Shown here: in pieces, positions 1-64,000 of the stretch
Layout of the letters: the number at the start of each line of letters is the position of its first letter
How positions within the stretch are numbered: the stretch's first letter is position 1
Assembly (NCBI GenBank): GCA_965223845.1
Contig: CBDCXR010000004.1
Span: forward strand, 3,968,001-4,032,000
DNA length: 64,000 nt
Source of the DNA: Planctomycetota bacterium
Lineage (GTDB): Bacteria > Planctomycetota > UBA8108 > SXIK01
Direction of reading: 5' to 3'
Notes under the pieces: generated by a model
Database searches by the model: none
Seen by the model: the letters and a program-made list of their open reading frames with translations, nothing else
What the model was told of the DNA's origin: nothing
Translations under genes and position numbers: made by a program

Positions 1-50
1 GCGACGAGAACACACGAGGTCGTAACGACGAGCGAAGGCACACGACGCAT
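1..50 (-). CDS. 5' end of a gene running off the window (signal-peptide-like start MRRVPSLVVTTSCVLV)
   Basis: Minus-strand ATG at 50 with a GGAG RBS-like motif about 8 nt upstream. Basic then hydrophobic N-terminus; only 16 codons visible. Confidence 0.45.
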   Translation of the reverse strand, partial: MRRVPSLVVTTSCVLV

Positions 51-182
51 GGAATCGTCTCCTGGCGACGGGAATCAGCGAACGGGGGAAGGCTCGGTCG
101 CGATCGACCGATCGATCGGCGAGCATTCTACCGCGCGGATCCCGGGATGACCCCGCGCGTTCGCACGTTTCGTCGCGAGCGT

Positions 183-602
183 CTACAGATCCTTCGAGCG
201 CGGAGGCGGATCGGCCTTCGGCGGTGGCTCGGAATCGGTTTCCGCTTCCGGCGCCGGCTCGGCTGGTGCTTCGTCGACCTCCACGGTCGCGTCGCGCCCC
301 TTCGGGACGACGAGCCGGATGAATTGGAGCAGTGTCTGCTGACTCTTCTCGTCGGTGGTCACCGTAAGCGTTCCGTCCGTTCGAACGGTCTCCATCTCGA
401 CGAGCGCGTAGTCCGCGAGGAATCGCTCGAGTCGTTCCGCCTGCTCGACTTCGAGCCGGTAATCCGCTCGCGTCAGGTAGCGAACATTGTGCTCGCGATT
501 TCGCAGCGTACGACAACCGGAGGCTCCGGCCGTGAGGACGACCGCAAGGGCGACGACAGACGCCGCGCGCAGCGGACGGGGGAGGTTCATTCGCGAGAGC
601 AT
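183..602 (-). CDS. hypothetical lipoprotein
   Basis: Basic N-terminus, hydrophobic stretch and lipobox-like ASGC; Pro/Glu-rich tail. Confidence 0.6.
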   Translation of the reverse strand: MLSRMNLPRPLRAASVVALAVVLTAGASGCRTLRNREHNVRYLTRADYRLEVEQAERLERFLADYALVEMETVRTDGTLTVTTDEKSQQTLLQFIRLVVPKGRDATVEVDEAPAEPAPEAETDSEPPPKADPPPRSKDL

Positions 603-876
603 CGAGAGGTCCTTTCACATCGCGGACGCGTCGTGGACGCCGGAGCGCCGTGCGCTTCGACGATCCTCATCGTCCGATCTCGGTTCGGAATCGGGACGTG
701 CGTTCCCACGCAACCGCGTTGAAAGCTCCATGCCACCGCCGCAGTGCGCGACCGACGACTCGATGCCGAGCGAACTTGCGACGCGCCGGGGCCGGTCGAG
801 AAACGCGCCGCGCGAGAGAATGTGCCCCGATCTTGGGCGATGCGGTGCATTTCGTTTCGCTCGCGACCGGGACGCC

Positions 877-1839
877 TCACCGGAGCCCCACCGCGCGGTA
901 GACCCGCGCGAGTGTCGCATCTCCGACGACGCGAGCTCGCTTCGCCCCGTCGTCGAGGATGTCGCGGACGCGATCCGGATCCCGGGCGAGCTCCTCGCGG
1001 CGCTCGCGAAACGGGCCGAAGTAGTCGAGGACCTTCGCGAGCAGCTCCTTCTTCGCGTCGCCGTAGCCGTATCCACCCGCTCGGAACCGTTCCGCCATCG
1101 CCGCGACGTCACCGGCAGGCGCGACGAGCTGGTAGAGCTGGTAGACGGTATTCGTCTCGGGGTCCTTGGGTTCCTCGACTCCCTTCGAGTCCGTCACGAT
1201 CTTCATGATCGAGCTCTTCAGCCGTTTCTTCGACGCAAACATCTCGATCGTGTTCCCGTAGCTCTTCGACATCTTCTGCCCGTCCGTCCCGGGAACCGCC
1301 TCAGCGCCCTTCTCGACCTCGGCGTCGGGTAGAACGAGCGTCTCTCCGTAGAGATGGTTGAACCGCTGCGCGACATCACGCGTGACTTCGAGGTGCTGCA
1401 CCTGGTCCTTTCCGACCGGGACGCGCTCCGAGTCGTAGAGGAGGATGTCGGCCGCCATGAGGACCGGGTACGAGAAGAGCCCGTGGCTCGCTTCGATCCC
1501 CTTGGCGAGCTTGTCCTTGTAGCTGTGACAGCGCTCGAGGAGCCCCATCGACGTAATCGTAGACAGCACCCACGCGAGCTCGACGACCTGCGGGACGTCC
1601 GACTGTCGAAAGAGAACGGCGCGCGACGGATCGAGTCCGGCGGCGAGATAATCGAGCGCTACGTCGTAAACGTTTTCGCGCAGCGTCTCCGCGTCGCGGA
1701 TCGTCGTGAGCGCGTGGTAGTCCGCGATGAAATAGAAGCACTCGTGCGCGTCCTGGCGTGCGACGTGCTGGCGCATCGCGCCGAAGTAATTCCCGAGGTG
1801 GAGGATTCCGGAGGGTTGGATACCCGATAGGTAACGCAT
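877..1839 (-). CDS. trpS: tryptophanyl-tRNA synthetase
   Basis: [16 protein letters not shown] (HIGH-type), [22 protein letters not shown] and KMSKS motifs. Confidence 0.97.
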
Positions 1840-1923
1840 GAAACGAAGCGTCTCCCAAAAATCTCGTCCGTCGCTCGATCGACGCGCTCTGATTCCCGAT
1901 CGAATCGGCGGTTGGCCGGCGCC

Positions 1924-2835
1924 TCAGGCGTCGCGCTCTTCATCGCCCTCTTCCGCGAGCCAGTCGCGCGGAGAGCGAAGTGCGGCGAGAAGCTCGGCCT
2001 CCGGGCCCTCGTCGGGAAACGCGGGATCGTAATCCCAGTGCACCGCGGGTGGAAGAGACATGAGGATCGATTCGATCCGCCCCTTCGAGCGCAATCCGAA
2101 TACGGTGCCTCGGTCGTAGAGAAGATTGAACTCGACGTACCTCCCGCGGCGGAGAAGCTGAAACTCGCGCTCGGAGTCGTTCCACGGCTCGTTCTTGCGA
2201 CGCTCGACAATGGGGACGTAGGCGTCGAGAAACGCTCCGCCGAGGTCCTTCCACCACGCCAGCAGTCGCTCTCGTCCAGCCGCATCGTCGGCCGAAAGGT
2301 GGTCGAAAAAAATTCCGCCGATCCCCCGGCCTTCGCCCCGGTGCGGGAGGTAGAAGTACTCGTCGCACCACTTCTTGAAGCGCGCGTAGTAGCCGGGATC
2401 GTAGCGGTCGCAGACGTCCTTCCACACGCGGTGAAAACCACGGGCGTCCTCGGGAAAGAGAACGTACGGAGTGAGGTCGGCTCCGCCGCCGAACCACCAG
2501 CGTTCGCCGCGCTCGAGGTAGCGAAAGTTCGCGTGCACGGTCGGGACTCGAGGATGTCGCGGGTGGAGGACGAGCGAAATCCCGGTCGCGTAGAATGAGC
2601 TTCCTTCACCGGCGAGCTGATCGGAGAGCTTCGCGTCGACTTCGCCGTGCACCTCGGAGACGTTCACCCCACCCTTCTCGAACACGCCGCCGTCACGAAT
2701 CACCCGCGTACGCCCGCCGCCGCCGCCGGGACGCGTCCAGAGGTCCTCCCGAAACGGACACCCATCGAGCGCCGATAGGCGCTCGGTGATGGTGTCCTGA
2801 AGCTCGTAGACAAACTGGCGGCAGGTCTCGCGCAA
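1924..2835 (-). CDS. hemF: oxygen-dependent coproporphyrinogen III oxidase
   Basis: EKGGVNVS, HPRHPRVPTVHANFRY, WWFGGGADLTP and RRGRYVEFNLLYDRGT motifs; TTG start with AGGGAG RBS. Confidence 0.96.
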   Translation of the reverse strand: MRETCRQFVYELQDTITERLSALDGCPFREDLWTRPGGGGGRTRVIRDGGVFEKGGVNVSEVHGEVDAKLSDQLAGEGSSFYATGISLVLHPRHPRVPTVHANFRYLERGERWWFGGGADLTPYVLFPEDARGFHRVWKDVCDRYDPGYYARFKKWCDEYFYLPHRGEGRGIGGIFFDHLSADDAAGRERLLAWWKDLGGAFLDAYVPIVERRKNEPWNDSEREFQLLRRGRYVEFNLLYDRGTVFGLRSKGRIESILMSLPPAVHWDYDPAFPDEGPEAELLAALRSPRDWLAEEGDEERDA

Positions 2836-2979
2836 GCTCTCGCCTCCCTACTCCGTGGCGCTCCGAGTCTCGCCCCATCGGCGAAGCCACCGCTCCTCGC
2901 ACGGTCGACTCGCGCGAAATCTCGAGTCTCGACCGAACGTCCTACACGGGCGACCGAAGTCGGTCGCACCGCTGCAAGA

Positions 2980-3110
2980 CTCTATAAAAAAAGAACTTAA
3001 GTCAACTGCTCAACATCTACAAAACGCGTTTGGACCGGAAAATTCCTTGCGAGCTCCGCCCCGACAGCGAGATAATCCCTTTATTCACTGTCGGAAGGCA
3101 ACTTGACGCC
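2980..3110. promoter_or_regulatory. AT-rich divergent promoter region between hemF and the Pup-like/PafA locus, containing an imperfect inverted repeat (3061-3094)
   Basis: Marked local drop in GC (TCTATAAAAAAAGAACTTAAGTCAAC). CCGACAGCGAGATAA-TCCCT-TTATTCACTGTCGG can pair. Confidence 0.5.
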
Positions 3111-3232
3111 GACCGCGAGTGGACCCCGGCAGTGATGGGAGAGGGCTGTGAAAGCACCGAAATCGGGCCGCCGAAGCGAACCCGAGCGTGGTGCGTGTGG
3201 ATTCACGGCATGGGAACGCACGGGGAGCACCG

Positions 3233-3418
3233 ATGAAAGCTGACGCCGAAGCGAATCAGGCCTCGACTCCTTCGACTCCGTTCGACGCGGAGAGAACGGC
3301 GAAGAGAGCCCGGCAGGCGCTTATTCGTCGCGACTTGTACGCGCTTCTTTTGAGCGACGCCAAAGATCGAGCGAGTGACTATCCGGCCCGGTTTCAGGTC
3401 GGTAGCGGCGCCGAATAG
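3233..3418 (+). CDS. 61-aa small protein, candidate Pup/UBact-like modifier
   Basis: GGGGAG RBS before ATG 3233; disordered N-terminus, helical middle, C-terminus ASDYPARFQVGSGAE with terminal Glu; directly upstream of a PafA/Dop homolog. Confidence 0.6.
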   Translation: MKADAEANQASTPSTPFDAERTAKRARQALIRRDLYALLLSDAKDRASDYPARFQVGSGAE

Positions 3419-3634
3419 GACACACGCCTCCGCGCGGCGGTGGCGACGAGAGCGGGACCGGAACTCGAGGCCAGGGCGCTCGAGGCTCGGAACCGTCACC
3501 CTCTCGTGTTCTGCCCGGGAACGGCCGGGTCGACTTGATTTTGGCTCGCGCGCAAGAACGCCGGCGTCGGTCGAGCGGGAGCTACTTCCGCGGTCCGCTT
3601 CCTCTCGAAGATTCGAACGACGGCGGCCGCGACC

Positions 3635-5557
3635 ATGACCAGCTTCGAGCACGAATCGCCGCCCGGCGACGCCGCCGCCCGAGGCGAAGGCGCCCTCCCC
3701 GCCGGAGGGCCGCGTCCCGGGATCTTCGGTCTCGAGACGGAGTACGCGATCCTCTACGACGGCGACGACGAGCCGCCGTTCGAGACGATCGAAAAAGTCC
3801 TCTTCGAGGCACTCCTCAGCGGACGTAAGGCCGCTCAGTCCGGAGGGCTGAAGGGCGGATACTTCCTCGCGAACGGCGGCATGCTCCACCTCGAGGCGTA
3901 CATCCGCCGCCAGGCCGATACCCGAATACTCGAGCTGGCCACGCCCGAGTGTCGGAGCGCGATGGATCTCACCGTCTACTCGCGCGCATTCGACAACATC
4001 CTCGAGGAGACGAGCACGCGATCGCAGGTGGCGCTCGAAGCACTCGGGTACGACGGAAAGATCGTCTTCGCGAAGAACAATATGGATTCGCGCCAGATCG
4101 GTTACGGCTGTCACGAAAACTATCTCACCTACTACCGCCCGCCCCCGTCCGCGCTCTGGCTCTTCCTCCTCGCTACGCCGCTCCTTCTCCTCTCCCTGAT
4201 CCCCATCGTCATCAGCATCGTCTGCGGTCTCCTCCTCGTCTACGTTCCGCTGACGATCGGATTCTTGATCGCGCCGGTCGGACGCTTCTTCCGGTGGCTC
4301 TACGAGCGCGCGATCGAGACGCGCCCGTGGATCACCGAGAACGTGCGCGGCGGTCTCATCTTGTTTCTCACCCTCCTGCTTCTCCTCCCGGTGAAACTCT
4401 ACACGTGGATCCTCCGCCGGGTCGCGTTCGTGCCGCTCCTCGCGGAGCTCACTCCGTTCCTCGTCACGCGACAAGTCTTCGCGGGAACCGGCTACGTCAA
4501 CTTTCGCGAAGGGGTCTTCGAGCTTTCTCAGCGCCCCTTCCTCACGCGCTCCCTAGCCACGATCACGCTTCTCGGGCGGAAGAAGACAGTGTTCGACTTG
4601 AAGGGGTTTCTCTTCGATCCGTGGCAGCTCTTTCGACGAACGAAGAAGCTCACGGTGAGCGTCGGCGATTCGAATCTCTCGGACGTGCCGCTCTTCCTCA
4701 AGGTCGGAACGACTGCCCTCCTCGTCGAAATGCTCGAGCGCGGCGAGTCGTTTCGCGACCTGCGCCTCCGACGACCGATCCGAGCGCTGCGCGAAATCTC
4801 CCGCGGGGGACCGTGGAAGCAGGTACGCCTCGCCCGCGGCGAGCAGCTCTCGGCGATCGAGCTCCAGCGGGCCTACCTCCGTCGAGCGCAGGCGTTCTTC
4901 GCGGATCGAGCCGACGACAAGTCGGGTCACGACGAGATCCTGCGCCTCTGGGAAGAGACGCTCGATCGTCTCGCGGACCGGCCTCAACTGCTCGCCGACA
5001 CTCTCGATTGGGTGGCGAAGAAATCGCTCCTCGACCAGGCCGTCCTCGCGGTGGGAAACTGGAAGACATTCTTCGCGTGGGGACGAGTCCTGCGCGCCGC
5101 CGGGTCGGAGTGCGCCGCGTCCGCGCGAAGCGCGAGCGAGCTTCTTCGGCTCGCGCCGTGGTACCGACGGCGGAGAGCCCGCCGGCTTCTCGACTCGCAA
5201 GACCTCGAGCGCGGGGAGTTCACCGCCTACCGCGATCTCTATTTCCAGGCCCAGAACATCGACCTTCGCTTCCACGAGCTCGGCGCGTCCGAAGGCTATC
5301 AGCGTCAACTCGAGGACGCGGGCTTGATCGATCGCATGACTGACGACGAGACCGTGCTTCGCGCCGAAGACACTCCCCCGCCCGATACTCGGGCTCGCGT
5401 CCGCGGCTACTACATCGCCGAGAGCGCCAAGCCGGAGCACGTCATCGCCTCGTGGAACGAAATCGAGCTCCTCGATCCGCCGCGGCACGTCCCCCTCCCC
5501 GATCCGTTCTTTTCCCGCGTGCCGACGGATACTGACGACAGCGACCAGGCCGGCTGA
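3635..5557 (+). CDS. PafA/Dop (Pup ligase/deamidase) family protein with a transmembrane insertion
   Basis: GLETEY, LANGG, ELATPEC, KNNMD..GYGCHENYL, FLVTRQVFAGTG, SQR, GDSNLS, LKVGTT, LDWVAK, DLRFH, PPPDTRARVRG, SW and DPF motifs. Hydrophobic segments at about 4150-4430. Confidence 0.9.
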   Translation: MTSFEHESPPGDAAARGEGALPAGGPRPGIFGLETEYAILYDGDDEPPFETIEKVLFEALLSGRKAAQSGGLKGGYFLANGGMLHLEAYIRRQADTRILELATPECRSAMDLTVYSRAFDNILEETSTRSQVALEALGYDGKIVFAKNNMDSRQIGYGCHENYLTYYRPPPSALWLFLLATPLLLLSLIPIVISIVCGLLLVYVPLTIGFLIAPVGRFFRWLYERAIETRPWITENVRGGLILFLTLLLLLPVKLYTWILRRVAFVPLLAELTPFLVTRQVFAGTGYVNFREGVFELSQRPFLTRSLATITLLGRKKTVFDLKGFLFDPWQLFRRTKKLTVSVGDSNLSDVPLFLKVGTTALLVEMLERGESFRDLRLRRPIRALREISRGGPWKQVRLARGEQLSAIELQRAYLRRAQAFFADRADDKSGHDEILRLWEETLDRLADRPQLLADTLDWVAKKSLLDQAVLAVGNWKTFFAWGRVLRAAGSECAASARSASELLRLAPWYRRRRARRLLDSQDLERGEFTAYRDLYFQAQNIDLRFHELGASEGYQRQLEDAGLIDRMTDDETVLRAEDTPPPDTRARVRGYYIAESAKPEHVIASWNEIELLDPPRHVPLPDPFFSRVPTDTDDSDQAG

Positions 5558-5608
5558 GCGCGCCGGAATCTCGCCGAGTCGCCGGGAGCTCACCGCCGAT
5601 CACGAACC

Positions 5609-5632
5609 GAAGAAGAGAAGAAGAGAAGAAGA
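5609..5632 (+). repeat. short tandem repeat (GAAGAAGA)x3
   Basis: Three exact 8-bp units in a purine-only tract just upstream of the HD gene start. Confidence 0.8.
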
Positions 5633-5639
5633 GTTCTCC

Positions 5640-6263
5640 ATGGGAATGAAGAAGATCCTCGATCCGTACTCGCGCGCGTTCGCGATTCTCTCGCGCCACG
5701 CCGAACCGGCGTCTCGCCGGTTCGAGATTCTCACGATCCACAGTGTGCTGGTGGCGAACGAAGCGCGGACCATCGCCGAACGCTATCTCGACCGTCACCC
5801 CGATGCGGAGATCGATCTCGATTTCCTGCGCGAGGCGTCGCTCCTTCACGACATCGGCGTCGTGCGGTGTCACGCACCCGAGATCGGCTGCCAAGGGACG
5901 GAGCCCTACATTCGGCACGGCGTCGAGGGACGTCGCATTCTCGAGGCCGAAGGGCTGCCGCGACACGCCCTCATTTGCGAGCGGCACACTGGAAGCGGGA
6001 TTTCGGCCGCCGACGTGGTCGAGCAGGAACTCCCCCTCGAGCCGAAGGACTACCTTCCGCTCTCCCTCGAAGAGAAGATCATCTGCGTCGCGGACAAGTT
6101 TTACGGCAAGAAGCCGAACCGCCTCTGGCAGCGAAAGCCGCTCGAGAAAATCGAGGCGCAAATCTCATCGAAGGGCGACGGCCCGCGAATGCGCTGGGCG
6201 GAGCTTCGCGCGATGTTCCTGGACGGCATCAAGAGCGATGCCGCAGCGCCGTCGACGCCCTAA
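5640..6263 (+). CDS. HD-domain metal-dependent phosphohydrolase (HDIG type)
   Basis: HS.LVA, LLHDIG, RHGVEG, CERHTG and EEKIICVADKF motifs. Confidence 0.88.
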   Translation: MGMKKILDPYSRAFAILSRHAEPASRRFEILTIHSVLVANEARTIAERYLDRHPDAEIDLDFLREASLLHDIGVVRCHAPEIGCQGTEPYIRHGVEGRRILEAEGLPRHALICERHTGSGISAADVVEQELPLEPKDYLPLSLEEKIICVADKFYGKKPNRLWQRKPLEKIEAQISSKGDGPRMRWAELRAMFLDGIKSDAAAPSTP

Positions 6264-6323
6264 GCGCGCGACGATCAGATCGACACTCGCTCGGCTCGAG
6301 GCCGGTAGCCGGAAGGCGTCTCC

Positions 6324-7487
6324 TCACTCCGGCTCGGGCGGGTCTCCTCGGGGCTCCTCGACGCGATCGAGCGCAACTCGCTTCACGTGCCACCGCGTCG
6401 AGCCGAAGCGGTCCGTCTCGCCGACGAACGGGACGTGCACCGCGAGTGCGCGGGATTCGATCAGCCATCCCGATGGCAGTTCGAACGAGAGCGACTCTTC
6501 CGCCGCCCAGCCGTCCGGCCGCCGCCAAAGTTCGCCCCGAGCTATGACCTGAGTGACGCCGTCGACCTTCCGCGCCTTCTCGATCTTGTAGCGAATTCCG
6601 CGCAGATCGACCGTTCCATCGCGGCGCGGTCGCTCGAGTCCGGGGGTGACGATCCGCTCGACCGCTCCGCGAAGAAGCCATTCCACCTCCGGGAAGATCG
6701 CGAGCGGGAATGCCGCCGGGAGCCTCTCCTCGAGCGTGCGACGAAACCTCGGCAGCTCGGCCTGCAATCCGCGCGAGGAAAAGCGCACCTCGATGTCCTC
6801 GCCGACGAGAAACGGGAGGCTCGCCGCGACGAGCTGCGATTCGATCATACTCCGCGCGTGGGATGAGACGAGCGGGAGGCGCCACGCGCCGGCGAGGCGG
6901 GCGACGATGTTGGTCGCTGTCCGCCGGAGCTCGGGTGTGCGCGGATCGAGGGCCCACTCGCGGTCTCGATTCGCATCGTCGACGTAGCGCGACTGAAATC
7001 GCAGGATCCGCACCCGCGGTCGGCGCGCGTCCGCAAGATCGAGCTCGAGGACGAGCCCGACCTGCACCGGATCCCCCGCCACGCCTGCGCCCTGGGCGCG
7101 ATCGAGCGCGTCGCTAAGCGGATCGTCCTGCGGAATCCTCGTTCGCGTTCGGCGGACGAACCGGCGCCGCGCGGGCGGATGGACCCAGCCCCGCGAAAAT
7201 CGGACCTCGAAGCTCGCACGCTCCGCCCCGCGCGCGAGATCGATGCCGGCCGCTGGCGAGGGGCCGTCGCGCGACTGGTCGGCGGGCGCGTCGCCGTCGC
7301 CCGCCGGTGGTCCTTTCGGTTCCCGAGGACCCTCCTCCGGCGGCGGATCCTCTCCGCGCTCGATCTCTCCGCCGGACAGGCGCACCTGTCCGAATAGGGA
7401 GAAAAGGAGCGCCGCGGTGACGGCCATCTGCCAGGTGATGGCCGAACCGAACTCTACGCGTCTCCGTCTCGCGATCGGTTCGCTCAT
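6324..7487 (-). CDS. hypothetical exported/membrane-anchored protein
   Basis: Long ORF with an N-terminal hydrophobic segment and Pro-rich linker. Start placed at MSEPIARR (track start 7613). Confidence 0.55.
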   Translation of the reverse strand: MSEPIARRRRVEFGSAITWQMAVTAALLFSLFGQVRLSGGEIERGEDPPPEEGPREPKGPPAGDGDAPADQSRDGPSPAAGIDLARGAERASFEVRFSRGWVHPPARRRFVRRTRTRIPQDDPLSDALDRAQGAGVAGDPVQVGLVLELDLADARRPRVRILRFQSRYVDDANRDREWALDPRTPELRRTATNIVARLAGAWRLPLVSSHARSMIESQLVAASLPFLVGEDIEVRFSSRGLQAELPRFRRTLEERLPAAFPLAIFPEVEWLLRGAVERIVTPGLERPRRDGTVDLRGIRYKIEKARKVDGVTQVIARGELWRRPDGWAAEESLSFELPSGWLIESRALAVHVPFVGETDRFGSTRWHVKRVALDRVEEPRGDPPEPE

Positions 7488-7986
7488 CGTCGCAATCCTC
7501 CACCGGACGGCGCTCTCGAATCCGCTCGATCGCGGAACCGGCGATCGACGTCCGAAGCGCGCCCCTATCTTCGGACCGTCGGAGGAGGAGTTCAACCAAC
7601 GCCGGGCGAGCAACGAGAAAGAATCCGGAACGAATCACCCGGATCGAGCGAAATCCGCACCCGCCCCGCGCACGGACACGAGTCGTAGAATCGACGAATG
7701 CGATCCGGACATCGATCAGAACCGCGCGCGCTGAGCCGCGCAGGCCGTAGATTGTTCTGGGATCCGCACCGAGCATTTCGGATGATGGCGGCGCCCGAAG
7801 GCGACTCGCGGGCGCGCGAAGTCGCAATCGAGAGCAGTGCTTCCATCGGTTGCCTGGCGCAGCGCGAGAGAACGTTTCGCTCTGCGCTTTTTTGCGACGC
7901 CGGGGTTGTTGCCGGTTCGAACTTCGATCCCTCGCACCCGCTAGTTCGTTTCCTCCTTCGCCTTCGCTGTCGGTCTCCCTCGTAGG

Positions 7987-10884
7987 GTGCTCATGATCGA
8001 TCCTCTCTCGCACCGGGGCTCGCGAGCCTGCCCGTACCTTCCCGATCTGACCTTGGCAGTCCGCTTCACCGTCGCGATCGTCGCGACCGCGGCCAGCGTC
8101 GTACCGGTCGCATCGGCGGACACCGCACGAGACGTTCCCGTTCCCCGGGCCGTACAGCCCGGCGTCGCGATTACGCTCTACGCGCGTGAGCCCGATCTCG
8201 CGACTCCCGTCGCTCTCGATGTCGACGACGCCGGTCGCGTCTGGGTCATCGAAAGCAACACGCACTTCCAGCCGCCCGAGTACGAGCGACACCCCACGGA
8301 CCGCGTCCTCGTGTTCGAAGGAAGAACGGCGGCGGGTCGTTTCGAACGCGTGTCGACGTTCACCGACGGGCTCGAGCAGGCGATGGCCCTCCGCGTGATC
8401 GGTCCCGGCGAGATCCTCCTCGCCACCCGGCGCGATGTGATGGTGCTTCGCGACACGGACGAAAACGGCCGCGCCGACAAGCGGACCTACCTCGCTAGAC
8501 TCGAGACGAAGGAGGTGTATCCGCACAACGGACTCACGGGATTCGCCGTCGACTCGCTCGGATACGTCTACTTCGCGATCGGCGAAAACATGGGAGTGCC
8601 GTACCGACTCGTCGGGACGGACGGACGCACGCAGGAGGGAGGACCGGATGGCGGCAGCATCTTCCGCATCCGGCCCGACGGGACCGAGCTCGAGCGCTGG
8701 GCCGTCGGCTTTTGGAATACGTTTCACCTCGCGTTCGACGATCGCGGACGCCTCTTCGCCGTCGACAACGATCCCGACTCTCGACCGCCGTGCCGCCTCC
8801 TCCACATCGTTCGCGGCGGCGACTACGGCTATCGGCGCTGGCTCGGACGAAAGGGCCTCCACCCGTTCACTTCCTGGAACGGCGGCCTTCCGGGGACCCT
8901 CCCGATGGTCGCCGGAACCGGCGAGGCTCCGTCGGGGATCGTCACGTACTCGCACACCGCGCTCCCGAGCGAGCTCTACGGTCAGCTCCTCGTCACGTCG
9001 TGGGGCGACTATCGTCTCGAAAGCTACCGGCTCGAGCCGGAAGGCGCTTCGTTTCGCGCGCGTCGATCGATCGTCGTCGAGGGCGACGATCGGTTTCGTC
9101 CGGTCGGGATCGCGGTCGCGCCCGACGGAGCGGTGTTCATCTCCGACTGGGTCTCGAAGGACTACCACGTTCACGCAAAGGGTCGCATCTGGCGCGTCGC
9201 CGCGGCATCGGAGACGGCGACGACGAAGGACGACGGAACCGCCGAGGGAGGATCGCTCGACGTCGACGATGCGCGAATCGCCTTCGCAAGCGAGGTGCGG
9301 CGGACGCGTGCGGAGGCGGTGCGCGCCGTCGCGCGCGAAGACGGCGGTTCGGCGATCGCGGACACGATCTTTCGCCGCGCGGTCGACTCTCCGGGTGCTC
9401 GCTACCACGCGGCCGAAGTGTTCGCGAAGCGCGGAGACTGGACCCTCGACCGGCTGACGCGCGGGCTCACCGACGCGGATCCCGACATCCGCGCGGCGAC
9501 GATTCGGCTCGCGAGCTCGACCTTCGTCGTACCGCTTCCGCGCCTGTTCGCGGCGCTCACCGACGCGTCGCCGCGGGTTCAGCTCGACGCCCTTCTCGTT
9601 CTTGCGCACCACCGCTCGCTCGCCCCGAGCCATCCGTCCGCGGCGGACGCGCTCGCACGCGTCCGTCCGTTCCTTGCGAGCGCGGACCCGTTTCTCCGCT
9701 CCGCCGCGGCCGATGTGCTCCTGCGGCTACTCGATCCCGACGCGCTCGTGCAGTCGGCGTCCGGAGCACCGCTCGAAGAACTGGACGCATGGATCGGCGC
9801 GCTCCGGCGTTCCAAGGCGGAATCGGCGCGAACGGTTCTTCCCGGACTCCTCGAGCACGAGTCGCCCGCGATTCGGCGCGCCGCGATCCAGTGGGTCGGT
9901 GAAGAAAAACTGGAGTCGTTCGCCGCGGCACTCGACCGGGCGGTCCGGCGGAGACCGCTGACGCGCGAGGTGGTCGACGCGTACCTCGCCGCGAAGACTC
10001 TCCTCGCCGGCGACTCGCCCGAGCGACACGATCAGGACGGGCGCGACGCGATGCTCGCCGCCCTTCTCCTCGATTCGAACCAACCTTCCGAGCTTCGGGA
10101 GGTCGCGGTTCGATGCCTGTCGCCCGCGAGCGGCGTGATCTACAGCAAGAGGCTCGCCGAGCTTCTTCGCGGTGACGGTGTTTCGGAATCGCTCCGGCTC
10201 GAGATCGTCCGCGCGCTCGCGACGCGCGGGGACTCGAAGTCCGTCCTCGTCGCCATCGCCGGAGACGCGGACGCCGGCATCGCCGAACGCCGCGCCGCGG
10301 TCGTCGGCCTCGCGGCGTTCCTGCCGGACGTCGACTCGGAGCTCGACCGACTCCGCATGGACGCTCCCGATCGACTTCGAACCGAGATCGACCGGGCGCG
10401 CCGATTCGCGCGCGCGCCCGCGACGAACGAGAGCTCAGCCGAGCGCCGCGCCGGGGCTCTCTCCGGCGGGAACGCGGCCGAGGGAAGATTCCTTTTCGAC
10501 TACCCGATCGGACCGCGCTGCGCGTCGTGTCACACGATCGCCGGGCGCGGAGGATCAGCGGGTCCCGATCTCACGACGATCGGGACGCGTCCGCGCGAGA
10601 CCATCGTCGACAGCGTTCTAGAGCCCGCAAAGGACGTCGCGCCACAGTTCGCTCCGTGGGTCTTCGTTACGCCGTCGGGAACGAAGAGCGGAACCGTGCT
10701 CGGCGAAGGAGTCGACGGAACCATCCTCCTCGGCCAGGCGAACGGTGAAGTCGAGCGCATCGGGAGGGAGGAGATCCTCGAGCGCCACGCGGGCGAGGGC
10801 TCCGTGATGCCCGCAGATCTCACCGCGCTGCTCACGGACGAAGAACTGCGCGACTTGATCGCATATCTCGTCGCGCAACGCTGA
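7987..10884 (+). CDS. PVC-type heme-binding CxxCH protein (dehydrogenase-like propeller, HEAT repeats, cytochrome c)
   Basis: DTDENGRAD repeat and GFWN/DND propeller motifs, HEAT-like repeats, CASCH followed by GPDLT and a distal SVMP Met ligand. Confidence 0.88.
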   Translation: MLMIDPLSHRGSRACPYLPDLTLAVRFTVAIVATAASVVPVASADTARDVPVPRAVQPGVAITLYAREPDLATPVALDVDDAGRVWVIESNTHFQPPEYERHPTDRVLVFEGRTAAGRFERVSTFTDGLEQAMALRVIGPGEILLATRRDVMVLRDTDENGRADKRTYLARLETKEVYPHNGLTGFAVDSLGYVYFAIGENMGVPYRLVGTDGRTQEGGPDGGSIFRIRPDGTELERWAVGFWNTFHLAFDDRGRLFAVDNDPDSRPPCRLLHIVRGGDYGYRRWLGRKGLHPFTSWNGGLPGTLPMVAGTGEAPSGIVTYSHTALPSELYGQLLVTSWGDYRLESYRLEPEGASFRARRSIVVEGDDRFRPVGIAVAPDGAVFISDWVSKDYHVHAKGRIWRVAAASETATTKDDGTAEGGSLDVDDARIAFASEVRRTRAEAVRAVAREDGGSAIADTIFRRAVDSPGARYHAAEVFAKRGDWTLDRLTRGLTDADPDIRAATIRLASSTFVVPLPRLFAALTDASPRVQLDALLVLAHHRSLAPSHPSAADALARVRPFLASADPFLRSAAADVLLRLLDPDALVQSASGAPLEELDAWIGALRRSKAESARTVLPGLLEHESPAIRRAAIQWVGEEKLESFAAALDRAVRRRPLTREVVDAYLAAKTLLAGDSPERHDQDGRDAMLAALLLDSNQPSELREVAVRCLSPASGVIYSKRLAELLRGDGVSESLRLEIVRALATRGDSKSVLVAIAGDADAGIAERRAAVVGLAAFLPDVDSELDRLRMDAPDRLRTEIDRARRFARAPATNESSAERRAGALSGGNAAEGRFLFDYPIGPRCASCHTIAGRGGSAGPDLTTIGTRPRETIVDSVLEPAKDVAPQFAPWVFVTPSGTKSGTVLGEGVDGTILLGQANGEVERIGREEILERHAGEGSVMPADLTALLTDEELRDLIAYLVAQR

Positions 10885-10942
10885 GCGGCACGGAGCGAAT
10901 CGAAGCGACGAACGCGGGGTTCAACGCCGATCCACGGCGCCG

Positions 10943-12535
10943 TCAGGCTTCCTCCCCGCCCGCTCCCTCCGCCCGCCGACGGAGAGCCGCCTGCACGTCG
11001 TCGTCCGTCTCGGCCCAGCGAAAGACGAGCCCGCGGAGACTCTCCGCCGAGGGCGGCGATTGAAACCAGCTCACGACGAAGTTGACCGCCACCGTCACGA
11101 GGAACGAGATGCCCGCGATCGCGAAGAACGGTTCGTCGGCGTGGAAGAAACGGCTGTCCACGGCCAGCTTGTGGTGCACCGTGAGTCCGAGTGAAACGCT
11201 GAGACCGGCCACGAGCGCCGCGAGACCGCCCCGTCCCGTTACGCGCCGTGAGAACATCCCGGGGAGGAGGAGGCCGAGGCTCGGCCCCTGAACGATCGAG
11301 AGCAAGCTCTGGAGTGCGGCGTAGACGCCGGCGAACAACTCGGTCAGAGGAGCGGTCGCGACCGCGAGAACGAGGATTCCGAGAGTGACCATTCTCCCCG
11401 TGACGAGCAGCGAGCGGTCGTCTCCGCGGATCTTGCCGAACCCGACGAGAAAATCGCGCGTGAACAGCGTCGCGGATGAATTGAGGGCGCTGTCGACACT
11501 CGACATGAGCCCGGCGAGAAACGCGGCGACCACGACGCCGCGAACTCCGACCGGGAGGAGATCTGCAACGAGGCGCGCGAATACGGCATCGGCCTCGCCA
11601 TCGGCAACGTCCGTGTAGAGCGCGGCGGCGATGAGACCCGGCCCGACGACGACGAAGGGAACCAGAAACTTGAAGAAGCAGCCGAAGAGCGCGCCCGCTT
11701 TCGCGTTCCATTCGTCCTTGGCGCCGAGAGTACGCTGGACGATCGCTTGATTGGCGATGAAGTACGCCGGTGCGAGCACGAACGTGAGTCCGAAGAGGAT
11801 CGACGGCCACGCGTACCCGCTCCCCGAATCGGGCGAGAGGTAGAGCGTGAAGTGATTCGCGAATTCGGGCCCGCGCGACGTGACTCCCTCGTAGAGAGCC
11901 GTAAAGGCATCTGTCCCCGCTCGCTCGGCGAGCTCCGAGAGACCCAGCCAGACGACGAGCGCGCCGCCGAGAAGCATGAGCGTCACCTGAATCGCGTCGC
12001 TGTAGACCACGGCGGCGAGCCCGCCGGTGATCGTGTAGCCACCCGTGAGCGCGGCCGCGAGAAGGATGACGTTCCACCGGCCGATTCCCGCGAGCTCGTC
12101 GACGATGATCCCTGTCGACCAAAGCATGACGCCGAGATTCGTCGCGAGGTACACCGTCCAGACCAGCGTCTGAATCGCGCGGACCGTCTGACCGTAGCGG
12201 AGACCGAGGAACTCGGGGACGGAGTACACGCCCGCCCGCCAGTAGTACGGAACGAAGACGAACCCCGCGAGGATCAGGGCCGGCATGCTGCCGATCCAGT
12301 CCATGTTCGCCATCACGAGCCCGTTCTCGTAGGTCGCGCCGACGAGCCCGACGAAATCGCTCGCGCCGATATCGCTCCCGACGATCGAGAGTCCAATCGC
12401 CCAAAACGGAAGCGACCGGCCCCCGAGGAAGAGATCGCGCTGACTCTTCACGCGTCGGCCGAGCCAGACCCCGAGTACGACGATCCCGAAGAAGTAGGCG
12501 ACGACGATGAGCCAGTCGATCGGAGAGAGATTCAT
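10943..12535 (-). CDS. sodium:solute symporter (SSS family)
   Basis: FLGGRSLP, YTITGGLAAVVYSDAIQ, NQAIVQRTL and MSSVDSALNS motifs; many TM helices. Confidence 0.92.
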   Translation of the reverse strand: MNLSPIDWLIVVAYFFGIVVLGVWLGRRVKSQRDLFLGGRSLPFWAIGLSIVGSDIGASDFVGLVGATYENGLVMANMDWIGSMPALILAGFVFVPYYWRAGVYSVPEFLGLRYGQTVRAIQTLVWTVYLATNLGVMLWSTGIIVDELAGIGRWNVILLAAALTGGYTITGGLAAVVYSDAIQVTLMLLGGALVVWLGLSELAERAGTDAFTALYEGVTSRGPEFANHFTLYLSPDSGSGYAWPSILFGLTFVLAPAYFIANQAIVQRTLGAKDEWNAKAGALFGCFFKFLVPFVVVGPGLIAAALYTDVADGEADAVFARLVADLLPVGVRGVVVAAFLAGLMSSVDSALNSSATLFTRDFLVGFGKIRGDDRSLLVTGRMVTLGILVLAVATAPLTELFAGVYAALQSLLSIVQGPSLGLLLPGMFSRRVTGRGGLAALVAGLSVSLGLTVHHKLAVDSRFFHADEPFFAIAGISFLVTVAVNFVVSWFQSPPSAESLRGLVFRWAETDDDVQAALRRRAEGAGGEEA

Positions 12536-14460
12536 GACGCATCTCCGCTCGACGGTGCGGCGAAGTACTTATCGACCAAGTCGCGCGGTGGCCGCGGACC
12601 GGCGAGACTGCCGTACGCGCTCCCTAGGGCCGAGGCGAGAATCCCCCACACGAGCGGCTCGAAGTTGAGCAGGCGATACGGACTCGTTCCACCGGCTTCG
12701 CCGCCGACTCCCGACCACCCGAGGACGTAGAGGACGGAGCACGCGAGGAACCCGCCGAGCATCCCCGCGTAGACTCCGTAAGCGGTCATTCGCTTCCAGT
12801 AGAGGGAGAAGAACATCGGCGCGAGAAACGTGCTGCTCAGCCCCGCTCCCGTCAGGACGATGATGTTCTGCAGATACTCCGGTGGATTGAGCGCACCGAA
12901 CATCGCGACGAGGCCGACGACGAGTGTCGCGAGGTAGCTGAGTCGTCGAATGGTGGTCGCCGACGCGTTTGGCCGGATCGATCGCTGGTAGATGTCCCGC
13001 ACGACACCCGACGAGATCGCGAGAAGAAAGCTGTCGACGGTCGACATGACCGCCGCGAACGGCGCCGCGAGGATGATCCCCGCGATCCATCCCGGCGCCA
13101 TGGCGAGCACCATCCGCGGCATGGCGGAGTCCGGATCGTCGAGGGGCGGCAGGACGTAGCGTGCGCACACGAAGATCACAACGAGCGGAACGTAGATCAG
13201 CGTGTAGTAGAGCGACACGCAGAAGATGGAGCGCCGGAGCACGCTCGAGCTCGAGAACGCCATGAGGCGAACCATCGTTGTCGGCTGTCCCGTCCCCGAG
13301 AGCGCCCACATCGCAAAGAACGAGAATGCTAACGAAAGCGGGAGGAATCCCAGCTCGGACGAGGCGCTGTAGCCGGGCGCGCTCACGAGATTGTGCTTCG
13401 GGTCGTGCGTCGCACGGCTCACGCGCACCGCGGCGATGCGCGCACGTTCGCCGCTCTCTTCCGCCGGCGGGGCGAAGAAGGATGAAAACTCCGCGGCGGA
13501 CAGATCGCTCGGAAGCTCGCCGCCGGTGAGGACTCGCGTCGCGACCCGGAGGCTCCCGCCCTCGTCGAGGGTTCGCCCGCGCTCGGTAGAAAGCTCCCAT
13601 TCGGCGCCGGCGAGCGACATCGCGACAGTCGCTCGCGCCGGAATCCGGACGGATGATGCCGACGAACTCTCGACGTCGAGAGTCACGAGCCGCACTTCCG
13701 CGAGACCGCGCGTCGCCGTCTCGAGCCCTCCGGGAATCTTCGCGAGAGTGAATCCGAGAAGGAGAAGAACGCCGAAGAACATCACGATGCCCTGGAGGAC
13801 GTCCGTCCACACGACCGCGCGAAAGCCCCCGTACATCGTGTAGGCGATCACCGCCGCGCCGAAGATGACGAGCGCAGCGCAGTAGCTCGCCGTGGGCTGC
13901 GAGGCGGAGAGAAAGGAAAACGTTTCGGGCATCCAGGCGACGAGCGGCTCGATGCTCGTCAAGATCGGCGATCCATCGAGCAGGCGCTCGATGATCTTCG
14001 CCCCGGCCTTGAACTGCGCGCACAGATTGAACACGAGGAAGACGACGAGGAGAACGCTCGCGAGCACGCCGACTCCATCGCTCCGGAAGCGATCGCGGAA
14101 CACATCCGGGATCGTGATCGCACCGCTCTTTCGCGCGACCTGATTGAGTCGCTTCCCGAGCATGCCGAGCGCGCAGATCGGCACCACCATGTAGCTCGCG
14201 ATCCAGAGCGCGAGCACCCAGCCGTGCGTGTAGATCAGCGCGGGGAATCCGGTGAAGCTGCCGCCGCTCGCGCTCGTCGCGGCGTAGGTCATCGCGAGCG
14301 CCCAAAACCCGAGCCCGCGGCTCCCGAGGAAATACTCCTTGAGGAAGGAGCGACCGCGGAGGAGCCGGTGCGAGAAGAACGCGAGGACGAACACCGCGCC
14401 GGTGTAGACGACGAAGCTGACGGCCGCTTCCGACGAGAAGGACGGGGAGGCGTCAGGCAT
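12532..14460 (-). CDS. PanF-like sodium:solute symporter
   Basis: EYFLGSRGLG, ATSASGGSFTG, GGFRAVVWTD and AAVMSTVDS motifs; start overlaps the DUF997 gene stop. Confidence 0.85.
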   Translation of the reverse strand: MPDASPSFSSEAAVSFVVYTGAVFVLAFFSHRLLRGRSFLKEYFLGSRGLGFWALAMTYAATSASGGSFTGFPALIYTHGWVLALWIASYMVVPICALGMLGKRLNQVARKSGAITIPDVFRDRFRSDGVGVLASVLLVVFLVFNLCAQFKAGAKIIERLLDGSPILTSIEPLVAWMPETFSFLSASQPTASYCAALVIFGAAVIAYTMYGGFRAVVWTDVLQGIVMFFGVLLLLGFTLAKIPGGLETATRGLAEVRLVTLDVESSSASSVRIPARATVAMSLAGAEWELSTERGRTLDEGGSLRVATRVLTGGELPSDLSAAEFSSFFAPPAEESGERARIAAVRVSRATHDPKHNLVSAPGYSASSELGFLPLSLAFSFFAMWALSGTGQPTTMVRLMAFSSSSVLRRSIFCVSLYYTLIYVPLVVIFVCARYVLPPLDDPDSAMPRMVLAMAPGWIAGIILAAPFAAVMSTVDSFLLAISSGVVRDIYQRSIRPNASATTIRRLSYLATLVVGLVAMFGALNPPEYLQNIIVLTGAGLSSTFLAPMFFSLYWKRMTAYGVYAGMLGGFLACSVLYVLGWSGVGGEAGGTSPYRLLNFEPLVWGILASALGSAYGSLAGPRPPRDLVDKYFAAPSSGDAS

Positions 14461-14758
14461 CGACGCTCTCCGCCGGCGGATCGGCGTCGGCATCGACACC
14501 GAGCTCATCGTTCTTCACGAACGCGAAAGCGAACCAGCCCGCGACGACGTTTGCGACGCACCACGGCGCGATCACACCCCAGAAGACCCACGCGGGAATT
14601 CCCCAGTGGGTCTCGAGTGTACCGGGGTCGACATCGTAGCCGTGCGAGTAGCAGTACCCGAGCGTGTAGATGCCGAAGAGCGCCCAGATGATCAGCGTTG
14701 CGATCGCCTCGCGACGGGAGTTGCGAAATACCGGATCGTCGCGCGCGGCGTCGCTCAT
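14453..14758 (-). CDS. DUF997/YhdT-like small membrane protein
   Basis: SRREA plus two TM helices with a GIPAWVFWG motif, upstream of the PanF-like symporter as in yhdT-panF. Confidence 0.8.
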   Translation of the reverse strand: MSDAARDDPVFRNSRREAIATLIIWALFGIYTLGYCYSHGYDVDPGTLETHWGIPAWVFWGVIAPWCVANVVAGWFAFAFVKNDELGVDADADPPAESVDA

Positions 14759-15241
14759 GAGACATGGTGTACCCGATCCCACGCGGCGCGCCAAGCCGGC
14801 GCCCGGCCCAGGCTTCGGCCGAGCAGGCACGGCCGAAGCGGAGAAGTGTCCCAGTCGCGGAGCCTAGAGTTCCGAGAACGAGAGGCGTGCCCCCGAAAGC
14901 CATTTTCGCGCGGTCGGCTCAAGTCGGATCCGCCCGCGGCTCGAAGAGGAGAAAAGGGACGTATCCGATCTGGCAACGGGGCCCTGCTTTCGCTCCCGAG
15001 CGGGTCGTTCCCTCCGCGCCGAAGCGGTATGCTAACCGTGGCTAGAGACCGCGATCACGCGACTCTCGTTCGCGCGCCGACCTTCCGGGGTCGGGTGCGC
15101 GAAGGTTCAGAGCTCGCGCCGCGGTGACTCGTTTCGAGAGACGTTTTCGCGTCTACCGGTGGCGGATCCGAATCGACGACGACCCTGCCCGCGCGGCGAG
15201 CTCCTCGCAAGATCGAGACACGGCACAGAGAAGAGGCGATC

Positions 15242-17146
15242 ATGAGCACCGAAGTGACCGAGGCCCCGGCCGAAGAAGAACTCAAAATCGACACCTCCAA
15301 AATGTCGGAGGGCAAGCGCCAGGCGCTCGAAGTCACGGAGGCGGCGCGCGAGTCGGAGTGGAAGCATCCGAGCTTCGCCCTCGAGCTGTTTCAGGGGCGA
15401 TTCCGTCACGATCTCGTCTTTCCGTACCCGCTCCAGGATGCGGACGATGCGGCGAAGGGTGACGAGTACATCGCAGAGCTCCGGCAGATCTGCGCGGACA
15501 AAGTCGACGCCGACGAAATCGACGCGACGGGCGAGATTCCGGACGAGGCGATCGAGGCGTTCGCGAAGGCCGGTGCGTTCGGCATCAAGATTCCGACCGA
15601 GTACGGCGGACTCGGGATGTCGCAGACGAACTACAGCCGCGCCGCGATGTACGTCGCGAGTCACTGCGGGAATACCGGCGCGCTTCTCTCGGCGCACCAG
15701 AGTATCGGAGTGCCCCAGCCGCTCAAGCTTTTCGGCACGGACGACCAGAAGAAACGATTCTTCCCCCGGCTCGCAGCCGGCGAGATCTCGGCCTTCGCGC
15801 TCACCGAAGATGACGTCGGATCCGATCCCGCGAAGATGTCGACTCACGCCGTGCTCAGCGAAGACGGCGAGCACTTCATTCTGAACGGCGAAAAGCTCTG
15901 GTGTACGAACGGCGTCAAGGCCGGTCTCTTCGTCGTGATGGCGCAGACCCCGCCGAAGATCGTCCGCGGGAAGGAGCGGCGCCAGATCACCGCCTTCATC
16001 GTCGAGCGCGACATGCCTGGCGTCGAGATCGTCACGCGTTGCCACTTCATGGGGCTCCGAGCGCTCTACAACGGCGTCATTCGGTTCACCGACGTGAAGG
16101 TCCCGAAGGAGAACATCATCCTCGCCGAGGGCAAGGGACTCCGCGTCGCCCTCACGACACTCAACACCGGCCGGCTCACGCTTCCGGCCGCGTGCACGGG
16201 TGCGAGCAAGGTTTGCCTTCGCATGGCGAAGGAATTCGCGCGCGACCGTTCGCAGTGGGGAGCCCGCATCGGAAAGCACGAAGCCGTCGCTCAAAAGGTC
16301 GCCTACATCGCGTCGCACACGTTCGCACAAGAGGCGATCGCACTCTACAGCTCGGCTCTCGTCGACCGCGGCGGCGCCGACATTCGGCTCGAAGCGGCGA
16401 TGTGCAAGATGTTCTGCTCCGAAGTGACGTGGAACATCATCAACGAGACGCTTCAGATCCGGAGCGGCCGCGGTTACGAGACGGCGCAATCCCTTCGCGC
16501 TCGCGGCGAGGTCGGAGTCCCGATCGAGCGATTCCTCCGCGATTGCCGGATCAATCTCATCTTCGAGGGGACGAGCGAGATCATGCGACTCTTCATCGCA
16601 CGGGAAGCGCTCGATCCTCACCTCCGGCGGGCCGGCGATCTGCTCAATCCGCGAGCTCCCCTCGGGAAGCGCGCGGCCAGCGGATTCAAGGCGGGTCTCC
16701 ACTACGCCGGCTGGTATCCGGGCCTGTGGAATCCGATCACTCGCGGCTATCAGATCGAGCGCCCGCTCGCGCGTCACGTCAAGTACGTCGAAAAAGCATC
16801 GCGCCGCTTGGCGCGCGCGCTCTTCCACGCGATGAACATCCACCAGGCGGCGCTCGAGCGGAAGCAGGCACTCCTCGGGCGCCTCGTCGAGATCGGCACC
16901 GAGCTCTTCGCGATGGCAGCGACCTGCGCGCGAGCCGATGCGCTCGCACAGAAGGATCGCGACGCCCACGCCGGTGTCGTCGAGCTCGCGTCGACGTTCT
17001 GCGACTACGCACGCGAACGCGTCGAGCGCAACTTCCGAAACGCCCGCCGCAATCGCGACGTCCCGGCGTACAAGCTCGCGCAGCAGGTGACCGGCGGCAC
17101 GTACGACTGGCTGGAGGTCGGTGGAGCGGACGTTCCGTTCGAATAA
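15242..17146 (+). CDS. acyl-CoA dehydrogenase (VLCAD/ACAD9-like)
   Basis: IPTEYGGLG, AHQSIG, FALTE..GSD, LNGEKLWCTNG and RINLIFEGTSEI motifs. Confidence 0.94.
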   Translation: MSTEVTEAPAEEELKIDTSKMSEGKRQALEVTEAARESEWKHPSFALELFQGRFRHDLVFPYPLQDADDAAKGDEYIAELRQICADKVDADEIDATGEIPDEAIEAFAKAGAFGIKIPTEYGGLGMSQTNYSRAAMYVASHCGNTGALLSAHQSIGVPQPLKLFGTDDQKKRFFPRLAAGEISAFALTEDDVGSDPAKMSTHAVLSEDGEHFILNGEKLWCTNGVKAGLFVVMAQTPPKIVRGKERRQITAFIVERDMPGVEIVTRCHFMGLRALYNGVIRFTDVKVPKENIILAEGKGLRVALTTLNTGRLTLPAACTGASKVCLRMAKEFARDRSQWGARIGKHEAVAQKVAYIASHTFAQEAIALYSSALVDRGGADIRLEAAMCKMFCSEVTWNIINETLQIRSGRGYETAQSLRARGEVGVPIERFLRDCRINLIFEGTSEIMRLFIAREALDPHLRRAGDLLNPRAPLGKRAASGFKAGLHYAGWYPGLWNPITRGYQIERPLARHVKYVEKASRRLARALFHAMNIHQAALERKQALLGRLVEIGTELFAMAATCARADALAQKDRDAHAGVVELASTFCDYARERVERNFRNARRNRDVPAYKLAQQVTGGTYDWLEVGGADVPFE

Positions 17147-17293
17147 CGGTCAGAGTCGATCCGAACCGGGAATCGCTCCGTCGCGGTGGAGTCGCGAGCC
17201 GGACCTTCGTCACCGGCCCGGGTGGAGTTGAACCACGCTCGCACTCGACTACAATGCCGGTATGCGCTCCCTCAACCCCAATGAGCCGACCGC

Positions 17294-18583
17294 GTGACGG
17301 ATCGAAGTCCGTCGGACGGCTGGAACGTGCGCCGGCCGATCGCCGTTCTCGTATGCCTGGCCGCGGCATCGCTCGCGAACGGAGCGCGCGGCGAGGAGGG
17401 TCCGGACTGGCCCGGCCACCTCGGACCGACTCGAAACGGAGTCTACGCGGGCGATGACGTCGCCTCCGCGTGGCCGGAGGCCGGCCCGGCGATCCTTTGG
17501 CGAAAAAAGGTCGGCGGCGGCTTCGCTGGTCCGGCGATCGCGAAGGGTCGACTGATCGTCTTTCATCGGATCGGTGCGGCGGAGCGCGTCGAGTGCTTCG
17601 ACGCAGTGACGGGAGCGCCGCGCTGGGAGCACGAGTCCCCCACCGCGTACCGCGACCAGTTCGGTCACGACGACGGTCCGCGCGCCGTGCCGGCGATCGC
17701 CGGAGACACCGTGTACACGTTCGGGGCAGAGGGAGTCCTTCACGCGCTCGCCCTCGACGACGGATCTCCGCGCTGGGTCGTGAAAACGCAGGAGCGATTC
17801 GAGGTTCCGAGGAGCTTCTTCGGCGCGGCGTGCTCACCGCTCGTCGAAGGAGACGTCGTCGTCCTCGAGATCGGCGGCAAGGAGGGCGCGGGGCTCGTTG
17901 CATTCGATCGCCGGACCGGCGCGACGCGCTGGCAGGCAACCGATCACGGGGCGAGTTACTCCTCGCCCGTCGCCGCGACGATCGCGGAGCGGCGCTGCGT
18001 CGTCGCCTTTACCCGCTCCGGACTCGCGATCGTCGACGCAAAGAGCGGAGCGCTGCTCGCCGAGCGCCCGTGGCGGGCGCGCATCCGCGCGTCGGTCAAT
18101 GCCGCGACCCCGCTCGTCCTCGGTGATCGCATCTTTATCTCGGAGTGCTACGGACCTGGCGCCGGCCTCTTTCGGTTCGACGGAAAGAGACTGCACGAAA
18201 TCTGGACCCGCGATCGCCTTCTTTCGAACCACTTCGCGTCGAGCGTTCACGTCGACGGGTACCTCTACGGCATCGACGGCCGGCAGGAGTACGGACCCAG
18301 CCTTCGCTGCATCAGAGTCGACGATGCGAGCGAGGCGTGGACGGAGCGCGCGTTCGGCACAGGCGCGCTCATCGCGGTCGCGAAGCATGTGCTCTTCGTG
18401 TCCGAATCCGGTGAATTGAGCCGCTTCGAGGCGACGGCGAAGGCGTTTCGAAGGAATCAGTCCGCGCGCATTCTCACGACCACCGTGCGCGCTCTCCCGG
18501 CGCTTGCGCGCGGGCGTCTCTACGCGCGGGACGAACGCGAGCTCGTCTGCGTCGATCTCCGCCCACCGGACGCGCGGCGGTGA
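17294..18583 (+). CDS. PQQ-binding-like beta-propeller protein (BamB-like)
   Basis: Signal peptide, DWPGHLGPTRNG and repeated D..TG..RW blades. Confidence 0.85.
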   Translation: MTDRSPSDGWNVRRPIAVLVCLAAASLANGARGEEGPDWPGHLGPTRNGVYAGDDVASAWPEAGPAILWRKKVGGGFAGPAIAKGRLIVFHRIGAAERVECFDAVTGAPRWEHESPTAYRDQFGHDDGPRAVPAIAGDTVYTFGAEGVLHALALDDGSPRWVVKTQERFEVPRSFFGAACSPLVEGDVVVLEIGGKEGAGLVAFDRRTGATRWQATDHGASYSSPVAATIAERRCVVAFTRSGLAIVDAKSGALLAERPWRARIRASVNAATPLVLGDRIFISECYGPGAGLFRFDGKRLHEIWTRDRLLSNHFASSVHVDGYLYGIDGRQEYGPSLRCIRVDDASEAWTERAFGTGALIAVAKHVLFVSESGELSRFEATAKAFRRNQSARILTTTVRALPALARGRLYARDERELVCVDLRPPDARR

Positions 18584-18719
18584 GTGACGCGATTTCGGCG
18601 CCGACCGGGCGAGACGGCGACGCCCACGAACGACCGCTTCCCGCCGAGGGGCGGCGCGGCGAGGCGAAGGGCGTGTCCGACGCGCACGGCCGACCTCGCT
18701 CGGGAGGTCACCGCGCCGG

Positions 18720-20309
18720 ATGAACAGCAATCACCTGCTCATTTGGATGGTCGGCATCGCGAGCTGCGCGACGTTCATCGCGAGCTACGTGACGCGGCAA
18801 CGCACCTGGCTCCTGGCGTCCCTCATCATCATCGTCGCGATGACGGGAGCCGTGCTCCTTCTCCCGGACTACGCCGGCTTCGTCGGCACGGGTCTCTGGC
18901 TTCTTCTCATCGCGTTTCCGCAGTGGACGCTGAGACGCCTGTCCGTCCAGATGCTCCGGCAAGAGTACTCCCGCGCGCGGCGCACGTCGAAGCGGCTCGA
19001 GTACCTTCTTCCGCTCCATCGCTGGGGTGATCAGACCCGGTTCATCGAAGGTCTCGAGCGCGCCCAAGCGGGTGAGCTGGAGAAGGCCGAGTCGATCTTC
19101 GAGGATCTCTGCTCCGAGAAGAGCGCACTCAGCGAAACGGCGCGCCTCCAGAGGCTGCGGCTCGCGCACGAATGGTCCGTGATCGCCGAGGAGCTGGAGC
19201 GTGGCGATGCGTCGCGCATCGATCTCAACAGCGCCGCTCTCTACCTACGCGCGCTCGGCGAGACGCGGCGCGTCGAGAGTCTCGTCGACGCTTACTCCGT
19301 GCTTTGGAGTCGCATCGAGGACGCGTACGTACCGGAAATCCTCCGGCACACCTGCCGGATGATTCTCTTCGCGTTCACGGGGGACACTGCGAGTGTCCGC
19401 GCGATCCTCGGCGAATCTCTGCGGCACTATCCACGTGAGATCACGGAGTTTTGGACGGCGACGGCGGAGCACGCCGCGGGTCGCGTCGATTCCGCACGGA
19501 GGACGTTCGAGCGACTGGCGACGTCTTCCGATGCGCTCGCCCGATCGGCGGCGCAGTACCGGCTGGAATCGCCGCCGACGAGTCACGTCGACTCGATCCT
19601 CGGGGCCGACCAAGTCGGCGTTCTCGAGCGCGTCCGCGCGCGGTTCTCCGAAGAGCAGCGCTACGGCCTTCCTTCGACGCGGGCCAGGCAGCGTGCACGG
19701 GGAACGAAGACACTTCTGGTCGCGAACGTCGTCCTCTATGCCCTCGAGATCGCACTCGGCGGCAGCACGGACAACGAGGTGCTCTTTCGACTTGGAGCGC
19801 TCCACCCCGAAGCGGTTTTCGACGGCGAATACTGGCGACTCATCAGCGCCGCGTTTCTTCACGCCGGACCTCTCCACATCGTTGGGAACATGCTGGCGCT
19901 CTACCTCCTCGGGCCGTTCGTCGAGCTCTCTCTCGGCCGAACGCGCTTCTTCGTCTTTTACTTTGCGACCATTCTCGCCTCGATGGGATTCTGCCTCTGG
20001 TACATGCATACCGTGGCCGATTCGCCGAGCTTGCTCGTGGGCGCTTCGGGCGCGATCATGGGCCTCGTCGGTGCGTCGGCCGTTCTGCTTCGCCGCGGGT
20101 GGAAGGAAGAGCGCTCGCGCATCGCGCGGCGACGGCTCGTGCTCTTCGCGATCGTCATCGTTCTCCAGCTCACGTTCGACTACGTGACGCCGCAGGTGAG
20201 CATCCAGGCCCACGCGAGCGGACTCGTCTTCGGGGTGCTCGCCGCCCTCTTTTTCGTTCGGTTCAGTAGGCGCACGTCCACACCTGACTCTCGCGACTCC
20301 GCTCGGTGA
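18720..20309 (+). CDS. rhomboid intramembrane serine protease with N-terminal TM and TPR-like domain
   Basis: YWRLISAAFLHAG.LH..GNM, GASG (Ser) and QAHASG (His) motifs. Confidence 0.9.
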   Translation: MNSNHLLIWMVGIASCATFIASYVTRQRTWLLASLIIIVAMTGAVLLLPDYAGFVGTGLWLLLIAFPQWTLRRLSVQMLRQEYSRARRTSKRLEYLLPLHRWGDQTRFIEGLERAQAGELEKAESIFEDLCSEKSALSETARLQRLRLAHEWSVIAEELERGDASRIDLNSAALYLRALGETRRVESLVDAYSVLWSRIEDAYVPEILRHTCRMILFAFTGDTASVRAILGESLRHYPREITEFWTATAEHAAGRVDSARRTFERLATSSDALARSAAQYRLESPPTSHVDSILGADQVGVLERVRARFSEEQRYGLPSTRARQRARGTKTLLVANVVLYALEIALGGSTDNEVLFRLGALHPEAVFDGEYWRLISAAFLHAGPLHIVGNMLALYLLGPFVELSLGRTRFFVFYFATILASMGFCLWYMHTVADSPSLLVGASGAIMGLVGASAVLLRRGWKEERSRIARRRLVLFAIVIVLQLTFDYVTPQVSIQAHASGLVFGVLAALFFVRFSRRTSTPDSRDSAR

Positions 20310-20310
20310 C

Positions 20311-22863
20311 ATGCGCGGATCGATTCGACTCTGCCGGAGGTCGTCCATGTCCTTGTCCTCTCCGATCTCAAACGCACGTGCGGAACGCGGACTCGCAATC
20401 GGTGTCGTTCTTCTGCTCGCGCTCGGCTGCCGCGGCCCGCTCGATCCGGACGGAGCTCCGACCGAGGAGTTTCCGCTCAGCCCCGAGATGCGACAGCTCG
20501 CCGCCGATACGGCCGATCCGGACTACCTCGCGGTTCTTCGCGGGATGCATCGAAACGATCTTCGCGAGGAGATCTACCGCGTCGAGATACCGGACAATCC
20601 GGTGGAGTTCGCGGCCCGCTACGCGGAGTCGAACCCCCTCGACTCCGATCCGGCCCTCCGCGATGCGTACGAGAGGCGCCGGCGCATCTGCGACGCGTTC
20701 GTCGCCCTCGTTCGCGCGGAGGCAGCGCGGCGCGAGCTCGGCGATCTTCTCCCCGAAGACCTCACAATCGCAGCGCCGGGCGCCGTCGACCTGAAGAACG
20801 GCACCGAAACTCCCGAACTCGTCGTCGAGACCACTTATCCCGCGGACGGTTACGCGTCGGAGTGGCCGCGGTGGCGCGGTCCGAGCGGACAAGGAAACTT
20901 CTCCGACGACGACGTCCCGACCGAGTGGGACGTTCCGTCGGGACGGGGTCTTCTCTGGAAGACTCCGATCCCCGGTGCGGGCAATTCGTCGCCGGTCGTT
21001 TGGGGAGATCATGTGTTTCTCACGACGGCATTCGATCGCGGAAACCGGCGGAGCCTCGTCGGAATCGATCGCGCGAGCGGATCGATCCGATTCGTCCGCG
21101 ACGCGCCGGCGGTTCCTCCGGAGGGACGCGTGATCGCGAAGAGCGGCTACGCCTCTGCGACGCCAGCCGTCGATGGCGAGCGGGTGTACGCGTTTTTCGG
21201 GAACACGGGGATCGTGGCGTTCAACTTTGCGGGCGACGTCTTGTGGCGCGCACCGCTCGCTCCGTTCGACGCGATGCACGGAACCGGTGCGTCGCCGGTG
21301 CTCTGGCGTGATCTCGTCGTCCTTCTTCAGGAGCAGAGCGGGAAGCCGTCCGTAGCGATCGCCGTCGATCGCGCGACGGGGGAAGAGCGCTGGAGCGTCG
21401 AGCGCGGACGCGCGCTCGGCTGGTGCACGCCGCTCGCCGTTCGCGTCGGTGGAGTCGATCAGCTCATCTACGGCACGAAGCGCGCGCTCGTCGGCATCGA
21501 TCCGTCGAGTGGTGAAGAGCTTTGGCGCTGCGACGGTGCGACCCCCGAAGTGATCCCCACTCCCGTCGCCGGACACGGACTCGTTTTTTCCGCATCGGGA
21601 AGGAGTGGGCCGACCCTCGCGGTCCGGCCGACGGGACGCGGCAACGTCACCGCGTCCCACCTCGCGTGGAGCACGCGCCGGGGGAGCCCACACGTCCCCT
21701 CGCCGATCCTCGTCGGTGAGCTGCTCTACATGGCGAACGACACGGGAATCCTAACGTGCCTCGAGGCGCGGAGCGGCCGCACGGTGTACCAGCAGCGTCT
21801 TCGGGGGCGATTCTCCGCGTCACCGATCGCCAACGGCACTCAGATCTACTTCACAAACGAAGACGGACGAACGTTCGTCGTTCGCGCGGGGCGCGACTTT
21901 GAAATCCTCGCCGAGAACGACGCGGGTGAACGTGTGCTCGCGTCGATGGCGGTCCACCGCGGGGAGTTCCTGCAGCGCGGAGCCGAGCACCTGTTTGCGT
22001 ACGGTCGCGCCGTCGCGGCAGCGCGCTCGAGTGACGGCGGAGACGGGCGCAGTCCAGGTTCGCGAGCCGACGATAGCCCGTTCGGCCTCGCGGCTCTCGA
22101 GGCGGGGCCGGAGGGCGCCGATTTCGAGGCGTTCCTCGACTTGGCCTCGCGCGAGAGCGAACGTTTTCGCCGGCGCTTTCTCGCCGACTCGGGAACTCGG
22201 GTGCTCGAAACGACCGTCAAGTTCAAGGAATCAGCCGCTCTATGGCTCGCCGATCGACGCGGAGTGGATCGGTTCCTCCTCGACGCCCCCGAGCTCGAGC
22301 GCGCCGTTCGCGGCGCCTCCCGCCTCGACGGCGGTGCGGCCTTCGGCGGTTTCGAGGGTCGCTGGTACGGGCGATGGGATCGCTCGAGGGTCGATCACCA
22401 CTGGGGCCCCGCGATCGATCTCGAGCCGCCGCGGCGCGTCGAGATCGAAGCGGGACCGCCGGTGTGGATCCGCAGCTATCAATACGCGTGGATCGGCGAC
22501 GGCTACGGGATCAACCTCATCGCCACCTCCGATCTCGAGCGCGCGGACGCGGACTACATCCTCGGCTACGTCGTTCACGTCGCGGACCAAAACCTCGACG
22601 AGGTGCGGGCGCGCCGGCCGCACGTCGGGATTGCGACGGGCGCGGGACAGCTCGTCTGGATCACAGCGGGCGAGGTGTTTCTCGAGGAGGCGTTCCGCCG
22701 GGAGAGCGGCGCGGATGCCTACGCGATCACCGGCTTCTTCTATCGCGACGACGGTTTGGCGACGAAGATCAAGTCGTGCTTCCAAGCGATCTACACCCGG
22801 CAGCCGGACGATCGTCCGGAGTTTTACCACTTCGACGCGGAACCCGAGCTCGCGGTCGAGTGA
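20311..22863 (+). CDS. PQQ-like beta-propeller protein with extra N- and C-terminal domains (possible lipoprotein)
   Basis: LALGC lipobox-like; EWPRWRGPSGQG, GNSSPVVWGD, SATPAVDG and FSASP motifs; about 280-aa unrelated C-terminal domain. Start uncertain. Confidence 0.8.
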   Translation: MRGSIRLCRRSSMSLSSPISNARAERGLAIGVVLLLALGCRGPLDPDGAPTEEFPLSPEMRQLAADTADPDYLAVLRGMHRNDLREEIYRVEIPDNPVEFAARYAESNPLDSDPALRDAYERRRRICDAFVALVRAEAARRELGDLLPEDLTIAAPGAVDLKNGTETPELVVETTYPADGYASEWPRWRGPSGQGNFSDDDVPTEWDVPSGRGLLWKTPIPGAGNSSPVVWGDHVFLTTAFDRGNRRSLVGIDRASGSIRFVRDAPAVPPEGRVIAKSGYASATPAVDGERVYAFFGNTGIVAFNFAGDVLWRAPLAPFDAMHGTGASPVLWRDLVVLLQEQSGKPSVAIAVDRATGEERWSVERGRALGWCTPLAVRVGGVDQLIYGTKRALVGIDPSSGEELWRCDGATPEVIPTPVAGHGLVFSASGRSGPTLAVRPTGRGNVTASHLAWSTRRGSPHVPSPILVGELLYMANDTGILTCLEARSGRTVYQQRLRGRFSASPIANGTQIYFTNEDGRTFVVRAGRDFEILAENDAGERVLASMAVHRGEFLQRGAEHLFAYGRAVAAARSSDGGDGRSPGSRADDSPFGLAALEAGPEGADFEAFLDLASRESERFRRRFLADSGTRVLETTVKFKESAALWLADRRGVDRFLLDAPELERAVRGASRLDGGAAFGGFEGRWYGRWDRSRVDHHWGPAIDLEPPRRVEIEAGPPVWIRSYQYAWIGDGYGINLIATSDLERADADYILGYVVHVADQNLDEVRARRPHVGIATGAGQLVWITAGEVFLEEAFRRESGADAYAITGFFYRDDGLATKIKSCFQAIYTRQPDDRPEFYHFDAEPELAVE

Positions 22864-22915
22864 GGGCGCCGAAGTCTGCGGCGTCGACCCCGCGTCGCGC
22901 GAGTCAGATCTCCCG

Positions 22916-24433
22916 CTACGATGAGGTCGTTTCCGCCTCGACCGGCTCGGCCGGGAGAATCGCAACCGAGCGTTTGCAGCGCACGCAGCGGACCGACGGT
23001 AAGTGAAACGTCGGACTCAACTGGAGAGTGCGACCACAGCGGCAACGAAACGACTCCCACGACTCGCCCCGACGCTGATACTGCTGCGGTGATTCGGCCG
23101 CCTCCTTCGCGTGCTCGTTCACAGGCGATTCGGTCGACTTCGACTCGTCGGATGGTTCCGCTGCTTCGACCGGAACGGACGACGCGCTCGCGGCGCTCTC
23201 GTCGTCCTCCGGGACGTCTTCGCTCGCCGGAACCGAGTTCTCGACGCCGCAGCGAGGACAGGAAATCGTCGGACGGTTCCACTCGGGCGGAAGCTTGATC
23301 CGGATGCCGCAAGCGCACGAGAGAATCACGTACTCGGCGATCCGGTCGATGAGGTCCGCCACTTCGCGCGCGCGCTCGATCACCTGCTCCCGCGGCTCCG
23401 GGTCCGGACGCGGCAGTCGCGTGGGGAGCGCCGGACACTCGGCTAGACTCTTCGTATCGATCAGATCGCCGGAGCTTTTGCCGCGCACGCTTTGGTACGC
23501 GGCCTCGTACTCCCCGTACCCCGCGCCCGTCCCCATCGCGCGCAGAATTCGGATGCGCTCCGACGTCGGAGGATGGGTCGAGAGGAGAGGCGATCCCGGG
23601 CGCGTTCCGCGATCGAGCGGATTCACGATGAACAGCGGCGCGACGACCGCACCGACGTCCTTCGCCGCCGACGCCCGGCGCGAAATCTTCTCGAGCGCCC
23701 CGGCGAGGCCGGGCGGATAGCGAGTGAAGCGAGCGGCGCACGCGTCGGCGAGATACTCTCGCTCGCGCGAGCAGGCGAAGTAGAAGAGCCGCGCGCAGAT
23801 GGGCGCGAGTACGGCGGCGACGATCGCCGCAATCATCAACGCGGCCTGCGCCTTGAAGCCGGAGCGAGCGGCCAAGCGGCGCCGTCCTCCGCCGAGGATC
23901 GTCGCGCGGAGCAGTACGTCCGATAGCAGCACGATCGCACCGAGCAGCACCGACGCGCGCGTGAGGAAGCGGACGTCCTCGTTCTTGATGTGCGCCATCT
24001 CGTGCGCGACGACGCCCTGGAGCTCGTCGCGACTGAGAGTCCGAAGGATTCCCGTCGTGACGGCGATCGACGCGCGGCCAGCGGCACCACCGGCTGCGAA
24101 CGCGTTCGGGATGTCACTGTCGATCACGAAGATTCGCGGTTGGCTTCCCGCGAGCCCGGCCGCGATCGTCATCTCCTCGACGACGTTCCACAGTCGAGGA
24201 CTGTCGTCCCGCGAGATCTCGTGCGCGCCCGCAGCGAGAAGAAGCAGTTGATCGCCTTGATACGCGGCGACGCCCTGAAGCACTCCCCAGAGAACGAGCG
24301 CGCCGAACGCTCCCCACCAGGCGCCCACTCCGAACACGAGTCCAGCGAGCATCCCGAGGCCGATGAGGATGAACCCCATCGCGCCGACGAGTAGAACCGA
24401 GCGCCGCCGGTTTCGGGCGATTGCTTCCCACAT
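22916..24433 (-). CDS. htpX: HtpX-like M48 zinc metalloprotease with C-terminal zinc ribbons
   Basis: PNAFAAG, GVVAHEMAH, SREREYLADA and STHPP..ERI motifs; CAC..CPRC and CRC..CVRC at the C-terminus. Confidence 0.88.
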   Translation of the reverse strand: MWEAIARNRRRSVLLVGAMGFILIGLGMLAGLVFGVGAWWGAFGALVLWGVLQGVAAYQGDQLLLLAAGAHEISRDDSPRLWNVVEEMTIAAGLAGSQPRIFVIDSDIPNAFAAGGAAGRASIAVTTGILRTLSRDELQGVVAHEMAHIKNEDVRFLTRASVLLGAIVLLSDVLLRATILGGGRRRLAARSGFKAQAALMIAAIVAAVLAPICARLFYFACSREREYLADACAARFTRYPPGLAGALEKISRRASAAKDVGAVVAPLFIVNPLDRGTRPGSPLLSTHPPTSERIRILRAMGTGAGYGEYEAAYQSVRGKSSGDLIDTKSLAECPALPTRLPRPDPEPREQVIERAREVADLIDRIAEYVILSCACGIRIKLPPEWNRPTISCPRCGVENSVPASEDVPEDDESAASASSVPVEAAEPSDESKSTESPVNEHAKEAAESPQQYQRRGESWESFRCRCGRTLQLSPTFHLPSVRCVRCKRSVAILPAEPVEAETTSS

Positions 24434-24451
24434 GCGAGCGAGTCTCCGATC

Positions 24452-24531
24452 GCGGCGGCGGAGCGGTGAATCGCGGGTCGGTGCGCGGACGAATCCGCGG
24501 ACCGCGACCGTGAATCGGTGCGCGCCGCCGC
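24452..24531. repeat. imperfect long inverted repeat in the lemA-htpX spacer
   Basis: Outer arms GCGGCGGCG/CGCCGCCGC, inner GGTCG/CGACC and CGCGGA-CGAA-TCCGCG. Confidence 0.5.
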
Positions 24532-24545
24532 AGCGAGTCCGCGAA

Positions 24546-25112
24546 TCAGAACGCCACTTGCGGCGTCGCGCGTTCCTTCTTGTCTTCGATCTCGAAGAAC
24601 GATTCGTTCTTGAAGCCGAACATGCCAGCGATGATGTTCGCGGGGATGCTCTCGATCTTCGTGTTGAACGTCATCACGGAGTCGTTGAAGTGCTGGCGCG
24701 AGAACGCGAGCTTGTTCTCGGTCGAAGTCAACTCTTCCTGGAGCGAGAGAAAGTTCTGGTTCGCCTGGAGATCCGGGTACTGCTCGACGACCATCATCAG
24801 CCGCCCGAGCGCCGAGCTGAGCGCGTTTTCAGCCGCAGCCTGCTGCTCGACTCCCTGCGCCGAGGTCGCTTTCGCCCGCGCTTCGATGACTCCCTCGAGC
24901 GTTTCCTTCTCGTGGGCGGCGTACCCCTTCACGGTCTCGACCAGATTCGGGATCAGGTCGTGCCGCCGCTTGAGCTGAACGTCGATCTGCGACCACGCGT
25001 TCTTCAATTGGTTGCGGAGGCGAATGATCCCGTTGTAGCTGCCGACGAACCAGAGGCAGATGACTCCGAACAAGCCGGCGAACACGAGAAACGCCAAAAA
25101 GAATCCATCCAT
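24546..25112 (-). CDS. lemA: LemA family protein
   Basis: N-terminal TM; AWSQIDVQLKRRHDLIPNLVETVKGYAAHE and YPDLQANQNF motifs. Confidence 0.95.
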   Translation of the reverse strand: MDGFFLAFLVFAGLFGVICLWFVGSYNGIIRLRNQLKNAWSQIDVQLKRRHDLIPNLVETVKGYAAHEKETLEGVIEARAKATSAQGVEQQAAAENALSSALGRLMMVVEQYPDLQANQNFLSLQEELTSTENKLAFSRQHFNDSVMTFNTKIESIPANIIAGMFGFKNESFFEIEDKKERATPQVAF

Positions 25113-25166
25113 CGTTCTCTCCTCTTTTCGATTGTTGATTCTCTGAATCTACCGGGGAGGGAGGGC

Positions 25167-25568
25167 TCACTCAGCGTGTGTGAGCTCGGAGCGGTAGAGG
25201 TCGCGAAAGAATTCGCCTACCGCTCGCTCCTCGTCGTCTTCCGCGTTGCGCATGACGGCGAACAGCTCGCCCTGATCGAACCACAGCCCGTCGCCCCGGG
25301 GGCAGCGGTCGAGCTCGATCGGGGCGTCGCAGCCGACTTCGATCGGCTCCATGCGCGCCGTGCAGCGCGGGCAGCGACGCCGCCCTCCGCGACGGTGCTT
25401 CGCTTCGGCGAGTGCGGAGCGTAAAGCGCCGGGCGCGGCTCCGCTCAACTCACCGATGAGCTCGAGCTCGCCCGAGTCGAGCCACGTACCGCGACAAGAC
25501 ATGCAGTGGTCGATCTCAACCCCGCTCAGCTCAAACGCGACCAGAGGTTCCCCACAGTGCGGACACAT
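25167..25568 (-). CDS. double zf-TFIIB-like zinc-finger protein
   Basis: Two CPxC...E(I/L)DxCxxx.G.W(L/F)DxGEL repeats. Confidence 0.85.
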   Translation of the reverse strand: MCPHCGEPLVAFELSGVEIDHCMSCRGTWLDSGELELIGELSGAAPGALRSALAEAKHRRGGRRRCPRCTARMEPIEVGCDAPIELDRCPRGDGLWFDQGELFAVMRNAEDDEERAVGEFFRDLYRSELTHAE

Positions 25569-25760
25569 AGGCTAGCTCAGCGACTCGGAAGCTCGGCGCG
25601 GTGCTCCCGCCCCGGCGAAAGAACGGCGCGCTCGCGAAAGAGCGCGCACATTGTTTTCGTCGGCAGAAGCGAAGCCGATTCCGCAAGCAGCATCCGAGAA
25701 CCGCGGCTCGCCGACCCTCCAACCCGATAATCCGGCCTGATCGCAGTGACCGCGGGGAGA

Positions 25761-26954
25761 TCAGCCCTGGCGGTAGTTCTTGAGAATGTGCTTCACGAGG
25801 CGGCCGTGAGCCGTCTTGAGGTCGACGCCGAGCAGCTTTTGCGTCAGTTCCTCGAGCACCTCGCGGTCCGTGCGCGGCCGCGGTGGCTGCTTCCGCGCCG
25901 CGCCGGGGTTCGGGTCGAGGTCCTTCCCGCAGATCTCGTGGAGCGTGCGGAGAAAGGATGCGAGCGAGTTCGACGAGCCCTCGGCGACGAAGAGATCGAC
26001 CATCGCGTAACAGATCCCGTACCAGCGGGAGAGCGTTTCGTCGGCTTTGGCGAAGCCGCGATAGTTTTTGAGCAGCTTCTCGAACGAGGCGAAGGACTGA
26101 ATGAGGTGCGTCCCGTTGCGCGCGTTCCGTTCGATTCGCTGGCGTTCGGTCTGCCGGTAGTACTGATAGTGCTCCGTTTGCAGTCGACTCGTGAGATAGC
26201 TCGCGATGCCCTCATTCAGCGAATACGGCATCACGCGCGCGAAGTGGATCGCGTTCAGATAGTGAGTGAGCTCGTGGTAGAGAAGCGACCGAATCGCCAG
26301 AGTCCGATCCTTGAGCGTGTTCGCGTAAGGAGGGAGGTACCAGGCGACCTTTCCCTTCATCGTGCGCTTCCGAAAGTCCGAGGACTCGATCTCGAAGTGC
26401 CCGGCGTACTGGATGAGACCCGTCGCCTTCCGGTAGCGACGCTGGCTGTCGTAGATGTCCATCACCACGGCGTGCTCGGAGTAGAACGCGGGGAGAGCGC
26501 GATAGTATTTCCGCAGCTCGGTGAGGACCGCCTCGCCCTGCTTCAGAAACTCGGGGTCGCTCAGCTTCAGCCGTTTTCGAAACGTCGCACGGTCGAGGAG
26601 TCGAACGCGCATCTCCGTTCCGACACCGAAGTCGACGAGAAGCTCCTTCGCCTTCACGGCCGCTTTTCCGGCCGGGTACTTCGCAATCAGCGACTGAAGT
26701 CGCTCGATTCCCTGATCGTAGCGTTTCGCGTTGAGGAGCTTGACCGCGATCGCGAGCTCGCGCGCGGCTTTCTTCTCCGTCGCCGCGGGTTTCTCCGCGT
26801 AGGCAAGCGGCGACCGGGCGCCGGCGGAGCTCGACTCGATGCGCGATCGGACGTCGGGCGCCACCGGGTCGAATCCGCGGCCGAGGATCGCGACGAACAC
26901 GAGGACGAGGAGAGCGAGGATCGAGAGGCGCGTGGTCATGTTGGATCGCTCCAT
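25761..26954 (-). CDS. exported gluzincin-type metallopeptidase-like protein (DUF1570/peptidase MA-like) with a TPR-like segment
   Basis: Signal/TM, YDQGIERLQSLIAKYP TPR-like segment, HELTH...NEGIA zinc motif. Confidence 0.65.
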   Translation of the reverse strand: MERSNMTTRLSILALLVLVFVAILGRGFDPVAPDVRSRIESSSAGARSPLAYAEKPAATEKKAARELAIAVKLLNAKRYDQGIERLQSLIAKYPAGKAAVKAKELLVDFGVGTEMRVRLLDRATFRKRLKLSDPEFLKQGEAVLTELRKYYRALPAFYSEHAVVMDIYDSQRRYRKATGLIQYAGHFEIESSDFRKRTMKGKVAWYLPPYANTLKDRTLAIRSLLYHELTHYLNAIHFARVMPYSLNEGIASYLTSRLQTEHYQYYRQTERQRIERNARNGTHLIQSFASFEKLLKNYRGFAKADETLSRWYGICYAMVDLFVAEGSSNSLASFLRTLHEICGKDLDPNPGAARKQPPRPRTDREVLEELTQKLLGVDLKTAHGRLVKHILKNYRQG

Positions 26955-27154
26955 CGAACGCGATTCGGGACTCCGCTCACTCTACTGGAGACCCCTTTCT
27001 CCGTCCGGAGAAAAGCCGGCGGAACGGACTCGGACACCGCCTCGTCGGAGCGAAGCGTGGACGAAGCCCTCGGCGTCTGCGACGATCCCTCGTTCCCGGA
27101 AGTTTCGCCCCGCCGCGAATCGACTCAAGAGACGTAGACGCCACCGGATCCCGC

Positions 27155-27967
27155 ATGGAGCTCCGAGAGATCGCTCACCAGATCGTCACGACACCTCGGC
27201 TCGCGGCGAAGCTCGAGCCGATCGGGGACGACTGGACGGACGACGACCCCGGTGCGCCCCTCCGAATCGACGCGCCCGCGCGACCGCCCGAGCTCGCGAT
27301 CGCGGACGCGCGCGAGGCCAAGGTGCCCGCGATCGGAGGGATGCACGACCCCGTCCAGCGAAGCCGAATCGTCCACAGCCTCGCGAATCACGAGCTGCAG
27401 GCGACCGAGCTCTTCGCCTGGGCTCTCCTCGCGTTCGCCGACGCTCCGCGCGAGTTTCGGCGCGGACTCGCGCACGTTCTCGCCGACGAGCAGCGGCACA
27501 CGAAGATGTACCTCGCGCGCCTCGAGAGCTGGAGCGTTCCGTTCGGCTCCTACCCGGTCACCGGATACTTCTGGAATAAGATCCGGTCGCTCGCGACTCC
27601 GCTCGAGTTCATCTGTGCGATGTCGCTCACATTTGAGAATGCGAACCTCGATCACACGATCGAGTACGCCGACGCGGCGCGCCGGTGGAGCGACCCGAAA
27701 ACGGCCGCCGTCATCGATCAGATCCATCGCGACGAGATCGAGCACGTCCGCTTCGGATGGCGGTGGCTTCAGCGCTTCAAGGGCGCGGACGAGGATCCGT
27801 GGGACGCGTACCGCCGGAGTGTCACTTGGCCGCTCCGCCCCGCCCTCGCGCGCGGCGAGCGATTCCACCGCGAGGGCCGCGAATCGGCCGAGCTCGATCC
27901 CGACTTCATCGAGAAGCTCGCCCGAAGCTCGCGCACGTCCTCCGCCGATTCGGCCGACGCGCCGTGA
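27155..27967 (+). CDS. DUF455 family ferritin-like (diiron) protein
   Basis: HSLANHELQATEL, DEQRH, FENANLD and DEIEHV.FG.RW motifs. Confidence 0.87.
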   Translation: MELREIAHQIVTTPRLAAKLEPIGDDWTDDDPGAPLRIDAPARPPELAIADAREAKVPAIGGMHDPVQRSRIVHSLANHELQATELFAWALLAFADAPREFRRGLAHVLADEQRHTKMYLARLESWSVPFGSYPVTGYFWNKIRSLATPLEFICAMSLTFENANLDHTIEYADAARRWSDPKTAAVIDQIHRDEIEHVRFGWRWLQRFKGADEDPWDAYRRSVTWPLRPALARGERFHREGRESAELDPDFIEKLARSSRTSSADSADAP

Positions 27968-29145
27968 GCGAGTCCGTCGCGGCCGTGCGGGAGCGAGCGT
28001 CGCGCCTTCTCATCGCGAACCTCGGATTCGAGACCGAGCTCGACGGCCGTGCGCTTCCCGATCCCGTAACGCGGACGATCGCCGCTCTGGGGACGCTGCT
28101 CCGCGTCGCGGCAGCGGACAACGATCGGCTGTGGCTTCCCGCCGCCGTCGACGCGGCGCGAATCGCAACCGTCGAAGGACTCGCCTCGCCTGCACTCGAA
28201 GCGGGACCGATCGGGAACGCGGCGACGCCTCCGCCGGTGGACATCCTCGCCTGGGGCGAGACGGCCGCGACAGAGAAGCTTCGCGGGCGGATCCCGCCGG
28301 CGGCAGTGAATCGGCTCTCCGGTGCGGGCGGCGAACTTTGGGCCGCACACTCCTCGTTCGCGGTTGCGAGCGAGCTGCAGCACCGAGCTCGTGCCCTCGA
28401 AATCGCGCGGGAGCTCGATCTCGCGCTTCCGGACGCCGCGATCGTCCGCGACCGCGACGAACTCGACGCGAGACTTCGCGCGCCGCCCGCAGATTCGTCC
28501 GCGCGTCTCTGCGAGGGCTGGGTTCTCAAGGCGATGCGGAGTGCCGCCGGTCGCGACCGAGTCATCGGATCGGGCGCCACCGTCCGCGCGCAGCCGTTCG
28601 AACGCGCGGTCGACCGCCTGTTCGAGCGCTGCGGCCCACTCCTCCTCGAGCCGTGGCTCTCGCGGACGGCGGATTTTGGCGTCGCGGGGGTGATCGATGC
28701 GTCCGGCGAGGTCTCGATCCGGAGCGTCCACACCCAGCGCGTCGATGGGCAGGGTCGCATTCGCGCGATCGAAGTGACGGACGACCCGCTCCGTGCTCCC
28801 GGCGCTTCGCCCGACGACTGCGAGCGACTCGTCGGGGCGGCGGCTCGCATCGGGAATCGCGTCGCGCGCGCGGGACATCGCGGCCCGTTCGGCATCGACG
28901 CGTGGCGCTACCGTTCCCGAGAGCGCGAGGCGCTCCACGTCTTCGGCGAGCTGAACGTTCGCTGGACGTTCGGACTCGTCGCCCGCCTCGTCGCCGATGC
29001 GGTCGCCGTTCGCTTCGGTGACTCCTGGCGCGCGCGCCTCGAGTTTCGCTCCCCCACCGAAACGAACGCGGAGGCGATTCCGCTCCTCCGGCCGAGCCCC
29101 GACGACCGTGGAGCGGCTTGGCTCGAAGTCACGCGCGGTCGCTAG
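27964..29145 (+). CDS. divergent ATP-grasp fold protein
   Basis: GTG start overlaps the DUF455 stop (GTGA). WVLK...AAGR, LLEPW, GPFGIDA and ELNVRWT motifs match the ATP-grasp K, E, D and ExNxR pattern. Confidence 0.7.
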   Translation: MSESVAAVRERASRLLIANLGFETELDGRALPDPVTRTIAALGTLLRVAAADNDRLWLPAAVDAARIATVEGLASPALEAGPIGNAATPPPVDILAWGETAATEKLRGRIPPAAVNRLSGAGGELWAAHSSFAVASELQHRARALEIARELDLALPDAAIVRDRDELDARLRAPPADSSARLCEGWVLKAMRSAAGRDRVIGSGATVRAQPFERAVDRLFERCGPLLLEPWLSRTADFGVAGVIDASGEVSIRSVHTQRVDGQGRIRAIEVTDDPLRAPGASPDDCERLVGAAARIGNRVARAGHRGPFGIDAWRYRSREREALHVFGELNVRWTFGLVARLVADAVAVRFGDSWRARLEFRSPTETNAEAIPLLRPSPDDRGAAWLEVTRGR

Positions 29146-29160
29146 GACGAAGGGATTCGA

Positions 29161-32100
29161 TCAGCGGACCTTGAGCATCCGCATGGCCCGTCCCCAACTT
29201 CGACGCCACCGCCGGACGTACTCCTCGAATGTCTTCGCGACCCAGCCGCCCTTCTGCCTCTTCACGAGCTTCTGCAGCTCCTTCGCCGCGCGGTCGAGAC
29301 TGATCCTACGCGTCGCGAGGTCTCGGTAGATCCGGTCGGACTGCTTCCGGCGCCGGACGGCGTCCCCCGCGTCGACGAACGCCTCGATTCCGGAGAATAC
29401 CTTCTGGAGGAGCGGGTGCGATGTCCAGCTCTCGCTCGAGCCACCCTCGCGGAGCCCTCGCATCGCCGCGTCGAGATTGGAGAGAACCATCGCGAGCCCC
29501 GCCTCGAAGCTCTCGCTGCGCCGCGCTTGCTCACTCTTAACCGCCTCGACCGTCGTTCTCACGTGCTTCTCGGAGAGAAAGCCGAATTCCTGGAACGACG
29601 TGAGTGTGCTCAGCCCGCGGTCGCGTTCACTGTCGTCTCGGTTGAGAAGTTGCTCGCAGGCGCGGTGACACTTGTCCCACGCTTCCCACCGGTAGACGAA
29701 GTCGAGCCCCGTTCCCTTGATGTTCTGCATGCCGAGCACTCGATTCGTGTACCGCGGCGGAGTGTGCTGGGCGATGAGCTTCACGACGTTTTCGCCGGTG
29801 ATGAAATAGTCGGAGACGACGACAAGCTTGGCCTCGAACCACGCCCAGAGGAGATCCTTGAACTCACGATCGAGCTCGCTTGCGCCTGGCGACGCCCGCC
29901 GCACCTTCTGCGAGAACCGCCAGTATTGCTCGAATGCGGCCTTGTCGCGCCGAAGCTGCTCGACGATCGTCTGCGCCTCGTCGCCCGAGAGGAAATCGGT
30001 CAGACGGCGCTCGAGGTCGTCCGGGCGTTCGACGTAGCGGCTGAGGTTGCTGATGACATCTTCGGGGACGCCCTCGATCGGGAGCATCGCCCGCAGGCGG
30101 TCGACCACGTGCTGAATGCTGAGCGGGACGCGTGCGCTGCGCGCCTTGCTCTCGAGCACCTCGCTCGGAGATTCACCGGCGCTGAAGAGCGTCAGGCCCT
30201 GCGAATATTCCTCCCAGCTCTGGGACAAGTAGCCGACGAAGCCGTTGAGATTGCTCCCGATTAGCACGTGACGATCGGCCGAGATGTCTTCGACGAGGAT
30301 GCGAGCGAACACACGTGAGCGCGGGACTCGGTCCGCACGGTTGTTGACGACCGTCGTCACCCACACGTTCGGCTCTTCGTAGGGGCATTGCGTGTCGAAA
30401 CCCATCCGAGTCCAGTTGCCGAGACAGCCGTGGCGCTCGTTCGCCGACATTCCGTTCGTGAAGCGCAGATACCGCCCGTCGATCTCGGCGGTCGGATACG
30501 TCTTCAGCACGCCCAAATCCGCGACGACGCAGTCGGCCATCGCCTTGAGAGCCACGCTCCGGTCGATGCCGATCTCGGCCGCCATCTTCTGCACGAGCGC
30601 GATGTTGTTCGGATGCTCTTCGTACGGAAAACGCTCGAGGATGTCGTCCGTGAGGATACCGGCATCGAGCCAGGTCACGGGCTCCACGGAGGTCTCGAGC
30701 TCTCTCGCCGCCTCGGCGAGGATCGGCAGCATCACCTCCTCGGTCGTGATGAGTCGACTCCGCTTCGGGATGAAGTTCGTCATCACGTCGGGAATGTTGT
30801 AGCCCGCCGGTCCCTGCAGGTCTTCGTGATCGGGATACGTATTGGTGATCGTCGCGATGTCGTCCTTCACCCAGTCTCGCTGGAGAACGTGGACGTACGA
30901 TGGCGTGAGCGCCATGCATTCCCAGAGGAAGACGTCGGCACCGACCTTCTCGGCGAACTTGAGCACCGTGCTCTGTTCCCAGATCGTCGCCTTGTCGTAG
31001 GGGCGAAAGAGGAAGAGCTCGCGAGTCGATCCAAACGTCGGCGAATAGAGGAACATCGCCTCGCAGCCGGTCGTTTTTGAAACGAAGCCGTAACCGAGTG
31101 CGCTGAAGAGCGCCGCCTTCAATCGCTCGGTGCCCGACTTCCCTCGCGTTCCCCAGCCGCCGATCATCAGCGGGATGGAGCACCGCGCTTTTCGAATGGC
31201 CCGGTTCGCATAGAGATGGCGCCCGATGAACACACCCGAAACCGCGGCCGTGAAGATCATCAGCTCGAGGAGAGAGTTGTCATAGACCGAAACGAAGTAC
31301 TGCCGGAGTTGACGCCAGAGATCGCCGATCGGAATCACCGCCACGCTGGGAAAGAACCTGGCGACGGCGGGATCGATCCGCATCGGCTCGCGGCCGGGGG
31401 CGTTCGCGTACGGTGTCAGCGTGACGCGGATGCCGCATCTCTCGAGGCTCTTCAGAAACCCTTCCGGCGGTTCCTGACTCCCTTCCTTCCAGTTTCGGAG
31501 GCGAGCGTAGCGCTCGTAACGCAGCGACAGGCGAGCCCACGCCGCCCAGCGGTTCCAGATCCACGGAGGCGGCGTGATCTCGGTAATTCCTTCGCTCGTG
31601 TAGAGCCGGGACGGGCGCGCGAACAGGCCGCCGCCGATCGTGGAGAGGATCTGATCGAGGAGTGGCAAATACGGTCGATAGCCCCCTTCGCTCGCCATGA
31701 AGAGAGGCTCGCCGGGAATCTTCGTCTGCGCGAGCTCCGCGAGGATCGCCGACGGCGCGTGGACGTTGCCGGGAAAGAGGCGGCCGATCGTGTGCGGGTG
31801 CGCCTGTCGTTTGTCGGGAGCGGGATTGCGCCATTCGTAGAGGAATCTCCAGGCCCGGAAACCGAACACCGGAACCCGCGTGAGTCGGACCCTCCGCCAA
31901 TCGCGCGCCGCCGAGATTCCGAAATCCTCGAGCGCGAGCACGGAGAGAGTCCGTCCGATTGCGTCGCCTTCGAACGACGCGAGTGACGTGAGGGGGATCG
32001 AGACGCTTTCGCCGCAGCCGATCGAGTCCATCCGCGGCGCGACGACGTTTACGATGGAGCGCGCTTCGGGACTCGAGTAACACCAGACGATCTCTCGCGT

Positions 32101-33369
32101 CTGCGCGGCCCAGCGCCGAACCGAATACGATTCGGCTTCAAGGTGGAGGCGGTCGAGAACCTGTTCGAAGCGGAGTAGAGTCGCATCGGAGACGACTAGC
32201 TCCGACGCCGACTCGTCGCGCACGAGCCCGCCGAGAACGTGCATCGTCGTCCTCAGCACGAACTCACTCGCATCGCTCCGGAGCGACGCGATGAGAACCT
32301 CGACCAGTTGTCCGGCCGTCGATGGATCGAGACTGCGCGGTACGGCGAGAAGCGCAGCTGCCCGAACCTGAGGAACGGCGTCGCGGAGCGCGAGCTCCTC
32401 GATCCACATCGTCCGCAAGTCGCGGGGAAGCTCGTGGAGATGATCGCAGAATCCCTGTCGGACGTACGGACTCGGATCTCCCTGGATCGCAACGAGCGAG
32501 CCCGCGAGCGAGCGGTCGCGCTCGACCGCTCGAGGAAGGAGCGACGCCGCGCAGTGGCGGACGAAGAGATCGTCGCCCTCGGCGGAGTGTTCGAGCCGAC
32601 GGGTGAGGACTTTTCCGAACGACTGCGGCGAAAGCGTCTCGAGGAGCCGGATCGCCTCGCACTGGATCCAGACGTTGAGCTCGCGCTGCATCGAGCTCCG
32701 GTAGATGATCTGTAGCGTCGCTTGATCGAGGGTCCGTCCCTGGTCCGTGCTCTGCGCCGCGCGCACGGCTAGGGCGAGCGCTTTGAAGCACGCGACGACG
32801 ACTCGCTCCTCACCGTCGTAGTGGAAGAACCGCCTGAAGACCCGTCCGAGGTCGAGACGTTTCCAGAGCGCATCGCGCTCTTCCACCTTCGCCTCGTTTC
32901 TCAGTACGGCGCACGCGAGACCACCGAGTCGCCCGAGCGCCACGGCAAGGCGCCGCTCGAGCTCGCCGATGAGAATCTGATAGCGATCCGTCACCGCGTC
33001 GCTGTCGAAGTAGCGAGTGAGGGCTCGTCGATCCTCTCGGAGACCCTTCTTCGACTGACCGAGCTCGCGCGCGAATTCGAGGACGTTTCGATTCCTTTCC
33101 TCGCCCGAGCTCGCCCGCGCCAGGCGTTTCGTGAACTGCGTGTAGACTCCCCGCAGGCCGGTGATGCGCGAGTGGATGCCGTCGATCTCTTCCTTCAAAA
33201 ATGCGAGTAGAGCGACCCTCTCTTCCTGTTCGCTCGCGTTCCCCTCGGTGTGCACCGCTACCGCACGGACGTAGTCGTCGGCAAACTCTTCGACGATTCG
33301 ACCTTCGAGCCTTCGCTCGTAGTCGTTCAAGCCGTCGGCGATGAGGCGGACGATGCGCTCGCGAATCAC
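29161..33369 (-). CDS. HEAT-repeat-fused poly-gamma-glutamate synthase CapB/PgsB-like Mur-type ligase (about 1402 aa)
   Basis: GTG start with GGAGGAG RBS overlapping the upstream stop. IGGWGTRGKSG, KTTG, ECMAL, ITNTYPDHEDLQGP, NNRADRVPRS and GMQNIKGTG motifs. HEAT-like DPSPYVR, DAVPQVR and DASEFV repeats. Confidence 0.85.
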   Translation of the reverse strand: MIRERIVRLIADGLNDYERRLEGRIVEEFADDYVRAVAVHTEGNASEQEERVALLAFLKEEIDGIHSRITGLRGVYTQFTKRLARASSGEERNRNVLEFARELGQSKKGLREDRRALTRYFDSDAVTDRYQILIGELERRLAVALGRLGGLACAVLRNEAKVEERDALWKRLDLGRVFRRFFHYDGEERVVVACFKALALAVRAAQSTDQGRTLDQATLQIIYRSSMQRELNVWIQCEAIRLLETLSPQSFGKVLTRRLEHSAEGDDLFVRHCAASLLPRAVERDRSLAGSLVAIQGDPSPYVRQGFCDHLHELPRDLRTMWIEELALRDAVPQVRAAALLAVPRSLDPSTAGQLVEVLIASLRSDASEFVLRTTMHVLGGLVRDESASELVVSDATLLRFEQVLDRLHLEAESYSVRRWAAQTREIVWCYSSPEARSIVNVVAPRMDSIGCGESVSIPLTSLASFEGDAIGRTLSVLALEDFGISAARDWRRVRLTRVPVFGFRAWRFLYEWRNPAPDKRQAHPHTIGRLFPGNVHAPSAILAELAQTKIPGEPLFMASEGGYRPYLPLLDQILSTIGGGLFARPSRLYTSEGITEITPPPWIWNRWAAWARLSLRYERYARLRNWKEGSQEPPEGFLKSLERCGIRVTLTPYANAPGREPMRIDPAVARFFPSVAVIPIGDLWRQLRQYFVSVYDNSLLELMIFTAAVSGVFIGRHLYANRAIRKARCSIPLMIGGWGTRGKSGTERLKAALFSALGYGFVSKTTGCEAMFLYSPTFGSTRELFLFRPYDKATIWEQSTVLKFAEKVGADVFLWECMALTPSYVHVLQRDWVKDDIATITNTYPDHEDLQGPAGYNIPDVMTNFIPKRSRLITTEEVMLPILAEAARELETSVEPVTWLDAGILTDDILERFPYEEHPNNIALVQKMAAEIGIDRSVALKAMADCVVADLGVLKTYPTAEIDGRYLRFTNGMSANERHGCLGNWTRMGFDTQCPYEEPNVWVTTVVNNRADRVPRSRVFARILVEDISADRHVLIGSNLNGFVGYLSQSWEEYSQGLTLFSAGESPSEVLESKARSARVPLSIQHVVDRLRAMLPIEGVPEDVISNLSRYVERPDDLERRLTDFLSGDEAQTIVEQLRRDKAAFEQYWRFSQKVRRASPGASELDREFKDLLWAWFEAKLVVVSDYFITGENVVKLIAQHTPPRYTNRVLGMQNIKGTGLDFVYRWEAWDKCHRACEQLLNRDDSERDRGLSTLTSFQEFGFLSEKHVRTTVEAVKSEQARRSESFEAGLAMVLSNLDAAMRGLREGGSSESWTSHPLLQKVFSGIEAFVDAGDAVRRRKQSDRIYRDLATRRISLDRAAKELQKLVKRQKGGWVAKTFEEYVRRWRRSWGRAMRMLKVR

Positions 33370-36300
33370 GGTTGCTCCTCCGAGATTCGATTCGTAAACT
33401 CGCTCGGGATCGCGGCCCGGCGCAGCCGGCGGAAGCGCACCTCCGAGAAGTCGCGGTACCCGCGACCCCGTCCGAAGTGGACGACGAAGGCGAGGAATCC
33501 CGTACTTCGGTTGTCGGGGAGATCGTGACGGAACGTGAACGCCATCTCCCACCGCGTCGCGTTTCGCGACCAGAGCTCCTGCGTCACTTCCGCGATGAGG
33601 GAATGCCGCGAACGGCTCGAGCGCCGGTCATCGTCGGACGGAAAGAAGCTCGCCCGATAGGCGAGAGCGATCTCCCACTGAAAGAGAAGCTGGGCCCAGC
33701 CGACTTCTCCCCAGAGGCGATCCGGGGCCACCGGGTTCAGATCTTCGTTCGTCAGGAGGCCGCTGCCCGCCCACCAGCGCGTGTCCACCCACGGTCGGTG
33801 GACCACTCGAGCCGCCAGGGACGCGCCGCCGCGGTGGTCGAGCTTGTACGGCGTGAATATGTCCTGATCGACGTCGCCGGGCTCGAAGTCTCGCCGGGAA
33901 TCGAGGCTGAGGACACGACCGAGAAGCGAAGCTGTGAGGATGGCGTCCGTCAGATCCCCCAGCGGCGCTCGGTGCTCGAGCGACGCGCGGCCTAGAAGGG
34001 ACCATTCGACATCGCCGCGTGGAGCGACGGCATCTCCGTCCGGCGCCTGCGCGTACACTCGAGCCGATGCGATCGCGCTCAGTGGAAGCGAGTCGAGCGC
34101 CCGCTCGAATCGGTGCCAAGCCCCCACTACGGGGCCTCCCTCCTCGCGCACTCGTGCGAGCGCACCGGTCTCGAAGTAGGCCCGCCACCACTCCGAGCGC
34201 CAACGGTGGATCGCTCTCAGCTCGAGGAACTGTTCGGCGATGATCCGCTCGTCGCCATCCTCTTCGGACGCCCGCCGCCGACGGAACACGGCCGCGAAGC
34301 TTCGCGTGCCGTCCTCCTGGCCGGAGAGCTCGACCCCGTCCTTCGCGACGACCGTCCCGGCTTGCCGCTCGTCATCGATCCGCCACGGAGGTTCCGCTTT
34401 CGGCGGTGGCTCCACGTCCGGAGTCAGGATCTCCGGCGGCTCGAGTCTCTCCTCTCTCGGCACGTACTCGAACGCGCGGAAAAGCCCGCGGTCCCGCCCT
34501 TCGGACGGGGGAATCTCGAGCTCTTGCCAACCCTCTTCAACGAGATGGTACTCCGAGTGGACTTCGTCGTCCCGGAGCTCGTCGACGCGTACGACAGTCG
34601 GGCCTTCGACGGCGACGCGGAGTCGGCGATCGTTCCGCGAGACCTGGTAGATGCGCGACGCCACCGGCGACTCTCCACCGGCGTCGTCGTCCTCCGACAC
34701 GGTGCCGTCGATGTCTTCAACGGCGACGGAGAGGAATTGATTGGGCGCTCCGTCCACCACGCGGAGTCGCAAGCGATGGAATCCACTCGGCACGATCCAG
34801 CTCAGCGCCGCGCGCGGTCGGTCGACGCTGAGATCGATGGTTCGTCGATCCCAGTCGTCGAGCTCGCAGACGACTTCGACCGGCCGGATTGCGCGTGACG
34901 TCGCCGATTCGCTCGCGACGTGTACGATCCAGCGACTCGGACGAGGTCGATCGATCACGTGGACGAATTGTTCGCGCCGACCGAGCTGCCGAGCGCTCGT
35001 GCCGAGCGGCGACGGACCCGCGAGTGCCTGGCGAACACGCGTGCGCGGGCTCTCCGACTCTGACGGCGACGTTCGGATGCTTCGGAGTCCGGCCCGCGAA
35101 ACGATGGACGAGACGAGACGCCAGTGGTAGCGCTGTGAGAGGCGTCGCGCGATGCCCGCGACCTCTCGGCGCTCGGGAAACGATCGCAGCGCGATCAGCG
35201 CTTTGGCCGCGGCCGTCTTCTCGGCGCGATGGCCGGATTCGACGGCGAGAAGGAGCGCGCGCAAGTAGACCACCGCCGTCTCCGGATCTTCGGGAACGGA
35301 CAGCTCGGTGATCGACGTGAGGTCGCCGCGCTCGAGCAGCGTCGCGATCAGCGCCCGCCCGGTCGAGCCGGCGTGAGTGCGGGAACCACTCAGGAAGCGA
35401 TATGACGCGAGATCGAGCTCCCGTGGATCGACGATCGCGGAATCGGCCGGGAGGTCGTCTACCGACGGGGGTCGCTGTCCCACCAAGGACCTCGCTTCGA
35501 GTCGGAGCGCGAGACGTGCGAGCAGTGCGGGATCGATCCCGCCCGGCAACTCGCGAATCGTTCCCGCGAGAGAGGCTCGGATCGGGTAGACAGGGATCCG
35601 GTACGGAAGCCTCGCCGCCGTAATCGTGTCCCGCTCGAGCTCGAGTCGCGCCGGGTAGCTCGGTCCCATCGCACGCGGCGTGTTGCGATCTCGATCGCGG
35701 AGAACGCTGGCAACGACCGCCGGCGACCACCGGGCGAGCAGCCCCTCCCAGAGCGCGGGACGATGCTCGAACGTCCGCACGAGCACGGCGACTCCGCGCG
35801 GCTCGACGACCAGCTCGTGCAGTCCGGGACCTAGGTCGAACTCTTCCTCGATCCGGTTGAGCGAGCGGTATCGGCGCCGCTGCATGAGCGATAGGCTCGC
35901 GACCACCTCGCTGGAGGTGACAGGCATGGGATGAAGCTCACCGTCGATGCGGACGTCGATCCAAGCTCGGTCGCCGGCGCGGTAGTCGGAGTCGACGAGT
36001 GGCCGCAGTCGGAGCCGGACCGTTCTCGGTCCGAGGATCTTCATCCGAACCTGCCCGCCGTCCTCGGCGCCGACGAGCTGGCGACGGGTCTCCGCGCGGG
36101 ACTCGCGGACCCAATCGGAGAACCCGTAGCGAATAACGCAGTCGTCGAGGGCGACCCAAGTTCTCGGTCCCGGTAGCGATTCGCGCCACCGCTCCCATGC
36201 GAAGATCGCTTCGGCTCGCTCGGCGAAGGATCCGCTCCGCAGTCGCTGGGCGATCGCGAGGGCCTCGTCGATTCGCGCGAGGGCCGCGCGACCACGTTCG

Positions 36301-38942
36301 CCGGCACGCGTGAGCGTCGCGCGCGCGGCGTCGATTTCCCCGCGGTGCGCCGCGCGAACACCCGACCAGTACTCGAGAGCCTCTGAATCGGTGAGACGCT
36401 CGAGCAAGCGGTCCATCGTGATCCACCATCGCGCCTTCACGGCGGCGGTGAGTAGCGTCTCCAGCGGGAGCTCCCAGTCCTCGAGGAGAAGCCCCACCGC
36501 AAGAGCACTCCGCCACTCGCCGCGTTCGGCGAGCGCGATCACTACGGCGCGAACCGCTGCTCCCGGCGTGTCGTCGACAATCAGGTTCTGCGCCCAAATC
36601 CCCGCCGGGATCATCTCTCCGCTCTCCCGGCACCGCTCGGCGAGAAGATCAAACGCGGCACGCCGGAGTGCGGGTTCCTCCGCGCGGAGGAACAGCCTGC
36701 GGACCTCGAGGTGGAAGAGGTAGTGCTCGCCGACGCTCCAGAGAGCCCGGCAACGTTCGAGGTGCGCCGCGCGGCGCTGCCGGCGGTCGCCGACGCGCGC
36801 GAGCTCGCTCCAAGTCTCGAGCGCGGGGACCCATCGCCCTTCGACCGTCAGCCGACGCGCGCGTTCGAGAAGTTCGTCCGCGTACTCCGCGTCGAGTGCG
36901 TCCGGACGCCGAATCTCGATCGACGCGCCGCTACCTGCTGATCTCTCGAGGGCCTCAAGTCCTCGCTCCAGCCAGCGGAACACTCCGGACCACTGCGCGA
37001 CCAGCCGTCTCCGCGTCTCCGAGATCCAAGCGCGCTCTCGACGCCATCGCCGGTATGAATTCGCGAACAACTCCGCCGGTGATCCGTCATCGAGCGCGTC
37101 GAGAGCAGCGAGGTACTCGCGCTCCGTCATTCGGTACGGTTCAGAGTCCAGATAGTCGAGAGCGACATGGATCGGCTCTCCTCCTCCGTCCGCCCAGAGG
37201 CCGATCTCCTCGACACCGCGGGGGAGATCGATCACCGCGCTCGCCGCCGGAACGATCTCCCGCGGCGTCGCGCGTCCGCTGAGATGGCGGAGAAGCTCGT
37301 ACTCATCGTTCCGACCCGTCGTCGCCCAAACGACCGAGCGGGCGATCTCGAGGTCCGCGGGGACGACTCGCTCGGCGAGCTCGGATGGGAGCGAGCTGAG
37401 CGTGAGCTCGCGCTCGCCGCGGTTGCCTAGCCGAAGCCAGATCTTGCGTTCGGAGTCATCGTGTTGGCGCAACACGACAAGACGGAGCCTCGACGGAGCT
37501 CCTCGCTCTGGCAGACGGAACCGAAGCTCGTGATCTCGGTTCGACGGCAGCGCTGCAAACGTACCGAACGGGACGGGTGGCGCGAACCGGATCAGATCGC
37601 GCTCGCGCACAAAAACGTCCTCGGCCAACGCGTAGGGATCGCGAAATCGGTGAGTCACGCGCGCTCGACGGCGGAGGCTGCTGCCGGACGGAACGGCGAC
37701 GGGAAGGAGATTCACGTAGCGATCGTGCCGGTTCGACATCACGTTCGCCGCGCGATCATCGACCGGCGCCGCGCCAAGTCGCTTCGCTTCCTCTCTGAGC
37801 AGCCACGACGCGACAAGTCCCGCGTCGGGGTGTCCCCGAGCGTACACGGAATCGAAGACCGCGATCGCAGGGGATCGCTCGATCCGTTCGCTCCAGCGAT
37901 CCGCGTGATCGAACATCCCGAGATCGCTCAGGTGCTGTTCTCCCGCGAGAGCATCGAACACCGTCTGTACGCCACTCGCGGCGTCCGGCGACGGCGGTAG
38001 CGGCGGGTGGAGAAGAAAGTCGTCGGCTCGCCACGCGAGCAAACGGCAGAGGAGCGACGACTCCGAGACGATGCGTAGAGAGTGGCGTCCCTCGTCCAGG
38101 CGAAACGACACGTAGCGTTCGTAACCGTGACCCCGACGCGTCGCGGACGAGCCGACCCGTGATCGATCGATGGTCGTTTCGATCTGCTTCACCTCCTCGA
38201 CGCCGTCGACGACGAAGCGGACGCGGTAACCTTCGATCGAGCGAGTCGTCCCGTGTGGATAGAGAAGTCGCGAACCAAACAGGAGATCGACGGGGCCGCG
38301 CACGACCACGTCGATCGGGCGCCCCGCGGGCACGCGAGAGTACGCTCTCCCGTAGTGGAATCGACTACGGCGAAGCGTCACCTCGTCGAAACCGGGAAGC
38401 GGAACTCGGCGGTGATACTCCGATGCGACCGAGTCTCGATCGATGCGCGCTAGGAATACAGCGAAGCGTGTCTTTCTCCCTTCGTTCCCGCCGACGCGGA
38501 TGCGAAGGACTTGCGGGACGTTCACCTCGGTGGCGACGAGGAGCGATTCCCCGCCGGGCAGAGCTCGCGCCGGGACGGGGACGAACAGTCCGTCGGGTCC
38601 CGATCGCTCGAACGAGAACGATCGCGACAGATCGGCGACCTCGTTTGCGACGACGCGCACGACGGCGTTCTCGCCCACGTGAAGAAGGATCGCGTCTCCG
38701 GTCTCGAGCTCCCACTCGTGGCGCGTGGTCGAACCGTTCCACTCGGGGAGCTTCCCCGCGACGAGGAGGGGAGCCCCCTCGATGTTGTCCCACCGGAGAC
38801 GCGCTCCGGTCGAGTCGAACGTCGACTCCGCGAAGATGACGGGGCGCTCGTCCGAGCTCGTCGCATCTCCGCCCGAAGCCGCCGACATGCAGATCAGGCA
38901 GGGGAGCCAGACGAGGTAGGTGGACGCTCGAGGGCGTGTCAC
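33366..38942 (-). CDS. giant exported protein (about 1858 aa): beta-sandwich repeats, TPR-like helices and putative C-terminal outer-membrane beta-barrel
   Basis: GTG start overlapping the upstream stop; signal-like N-terminus; repeated GP.x.(L/V) and G.H.L.(I/V/L) motifs; amphipathic aromatic strands in the last ~300 aa. Confidence 0.65.
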   Translation of the reverse strand: MTRPRASTYLVWLPCLICMSAASGGDATSSDERPVIFAESTFDSTGARLRWDNIEGAPLLVAGKLPEWNGSTTRHEWELETGDAILLHVGENAVVRVVANEVADLSRSFSFERSGPDGLFVPVPARALPGGESLLVATEVNVPQVLRIRVGGNEGRKTRFAVFLARIDRDSVASEYHRRVPLPGFDEVTLRRSRFHYGRAYSRVPAGRPIDVVVRGPVDLLFGSRLLYPHGTTRSIEGYRVRFVVDGVEEVKQIETTIDRSRVGSSATRRGHGYERYVSFRLDEGRHSLRIVSESSLLCRLLAWRADDFLLHPPLPPSPDAASGVQTVFDALAGEQHLSDLGMFDHADRWSERIERSPAIAVFDSVYARGHPDAGLVASWLLREEAKRLGAAPVDDRAANVMSNRHDRYVNLLPVAVPSGSSLRRRARVTHRFRDPYALAEDVFVRERDLIRFAPPVPFGTFAALPSNRDHELRFRLPERGAPSRLRLVVLRQHDDSERKIWLRLGNRGERELTLSSLPSELAERVVPADLEIARSVVWATTGRNDEYELLRHLSGRATPREIVPAASAVIDLPRGVEEIGLWADGGGEPIHVALDYLDSEPYRMTEREYLAALDALDDGSPAELFANSYRRWRRERAWISETRRRLVAQWSGVFRWLERGLEALERSAGSGASIEIRRPDALDAEYADELLERARRLTVEGRWVPALETWSELARVGDRRQRRAAHLERCRALWSVGEHYLFHLEVRRLFLRAEEPALRRAAFDLLAERCRESGEMIPAGIWAQNLIVDDTPGAAVRAVVIALAERGEWRSALAVGLLLEDWELPLETLLTAAVKARWWITMDRLLERLTDSEALEYWSGVRAAHRGEIDAARATLTRAGERGRAALARIDEALAIAQRLRSGSFAERAEAIFAWERWRESLPGPRTWVALDDCVIRYGFSDWVRESRAETRRQLVGAEDGGQVRMKILGPRTVRLRLRPLVDSDYRAGDRAWIDVRIDGELHPMPVTSSEVVASLSLMQRRRYRSLNRIEEEFDLGPGLHELVVEPRGVAVLVRTFEHRPALWEGLLARWSPAVVASVLRDRDRNTPRAMGPSYPARLELERDTITAARLPYRIPVYPIRASLAGTIRELPGGIDPALLARLALRLEARSLVGQRPPSVDDLPADSAIVDPRELDLASYRFLSGSRTHAGSTGRALIATLLERGDLTSITELSVPEDPETAVVYLRALLLAVESGHRAEKTAAAKALIALRSFPERREVAGIARRLSQRYHWRLVSSIVSRAGLRSIRTSPSESESPRTRVRQALAGPSPLGTSARQLGRREQFVHVIDRPRPSRWIVHVASESATSRAIRPVEVVCELDDWDRRTIDLSVDRPRAALSWIVPSGFHRLRLRVVDGAPNQFLSVAVEDIDGTVSEDDDAGGESPVASRIYQVSRNDRRLRVAVEGPTVVRVDELRDDEVHSEYHLVEEGWQELEIPPSEGRDRGLFRAFEYVPREERLEPPEILTPDVEPPPKAEPPWRIDDERQAGTVVAKDGVELSGQEDGTRSFAAVFRRRRASEEDGDERIIAEQFLELRAIHRWRSEWWRAYFETGALARVREEGGPVVGAWHRFERALDSLPLSAIASARVYAQAPDGDAVAPRGDVEWSLLGRASLEHRAPLGDLTDAILTASLLGRVLSLDSRRDFEPGDVDQDIFTPYKLDHRGGASLAARVVHRPWVDTRWWAGSGLLTNEDLNPVAPDRLWGEVGWAQLLFQWEIALAYRASFFPSDDDRRSSRSRHSLIAEVTQELWSRNATRWEMAFTFRHDLPDNRSTGFLAFVVHFGRGRGYRDFSEVRFRRLRRAAIPSEFTNRISEEQP

Positions 38943-39874
38943 GGCGACGAGTCCACGATGCAGGTCCAAAGACGTGTGCGAACTTCATGGCTGCGGTGGA
39001 GAGCTCGACGCGCCGCGCGACTCAGTTCTACGTGAAGAAACGTCGCGCCGCGAAACCGACTGAGCAGCTCCGCCTGCGCGTTTTTCGTTCCTCCGAGCTC
39101 ACGGACGTCGCGCGGATAGAGCGAGACCACCGAGCCGGCGCTCTCGTCCCAGCAGGCGCTGACGCTCAAATGGAACCGCGAGGGCTCGCCGCGTCCGGCA
39201 CTCAAGATCACGTCGGAGATCGAAGCCTCCGGTGTCGCGCGCTTCGATTTGTCGTAGCCGTGGAACTGGACGACGACTCCGCGCGGGTAGTGCGTCGCAA
39301 ATGCCCGGGTGTACTCCTGGTAGTAGCTCCGCCGGCGATGGGCGAGGTCGGCATCGTTCCGTGTGCCATCGCCTTCGACCGGTGTCTTTCTCTGAGCGAC
39401 GTTCCACCCGGCGGAGAGCGCGTTTCCTTCCCGAAAGAACGCGGCGGCGATCTCCCCCGTGTTGCGGTCGTAGAAGGCGTGCGGAGCTTGAAGCAAGACC
39501 GCTCGCGCAGATGTACGGCGAAAGACGTAAAAGCCGCGCCCGATGCGTCGCCCGGGTCCTTCCGAGAGAACGAGAAACTCCTCTTTCCCGCGCCGGACTC
39601 GACGCAGCTCCAGATGGAGACGCTCGCACGCGGCGATGGTCTCGTTCAGATCTCGTACCTGACGAAGTAGCGCCGAGAAGATCTGACGCGCGGCGACGAG
39701 CTCTTCGTCCGTAGGATCCTCGTACGTGAAAGTTCGACTGGATCGCCGTAGAGTCTCGAGCGCATCTTCCGTCGAGTGCGCGCTCGGAGAAGCGAGAACG
39801 AGCACACCGGCACACAACGCGGCGCAAAGCACCCAGCCCGTGTTCGTCCGCTTTCGTTCCGCGAGAATCCTCAC
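38939..39874 (-). CDS. exported zinc hydrolase-like protein (poly-gamma-glutamate hydrolase/N-formylglutamate amidohydrolase-like)
   Basis: Signal peptide; LQAPHAFYD...DLAH...VQFHGY putative H/D/H zinc ligands. Confidence 0.6.
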   Translation of the reverse strand: MRILAERKRTNTGWVLCAALCAGVLVLASPSAHSTEDALETLRRSSRTFTYEDPTDEELVAARQIFSALLRQVRDLNETIAACERLHLELRRVRRGKEEFLVLSEGPGRRIGRGFYVFRRTSARAVLLQAPHAFYDRNTGEIAAAFFREGNALSAGWNVAQRKTPVEGDGTRNDADLAHRRRSYYQEYTRAFATHYPRGVVVQFHGYDKSKRATPEASISDVILSAGRGEPSRFHLSVSACWDESAGSVVSLYPRDVRELGGTKNAQAELLSRFRGATFLHVELSRAARRALHRSHEVRTRLWTCIVDSSP

Positions 39875-42402
39875 GCGTCCTCCTCGAGCGGTGCCCTGTC
39901 GTCGCTCTCGCCTTCGAGAATCTTCCGCACCTTCGACTCCCGTCGTTCATCCGACTCCGGGACTTGACGGATCATGTGCACGTAGCAGTCGGGGCCGCTC
40001 CTATGCGTGAGCTCCAACTCGTAGTCGCCCGGCTCGAAATCCTCGTCGAGCGTGATGACCGCATAGGGCAGACTCTTCAGCGGCGAGACGTCCGGCTCGA
40101 GCACGGTGACCGGCGTGCCCTCCACGGTATTGATGTCGAGCTCGTGCCGAGAGAAGGTCCAGCCGCCGCGATCGGCGAGTCCTCGGCTAGCGGGAAGATC
40201 GAGGTGTGCGCCGAGAACGAGTCGCTCCGTCGATTCCACGGGAACGTACATGAGGATCTTGACTCGCTCCGCTCCCGCGGTGTGCTTGACAAGACGGAAC
40301 TTCGCCGGCTCGCCGTCGACCCGATGGATGAGGCGCTTGACCCAAGCCGTCTCATGCGACCCCGCCATGCGACTCCCAAAGCACTGAAGTGCGCGCGGCG
40401 ATGTCACTCGAATCTCGTGGTGTCCGCTAGCAACGGGCGGCAGAACCCAATCGACGAATCTTCCTCGGAGAACGCCCTCTCGAAGGACGCTCCCGTCGAG
40501 AAGGACGCGCACGAACGCGCTTTCGCCGTCGGGCTTGATCCACGTTAGCTTCGGTCGAACGAACGCGTCTCCCGGGTCGCCGGCGATTCGGATGAGATGC
40601 GGAACGCCGAGAGTGAGCCGCTGAAATCGTGTCGCCGAAGGACCGTCCGGAAACCCGATCACCGTTTTCGTCAGGATCGGCAGCGTCGTCGTCTCGCTCA
40701 CGGGCAATTCGGACCGATCCTCCCACTTGAGCTCCGGACGATCGCTCGCCCACCGATTGACGCCGCTCTGGCGCTGAACGAAGAGCTCGCGCCTCTCGCG
40801 CACGAGCCGACCTCCGTCGAGCGCGCGGACCACGTGCCAGCTCCGAGCGAGAGCCCCTTCTCCGTCGACGGCGTGTTGGCGTTCGAATGCGTTCGAGTCC
40901 TCGGGGATCCGCTGACGACGGGGAAGACCGTGCGCTCGCGTGTAGACGCTGACGAGAACGCCGTCCGACGCCGACCGGATTCGCAACGTCTGCGCTCCGG
41001 CGGGTGCCGACACGAAGCGAGACGAGACTTCCGTGACGCGCTCCCCTGTGCGCGCACCGCTGAGCGTTTCGTAGCGTGAGAGCGTTCCGCGGTGGAGGAT
41101 GGCCCCCTCGGTGAGCACGGCTTCCTCCGCGTCGAGGAACTGGTACATCACCGCGGCCGTCGCCGTGCCTTCGAACGCAACCGAATCTTCGACCCAACGC
41201 CGGAGATCGACGCGGTAGGTCGTACCGTGGTTCCAGACCGGGATGACGGCGAGATCGAGAGTTTCGCCTCGCCCCGTGAGGTAAGCCGGCACGAAGACCG
41301 GCTCGGGTGTAATCTCGGGAACGACTGGATCGGAGAGGAGCCACGCCCGCACCGCTACCGTCGCCGACGCCTCGATCTCGAGGATTCCTCCCCGGAATTG
41401 CTTATCGACGACCGTGCCCTCGGCGCCGACGAGAACGGTCGAGCTGTCCCGCTTCGACCAACCCGAACGCCACAGGAAGTGCACACTCGCGGTCTCCGGA
41501 TCGGCGTTCGCCGACTCGCCGACCCGATCGATGCGAAACCGGACGTCTCCGCCGTCCCGCGGGATCGGTACGACACCGACGAGACCCGGCGAAACGACGA
41601 GGCCGTCCGGAAACACCGTCGTTCGGACCTCGGTCTCGAACTCGTCGCGGCGAAGCGAGTACAGCTTTCTCAAGTGATAGCCCCGCCCCTCGATCCCGAG
41701 CGGCGCGAGCGGCGTCCAGCGATTGCGAATGAGCGCGTTCTTCTCGTGCGGGCGAGCGAGGGCCATCGAGTGGACGTGCGCGCGAGCGAGATGGCGCCGG
41801 CTCTCGTTGGACATCCGCTGCCATAGAAATCGAAGCTTGTAGTGCGGCGGCCGATCGCGCACGTACACCTTGACGACGACGTCGCGGACATCCTCCCGCC
41901 CGGGCGCGGCACGCAATCGGAGCCGCTTAGGCCCCGCCGCAAGGCCGTCGAGCTTGAGAGTGATGGCTCGACTGGAGAGCGGTCGCGACTCGTGGCCGAC
42001 GAAGTACCGCGCCGACAGCTGTTCCTTCGTGGTCGGGTCGGTGAGCCACTCCTGTCGAGTGCGGAAGTGGTACGTCGAGCGACGGAGACGGCGCTGCTCG
42101 TCGTCGACGATCTCGTACTCGACCGCGTACGACACGTTCTGCGTGACGTCGTGGGGACGCGACGGTTCCTCGCACGCGTAGGTCGTGACGAGGACCGATG
42201 TGCGGTCGTTCGGGATGTCGAACGTCGTCCAATGGTCGTCGCGGAGGACGTACGTCGTGCTCACTCGCGATCGCCGGACGTTGACGAAGCGCCCCGTCCC
42301 GAGGAGGCGCGTGAGGATGTCATCCGGTACGGCCCACCACGCGACGAGCATCACGAGCAAGAGTCGGCACAGCATGGCGCGACGGGACCGTCTAATCCTC
42401 AT
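39871..42402 (-). CDS. membrane-anchored periplasmic beta-rich hypothetical protein (about 843 aa)
   Basis: ATG at 42402 overlaps the capC-like stop; N-terminal basic plus hydrophobic anchor; beta-strand-rich sequence with GHHEIRV and GDYELEL motifs. Confidence 0.65.
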   Translation of the reverse strand: MRIRRSRRAMLCRLLLVMLVAWWAVPDDILTRLLGTGRFVNVRRSRVSTTYVLRDDHWTTFDIPNDRTSVLVTTYACEEPSRPHDVTQNVSYAVEYEIVDDEQRRLRRSTYHFRTRQEWLTDPTTKEQLSARYFVGHESRPLSSRAITLKLDGLAAGPKRLRLRAAPGREDVRDVVVKVYVRDRPPHYKLRFLWQRMSNESRRHLARAHVHSMALARPHEKNALIRNRWTPLAPLGIEGRGYHLRKLYSLRRDEFETEVRTTVFPDGLVVSPGLVGVVPIPRDGGDVRFRIDRVGESANADPETASVHFLWRSGWSKRDSSTVLVGAEGTVVDKQFRGGILEIEASATVAVRAWLLSDPVVPEITPEPVFVPAYLTGRGETLDLAVIPVWNHGTTYRVDLRRWVEDSVAFEGTATAAVMYQFLDAEEAVLTEGAILHRGTLSRYETLSGARTGERVTEVSSRFVSAPAGAQTLRIRSASDGVLVSVYTRAHGLPRRQRIPEDSNAFERQHAVDGEGALARSWHVVRALDGGRLVRERRELFVQRQSGVNRWASDRPELKWEDRSELPVSETTTLPILTKTVIGFPDGPSATRFQRLTLGVPHLIRIAGDPGDAFVRPKLTWIKPDGESAFVRVLLDGSVLREGVLRGRFVDWVLPPVASGHHEIRVTSPRALQCFGSRMAGSHETAWVKRLIHRVDGEPAKFRLVKHTAGAERVKILMYVPVESTERLVLGAHLDLPASRGLADRGGWTFSRHELDINTVEGTPVTVLEPDVSPLKSLPYAVITLDEDFEPGDYELELTHRSGPDCYVHMIRQVPESDERRESKVRKILEGESDDRAPLEEDA

Positions 42403-45400
42403 GCGACTCTCCCAGAAAGAGGAAGACGGCGTTCGAGTCGACGAACTGGCGCACACGATTCGCCTCGATCGGAATCGCGGCGCGACTGAAGAACTGGCCG
42501 GTCGGGCTGTACGCGAGATTCGTGACGATCGGGAGCAGCTTGCCTCGGTCCTCGACGAGCAGAAACGCTCGCCGCGAGTTCCGGTCGACGATCCGGCGAA
42601 TCCGGTAGTGGGGCCACAGCTGCTGGATCGCCCGGAGGGCATTGATGTCCTGCGTACTCTGATAGAGACGGAGAAGATTGACGAGGCGGTCGGGGAGGGC
42701 GTCGGGCTGCTCGTGAATGTCTTCCACGCGGAGGAGGTCGTGAAGCAGCTCCTCGCGCGTCTCGATCCCGAGCGCGAAACAGTGGGCTGACTGGGAGTTG
42801 CCGTCCGCGACCTGTCGATAGCTCAGTCGAACGAAAGGCGAGAGCCAGAGGCCGACGAATTCCTTCCACTGCGTGCTCGAGAGGTACCGCGCCTGCGCGG
42901 AAGCTCGAAGCTCGTACCCTTCCGTAGAGGGCTCACCCGCGACGAACTCGACGTGAGTGCGGTCGTTGTAGAGAACGCTGAGGAGCTCGTTCCCGAGCGG
43001 ACTCACCTGCGATTCATTCGCCGTTCCGTCGGCGAACGCGAGCAGGGCGTCGGCCTGCGGCGAGGGACCGTCGAGGCGAAAACCGAACGCGCGGACCTGC
43101 ACGACGAGCAGACTCTCCGCGGCCAATTCGCGCAGCGCGACTTGGTGGACGAGGTTGTAGAGGCTCTTCGGGAATCGCGGAGAGTTGACGTTAGACGAGC
43201 CATCCGCGTTCGCGTGGGGGTGCGCACCGGCGACGAGTAGCATGCGCGCCTCGAGCTTCTCAAAGAGAGCGACGCCGTATTCGAAGGTATTCCGTTCCGC
43301 GAGCGGGTGCGGAATCTCGATGATGAACGGACGCGACGGCCCGAGGCGAAATACGTACGTGCCCCAGTACTTGCGCTCGCTCGCGGCGCTTTTCGCCTCG
43401 TCGAGCACGACGTACTCCCGCCCGGAATCGCGATCACGGTAGCGGGCGACGCCGTAGCCGAGCGCAGCAGCCGAAGCGTGCACGGCCCTCAGGTCGTCCT
43501 GATCGGCATGGTTCGATGGGGCCGCGTCGACTGGATCCGAACCGTCCGCCGCGTGTCGCGTCGACTCGACGACCTGAACGAGGGGCGCGACCACTTCTTC
43601 ATCGAAAAAGAGAAGCGCCTCGTCCGGAGGTAGCTGATAGAGCTCGGACCCGGCTCCGGCGATGCTGCCTTTTCGCTCGAGAATCTGCTCGCGGAGAAAG
43701 CCGTCGATTCGCTGGTAGCGGTCGGTCGTCTCGAAGCCTTCCAGCCCCAAGCGGAAGCGAGCCAGAAGCCGCTTCTGATCGAGGCGAGACACGAAGAGCT
43801 CCGCGAAGCCCGCGGCCGCGTCTCGGCGCACGATGTTGTCTCCCGCGTAGCCCGACCAGACGACGTCGAGATGATCGAGGTGCCCATCGAGTTCGCGGAG
43901 CTTCAGATCGCGGGGGATTCGCTTCTTCACCCAGAGGCTAGACACGGCAGTCGCGTCCGGATCGTTCAGCTCTGCCGAGCGAGACCCGCGGACCTGCAGG
44001 ACGTTTCCACGACCGAGCACGCTCTGAAAGACGCGAAACGAACTGCTCCGGGCACGCATCACATCGTTCGGATGAAGCGTCTCTCCCCTACCGATCGCCG
44101 TAGACACGAGCAGGACGCGAGCACCCAGCGCGCGGAAGAGGAATGCTCCGGCTTCGAGCGTCCAGCCCTCGACGAGAGGCCGCGGGACCTGAATCGTGAG
44201 CTCGTTCGTCGCGAACAAATCGATCACGAAGATGCCCCAGCCCTGGCCCGCGCCGCGTTCTCGTACGTAGAGATATCGATCCTCGACACGGCGTGTCTCG
44301 AACCCGATGCGGTGAAACTGCTCTCGTGTTCGCGCGAGAGCAGAGTCGTCCTCGGATTGGAGCGCGGACCGGAGAAGGTCGACGGCGATCGTCAGCTCAC
44401 TCGCGGGCGGTGGTCCGGGTCGCGAGCGCGTCTCCGCCGAACGCTGGCGATAGATCACGATCTTGTCGTCGCGGAGACGCTCGACGAGAGTGCTCTTCTC
44501 GCTCTCGTCCAGATCGGACCAGGCGTGCACCTCACGACTACTCGAGTACGTCGGAATGAACGTGAGCGCGAAGCCGACGCACCCGGACAGCGCGGCGGCC
44601 ATGATCGACACCTGCAGTGTCGTCCGGCTGAGACGCGCGGCGATCCCCTTGTCGTGCATCTTCACGGCCATCAGCGTCGGAAGAAGGTAGCCGAAGCCGA
44701 AAAGATCGGTCGGCTGGACCGCGAGATCGAGACCGTTCGCGAGGTGTCCGAGCGTGAGTTTGTAGAGAAAGGACAGGTTGAAAAAGAGGAGGAGCTTCCG
44801 CGCTCCTTCGATATTCGCTTCCCGGAGAGCCGGCAGTTTGAGGACGAGGATCGCGGCAAAAAGGATCACCCAAGCCTCCGTGAACGACGTCAGAATCTTG
44901 ATGGGGTCGTACCACTGGAGCGCGAGCAGCGACGGTATCAGAATGCCGTTGAAGTCCCACGCGTAGAGTAGGTTCATCCACGATGCGAGGTAAGCCGCGG
45001 TGATGAGGACGATATAGGCCTTGGGGCTCGCGAGGATCGACGCCGAGATGTCCTCGTACATGTACTCGAGGCTCGCGACTCCGAAGTTCGTCACGCGCAT
45101 GAGCACAAACCGGACGACAACGTAGGTGAGCGCGAGCGTGAAGGCCAAGGGACCGATTCCGCGCCGGAGCCCCGGCTTCCACAGTTGGTTCGCGATGAGG
45201 GAGACGACGATGAGTCCGAAGCTGTGGAGGCGATTGACCGCGTCGAATTCGATGCCGAGGTCGTTCGTGACGTAGTCTCCGATTCGAGGGAGGAGATAGC
45301 CGTCGAGCCCGACGCGGACGACCGTGCTGCAGAGAACGAGCGCGAAGAACCGATCCCGCCCGAAGAGCGCCGACCACCAGCCGAAGCGCGAGCAGCGTTC

Positions 45401-45628
45401 GGAGAGAAACCAGACGATCCCGTACGTCAGGATCCCCTCGACGAGCACGACCGCGGCTCCCCACGGCCGCGCGATCATCAGCGGCACCAGGTAGCCGGGG
45501 ACGACCAGTCCGGAGTACGTCCAACCGAGTCGCAGGTTGAACAGAGAGATGATCCACACGCCGACCCAAACCGTCGTCACGACGGATTCCTTCAGGCTCC
45601 CCTCGGGAAAGATCGGCAGCTCCCACAT
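42392..45628 (-). CDS. CapC/PgsC-like polytopic membrane protein fused to two hydrolase-like domains
   Basis: GWTYSGLVVPGYL, LFGRDRF and SFGLIV..LIAN (CapC signature), with a second CapC-like unit (WDFNGILIPSLLAL, IEGARK, FGFGYLLPTLMA). About 700-aa soluble C-terminus. Confidence 0.8.
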   Translation of the reverse strand: MWELPIFPEGSLKESVVTTVWVGVWIISLFNLRLGWTYSGLVVPGYLVPLMIARPWGAAVVLVEGILTYGIVWFLSERCSRFGWWSALFGRDRFFALVLCSTVVRVGLDGYLLPRIGDYVTNDLGIEFDAVNRLHSFGLIVVSLIANQLWKPGLRRGIGPLAFTLALTYVVVRFVLMRVTNFGVASLEYMYEDISASILASPKAYIVLITAAYLASWMNLLYAWDFNGILIPSLLALQWYDPIKILTSFTEAWVILFAAILVLKLPALREANIEGARKLLLFFNLSFLYKLTLGHLANGLDLAVQPTDLFGFGYLLPTLMAVKMHDKGIAARLSRTTLQVSIMAAALSGCVGFALTFIPTYSSSREVHAWSDLDESEKSTLVERLRDDKIVIYRQRSAETRSRPGPPPASELTIAVDLLRSALQSEDDSALARTREQFHRIGFETRRVEDRYLYVRERGAGQGWGIFVIDLFATNELTIQVPRPLVEGWTLEAGAFLFRALGARVLLVSTAIGRGETLHPNDVMRARSSSFRVFQSVLGRGNVLQVRGSRSAELNDPDATAVSSLWVKKRIPRDLKLRELDGHLDHLDVVWSGYAGDNIVRRDAAAGFAELFVSRLDQKRLLARFRLGLEGFETTDRYQRIDGFLREQILERKGSIAGAGSELYQLPPDEALLFFDEEVVAPLVQVVESTRHAADGSDPVDAAPSNHADQDDLRAVHASAAALGYGVARYRDRDSGREYVVLDEAKSAASERKYWGTYVFRLGPSRPFIIEIPHPLAERNTFEYGVALFEKLEARMLLVAGAHPHANADGSSNVNSPRFPKSLYNLVHQVALRELAAESLLVVQVRAFGFRLDGPSPQADALLAFADGTANESQVSPLGNELLSVLYNDRTHVEFVAGEPSTEGYELRASAQARYLSSTQWKEFVGLWLSPFVRLSYRQVADGNSQSAHCFALGIETREELLHDLLRVEDIHEQPDALPDRLVNLLRLYQSTQDINALRAIQQLWPHYRIRRIVDRNSRRAFLLVEDRGKLLPIVTNLAYSPTGQFFSRAAIPIEANRVRQFVDSNAVFLFLGESHED

Positions 45629-45631
45629 CGC

Positions 45632-46156
45632 TCAGCTGACTCCGCGCGAGGATGATCGAGCGCTCGCAGCGCCCTCCGCGGTAGCCGCGACCTCCTCGTC
45701 GTCGCCGGTGGATCTCTCGCCGGCGGAGCGATCGTCGTTCGCTCTCTCTTCCTGAGAACGGCTCGCGCGCGCCGCCACCGAGCGTTCCGCCACCGCCTGA
45801 ATCCGCTCGCAGAGCACGGTCAAACTGACCGGTTTGACGACGACTTCCGTCGCGCCGACGAGAAGCGCCCGGGTTTGAAACTGAGCGTCGTCTTCGGCGG
45901 CGAGCAGGATGGCCGGCGTGGGTAAGTTCGCCTCCTTGCGCATCCACTCGATGAAGGAGAGGCCGTCGAGCACCGGCATCAGCAGATCGACAACGACCGC
46001 GTCGAGCTCCTCCTCGCGGGCGAGGCGCTGCGCGGCGTCGAGGTCGGCGCCGCTCAGCACCTCGAACCCCTGGAGCTCGAGGCCGTACGTGACGAGTTGT
46101 CGGTACTCCAGATCGTCCGCGACGACTTGGACGCGAACCGGAAGAGAATCAGACAT
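45632..46156 (-). CDS. single-domain response regulator (receiver)
   Basis: ADD, VVDLLMPVLDGL and KP motifs; disordered tail with no output domain. Confidence 0.88.
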   Translation of the reverse strand: MSDSLPVRVQVVADDLEYRQLVTYGLELQGFEVLSGADLDAAQRLAREEELDAVVVDLLMPVLDGLSFIEWMRKEANLPTPAILLAAEDDAQFQTRALLVGATEVVVKPVSLTVLCERIQAVAERSVAARASRSQEERANDDRSAGERSTGDDEEVAATAEGAASARSSSRGVS

Positions 46157-46621
46157 GAATTGTCCGAGTTCGGGGGGGCTTTCGCGGTGGAGAAACGCGC
46201 CGCTTCGGGACATACCGGCGGCCGCTCGCTCGGATCACCACCGGTCGCCGTGCACGGAGCCGGCAGGCGATGCGACGCTCAGCGCGTACGGCTCCGACGC
46301 GGCCAACAGGCCAGCGAAACCGGCGCGGAGCTCGCGCGCCACGGCGACACGACCGAGTCCGATGAGAGACCCGAGAGTCAGCTCGCTCGACGACCCGGCG
46401 CGGCCGCTTCAGAGTCTGGGTGGGGATCGTTCGCGAAGGCCCGATCCGAGTGAACCGAGAGTGCGCGGACTCTCTCTTCGTCGGCACAAAGGACGCAGAC
46501 AGCGAAGCGCGTTGGTGCCATCTCGGAACTCCGCCGACGGACCTCCCGATCCAATCCGCGAAACGTGCTTCACCTCGCTTCGCGAAGCGCCCCGGAACCC
46601 GAGTCCGGACTCTGCCCGAGT

Positions 46622-49315
46622 TCAGATAAATCTCGCGAGGCGGATCGTCAGCCGAATGCCGGATCCCACTTCGCTGTCCCCGTCGATCGAACCGCCCCAG
46701 CTCTCGAGCCACCGCGCCGCATCGCGGAGAGCCTGAAACTCCTCCGATCCGTGCGCATCGCCGAAGAGGTAGCCGCGGAGCACGTCCGCCGGGATTCCAA
46801 ATCCGTGATTGCGAAACTGAAGCTCGACCTCGTGCTCGGACTCTCCGATGACGGCTTCAATCTGGGACCCCTCGGCGGCGTCGGCGTAGAGTGTGTATAC
46901 AACCGCAGTCAGCATCTGTTCGAGACGATCGGTCGCGGCGAGGACGTAGCTGACGACGTACGGCTGTCGAAGCTGCAGCGAAACTCCCTTCTGAAGGAGC
47001 ATTTCCGCGGTCGACTCGACGACGTTCGCCATCACCCGCTGGGGATCGACGGGAAACCGTTCCACGTCGGCGAGCTCTGCGTCCCAATGGAGATACTGCT
47101 TGCACTCTGCGAGCGCCTGGACGGAGTGCTCGACCTTCGAGTGAATGACGTCCGCGATCGGTTGGCACTTCCGGCCGGAGACTTCGCCCGTGCCCAGGAT
47201 CGACGACGCCATCTCGATGGCCGAAAGATCGTCGCGGATCCGAAGACTCAAGCGGTCGGCCAGACGGGAGCGCATTTCGGTCAGGCGAGTCATCGACGTC
47301 ACGTCGACCAGCTCGCACAGAACGGTTTTCGAAACGATGGTGTCCGCCGCCTGCCCCGACTCGCGTCGATCCGCGATGAGCGGCTTCAGATGGAGCATCC
47401 AACAGTGATCCGGCGTCGACTGGAGGGTCACGGGAAACGACACCGAGTGGTTGTCGAGAATCACGTGGCGGAGGATTCGGCGCGACCCGGCGATGTCGTG
47501 ATCGCTCAGCGCGAGAACCAAATCGAGCGCCGTCATCTCGTGAGGAGACAGACGTTCTTTCTTGAGCGTCGCGACGAGGAAGTCGTTTACCTGAAGCACG
47601 CGACCGAACACATCGTAGATCACGATCCCGGTCGTCACGCGGTTGAGAACCGCCTCGAGCACGGACAAGCGGTGATGGAGGAGACTCAGGGTCGCCCGCA
47701 GCGAGCGAAAATCCGACCCTCTCGTGTGGGCGATGCTCCCTCGCCGACCGTCGTCCTCGCTGTCGCTCTGGCGCCGCTGGATGTGGTAGAGCAGCTCGCT
47801 CAAACGTCGCCCAAAGTCGACGACGATGCGGTGGAAACGCTGAACCGAGGCTGCCTTAGCGGTGTCGACGGAAAACGCCCAGAATCCGAGCAACTGACCG
47901 CAGAAGCTCAGGGCGCAGATGTACTGTTCCTCTTCGGCTCCGCCTCGTCGAAAGAAGCGCTCGACTCGAATCGGCTCTTTGGCGGCGATCGCGTCGGTGT
48001 ACGGGGAGCGCTGGATGTCGCGGCGCTCCTCGGCGAGGTCATCCTCAGTGCAGTGGAACGAACAGGTCGCTCGAACGCGAGCGCGCCGCGTTCCGAGCTC
48101 GAAAACGATCATCCGATTGAGATCGAGCGTCTGGTGGATCATGTGCATCACGAGGTCCCACGGGGTGGACGACTCGTAGAGATGCGCCGGCCAATACTTG
48201 TCGCGGAGTTGGCTCCGTGAGTCGGAAGTGATCGAGCGCAGCTCTCTCGCGGATTCACCGACTCGGACCACGAGGAGGCAGAGGAGCGCGCCGCCTTGGC
48301 AGAGTACGATTTCCGTCGTGGGAATCCACAGGTCCCACCCGAGAAACGCGACGACGACGAGGGCGATTTCACCGCCGGCCGCGATCAGACTCGGCACGAG
48401 GGGGACGCGACGCGTCGCTTGACGTACGAGGAGAAACGGGACCATTCCCAGCACGATGACGAGGAGGATCCGTGAGAGGGGGGAGATCAGAACGAGACGG
48501 CGATCGCCGAGGAGAGTCGTCAGCGCATGTCCTTGGTATTCGAGCATCGTCATCCGACGCGAATCGGATGTCGTCGACGTGAACAGTCGAGCGTCCGTCT
48601 GCCGGTAGGTCGCGCCGACGAGTGCGATCCGTCCTCGGACGAGTGGCTCGACGAGATCGCCGGCGAGAATGCGCGTTGCGGTGATCGTCGGGAGGCTGTT
48701 GACTCCACCGACGAAGTCGACCCGGTAGACGCTCTCCGGCTCGCTCTCCGCTAGACGACCCTCCCGGCGCGCGACGACCCACTCGAGCGCGGGAAGCGCT
48801 CTTCCCGCGACGGAGGCCTCGCCCCACTGCTCGCGGTGAATCCCGCCCACTGCGGGCGGAAGACGCACGACGCCGACTCTCTCCTCGAGCTCGTAGCGCG
48901 CGATGACTTCGGGTAGGTCCTCGGCGACGAGGATGGCCGGCTCGACAGCGTCCGGGTAAACGGCACGCCCGAACACGATCGGCGACTCACGTGCGGTGCT
49001 GTAAAGCTCTAGCCAGTCCGCCGGCGGCACGAAATTGAAGACGATCTGCCGCGCGCCGAGCTCTCGCAGCCGATTGACCACATCGAGAACGCGCTCTTCC
49101 GAATTCGCGGCGCCGTGCTGGTCGAGCTCCACGATCAGCACCCGCGACTCGACGTCTCGCGCTCGACTGCGCAGCTTCATCAACGCGTCGTAGAGGATGC
49201 CGTCCGGCGCATCGAACACGCCGGCGACTCCGAGCAGGCAGAGCACTAGCGCGAGCGCGGGGCCGACGCTCAACCCGAGCAGAGGCCCTCCACCGACGCC
49301 AGACCCGAGCTTCAT
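46622..49315 (-). CDS. CHASE2-domain sensor with GAF/PAS-like and degenerate histidine kinase domains
   Basis: LYD, VLIVELD, GARQIVF, RGRIALVGAT and EYQGHAL CHASE2 motifs; three TM helices; PAS-like GIVIYD..G; HATPase-like C-terminus. Confidence 0.8.
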   Translation of the reverse strand: MKLGSGVGGGPLLGLSVGPALALVLCLLGVAGVFDAPDGILYDALMKLRSRARDVESRVLIVELDQHGAANSEERVLDVVNRLRELGARQIVFNFVPPADWLELYSTARESPIVFGRAVYPDAVEPAILVAEDLPEVIARYELEERVGVVRLPPAVGGIHREQWGEASVAGRALPALEWVVARREGRLAESEPESVYRVDFVGGVNSLPTITATRILAGDLVEPLVRGRIALVGATYRQTDARLFTSTTSDSRRMTMLEYQGHALTTLLGDRRLVLISPLSRILLVIVLGMVPFLLVRQATRRVPLVPSLIAAGGEIALVVVAFLGWDLWIPTTEIVLCQGGALLCLLVVRVGESARELRSITSDSRSQLRDKYWPAHLYESSTPWDLVMHMIHQTLDLNRMIVFELGTRRARVRATCSFHCTEDDLAEERRDIQRSPYTDAIAAKEPIRVERFFRRGGAEEEQYICALSFCGQLLGFWAFSVDTAKAASVQRFHRIVVDFGRRLSELLYHIQRRQSDSEDDGRRGSIAHTRGSDFRSLRATLSLLHHRLSVLEAVLNRVTTGIVIYDVFGRVLQVNDFLVATLKKERLSPHEMTALDLVLALSDHDIAGSRRILRHVILDNHSVSFPVTLQSTPDHCWMLHLKPLIADRRESGQAADTIVSKTVLCELVDVTSMTRLTEMRSRLADRLSLRIRDDLSAIEMASSILGTGEVSGRKCQPIADVIHSKVEHSVQALAECKQYLHWDAELADVERFPVDPQRVMANVVESTAEMLLQKGVSLQLRQPYVVSYVLAATDRLEQMLTAVVYTLYADAAEGSQIEAVIGESEHEVELQFRNHGFGIPADVLRGYLFGDAHGSEEFQALRDAARWLESWGGSIDGDSEVGSGIRLTIRLARFI

Positions 49316-49702
49316 TCCGCTTCGTCTCCGCTTGTTGCCGCGTTTCGGAACTAGCCGTCCGTTGAAGATCTTTCGGCCGAGAACTCGACTCGTTCTCGCC
49401 CAGCCGGCTGCGTCGATCTTCGAGAACTGTGGAGATGGACTGCGTTCGCCGCAGCCAGGCGAAACGCGTACGAGCAAGTTCTCGATGCGAAGCAACTTTC
49501 AACGGGCTGCTCACTGCACCTTCTTTCTATCTCGGCCGGTTTCCTCTCGATCCGCCGGTGTCTGCGAGCAAAAGCACCGACGACGCTTTCCGATAAGGAC
49601 CCCGGATAGGTTCCGGCTCAGTTGCCGCGTTCCCCGGCGAAGGTATACTTCCGAGCCCATCTTTGCGTCTCGCCGCGACATCTCCCGTCCAACGGACCAG
49701 CG

Positions 49703-52234
49703 ATGATCCGCCTCGGAACTTCGTTCTGCCTCGCGATATCGGCACTTCTTCTTGCCGGCTGCGCGAGTCAGCACTTGCTCGCTGTCAAAGATCGGGACAT
49801 TCGTGAGCTTCGGCTTCAAAACGGACGGAAGCAGGAGGCGCTCGTACGGAGCCTGAAGACCGCGGAGTCTCTCCGCGATCAAGTGGATACGCTCGAGTAC
49901 GAACGGCGAGAGCTGCAGCGAGAGGTGGCCAGCCTCAATACGTCCGTCGAGTTCCAGCGGCAGACGGCGGACCGGCTCGACGGGGAGAACACCCGTCTGC
50001 GGGGGAAGCTTCGCGAAGCGGAATTGACTCAGGAGCGACTGCGGCAGAGCCACGACGATCTGAAGAAGGTTCTCAATTCGACGGTGAAGCAGATCGCGCG
50101 CCCATCTCTCGGAGCCTCGCTCGGCGAGGGTGAACCCTGGGAGATCGGTCGTCTCCGCGCGCAACTGAACGAGCTCCGCGCGCAGCTCCTCCGCGAGCGC
50201 AAGCGCGCGCCGGCCGCCCTCGACAGCGCGGCCGGGACCGACTCCGTCGAGACACTGACGCGACTCGCGGCGTCGCCCGTCGCGAGAGGTGACTCCTCCC
50301 TCGTAGCGGTGACGAGAGCGCCATCGTCGACCCCGTCCTGGCTCTGGCCGGTGATCGCGATCGGTGGACTCGGTCTCGCGTTCGTCGCTCTATTCTCCGT
50401 GGTTCTGATCGTCGCCCTCCGGCGACAAACTCCCGTGGTCGTCGAAGGGCGGAGCTCGGTCGAGACGATCGCCGTGGAAACGCCCGGCGAGAGCGCCGCG
50501 GAGCCCGACCTCGCTCCAGAGCCCCCGATCGACCTTCCTACGGTCGATACCGAGGCAACCGCCGCCGAATTCGACGCCGCCTTCGAAGACGCGTTCGGCG
50601 GAAACGACGACGGCACCGGCCTTGCCGTCGCCCCGTCGACGGACGCTCAACCGGCGCAGGACTCGGAGTTCATCAACGTGAGTCCACTGCGCAGCGACGA
50701 CTCGGTCGGAGCGAGCGGCGGTGGCGGGTCGACCGGAATCAGCGGAGGGGTCGCGAGCAAGGAGGAAGTCGAAAGCGCGCTCGAGTCGAGCTGGGAGAGC
50801 ATCGTTCCGAACGAATCGGCGACGGAGAGCGAAACGGGTGAACGAAGCGATGCGCCCGAGCCTAGCTCTTCGCCGAGCGACGATTCTCCGAACGAAGACG
50901 CGGCGCTCAACGAGACGAGTGACGGTCGCCGGTCGTTCGACATGGTCGATACAAATCCGGCCGCGGAAGCGGAAGCAGAAGCGACCGCGTCCGACGGCGG
51001 CGCCGCACGGAGCTTCGCCGACGCGCTCGTCGACACCAGCCTCCAGGAGACCGCGCTGATGTCGACACTCGACTGGTCGGAGGACGACGGCACCGTCGAG
51101 ATGCGACCCGTCTCCGCACCTCCGCTCGAGGCTCGCGGCGCGACGCAGCTTCTCCCGGACCCCGAAGAGCACGAAGCGGCGATGGGGATCGGGGCCGCAC
51201 CGATTCCACCGGCACGCGAGATCGACGAGAGCGACGCCGAATTCTCCCACACTCAAGTGTTGCCGGAAGTTCCCGCGACGCCGGCGGATCCCGACGACCC
51301 TGAGTTCTCGTCGACGCAACTCCTTCCCGACGTCGACTCGAACGTCTTCAGTGGCGACGTGAACCCCGACGACGAAGAGTTCGCGTCGACGCAAGTCTTG
51401 CCGGAAATCGTGGCCGCGACGCTCGAGTCGGACCAACTCGAGGCGAGCGCTAGCGACGAACGCCCGGAAGATTTCTCGAGTACGCAAGAGTTGCCCGGAA
51501 TTTCGCCGGGCTATGCGACGGCTCCCGATCGCGAAGCGGTGCCGAGGGCACCCGGCGACGGAGCCACACCGGTGGCAGTGACGACAGAGGCAGACACTCG
51601 CATGGACGATCGCGAAACGAGCGAAGCAGCGGACGCGACCGCGGAGACATTCGAGCTCGACGAGCTGAGTCAGACGAAGACCGATGCGAACGACATCGTT
51701 CTCATCGCCGGCGAGGAGCCGGGAACACCGGTCGAGGGAGAAGGCGAAACGGTCGTCGCGGTCGACGAGCCAGAGGACGACGGCGAAGAATACTCCGTTC
51801 GCCTCCTCGACGACGCGACGGATGATGCGTCGCCGTGGTCGTCCGACGAGCTCCCCGACGTGGACGCCGTGCCGTCGCCCACCGGAGTGGTCGACGCCGA
51901 CTCCGAGCACCGCGAAGGGTCGCCACCGCTTCTCGACGAGTTTCAATCGACGCAGGTCCTCGACGATCAGGTGAGCGACGAGGCCGCCACTCGGTCGGAC
52001 ACGTCGCTTCTCGATGAATTCGCTCCTCTCGTCGACGATGTCCTGACCGAGACGCAGGTGATGGACGCAATCGATCTTCCGCTCCCGAGCGAATCTTCGC
52101 CGTCGACCGGCGACGAGTTCGCGCATACGGGGCTTCTCGGAGACACGAGCGCGTTCGCTCCCGACGGCCATGACGCCGCGGCGAGCCGCGAGCTCATCGA
52201 CGATCTCGAAGATCTCCTCGAGAAGGACCGCTGA
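49703..52234 (+). CDS. lipoprotein with coiled coil, TM helix and long acidic repeat-containing tail
   Basis: ATG 49703 then LLAGC lipobox; heptad coiled coil; WLWPVIAIGG...IVAL TM; D/E-rich tail. Confidence 0.75.
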   Translation: MIRLGTSFCLAISALLLAGCASQHLLAVKDRDIRELRLQNGRKQEALVRSLKTAESLRDQVDTLEYERRELQREVASLNTSVEFQRQTADRLDGENTRLRGKLREAELTQERLRQSHDDLKKVLNSTVKQIARPSLGASLGEGEPWEIGRLRAQLNELRAQLLRERKRAPAALDSAAGTDSVETLTRLAASPVARGDSSLVAVTRAPSSTPSWLWPVIAIGGLGLAFVALFSVVLIVALRRQTPVVVEGRSSVETIAVETPGESAAEPDLAPEPPIDLPTVDTEATAAEFDAAFEDAFGGNDDGTGLAVAPSTDAQPAQDSEFINVSPLRSDDSVGASGGGGSTGISGGVASKEEVESALESSWESIVPNESATESETGERSDAPEPSSSPSDDSPNEDAALNETSDGRRSFDMVDTNPAAEAEAEATASDGGAARSFADALVDTSLQETALMSTLDWSEDDGTVEMRPVSAPPLEARGATQLLPDPEEHEAAMGIGAAPIPPAREIDESDAEFSHTQVLPEVPATPADPDDPEFSSTQLLPDVDSNVFSGDVNPDDEEFASTQVLPEIVAATLESDQLEASASDERPEDFSSTQELPGISPGYATAPDREAVPRAPGDGATPVAVTTEADTRMDDRETSEAADATAETFELDELSQTKTDANDIVLIAGEEPGTPVEGEGETVVAVDEPEDDGEEYSVRLLDDATDDASPWSSDELPDVDAVPSPTGVVDADSEHREGSPPLLDEFQSTQVLDDQVSDEAATRSDTSLLDEFAPLVDDVLTETQVMDAIDLPLPSESSPSTGDEFAHTGLLGDTSAFAPDGHDAAASRELIDDLEDLLEKDR
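51137..52140 (+). repeat. protein-level repeat (E/D)F(S/A/Q)(S/H)TQ(V/L/E)L(P/D), eight copies including degenerate ones
   Basis: GATQLLPD, EFSHTQVLPE, EFSSTQLLPD, EFASTQVLPE, DFSSTQELPG, EFQSTQVLDD, LTETQVMD, EFAHTGLLGD. Confidence 0.85.
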
Positions 52235-52258
52235 CACGGCGCCGATCCGAGCTCGGAT

Positions 52259-55200
52259 CTAACCCTGGCGCAACTCGCGACGCCCACCGTCGCCCGAGAA
52301 CCGCTCCCGGTACCGCCGCGGAACGTCGACGCGCAGCTCCTCGAGCAGGCGGCCACAGCTCGCCTGTTCGACCTCCGCCTCCTCGAGCCGGCCCCAGTTC
52401 CGGAGCAGAGCGCGCAGAAACATGTGGGAACGTAGCTCGAGGGGGCGGTAACCGAATCGCTTCGCCATCTTGGTCGCGACGCGAAGGCTCCTCTCCGCGT
52501 TCTCGCTCTCTTCAAGCGCCGCTTCGAACAGCCCGCGCGCGACTTGGAACCGGCAGCGAAGATAGGCGAGATCGAGCTTCTTCGCGAGGAAGGCCCCCTC
52601 CGTCAAATTGAGGAACGCCTGCTCCTCGTCGCGGTTCCGGAGCGCGAAGAGGCCGTACTCGAGATAGAGCCAGGCGAGGTCGCGCTCGCTGCCCTCGTCG
52701 CTGAAAAGATTCGTCGCCGTTTCGAACGTCCTTGCGGCGGCGTCGACTTGACCCTTCTTCGCGAAGAGTGCTCCTTCGAGCATCCGCGCTCGCCCTTCGA
52801 CGACGCGAAGCCCGTTTCGCGTTGCTACGTCGACGAGCCAGGTCAGATTGCGACGGACCTCGCCCTGGTCATCGAGAGCGTCGAAGATCTGGCCGCGGAG
52901 GAGAAGGACCGCACCGACGAGGCGAGGCTGCTTGCTCGTGAGCGCGTTCCTGAGCGCCTGATTGCACTTTTCGAGCGCACGATCAAAGTATCCCTGCTGA
53001 TACGACCACTCCCCTTGGAGATAGACCGACCAGCTCCGGGCGGCGGATAGAGGCCGGCGACGCCGAAGCGCGCGCTGTGCCTTGCGCACGTAGCGCTCGG
53101 CCGTCCCGGTGTCGCCGCGATCGGCGGAGGCCGCTCCGAGAGTCGAGTACGCGGCCTCGATGTACTCGAGATCACCGAGCCGGCGGCAAGCGTCGAGGAG
53201 TCGATCGATCGTGTGGCGTGAAGCTTCGTAGTCGCCCAGCCAACGCTCGACTTCGCCGAGCAACGAGAGCGCCGCGACGCGTCCGCGCAGATTTCCCGTC
53301 CGCTCGTACACGGCGAGGGCCTTCTCGACGTGAGGACGAGCACGTTGAGGACAGTCGAGTTCCGCCTCGACCCGTGCGAGCTCGAGAAGGCAGTCCGCCT
53401 GAGCGTCGTACGCTCTCTGCTCCCTGCGGAGGAGCAAGCTGAGTTGAAACTGCTTCAGCGCCTGCCGCAAGTTTCCGCGATAGCGGTAGTACCGTCCGCG
53501 GCAGAAGAGACTTTCCGCGAGGAGTTGATCGTCGCGCTGAGCGTCGAGAAGCCGGACGGCGCGTTGACAGCTCGCGGCGCTGCTGTCTCGATCGCCGAGC
53601 CGGTCGTAATTCTCCGCCGCGACGAGCTCGAGCTCCGCCCGGCGCGTCGCGTCTCCCTCGATCATATCGCCTGAGAAAGCCGCTCGACACGCGCGGAGAC
53701 TCGTGACGTTGCGTCCGCGGGCGAGCTCGAGCCACGCCCGCTCGGCTTCGAACTCGCTCTCGTCCCCCACGATCGCTTCCGTTTCGCTCCGCCGCGTTCG
53801 CGCGGCCAGAATCGCGTCGGCGTCGGCGAATCTGCCGAGCCGCGTTCGCGCGCGGAGCGCGTGGAGGTCGAGCTCGCGCTCGGTCGCCTCCCCGCCGGCC
53901 GTGCGCGAGAGCTGGAGCACACCAGCGTAGTCGCCGACGTGGAGGTAGAGTCTCGCCATCTCCCGCCTCACCTGCGTTTCGAGATCCTGTCGCCCCTTGG
54001 CGACGTCGAGCACGCGAGCGTACGTCTCGATCGCTTCTGAAACCGCGAACTCGGACGCGTAGGCGCGGGCCGCCTCGAGTCCGTAGGTCATCCCCTTCTC
54101 GCGCTGCTCGCACAAGAGGAAGTGCCGCGCGAGCTCCTTGTGGTGCACCCGTCCTTGGGCGAGGAAGTGCTCCTCGAGCAGCGCTCCGAGTCGGCGGTGG
54201 AGCGCGGCTCGCTTCTCCGGTTGGATCCTGCCGTAAAGCATCGACTTCGCCGTCTCGTGGACGAATCCCAGCTCCTCCTCCGCGGTCCGCCCGGCCGCTT
54301 CACGCAGGACTCCCTCCCTGAGGAGAGTCTTCTTGAGTCCGTCGATTGAAGCGGCTCGAAGTCCGGCGACCTGCCCGGCGACTTCGGGTACGCATACGTG
54401 CTGCATGCACGAGAGCGCGATCGCGAGGTGAAGCGCGTCGGTGGAGAGTCGCGAGAGACGCTCTTGGAGCTCGCGCCGGATCTTTCCCGGCAACTCGACG
54501 GATTCGAACTCGGGGTCTAGAACCCATCCCGAAGGGACTCGCGAGAGGAGTCCGCGCCGGAGTAGAAACGAGAGGATCTCCTGGACCGCGACGATGTTCC
54601 CGTCGCTCTCCTCGTAGAGCCGTCGCGCGAACACGCTCGGGAACCGTCCGCCCGGAAACGCCTGCCGGAGGAGCCGCCCGACGGTGCTCTCGTCGTGCCG
54701 GCGGAGAACGACCTCGAACACCTGAGCCTTCAGCCTTCGCTTGTTGCTGAGGCGCTCGAAGGGACCTCGCTCGACCCCCTCGCGCTCGCCGAGCGATCCC
54801 ACGACAAAAAGACGTCCCCCCTGAATCTGCTCCGAGGCCTGAGTCGCCACCAGCGTCTCGACGAAGCGCGTGAACGTCGCTCCGGCGAGCTCGAGGCGAG
54901 AGAAGCAGATGACAAGCGGAAGGTCGCGGCTCACCTCGACGAGTCCGCGCACGATGTCGAGAATCGCCCGCTGCACTCCCCGACTCCACTTGCCACCGCG
55001 GTCCGGAGCGGCGACTTCGAAGTGTTTTCCGCCGCGGTAAAACGTCGAGAGCCGAGCCCGCAGAGACGGCCAGACGAGTCGCGAAACATCGCTGACGATC
55101 CGACCGAGGGCGGCTTCATCCGAGTGGGGCTTCTCCGAGCAAGAGAACCGAAGGAATGGTATCCCACAAGTTTGGACGTGCATCCTCAGACGGTCGACGA

Positions 55201-56362
55201 GGAATCGCTTTCCCGATCCGCGTTCTCCGCGAAGAAGGAGGAATCGGCCGAGGGGCAACCCGACGCTCTGCTCGCCGACGTCATCTTCGTCGGGGGCGAC
55301 GATCGTCTCGAGGGTTTGCTCGTCGCTGACGCCACCCTGGACGCGTTCGGGCTGAACCGTGCAGGAGAAGACCTGCTTCATGTCGTCGAGCGCCCGCGTG
55401 CGTCCCGTGATCCAGACCGTGTCGAGATAGCTCGACAGCGTCGATTCGGTCTCGAGCGGCTCGTCGATTCCGAAGCTCGAGATCACAAACTGAAAGAACT
55501 CGAGGGCATTTTGAAATCGCTTCTCCGGAGTCTTTTCGATCAACCGCAGGATGCCGCGCGAGAGATCGAGCGGGAGATGGGGCGCAATCTCGATCGGAGG
55601 AATCGGCGGCACCTCGACATGACTCTTCAAGATCTCGAGGTTCGAGCCGCCGACGAACGGGGCGCGCCCGGTGACGAGCTGGTAGAGAACGATCCCGAGA
55701 GAATAGAGGTCCGTACGCTGATCCGTCGTGGATCCGAGGATCGTCTCCGGTGCGACGTAGTAGGGCGTCCCGATGATCTTCTTCCCGCCGTAAGACTTCG
55801 CGCGCTTGGCCAGCCCGAAGTCGATCAGCTTCGCGATCGCGGGATCCCGTTCCGGACGCCGCGGGTCGCCGGTGACGAGAATGTTCTCGGGCTTGATGTC
55901 GCCGTGGACGACGTCTCGGGAATGAACGAAGGCGAGCCCGCGGAGGACTTGCAGCAGGATGCGAAGGAACGACTGGAAATCCTCGGAGCGGGTCAGATTG
56001 AGGGCGTCCGTCGTTTCCTTCCAGTCGATTCCGTCGACGAACTCGGTCGTGAAGAAGAGGTCCCCCGAGGCCGCGTCCGTCCCGAAATCGTACGCCGCCG
56101 GGACGTTCGGGTGCTTGAGACAGCTCATCGCGACGAACTCGTTCCGCAGCGTCCGCACGGTGTTCGAGTCGATGCGGTCGCGCCGAACGCGCTTGAGGGC
56201 CACACGATGCTCGGACCGCGCGAGGTCGCGTACGAGGTAGACCGCTCCCATTCCGCCCTGGCCGAGGCAACGCTCGACGGCGTAGCGATCGTTGATCACC
56301 TCGAGGGCGGAGGGCGCAGGACCGACTGCCGGTGCGGCGGTTTCGATGAGAGGAGTCGTCAC
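52259..56362 (-). CDS. Hanks-type Ser/Thr kinase fused to a STAND/AAA-like domain and TPRs
   Basis: LGQGGMGAVY, VALK, HGDIKPEN, DFG, GTPYYVAPE and DLYSLG motifs; GERGSGK; SDGN; FVHE; HFL; TPR array. Confidence 0.9.
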   Translation of the reverse strand: MTTPLIETAAPAVGPAPSALEVINDRYAVERCLGQGGMGAVYLVRDLARSEHRVALKRVRRDRIDSNTVRTLRNEFVAMSCLKHPNVPAAYDFGTDAASGDLFFTTEFVDGIDWKETTDALNLTRSEDFQSFLRILLQVLRGLAFVHSRDVVHGDIKPENILVTGDPRRPERDPAIAKLIDFGLAKRAKSYGGKKIIGTPYYVAPETILGSTTDQRTDLYSLGIVLYQLVTGRAPFVGGSNLEILKSHVEVPPIPPIEIAPHLPLDLSRGILRLIEKTPEKRFQNALEFFQFVISSFGIDEPLETESTLSSYLDTVWITGRTRALDDMKQVFSCTVQPERVQGGVSDEQTLETIVAPDEDDVGEQSVGLPLGRFLLLRGERGSGKRFLVDRLRMHVQTCGIPFLRFSCSEKPHSDEAALGRIVSDVSRLVWPSLRARLSTFYRGGKHFEVAAPDRGGKWSRGVQRAILDIVRGLVEVSRDLPLVICFSRLELAGATFTRFVETLVATQASEQIQGGRLFVVGSLGEREGVERGPFERLSNKRRLKAQVFEVVLRRHDESTVGRLLRQAFPGGRFPSVFARRLYEESDGNIVAVQEILSFLLRRGLLSRVPSGWVLDPEFESVELPGKIRRELQERLSRLSTDALHLAIALSCMQHVCVPEVAGQVAGLRAASIDGLKKTLLREGVLREAAGRTAEEELGFVHETAKSMLYGRIQPEKRAALHRRLGALLEEHFLAQGRVHHKELARHFLLCEQREKGMTYGLEAARAYASEFAVSEAIETYARVLDVAKGRQDLETQVRREMARLYLHVGDYAGVLQLSRTAGGEATERELDLHALRARTRLGRFADADAILAARTRRSETEAIVGDESEFEAERAWLELARGRNVTSLRACRAAFSGDMIEGDATRRAELELVAAENYDRLGDRDSSAASCQRAVRLLDAQRDDQLLAESLFCRGRYYRYRGNLRQALKQFQLSLLLRREQRAYDAQADCLLELARVEAELDCPQRARPHVEKALAVYERTGNLRGRVAALSLLGEVERWLGDYEASRHTIDRLLDACRRLGDLEYIEAAYSTLGAASADRGDTGTAERYVRKAQRALRRRRPLSAARSWSVYLQGEWSYQQGYFDRALEKCNQALRNALTSKQPRLVGAVLLLRGQIFDALDDQGEVRRNLTWLVDVATRNGLRVVEGRARMLEGALFAKKGQVDAAARTFETATNLFSDEGSERDLAWLYLEYGLFALRNRDEEQAFLNLTEGAFLAKKLDLAYLRCRFQVARGLFEAALEESENAERSLRVATKMAKRFGYRPLELRSHMFLRALLRNWGRLEEAEVEQASCGRLLEELRVDVPRRYRERFSGDGGRRELRQG

Positions 56363-56679
56363 GGCGGAGAGAGCGGTGTCGCGGGTGGGCGGGCGGGCGC
56401 TCTATTCCAATCGGCGAAGCATCGACGCAGCTTTCGCTTCGAGCGACGCTGTCTCCCGCCTCGCGGGTAGCGATAACACGCGAGGCGAATCCTCGAGTGG
56501 GGCGACGAACCTCGGCTCGTTTCCACCCGGACTTCGTCGCGACGGAGCCGAGGCACCAGCGTCGACGCGGTCTTCAGTCGGTGCCGACGACTTCGCGAGC
56601 GGAGCGACTCGTCCACCAGACTCTGAGGCCAAGATCGCCGACCCCGGGGCGGCCGGCTCGAGCGCACCGGGAGAAAGGC

Positions 56680-57798
56680 CTACTCCTGCCGATCCGTGCG
56701 AGTTCCCGCCGCCACGATATCGGCCTCCGTGAACACCGCCCGCCGGAGAACGGTTCGCTCGTCGGAAGTGTAGACGAGGTGAACCCGTCCGTCGCTCGTC
56801 TGCACGGCCGTCGGGTACGCGAACGATCCGGGTCCGGTCGCGACATCGAGCCGGTGCGGGTAGCTCCGGTCGCCGTCGGAGGACATCGCGACTCTGAGTG
56901 GAGTCCGGTCGCTGAGGCTCGCGTTGTAGATGAGGAGAAGCCGTCCGGAACTGAGCCGGATGAATTCCACTGCCGCATTCGGATTCGGGAAGGAGGAGTC
57001 GACGCCGCGGGACCACGTCCGGCCGCCGTCCTTCGACTCCGATCGCACGATGCGACCGTCCGGTCGACCGTCGTATCCGCCTCCGCGACGGCAATAGGCC
57101 ACGAGATGGCCGGGCGACAGCTCGACAACGGCGGGCTGAATGTTGCCGATGCGCGAGCGGATGCGCGCACTTTCCGTCCAGCGCGCCCCATCCGGACTAA
57201 ATCGAAAGAAGAGCGAGGTGCTGTCGGGGCCGACGTTCTCCGTGTCGTGCCCGGTTTCGTGGTAGACCGGGAGCAGGTACTCGCCGCTCGCGAGGACGAT
57301 GGGACGGCTTCGCACCATCAGTCCTTGCTCGAGACTGATGAGAAACGGATCCGACCACGTCACCGCGTCGTCGTCGCTGAACTTCGCCTTGATCCTCGAT
57401 GTCGACCACGTCGCGCCGTAGCGCGTGATGAAGAAGAGCCAAACGCGTCCGTCCGGCGCCTGCCAGACGACTCCGTTCCCCTCGGACCGATGCGGAGTGT
57501 CCGCGACGACGACGGGAGCCGACCACTGTTTCGTCCCCCGAGCGAGCCGGGACGCGTAGACGGCGGTATCGTCGGCGTACTCGGCCGCCCCGCCGTAGAA
57601 GACGAGGAAGAGATCACCGCTCGCGAGCGCTGTGAACGAAGCGGGGTGCTTGTACTTCCCGCCCGGATCTTCCGGACCGAGCACCCGCTCGACGGTGACG
57701 TCCGCGTCGACGAGAGCGCCGACGGAACAGAGCGAGAACGCCCACAGTGCCATCGCGGCGCGATGGCTCGCCCGACCGGTGAACGCGCGCGATCTCAC
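56680..57798 (-). CDS. BNR/Asp-box sialidase-family beta-propeller
   Basis: SDDDAVTWS, SPDGARWT, SKDGGRTWS and SSDGDRSY Asp-boxes; RTPL and AYP motifs; GTG start overlaps the upstream stop. Confidence 0.85.
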   Translation of the reverse strand: MRSRAFTGRASHRAAMALWAFSLCSVGALVDADVTVERVLGPEDPGGKYKHPASFTALASGDLFLVFYGGAAEYADDTAVYASRLARGTKQWSAPVVVADTPHRSEGNGVVWQAPDGRVWLFFITRYGATWSTSRIKAKFSDDDAVTWSDPFLISLEQGLMVRSRPIVLASGEYLLPVYHETGHDTENVGPDSTSLFFRFSPDGARWTESARIRSRIGNIQPAVVELSPGHLVAYCRRGGGYDGRPDGRIVRSESKDGGRTWSRGVDSSFPNPNAAVEFIRLSSGRLLLIYNASLSDRTPLRVAMSSDGDRSYPHRLDVATGPGSFAYPTAVQTSDGRVHLVYTSDERTVLRRAVFTEADIVAAGTRTDRQE

Positions 57799-58823
57799 GG
57801 CTTGCTCCTCGACTGAGTGGGGAACGTGCGGGAGTGGTCGCGCGACGGCACGCTCACGGTGTAGCTCTTCCCGTCCCGAGCGACCGTGAGCAGCACCGGT
57901 TCCGCCGAACAATCCTCGTCCCAATTGGCGATGTGGTCGGGGAAGGTGTTCCCGCCGGGATCGCGAACGTTCCGGTGGAGCTGGTAGATCGCCTCGATGC
58001 TCGGGGTCGAACGAAGAGTCGAGACCGTCGCGGGCGCCGTCCCTTTTCGGGCCCCGTTGTTCATGATCGCGACCCGCGGTTTCACGCTCTTTACGAGCAC
58101 GGGGTTGTTGCTGCTCGAAAGACCGTGGTGATCGACCTGGTAGACGTCGACCTCACCGACGACGTTGATCGGACAGACAAGCTCTTTCTCGAGATTCCAC
58201 GTGAGGTCCGCGGCATCGAGAAAGCGAAACTCGCCGTACGAAAGGAGGAGAACCGTGCTGTTCGCGTTCTGGGATTCGTCCTTCGCCTTCTCTTCGTGCT
58301 CGCTGCAGATCGGGTTGGACGAGCTTCCCACTCCTCCGGACACGAACTTTTGCGCCGCCCCCAAGCACTGAAGTCTGAGCGGAGGACCGTCCGTCTGACG
58401 GAGCGAGATCTCGCTGCCCGGCTCGAGCACCGTGCGCTTTCCCTCCGCGGCGTTCCGGTAAGGAGCGATTCGGCGTGCGAGTCGCTCATTCCCTTCCGGA
58501 ATTCCGGGATCGTAGAACCGGCCGATCTCGACGCGCCGGGAGAGATCCGCCGCGCCGCCGTAGTGGTCGATGTCGAAGTGCGTGACGACGAGGTGGTCGA
58601 TTCGCTCAAGGCCGGCGGTCTCCTTCACAATGCGCTCGATGCGCGCGGGATCGCGTTCGCCGGGCATGCCGGTGTCGACGAGGACGGACTCCCCGGCCGG
58701 CGTCACGATCAGCGTCGCCGCGCCGCCTTCGACGTCGCACCAGAGGATTTGCAGCGGAGCATCGGCTCGGGCTACGGTCGCGATCCAAACGACCGCGAGG
58801 GTCCAACTCGGACGTAGTTTCAT
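57795..58823 (-). CDS. exported ComEC/Rec2-like metallo-beta-lactamase-fold hydrolase
   Basis: Signal peptide; DVEGGAATLI, LVDTG, THFDIDHYGG, NANS and DHHG motifs. Confidence 0.87.
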   Translation of the reverse strand: MKLRPSWTLAVVWIATVARADAPLQILWCDVEGGAATLIVTPAGESVLVDTGMPGERDPARIERIVKETAGLERIDHLVVTHFDIDHYGGAADLSRRVEIGRFYDPGIPEGNERLARRIAPYRNAAEGKRTVLEPGSEISLRQTDGPPLRLQCLGAAQKFVSGGVGSSSNPICSEHEEKAKDESQNANSTVLLLSYGEFRFLDAADLTWNLEKELVCPINVVGEVDVYQVDHHGLSSSNNPVLVKSVKPRVAIMNNGARKGTAPATVSTLRSTPSIEAIYQLHRNVRDPGGNTFPDHIANWDEDCSAEPVLLTVARDGKSYTVSVPSRDHSRTFPTQSRSKP

Positions 58824-59171
58824 GATTGGCTCTCCGGATGGGGGAAATCTAGTGCTCAAGAGCTCGTTAGAAAAGCAATCCGAGCGGAACCGGATCGATG
58901 GCGCTCCGATGAGCCGCGCCAGGCGCGGACACACCGTAGTGATCGAGCATCCATGCGGCCGAGCTGAGCGTGAAGGCGCTGCGTTCTCGGCCCACCGAGT
59001 TTCCCGAGCGGGCGGTCAGCATAGCCGACCGGAAGAGTCCGAAAAAGTCCGCAGAAACGACTCTCACACACGGAACGGGCGCGACAACTGCCGAAGGAGG
59101 AAGAAACCCGCTCGCCATCTTCAGGGGGCCGCGCGTGCGGGCAGCCCCGGATCACTCTCCTCGACGCCGGC

Positions 59172-61088
59172 ATGAACGCGCCTTCGCATCGATTCGCCTT
59201 CGCACCCGCCGTACCCGCTCCAATCGTCGCCGGCGCCGTCCTCGCCGCGTGCGGGATCGCCGCGTACGCGAACAGTCTCTCGGCCCCGCTGATCTTCGAT
59301 GATCTCGACTGGGTCTTCAGCGAATCGAGCGCACGCATCTGGCCGCTCGCGACCAACCGCCCCATTCTAAATCTCACGTTCGCTCTTCAGCGTGCGTTCG
59401 GTGCCACCGAACCTGCCGCGTTCCGTGGGCTCAATGTCGCAATCCACATCGCAGTCGGTCTCATTCTCTTCGCTCTCGTGCGTCGCACTCTCCGTGCGAA
59501 AAGCAGCGATCGATCGCCGCGTCACGTCGATGGTCTCGCGCTAGTCGCGAGTGCGCTCTGGCTCACGCATCCGCTCCAGACCCAGAGCGTCACCTACGTC
59601 GTCCAGCGCTCCGAATCGCTCGCGGGTCTCTTCTACATCTCTGCGCTCTACGCCCTCTCGCGCAGCCGCGACTCTCGCCGCCCCGCCGTCTGGTACTCCG
59701 TCGCGATCGCAACTTGCTGGGTCGGGCTGGGAGTCAAAGAAACGCTCGTCACCGCCCCGATTGCGCTTCTCCTCTACGATCGCGCCGTGCTCGCGGAGAG
59801 TTGGCGCGAGATCATCCGGAAGCGCTGGGCGCTCTACGTGGGTCTCTTCTCGTCGTGGGCATGGCTCGCGGCGAACGTCGCCCCCGCGCTCCACTCGAGC
59901 CGCGCGTCGGTCGGGTTCGCGCGCGCCAGCGTGACTCCCATCGAATATCTCCTCTCCCAGCCGGGGGTTCTCCTTCACTACCTTCGACTCGTCGTCTGGC
60001 CCGAGGCCCTCTCCCTCGATCACTACTGGACGATCGCGCGGGACGCGGGAACGATCGCGTGGCAAGGCGGAATCATTCTCGCGCTCGTCGCGTGGAGCTT
60101 CACTTCGCTCTGGTTCCGCCCCGCGGTGGGCTGGACCGCGTTCACGGCGTTTCTCATCCTCGCGCCGACGTCGAGCATCGTCCCGATCGCCGATCTCGCT
60201 GTCGAGCACCGCATGTATCTGCCATCCGCGTGCGTCATCGTGCTCGCCGTCGTCGGCCTCGATCGCGCAGTCGGTAGATGGAACGCGAGCCGGAGTGGAG
60301 AGCCCGGAAGGCTTGGGATTCACACGCGTCGCATCGCCTTCGCGATCTGCGGCGTCGCGATCGCGGTCTCGATCGGCCTCACGCTCCGGCGAAACGAGGA
60401 CTACAGCGACCCGGAACGGATGTGGCGATCCGTTCTCCAAATGAATCCCGAGAACCCGCGAGCGCACAACGAGCTCGGCAATCGCATGCGCGAGCTCGGA
60501 CGCGACGACGAGGCGCTGCTTCACTACCGCGAAGCGGTCGCGATCAGTGATCGGCTCCCCCACCGACCCCTCGCACCCTTTCACTACAACCTCGGCTCGG
60601 CTCTCCACGATCTCGATCAGCTCCGCGAAGCGATCCACCACTACCGCCGTGCGCTTCGGCTTCAGCCGCGGTCGACTCGCGTTCTTCTCAACCTCGGTGC
60701 GGCCCTCAGCGCGACCGGCGATCTCGCGGGAGCAATCGACGCGTACACCAAGCTTCTCAAGCTCCGTCCGCGCCACGGCCCCGCACTCAACAACATGGCT
60801 ATCGCCTACGCCGCCCAGGGTGAGCACGAGCTCGCCGTCGCGAGATTCCGCGATGCCGTGAGCGGCACGCCCCGCGTGCCGGGCGTTCGTCGCCGGCTCG
60901 CTCTCGCACTCCTCGCACAAGGGCAAACGGCGGAAGCCGTCGAGGAGTGGAACGCGATTCTTCGCGACGTTCGCCGCGCCGGAAGCGACGCGATCGCACG
61001 ATCAATTCGTGACGAAGCCCGCGCCGCGCTGGAATCGATCGGCGAATCGGAGTGGATCGGAAAGCTCAGCGCGACGGAGCCTCGTTGA
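59172..61088 (+). CDS. TMTC-like GT-C protein glycosyltransferase with C-terminal TPRs
   Basis: YANSL..IFDD, NRP, HPLQTQSVTYVVQRSE, KE and EHRMYLP motifs; TPRs AHNELG, HYNLG and LNNMA. Confidence 0.85.
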   Translation: MNAPSHRFAFAPAVPAPIVAGAVLAACGIAAYANSLSAPLIFDDLDWVFSESSARIWPLATNRPILNLTFALQRAFGATEPAAFRGLNVAIHIAVGLILFALVRRTLRAKSSDRSPRHVDGLALVASALWLTHPLQTQSVTYVVQRSESLAGLFYISALYALSRSRDSRRPAVWYSVAIATCWVGLGVKETLVTAPIALLLYDRAVLAESWREIIRKRWALYVGLFSSWAWLAANVAPALHSSRASVGFARASVTPIEYLLSQPGVLLHYLRLVVWPEALSLDHYWTIARDAGTIAWQGGIILALVAWSFTSLWFRPAVGWTAFTAFLILAPTSSIVPIADLAVEHRMYLPSACVIVLAVVGLDRAVGRWNASRSGEPGRLGIHTRRIAFAICGVAIAVSIGLTLRRNEDYSDPERMWRSVLQMNPENPRAHNELGNRMRELGRDDEALLHYREAVAISDRLPHRPLAPFHYNLGSALHDLDQLREAIHHYRRALRLQPRSTRVLLNLGAALSATGDLAGAIDAYTKLLKLRPRHGPALNNMAIAYAAQGEHELAVARFRDAVSGTPRVPGVRRRLALALLAQGQTAEAVEEWNAILRDVRRAGSDAIARSIRDEARAALESIGESEWIGKLSATEPR

Positions 61089-61506
61089 CGATTCGGTGTG
61101 CAGGCGAGTCCGAGTGTTCGTACTCGACGGAGATCGGATCCTCCTCTCGGGCACGCGAGCCATCTCGTTCGCGTTCGAGTCGACGCACGCGCTCCTCGAG
61201 AAGAGCTATGTTCTGAAGAGCGCGCGCACGAGCGCGTGCGTGGCGTGTGAGCGTCACCGAAACCGAAAGTGCGAACACGTAAATGAGGGAAAGCGCGAAG
61301 AAGAGCACCGCCGCTGGGTAGCTGAGACGCGACGCGTCCGCGATCGCCATGATCGCCTTGGGGAAGAGCCCGCAGAGAAGGAGGAGCACCGCGACGCCAA
61401 GCCACGCGACGGCGTATTTCTCGCGGAGATCGCGACTCCGGACCCAGTGGAGCGTCACGAGGAAGCTGACGATTCCCCCGGCGAGCATGCACGTCTCGGC
61501 GTTCAT
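61066..61506 (-). CDS. DUF2304 family membrane protein
   Basis: VRSRDLREKYA.AW, FP, YP and L.QNIALLE pattern; start overlaps the GT2 stop. Confidence 0.8.
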   Translation of the reverse strand: MNAETCMLAGGIVSFLVTLHWVRSRDLREKYAVAWLGVAVLLLLCGLFPKAIMAIADASRLSYPAAVLFFALSLIYVFALSVSVTLTRHARARARALQNIALLEERVRRLERERDGSRAREEDPISVEYEHSDSPAHRIVNEAPSR

Positions 61507-62255
61507 CCCGCGAAGCCCTCCCGGCGGCGGAGTCGATCGACGAGGATCGCGGTCGTGACCTTCACCATGTAATACGCTGCGCGGAGCGAGCCGATCGACG
61601 ATTCGCCGGCGCGGCGACGTTCCATGCTCACCGGCACCTCGCCGGTGCGGAGGCCGTTTCGCAGGCACCAAAAGAGCGACTCGGGCTCGGGGTAGTCGTC
61701 CGGGTAGCGGCGCGCGAACGCAGACCACGCGCGCGGTCCCGCGCAGCGGAGTCCGCTCGTCGGATCGGTGACGCGGCGTCCGGAGAGCGCCCGAACGAGC
61801 GTCGAGAGGAAACGGATGCCGACTCGCCGCGCCGCCGTCGATCGGAATCCATCCGTGCCGAGAAAGCGCGAGCCGACGCAGAGGTCGAGCTGCTCCCGCT
61901 CGCAACACGCGACGAGCTCGGGGATGCTCGTCGCATCGTGCTGCCCATCGGCGTCGAACTGGACGACGTAGCGATAATCTCGCTCCTCGCGCGCGAAGAG
62001 GTAGCCCGTCTGTACCGCGACGCCGATGCCGCAGTTCTCGGCGAGATGAACGACGCGGATCGATCTTCGACCGGGCGTGGCGGCGATCTTCTCGGCGACG
62101 ACTCCCGTTGCGTCGGTGGAGCCGTCGTCGACGATGAGAACGTCGTAGCCGGGCGGGAGCTGATCGAGCGCTTCGACCGACCCAGGGAGCGTCTCTTCCT
62201 CGTTGTAGGCCGGGACGACGACCAGATTCTTCACGGTGCCGGGTTCCGAAATCAT
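61503..62255 (-). CDS. GT2 glycosyltransferase (DPM1-like polyprenyl-phosphate sugar synthase)
   Basis: VPAYNEE, VDDGSTD, QFDADGQH, GSRF, DPTSG and R..GESS motifs. Confidence 0.9.
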   Translation of the reverse strand: MISEPGTVKNLVVVPAYNEEETLPGSVEALDQLPPGYDVLIVDDGSTDATGVVAEKIAATPGRRSIRVVHLAENCGIGVAVQTGYLFAREERDYRYVVQFDADGQHDATSIPELVACCEREQLDLCVGSRFLGTDGFRSTAARRVGIRFLSTLVRALSGRRVTDPTSGLRCAGPRAWSAFARRYPDDYPEPESLFWCLRNGLRTGEVPVSMERRRAGESSIGSLRAAYYMVKVTTAILVDRLRRREGFAG

Positions 62256-62519
62256 CTCAGACTGAGTTGCGAAAGACGTTCCTCGATGTTTCGGCTGTTC
62301 GCGCGGAAAACAGCCGATCTCATCCGTAGGCGGCCGAGTGCGTCGCTCGGAGTTGCGGCGAGCTGCATTCGAGTGATCGGCTCGGGCGCTCGGAGACGGC
62401 GCACCCGCGCTCCGTTATCGGCCGGAGTTTGAATGGGTGTCGGATCCGCGTTTGGGAGGTCCGATCGATCGAAGAAGCGGGAACGGGTACGGAAAGAGGG
62501 GCGAGTCAGGAAGCGCAAG

Positions 62520-63647
62520 GTGAAGATCTCGGTCGCTCTGTGCACTTACAACGGCGAGCGCTTTCTCGCCGAGCAGCTCGCGAGCATCGCGCGCCAGGAT
62601 CGCGCTCCCGACGAGATCGTGATCTCGGACGACGGCTCGACCGACGAGACGCTTCGAATCGCGCGAGAATTCGCTCAGTCCGCGGAGATTCCGGTTCAGA
62701 TCCATCGGCAATCCGAAAACGTAGGCTCCACGAAGAACTTCGAAGCTGCGGTCCGCCGCGCGAAGGGCGACGTCATCGTGCTCGCCGACCAAGACGACGT
62801 GTGGCGTGAGGACAAAGTCGCGCGACTCGAAGACGCCCTGCGCTCCCGTCCCGACGCGGCGTTCGCGTTCTCGAACGCCGAAGTCGTCGGTGACGATCTC
62901 TCGCCGCTCGGCCACGATCTCTGGGAAGCCGTTCACTTCGGCGGGGCGGAGCAGCGGCAGTTCGAGAACGGTCGCGCGCCGGACGTGCTTCTCCGCTACA
63001 ACGTGGTGACCGGCGCGACGCTCGCGTTTCGCTCCGAGTATCGCAATGCGTTGCTGCCGATTCCGCGCGGTTGGGTCCACGACGGCTGGATCGCGCTCGT
63101 TCTTTCGCTCCTCGCGCCGTGCGTCCCAATCTCGGCTCCTCTCATTCGATACCGTCAGCACGCCGCGCAGCAGCTCGGCGGGCGGCGGTCCACGCTCTGC
63201 GAGAAGATCGAGATTGCGCGATCCCAGGGAAGCGAGCATTTCCGTCGCCTGGCGCGCGACTACGCGGCCGCTCTCCGGCGCGCGCGCAAGCTGTCCGGTC
63301 GGCTACGGGATCCGGGCTGGATCGGCGCGCTCGAAGCGAAGGTGCGGCACCTGATCGCGCGCGCGGAGATTCGCAGAGAGTGGCGCCTGCCGCTGATCCT
63401 CAGTGAGGCTATGCGCCTCCGTTACGGGCGTTACTCGCTCGGATGGAAGTCGGTCGCGCAAGACCTCGTCCTCCGCCCGCGCGCGCGGGATCGATCGAGA
63501 GGGAAGGAATCGCCACCCTCACCACCGGACGAGCGGACGGACGACCGCGCGGTAGTAGAGCGAGAGGATCGGATTCCCGATCCAGCGAAGAAGCGGGTGG
63601 GCGATCCCCGCGTCTGCGAGCTCGAGTCGACCGGAAGTCACCGCTAG
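62520..63647 (+). CDS. GT2 glycosyltransferase (rhamnosyltransferase-like)
   Basis: ALCTYNGERFL.EQL.SI, SDDGSTD, ADQDDVW, GATLAF, HDGW and YRQH motifs. Start placed at GTG 62520. Confidence 0.88.
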   Translation: MKISVALCTYNGERFLAEQLASIARQDRAPDEIVISDDGSTDETLRIAREFAQSAEIPVQIHRQSENVGSTKNFEAAVRRAKGDVIVLADQDDVWREDKVARLEDALRSRPDAAFAFSNAEVVGDDLSPLGHDLWEAVHFGGAEQRQFENGRAPDVLLRYNVVTGATLAFRSEYRNALLPIPRGWVHDGWIALVLSLLAPCVPISAPLIRYRQHAAQQLGGRRSTLCEKIEIARSQGSEHFRRLARDYAAALRRARKLSGRLRDPGWIGALEAKVRHLIARAEIRREWRLPLILSEAMRLRYGRYSLGWKSVAQDLVLRPRARDRSRGKESPPSPPDERTDDRAVVEREDRIPDPAKKRVGDPRVCELESTGSHR

Positions 63648-64000
63648 AAGCTCACGATCGGGGCGCCGACGCAGCGATCGCACGGATCGTCGTTTTCCCC
63701 ACCATGTGCGCCAGCTCTCCGCTCGCGTCCAGTAGCGATAGACGCGGAGCCGCTCGCGGAGCCATCCGGACCGCCACGCGAAGAAGAAGAGTCCGATCTC
63801 GAGGAAGAGAGCCGCCGGGAAGAGAAGAGCGAGCGTCGGGAGGCGGAGAAGCTTGAGCATGACGGCGTAGCGATTGCGCTCGAGCCAGTAGAACTTCTCG
63901 AAGGCGCGCGCGAATTCGTAGCGGTGATAGAACTTCGAGGCTGCGACGGTCACGACTCGCTGTCCGGCGAGTCGTACTCGGCAACAGAACTCGAGGTCTT
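63519..64000 (-). CDS. GT2 glycosyltransferase, C-terminal part (truncated by window end)
   Basis: Frame is open to the window edge: DLEFCCRVRLAGQRV...FYH.Y...YWLERNR, typical of GT2 C-termini. Confidence 0.75.
   Translation of the reverse strand, partial: DLEFCCRVRLAGQRVVTVAASKFYHRYEFARAFEKFYWLERNRYAVMLKLLRLPTLALLFPAALFLEIGLFFFAWRSGWLRERLRVYRYWTRAESWRTWWGKRRSVRSLRRRPDRELLAVTSGRLELADAGIAHPLLRWIGNPILSLYYRAVVRPLVRW

What the first reader, a model, noticed from the sequence alone, without database searches (positions are those of the whole stretch)
3233..5557. Candidate proteasome-unlinked, membrane-tethered pupylation-like system: divergent Pup-like tag plus PafA homolog
Seen: a 61-aa ORF with a good RBS, a low-complexity N-terminus and C-terminus RASDYPARFQVGSGAE. 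It sits 216 bp upstream of, and co-oriented with, a clear PafA/Dop-family gene. Established: actinobacterial Pup (about 64 aa) ends roughly NAEDFVRAYVQKGG[QE] (recalled from memory), and UBact ends in G[EQ]. Both are ligated through the terminal Glu gamma-carboxylate, and both are normally encoded beside proteasome and ATPase genes. By-eye alignment keeps A-x-D-aromatic-x3-aromatic, the glycines and a terminal Glu, but the ending is GAE rather than GGE. A terminal Glu would need no deamidation, which fits there being a single ligase gene here. No proteasome subunit or ARC/Mpa ATPase occurs in the window. Inference: a further class of bacterial small-protein modifier, easily missed by annotation, that may tag membrane proteins.
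Basis: partly seen in the sequence, partly recalled or inferred. Interest (0 to 1): 0.88.

Follow-up and report, generated by a model that had tools for sequence, protein, structure and literature searches.

The report
Membrane-anchored Pup-like tag and ligase
A small gene and the membrane-anchored Pup-ligase gene next to it form a real, conserved protein-tagging pair that works without a proteasome, but this kind of system was already predicted from planctomycete genomes in 2008 and is still untested.

Summary
A 61-aa ORF (3233-3418, +) ending in GAE lies 216 bp upstream of a 640-aa Pup-ligase-family gene (3635-5557, +; PF03136, E 1.7e-81). That gene carries a hydrophobic four-helix insertion. 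The small ORF is a real gene: 32 of 35 assessable loci with this ligase type have a co-oriented upstream small ORF ending in G-x-E or x-G-E, against about 0.013 expected by chance per site. All 32 end in Glu, never Gln. The genome (91.7% complete) yielded one Pup-ligase gene, no 20S proteasome and no Mpa/ARC ATPase. A co-fold places the tag's tail in the ligase active-site region (score 0.82, best control 0.00). A solved PafA-Pup complex exists, so this pass may reflect likeness. The tag matches neither the Pup nor the UBact models (0 of 25 members).

Iyer, Burroughs and Aravind (2008) described Pup plus a Pup ligase with four inserted transmembrane segments, unlinked to proteasome genes, in Rhodopirellula and Plesiocystis. 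They proposed that it pupylates membrane proteins. This locus is a new member of that kind. My literature searches found no experimental test.

The parts
3047..3076 (+). Sigma-70-like promoter match (TTGCGA, 18 nt spacer, GATAAT), about 155 nt upstream of the tag gene. Weak lead only.
   Evidence: 1 site found against 0.1 expected in shuffles. A consensus match is not evidence of function.
3222..3227 (+). Shine-Dalgarno-like GGGGAG, 5 nt before the tag start codon.
   Evidence: Read from the sequence. Purine-rich sites also precede the chosen starts in orthologous loci.
3233..3418 (+). Pup-like tag gene, 61 aa. It has a variable, low-complexity N-terminal half and a conserved C-terminal part, ..L.DA.....Y[VL]..[YFW]..G.G[AG]E, followed by the stop.
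   Evidence: D42, A43, Y50, G59 and E61 are invariant in 14 orthologs. It is a single copy in the genome (E 2.4e-15; next hit 0.025). There is no Pfam or NCBIfam hit.
3419..3634 (+). Intergenic spacer of 216 bp between tag and ligase. No significant RNA structure.
   Evidence: z-score -0.81. In orthologs the tag's stop lies from 8 nt inside to 497 nt before the start of the ligase match. In the most distant family the ligase's likely GTG start follows the stop within a few bases.
3635..5557 (+). Pup-ligase-family enzyme (PafA/Dop homolog), 640 aa. It is the only member of the family in this genome.
   Evidence: PF03136, E 1.7e-81; one gene. Dop 4b0r E 1.3e-43, PafA 4b0t E 7.5e-33. AF2 model pLDDT 81.7, pTM 0.83. 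Foldseek Dop E 1.7e-25, PafA-Pup complex 4bjr E 1.1e-24.
4142..4423 (+). Hydrophobic insertion (about aa 170-263) between the GCHENYL strand and LTPFLVTRQV. It is predicted as four helices and is the presumed membrane anchor.
   Evidence: Kyte-Doolittle 19-aa mean up to 2.95 over residues 170-219, and hydrophobic in all 11 orthologs; helices 171-187, 189-211, 213-229 and 231-263; the insertion falls between Dop residues 161 and 162.

Best explanation
This is a two-gene, proteasome-independent Pup-type tagging cassette of a planctomycete. The 61-aa product is a divergent Pup-like tag. Its conserved C-terminal half binds a groove on the ligase, and its terminal Glu reaches the active site.

The ligase is a glutamine-synthetase-fold carboxylate-amine ligase of the PafA/Dop family. 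By analogy with PafA (inferred, not shown), it would phosphorylate the gamma-carboxylate of the terminal Glu with ATP and pass it to a lysine epsilon-amine, forming an isopeptide bond.

The tag always ends in Glu, so no Dop-type deamidation is needed and one enzyme suffices. A four-helix hydrophobic insertion next to the active-site strand is predicted to hold the enzyme at the cytoplasmic face of the membrane, so the likely substrates are membrane or membrane-proximal proteins.

The genome has no 20S proteasome or Mpa, so the tag probably regulates or relocates its targets, or hands them to another protease. This step is inferred. Shown here: gene conservation, family membership, fold, absence of proteasome genes, and a predicted complex. 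Inferred: ATP-dependent conjugation, lysine targets, membrane location, and the fate of tagged proteins.
For: (1) A tag ORF is conserved upstream and co-oriented in 14 of 14 ligase loci from the genome's relatives, even where the ligase is only 34-36% identical. Across all sets it is present in 32 of 35 assessable loci, against 0.013 expected by chance per site.
(2) All 32 tags end in Glu. In contrast, 7 of 13 Pup rows and 7 of 11 UBact rows collected next to two-enzyme loci end in Gln.
(3) The ligase matches PF03136 at E 1.7e-81. Invariant in 11 orthologs are the G-L-E-T-E motif (the GhExE signature of carboxylate-amine ligases, per Iyer 2008), D95 (aligned to Dop D94), the E, N and Y of HENY, and R279 of TRQV. 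The H of HENY is Q in 3 of the 11.
(4) The fold matches Dop and PafA with target TM-scores of 0.72-0.85.
(5) Co-fold of ligase and tag: score 0.82 in three runs (0.83, 0.82, 0.82), best of 3 controls 0.00. That mark was reached by 58 of 80 solved complexes and 2 of 110 mismatched pairs. The runs share at least 90% of contacts, and the partner's pLDDT is at least 69. Tag residues 28-59 touch ligase residues 38-41, 94-98, 146, 151-157 and the C-terminal helices 455-564.
(6) The genome has one Pup-ligase gene, no PF00227 match and no Mpa above cut-off. None of the 9 same-order relatives that carry the ligase has a PF00227 match. The single PF00227 matches in the more distant family are HslV (2 of 2 tested).
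(7) The hydrophobic insertion is conserved.
(8) This matches the published prediction for Rhodopirellula and Plesiocystis.
Against: The co-fold pass may come from likeness to the solved PafA-Pup complex (4bjr), so it shows resemblance rather than binding.

The tag has no significant sequence similarity to Pup or UBact: hhalign E 0.017 and 0.11 at probabilities of 2.6% and 0.5%, and 0 of 25 members hit the Pup or UBact models. The window's tag ends in GAE, not GG[EQ].

The ligase is below the NCBIfam equivalog cut-offs for both PafA (230 vs 551 bits) and Dop (183 vs 492 bits). Its best solved sequence match is the hydrolase Dop, not PafA, so ligase versus hydrolase activity is not settled by sequence.

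Three ligase loci of this type (L028, L106, L197) have no adjacent tag. A profile search of the L028 genome found none (best E 0.66).

The linked membrane-protein gene that Iyer et al. describe was not found conserved here. No RNA data were available.
Confidence: 0.72

Rival explanations
1. The pair is a peptide-to-small-amine ligation system. The membrane-embedded carboxylate-amine ligase joins the peptide's terminal Glu to a lipid head-group amine (such as phosphatidylethanolamine or an ornithine lipid) or to a polyamine, not to protein lysines. The result is a lipid-anchored peptide, analogous to Atg8 lipidation.
For: The hydrophobic insertion sits directly after the active-site HENY strand, which would place the catalytic pocket near the membrane surface. 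No proteasome or other reader of the tag was found. No conserved third gene suggests a protein substrate. The wider GS-fold superfamily ligates Glu carboxylates to small amines (Iyer 2008).
Against: Every characterised member of PF03136 acts on protein-linked Pup; this is established knowledge, not from a call. The tag-binding groove and tail geometry are predicted to resemble PafA-Pup. No lipid-related gene is linked.
Confidence: 0.07
2. The enzyme is mainly a hydrolase (Dop-like amidase or depupylase), or a bifunctional enzyme that both adds and removes the tag, rather than a dedicated ligase.
For: The best solved sequence matches are Dop (152 bits) rather than PafA (117 bits), and the best fold match is Dop. 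In an unrooted tree this ligase type lies outside both the named PafA and the named Dop groups (SH-aLRT 98-99). Hecht et al. 2020 likewise used the single planctomycete homolog as an outgroup to both. It is the only family member in the genome, so any removal of the tag would fall to it.
Against: A pure hydrolase would have nothing to hydrolyse. All 32 tags end in Glu, so no deamidation is needed, and no second ligase exists. NCBIfam scores PafA above Dop (230 vs 183 bits). In the window protein, the stretch between the GLETE motif and the NGG motif, where I place Dop's loop from recall rather than from any call, is short.
Confidence: 0.15
3. The small ORF is not a conjugated tag. It is either a spurious open frame in a GC-rich genome or a small regulatory or chaperone peptide that binds the ligase without being ligated.
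For: GC-rich DNA here carries many long spurious ORFs on all frames. The ORF has no database family. Few copies are called as genes in public collections: 11 proteins at E <= 0.01 among 5.8 billion. No RNA or proteomic evidence was available.
Against: Conservation at the protein level in 32 of 35 loci across families of the phylum and in an Acidobacteriota MAG, against 0.013 expected by chance. The stop codon always directly follows Glu. Ribosome-binding-like sites precede the chosen starts. The tail is predicted to enter the active-site region.
Confidence: 0.04

Closest known systems
Membrane-anchored, proteasome-unlinked Pup/Pup-ligase pair predicted in Rhodopirellula baltica and Plesiocystis pacifica (Iyer, Burroughs, Aravind 2008, Biol Direct 3:45; PMC2588565, passages read)
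   Same: The small Pup-like gene is adjacent to a single Pup-ligase homolog. The ligase has an insertion of about four hydrophobic helices just after a core strand. There is no linkage to proteasome genes. The host is a planctomycete. The proposed role is tagging of membrane-associated proteins.
   Different: The paper describes a linked membrane-protein gene. No conserved one was found here. The paper gives a G[EQ] terminal signature. The window's tag ends in G-A-E, and all 32 tags seen end in E. I could not see the paper's Additional file 1 (supplements are closed), so the Rhodopirellula tag sequence was not compared directly.
Actinobacterial Pup-PafA-Dop-Mpa-20S proteasome system
   Same: The ligase belongs to PF03136 and has the same fold. 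The tag is similar in size, has a disordered N-terminal half and a conserved C-terminal half ending in Glu, and has the aromatic-V-x-x-aromatic spacing that hhalign lines up with Pup's F-V-E-N-Y (not significant). The tag gene lies next to a ligase gene.
   Different: There is one enzyme instead of PafA plus Dop, and no proteasome or Mpa. The ligase has a transmembrane insertion and lies outside the PafA and Dop groups in the tree. The tag is missed by Pfam Pup PF05639 (0 of 25 members; control 13 of 13). It has one more residue between the second aromatic position and the terminus, and ends in GAE or GGE but never in Gln.
UBact (NCBIfam NF033388) of Latescibacterota, Armatimonadota, Verrucomicrobiota and others
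   Same: It is a small tag outside Actinobacteria with a conserved C-terminal Y-R-x-x-x-G-[EQ]-like tail, encoded next to Pup-ligase homologs.
   Different: The UBact model matches 11 of 11 UBact controls but 0 of 25 members of this family; hhalign gives E 0.11. In the loci gathered here, the UBact genes stand beside ligase-family matches of about 390-490 residues, the size of PafA and Dop without an insertion. That UBact loci normally hold two ligase paralogs and proteasome genes is recalled from Lehmann et al. 2017, which is not in the library; I did not check it in these loci.

Membership tests
Pup-ligase family (Pfam PF03136; PafA/Dop) | Profile match above the curated cut-off | tested here: met
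   274.9 bits against a cut-off of 25, E 1.7e-81.
Pup-ligase family (Pfam PF03136; PafA/Dop) | GS-like fold with the GhExE signature and conserved active-site motifs | tested here: met
   GLETE (32-36), D95, the E, N and Y of HENY, and R279 of TRQV are invariant in 11 orthologs; the H of HENY is Q in 3 of them. D95 aligns to Dop D94. Foldseek: Dop E 1.7e-25, PafA E 7.9e-20 to 1.1e-24. The catalytic role of that Asp is recalled, not taken from a call.
PafA proper (NCBIfam TIGR03686 equivalog) | Score above the equivalog cut-off | tested here: not met
   230.3 bits against 551.3. In the tree it lies outside the named PafA group.
Dop proper (NCBIfam TIGR03688 equivalog) | Score above the equivalog cut-off | tested here: not met
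   182.9 bits against 492.3. In the tree it lies outside the named Dop group.
Pup (Pfam PF05639) | Profile match | tested here: not met
   0 of 25 tag-family members at E <= 10. The positive control gave 13 of 13. The genome scan's best match was E 0.96, at another place.
Pup (Pfam PF05639) | C-terminal G-G-[EQ] next to a ligase gene | tested here: inconclusive
   Adjacency is met. The ending is G-A-E in the window and its close kin, and G-G-E in many more distant members.
UBact (NCBIfam NF033388) | Profile match | tested here: not met
   0 of 25 members. The positive control gave 11 of 11.
Membrane-anchored Pup system of Iyer et al. 2008 | Insertion of about 4 TM segments in the ligase after a core strand | tested here: met
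   four helices at residues 171-263 after the HENY strand. Of the best 150 cluster representatives, 141 have a 19-aa window with Kyte-Doolittle mean >= 1.6.
Membrane-anchored Pup system of Iyer et al. 2008 | No linkage to proteasome genes | tested here: met
Membrane-anchored Pup system of Iyer et al. 2008 | Pup-like gene adjacent to the ligase | tested here: met
Membrane-anchored Pup system of Iyer et al. 2008 | Linked membrane-protein gene | tested here: not met
   The only neighbours shared by 5 or more loci are the ligase, its shadow frames and hemF. Most loci had only 1.5-kb flanks.
Pup-type conjugation (function) | ATP-dependent isopeptide bond from the terminal Glu to substrate Lys | not testable with these tools
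   Only a predicted complex is available.

The most novel reading that the evidence does not exclude
The membrane-embedded single enzyme does not, or not only, tag proteins. It ligates the terminal Glu of the peptide to amine head groups of membrane lipids. That would be a bacterial counterpart of Atg8/LC3 lipidation, built on the Pup chemistry and representing the single-enzyme form that lies outside both PafA and Dop.
Probability: 0.05. Interest if true: 0.9.

Novelty: new member of a known kind. Interest (0 to 1): 0.42.

Why it matters
Pup-type tagging is studied almost entirely as a route to the actinobacterial proteasome. This clade has one membrane-anchored enzyme, a ready-to-ligate tag and no proteasome, so it asks what such tagging does on its own.

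The ligase clade is broad: 141 of the best 150 cluster representatives carry the hydrophobic segment. Its tag genes are missed by current Pup and UBact models and are mostly unnamed.

The tag profile and the motif rule found here (a small co-oriented ORF ending in G-x-E directly before the ligase) would let annotators find these genes. The two-gene cassette is small enough for a direct conjugation test of a prediction that has stood since 2008. A compact, membrane-tethered PafA-like enzyme could also be useful for proximity labelling.

Tried and rejected
**Sequence comparison with known tags.** Profile-profile comparison of the tag family with Pup and UBact gave no significant similarity (E 0.017 and 0.11). 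The same is true of Pup against UBact (E 0.019), so this test cannot settle homology among such short tags.

**Collection scans.** The first scan of genome contigs with the single ligase found no relative; the alignment-based scan did. The metagenome scan added only four loci with this ligase type among the 80 kept.

**Conserved third gene.** A search for a membrane protein or any other conserved third gene found nothing beyond hemF and trpS synteny.

**Intergenic spacer.** No significant RNA structure (z -0.81) and no terminator on the + strand.

**Expression.** No RNA holder was listed; the four holders are DNA-type runs from one study.

**Literature.** Searches for experimental work on the planctomycete or membrane-anchored system returned only the 2008 prediction and its use as an outgroup in 2020. 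The UBact paper (Lehmann et al. 2017) is not in the library, so what I say of it is recalled. The supplements of Iyer et al. 2008 and Hecht et al. 2020 may hold the Rhodopirellula tag and ligase alignments, but supplements are closed.

**Labelling slip in the tree.** One row labelled TM-type (P0259, Kyte-Doolittle maximum 1.21) is not hydrophobic and sits on the PafA/Dop side.

**Regex count.** The count of 31 of 35 includes one chance hit (L028, LLLGRE, antisense of mutM). It misses two tags ending D-G-E and H-G-E (L196, L203). That gives 32 of 35 by inspection. L198 was dropped because its contig starts 110 nt before the ligase.
Full report
**1. Observation**

The window has an ATG at 3233 and a TAG ending at 3418. 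This gives a 61-aa ORF, MKADAEANQ...RASDYPARFQVGSGAE. GGGGAG lies 5 nt before the start. After a 216-bp spacer, a 640-aa ORF runs from 3635 to 5557 on the same strand.

The large ORF matches Pfam Pup_ligase PF03136 (E 1.7e-81). It falls below the NCBIfam equivalog cut-offs for both PafA (230 vs 551 bits) and Dop (183 vs 492 bits). The small ORF has no Pfam or NCBIfam match.

**2. Is the small ORF a gene?**

The DNA is GC-rich and carries long spurious frames on every strand, so conservation was the test.

- A search of 40 relatives' genomes found the ligase in 13, at 34-53% identity.
- In all 14 loci, counting the window's own, a co-oriented ORF ends just before the ligase with the tail G-[RSM]-G-[AG]-E-stop.
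- Purine-rich ribosome-binding-like sites precede starts that give products of 46-66 aa.
- D42, A43, Y50, G59 and E61 are invariant.
- In the most distant family of relatives, the tag's stop lies a few bases before the likely GTG start of the ligase.

Wider sampling added further loci:

- an Acidobacteriota MAG with the tag, and a Deltaproteobacteria MAG without it;
- four metagenome loci, three with the tag;
- 16 loci from a 201-genome sample of the phylum: 14 with the tag, one without, and one cut off by the contig end.

In total, 32 of 35 assessable loci have the tag. A regex count gave 31 of 35. That count includes one chance hit and misses two tags ending D-G-E and H-G-E. The background is 8 similar endings in 366,852 strand-bases, about 0.013 per site. 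All 32 tags end in Glu.

The window's genome holds a single copy of the tag. In a collection of 5.8 billion proteins, only 11 match the tag profile at E <= 0.01. None carries a name beyond 'hypothetical protein'.

**3. The ligase**

Sequence search of solved structures gives Dop (4b0r, E 1.3e-43) and PafA (4b0t, E 7.5e-33). The motifs GCHENYL, TRQVF, GD.N.S, LK.GTTAL, LDW.AK and PP.DTRA are shared, and D95 aligns with Dop D94. In 11 orthologs the GLETE motif, D95, the E, N and Y of HENY, and R279 of TRQV are invariant; the H of HENY is Q in three of them. GLETE is the GhExE signature of carboxylate-amine ligases named by Iyer et al..

About 95 residues are inserted between HENYL and LTPFLVTRQV. 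They include a 50-residue stretch with a Kyte-Doolittle mean of up to 2.95, and the stretch is hydrophobic in all 11 orthologs.

An AlphaFold2 model (pLDDT 81.7, pTM 0.83) shows four helices there, at 171-187, 189-211, 213-229 and 231-263. The model's best structural matches are Dop and the PafA-Pup complex (E about 1e-25 to 1e-24, target TM-scores 0.72-0.85).

A profile search of 1.84 billion cluster representatives found 5463 family members at E <= 0.001. Of the best 150, 141 carry a strongly hydrophobic segment, so this ligase type is a broad clade. Sources call its members 'proteasome accessory factor PafA2 family protein' or 'proteasome accessory factor A'.

In an unrooted quick tree of 39 rows, the 23 hydrophobic rows are separated from the named PafA and Dop groups by branches with SH-aLRT 98-99. 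One row that I had mislabelled as TM-type lacks the hydrophobic segment and sits on the PafA/Dop side.

**4. Context**

The genome is 7.9 Mb in 4 contigs and 91.7% complete. It has one Pup-ligase gene, no PF00227 match, no Pup match and no Mpa/ARC above cut-off (best 139 bits against 505).

None of the 9 same-order relatives that carry the ligase has a PF00227 match. The single PF00227 matches in the more distant family are HslV (2 of 2 tested). These are samples of incomplete genomes, so the statement is 'not found in those searched'.

The only conserved neighbours are hemF, which is divergent upstream in 5 loci, and trpS in 3. The HD-domain gene downstream recurs in one other locus. The conserved unit is therefore the two-gene pair.

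Record titles of loci that carry the same tags as same-order relatives name Planctomycetia or Planctomycetota MAGs, which places the window's organism there.

**5. Does the tag fit the ligase?**

A co-fold of the ligase and tag alignments scored 0.82 (runs 0.83, 0.82, 0.82), against 0.00 for the best of three controls. That mark was reached by 58 of 80 solved complexes and 2 of 110 mismatched pairs. The runs agree in at least 90% of contacts, and the partner's pLDDT is at least 69.

Tag residues 28-44 lie on ligase helices 455-564. Residues 46-59 run to ligase residues 38-41 (the GLETE strand), 94-98 (around D95) and 146-157 (before HENY).

A PafA-Pup complex has been solved (4bjr), so the pass may reflect likeness. 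It supports 'works like Pup on PafA', not binding as such.

**6. Relation to Pup and UBact**

The loci gathered also supplied 13 classical Pup sequences (...EEFVKNYVQKGG[EQ]) and 11 UBact sequences (...RRYRQRTG[EQ]).

| Test | Pup controls | UBact controls | This tag family |
|---|---|---|---|
| Pfam Pup PF05639 | 13 of 13 | not tested | 0 of 25 |
| NCBIfam UBact NF033388 | not tested | 11 of 11 | 0 of 25 |
| Rows ending in Gln | 7 of 13 | 7 of 11 | 0 of 32 |

Profile-profile scores are not significant for any pair: tag vs Pup E 0.017, tag vs UBact E 0.11, and Pup vs UBact E 0.019. The tag-Pup alignment puts Y-V-x-x-Y on Pup's F-V-E-N-Y. This tag has one more residue before the terminus.

The absence of Gln endings fits a one-enzyme system that has no deamidase.

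**7. What is known**

Iyer, Burroughs and Aravind (2008; passages read) reported Pup orthologs next to Pup ligases in Rhodopirellula and Plesiocystis, with:

- no linkage to proteasome genes;
[quoted passage not shown] - a proposed regulatory pupylation of membrane-associated proteins.

Hecht et al. (2020; passages read) noted a single PafA/Dop homolog in some Planctomycetes and used it as an outgroup.

My searches found no experimental study of this system. The library lacks many subscription papers, and the supplements could not be read.

**8. Verdict**

It re-discovers a published prediction, so this locus is a new member of a known kind.

- the tag family's motif and its invariant terminal Glu;
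- its invisibility to the current Pup and UBact models;
- the breadth of the ligase clade;
- whole-genome absence of proteasome and Mpa genes;
- a predicted tag-ligase complex.

Open points remain. Ligase versus hydrolase activity is not settled by sequence. The substrates and the fate of tagged proteins are unknown. Three ligase loci lack an adjacent tag. The boldest reading not excluded is lipid rather than protein conjugation; I rate it at about 5%.

Noticed in passing
window 5640-6263 (+): An HD/HDIG-domain protein gene (PF01966, E 2.4e-12) starts 82 bp after the ligase stop on the same strand. A homolog lies next to the ligase in only one other locus (L007), so it is probably not part of the system.
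   Followed up: partly
window 1924-2835 (-) and 877-1839 (-): hemF (Coprogen_oxidas, E 2.8e-119) is divergent upstream of the tag gene, followed by a class I Trp/Tyr-type tRNA synthetase gene (PF00579, E 3.7e-61). hemF keeps this position in 5 loci (WIN, L007, L013, L027, L104). This is probably inherited gene order.
   Followed up: partly
L207 361-1035 (+); the same ORF lies in both L209 and L217: Planctomycetota loci with a second ligase-family match nearby on the same contig, and no hydrophobic segment in the match, carry a different small ORF ending ...FLRANRQQGGQ or ...FLSAIRQQGGE. The L207 ORF's last 61 residues gave no Pfam hit at E <= 0.001. This may be yet another divergent Pup-like tag class.
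   Followed up: partly
L199, L200, L201, L205 (one family of the phylum sample): The upstream tags in this family have lost the D-A and Y-V motif (for example ...RVLYLEVQGGGE) but keep the G-G-G-E ending. Only the extreme tail is universal.
   Followed up: no
L028, L106 (Deltaproteobacteria-like MAG and a metagenome contig), L197: These ligase genes of the same membrane type have no adjacent tag gene. In L028, mutM lies divergent upstream, the ORF after the ligase looks like gatC, and a long frame overlapping the ligase ends in a gatA-like stretch (both read by eye). A profile search of that genome found no tag (best E 0.66). The tag may be elsewhere, too divergent to detect, or absent.
   Followed up: partly
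window 3512-3545 (+): A short GC hairpin (GCCCGG...CCGGGT) followed by a T-rich stretch lies in the tag-ligase spacer. It might attenuate read-through into the ligase. The terminator scan did not call it, and the spacer fold is not significant.
   Followed up: partly
window 7987-10884 (+): A 965-aa protein with DUF7133, HEAT repeats and a C-terminal cytochrome c domain. From recall, this architecture is common in Planctomycetota and Verrucomicrobiota. It is unrelated to the finding.
   Followed up: no
window 6324-7613 (-): A 429-aa ORF with one hydrophobic N-terminal segment and no Pfam match, convergent with the ligase operon. It is not conserved next to the ligase in other loci.
   Followed up: partly
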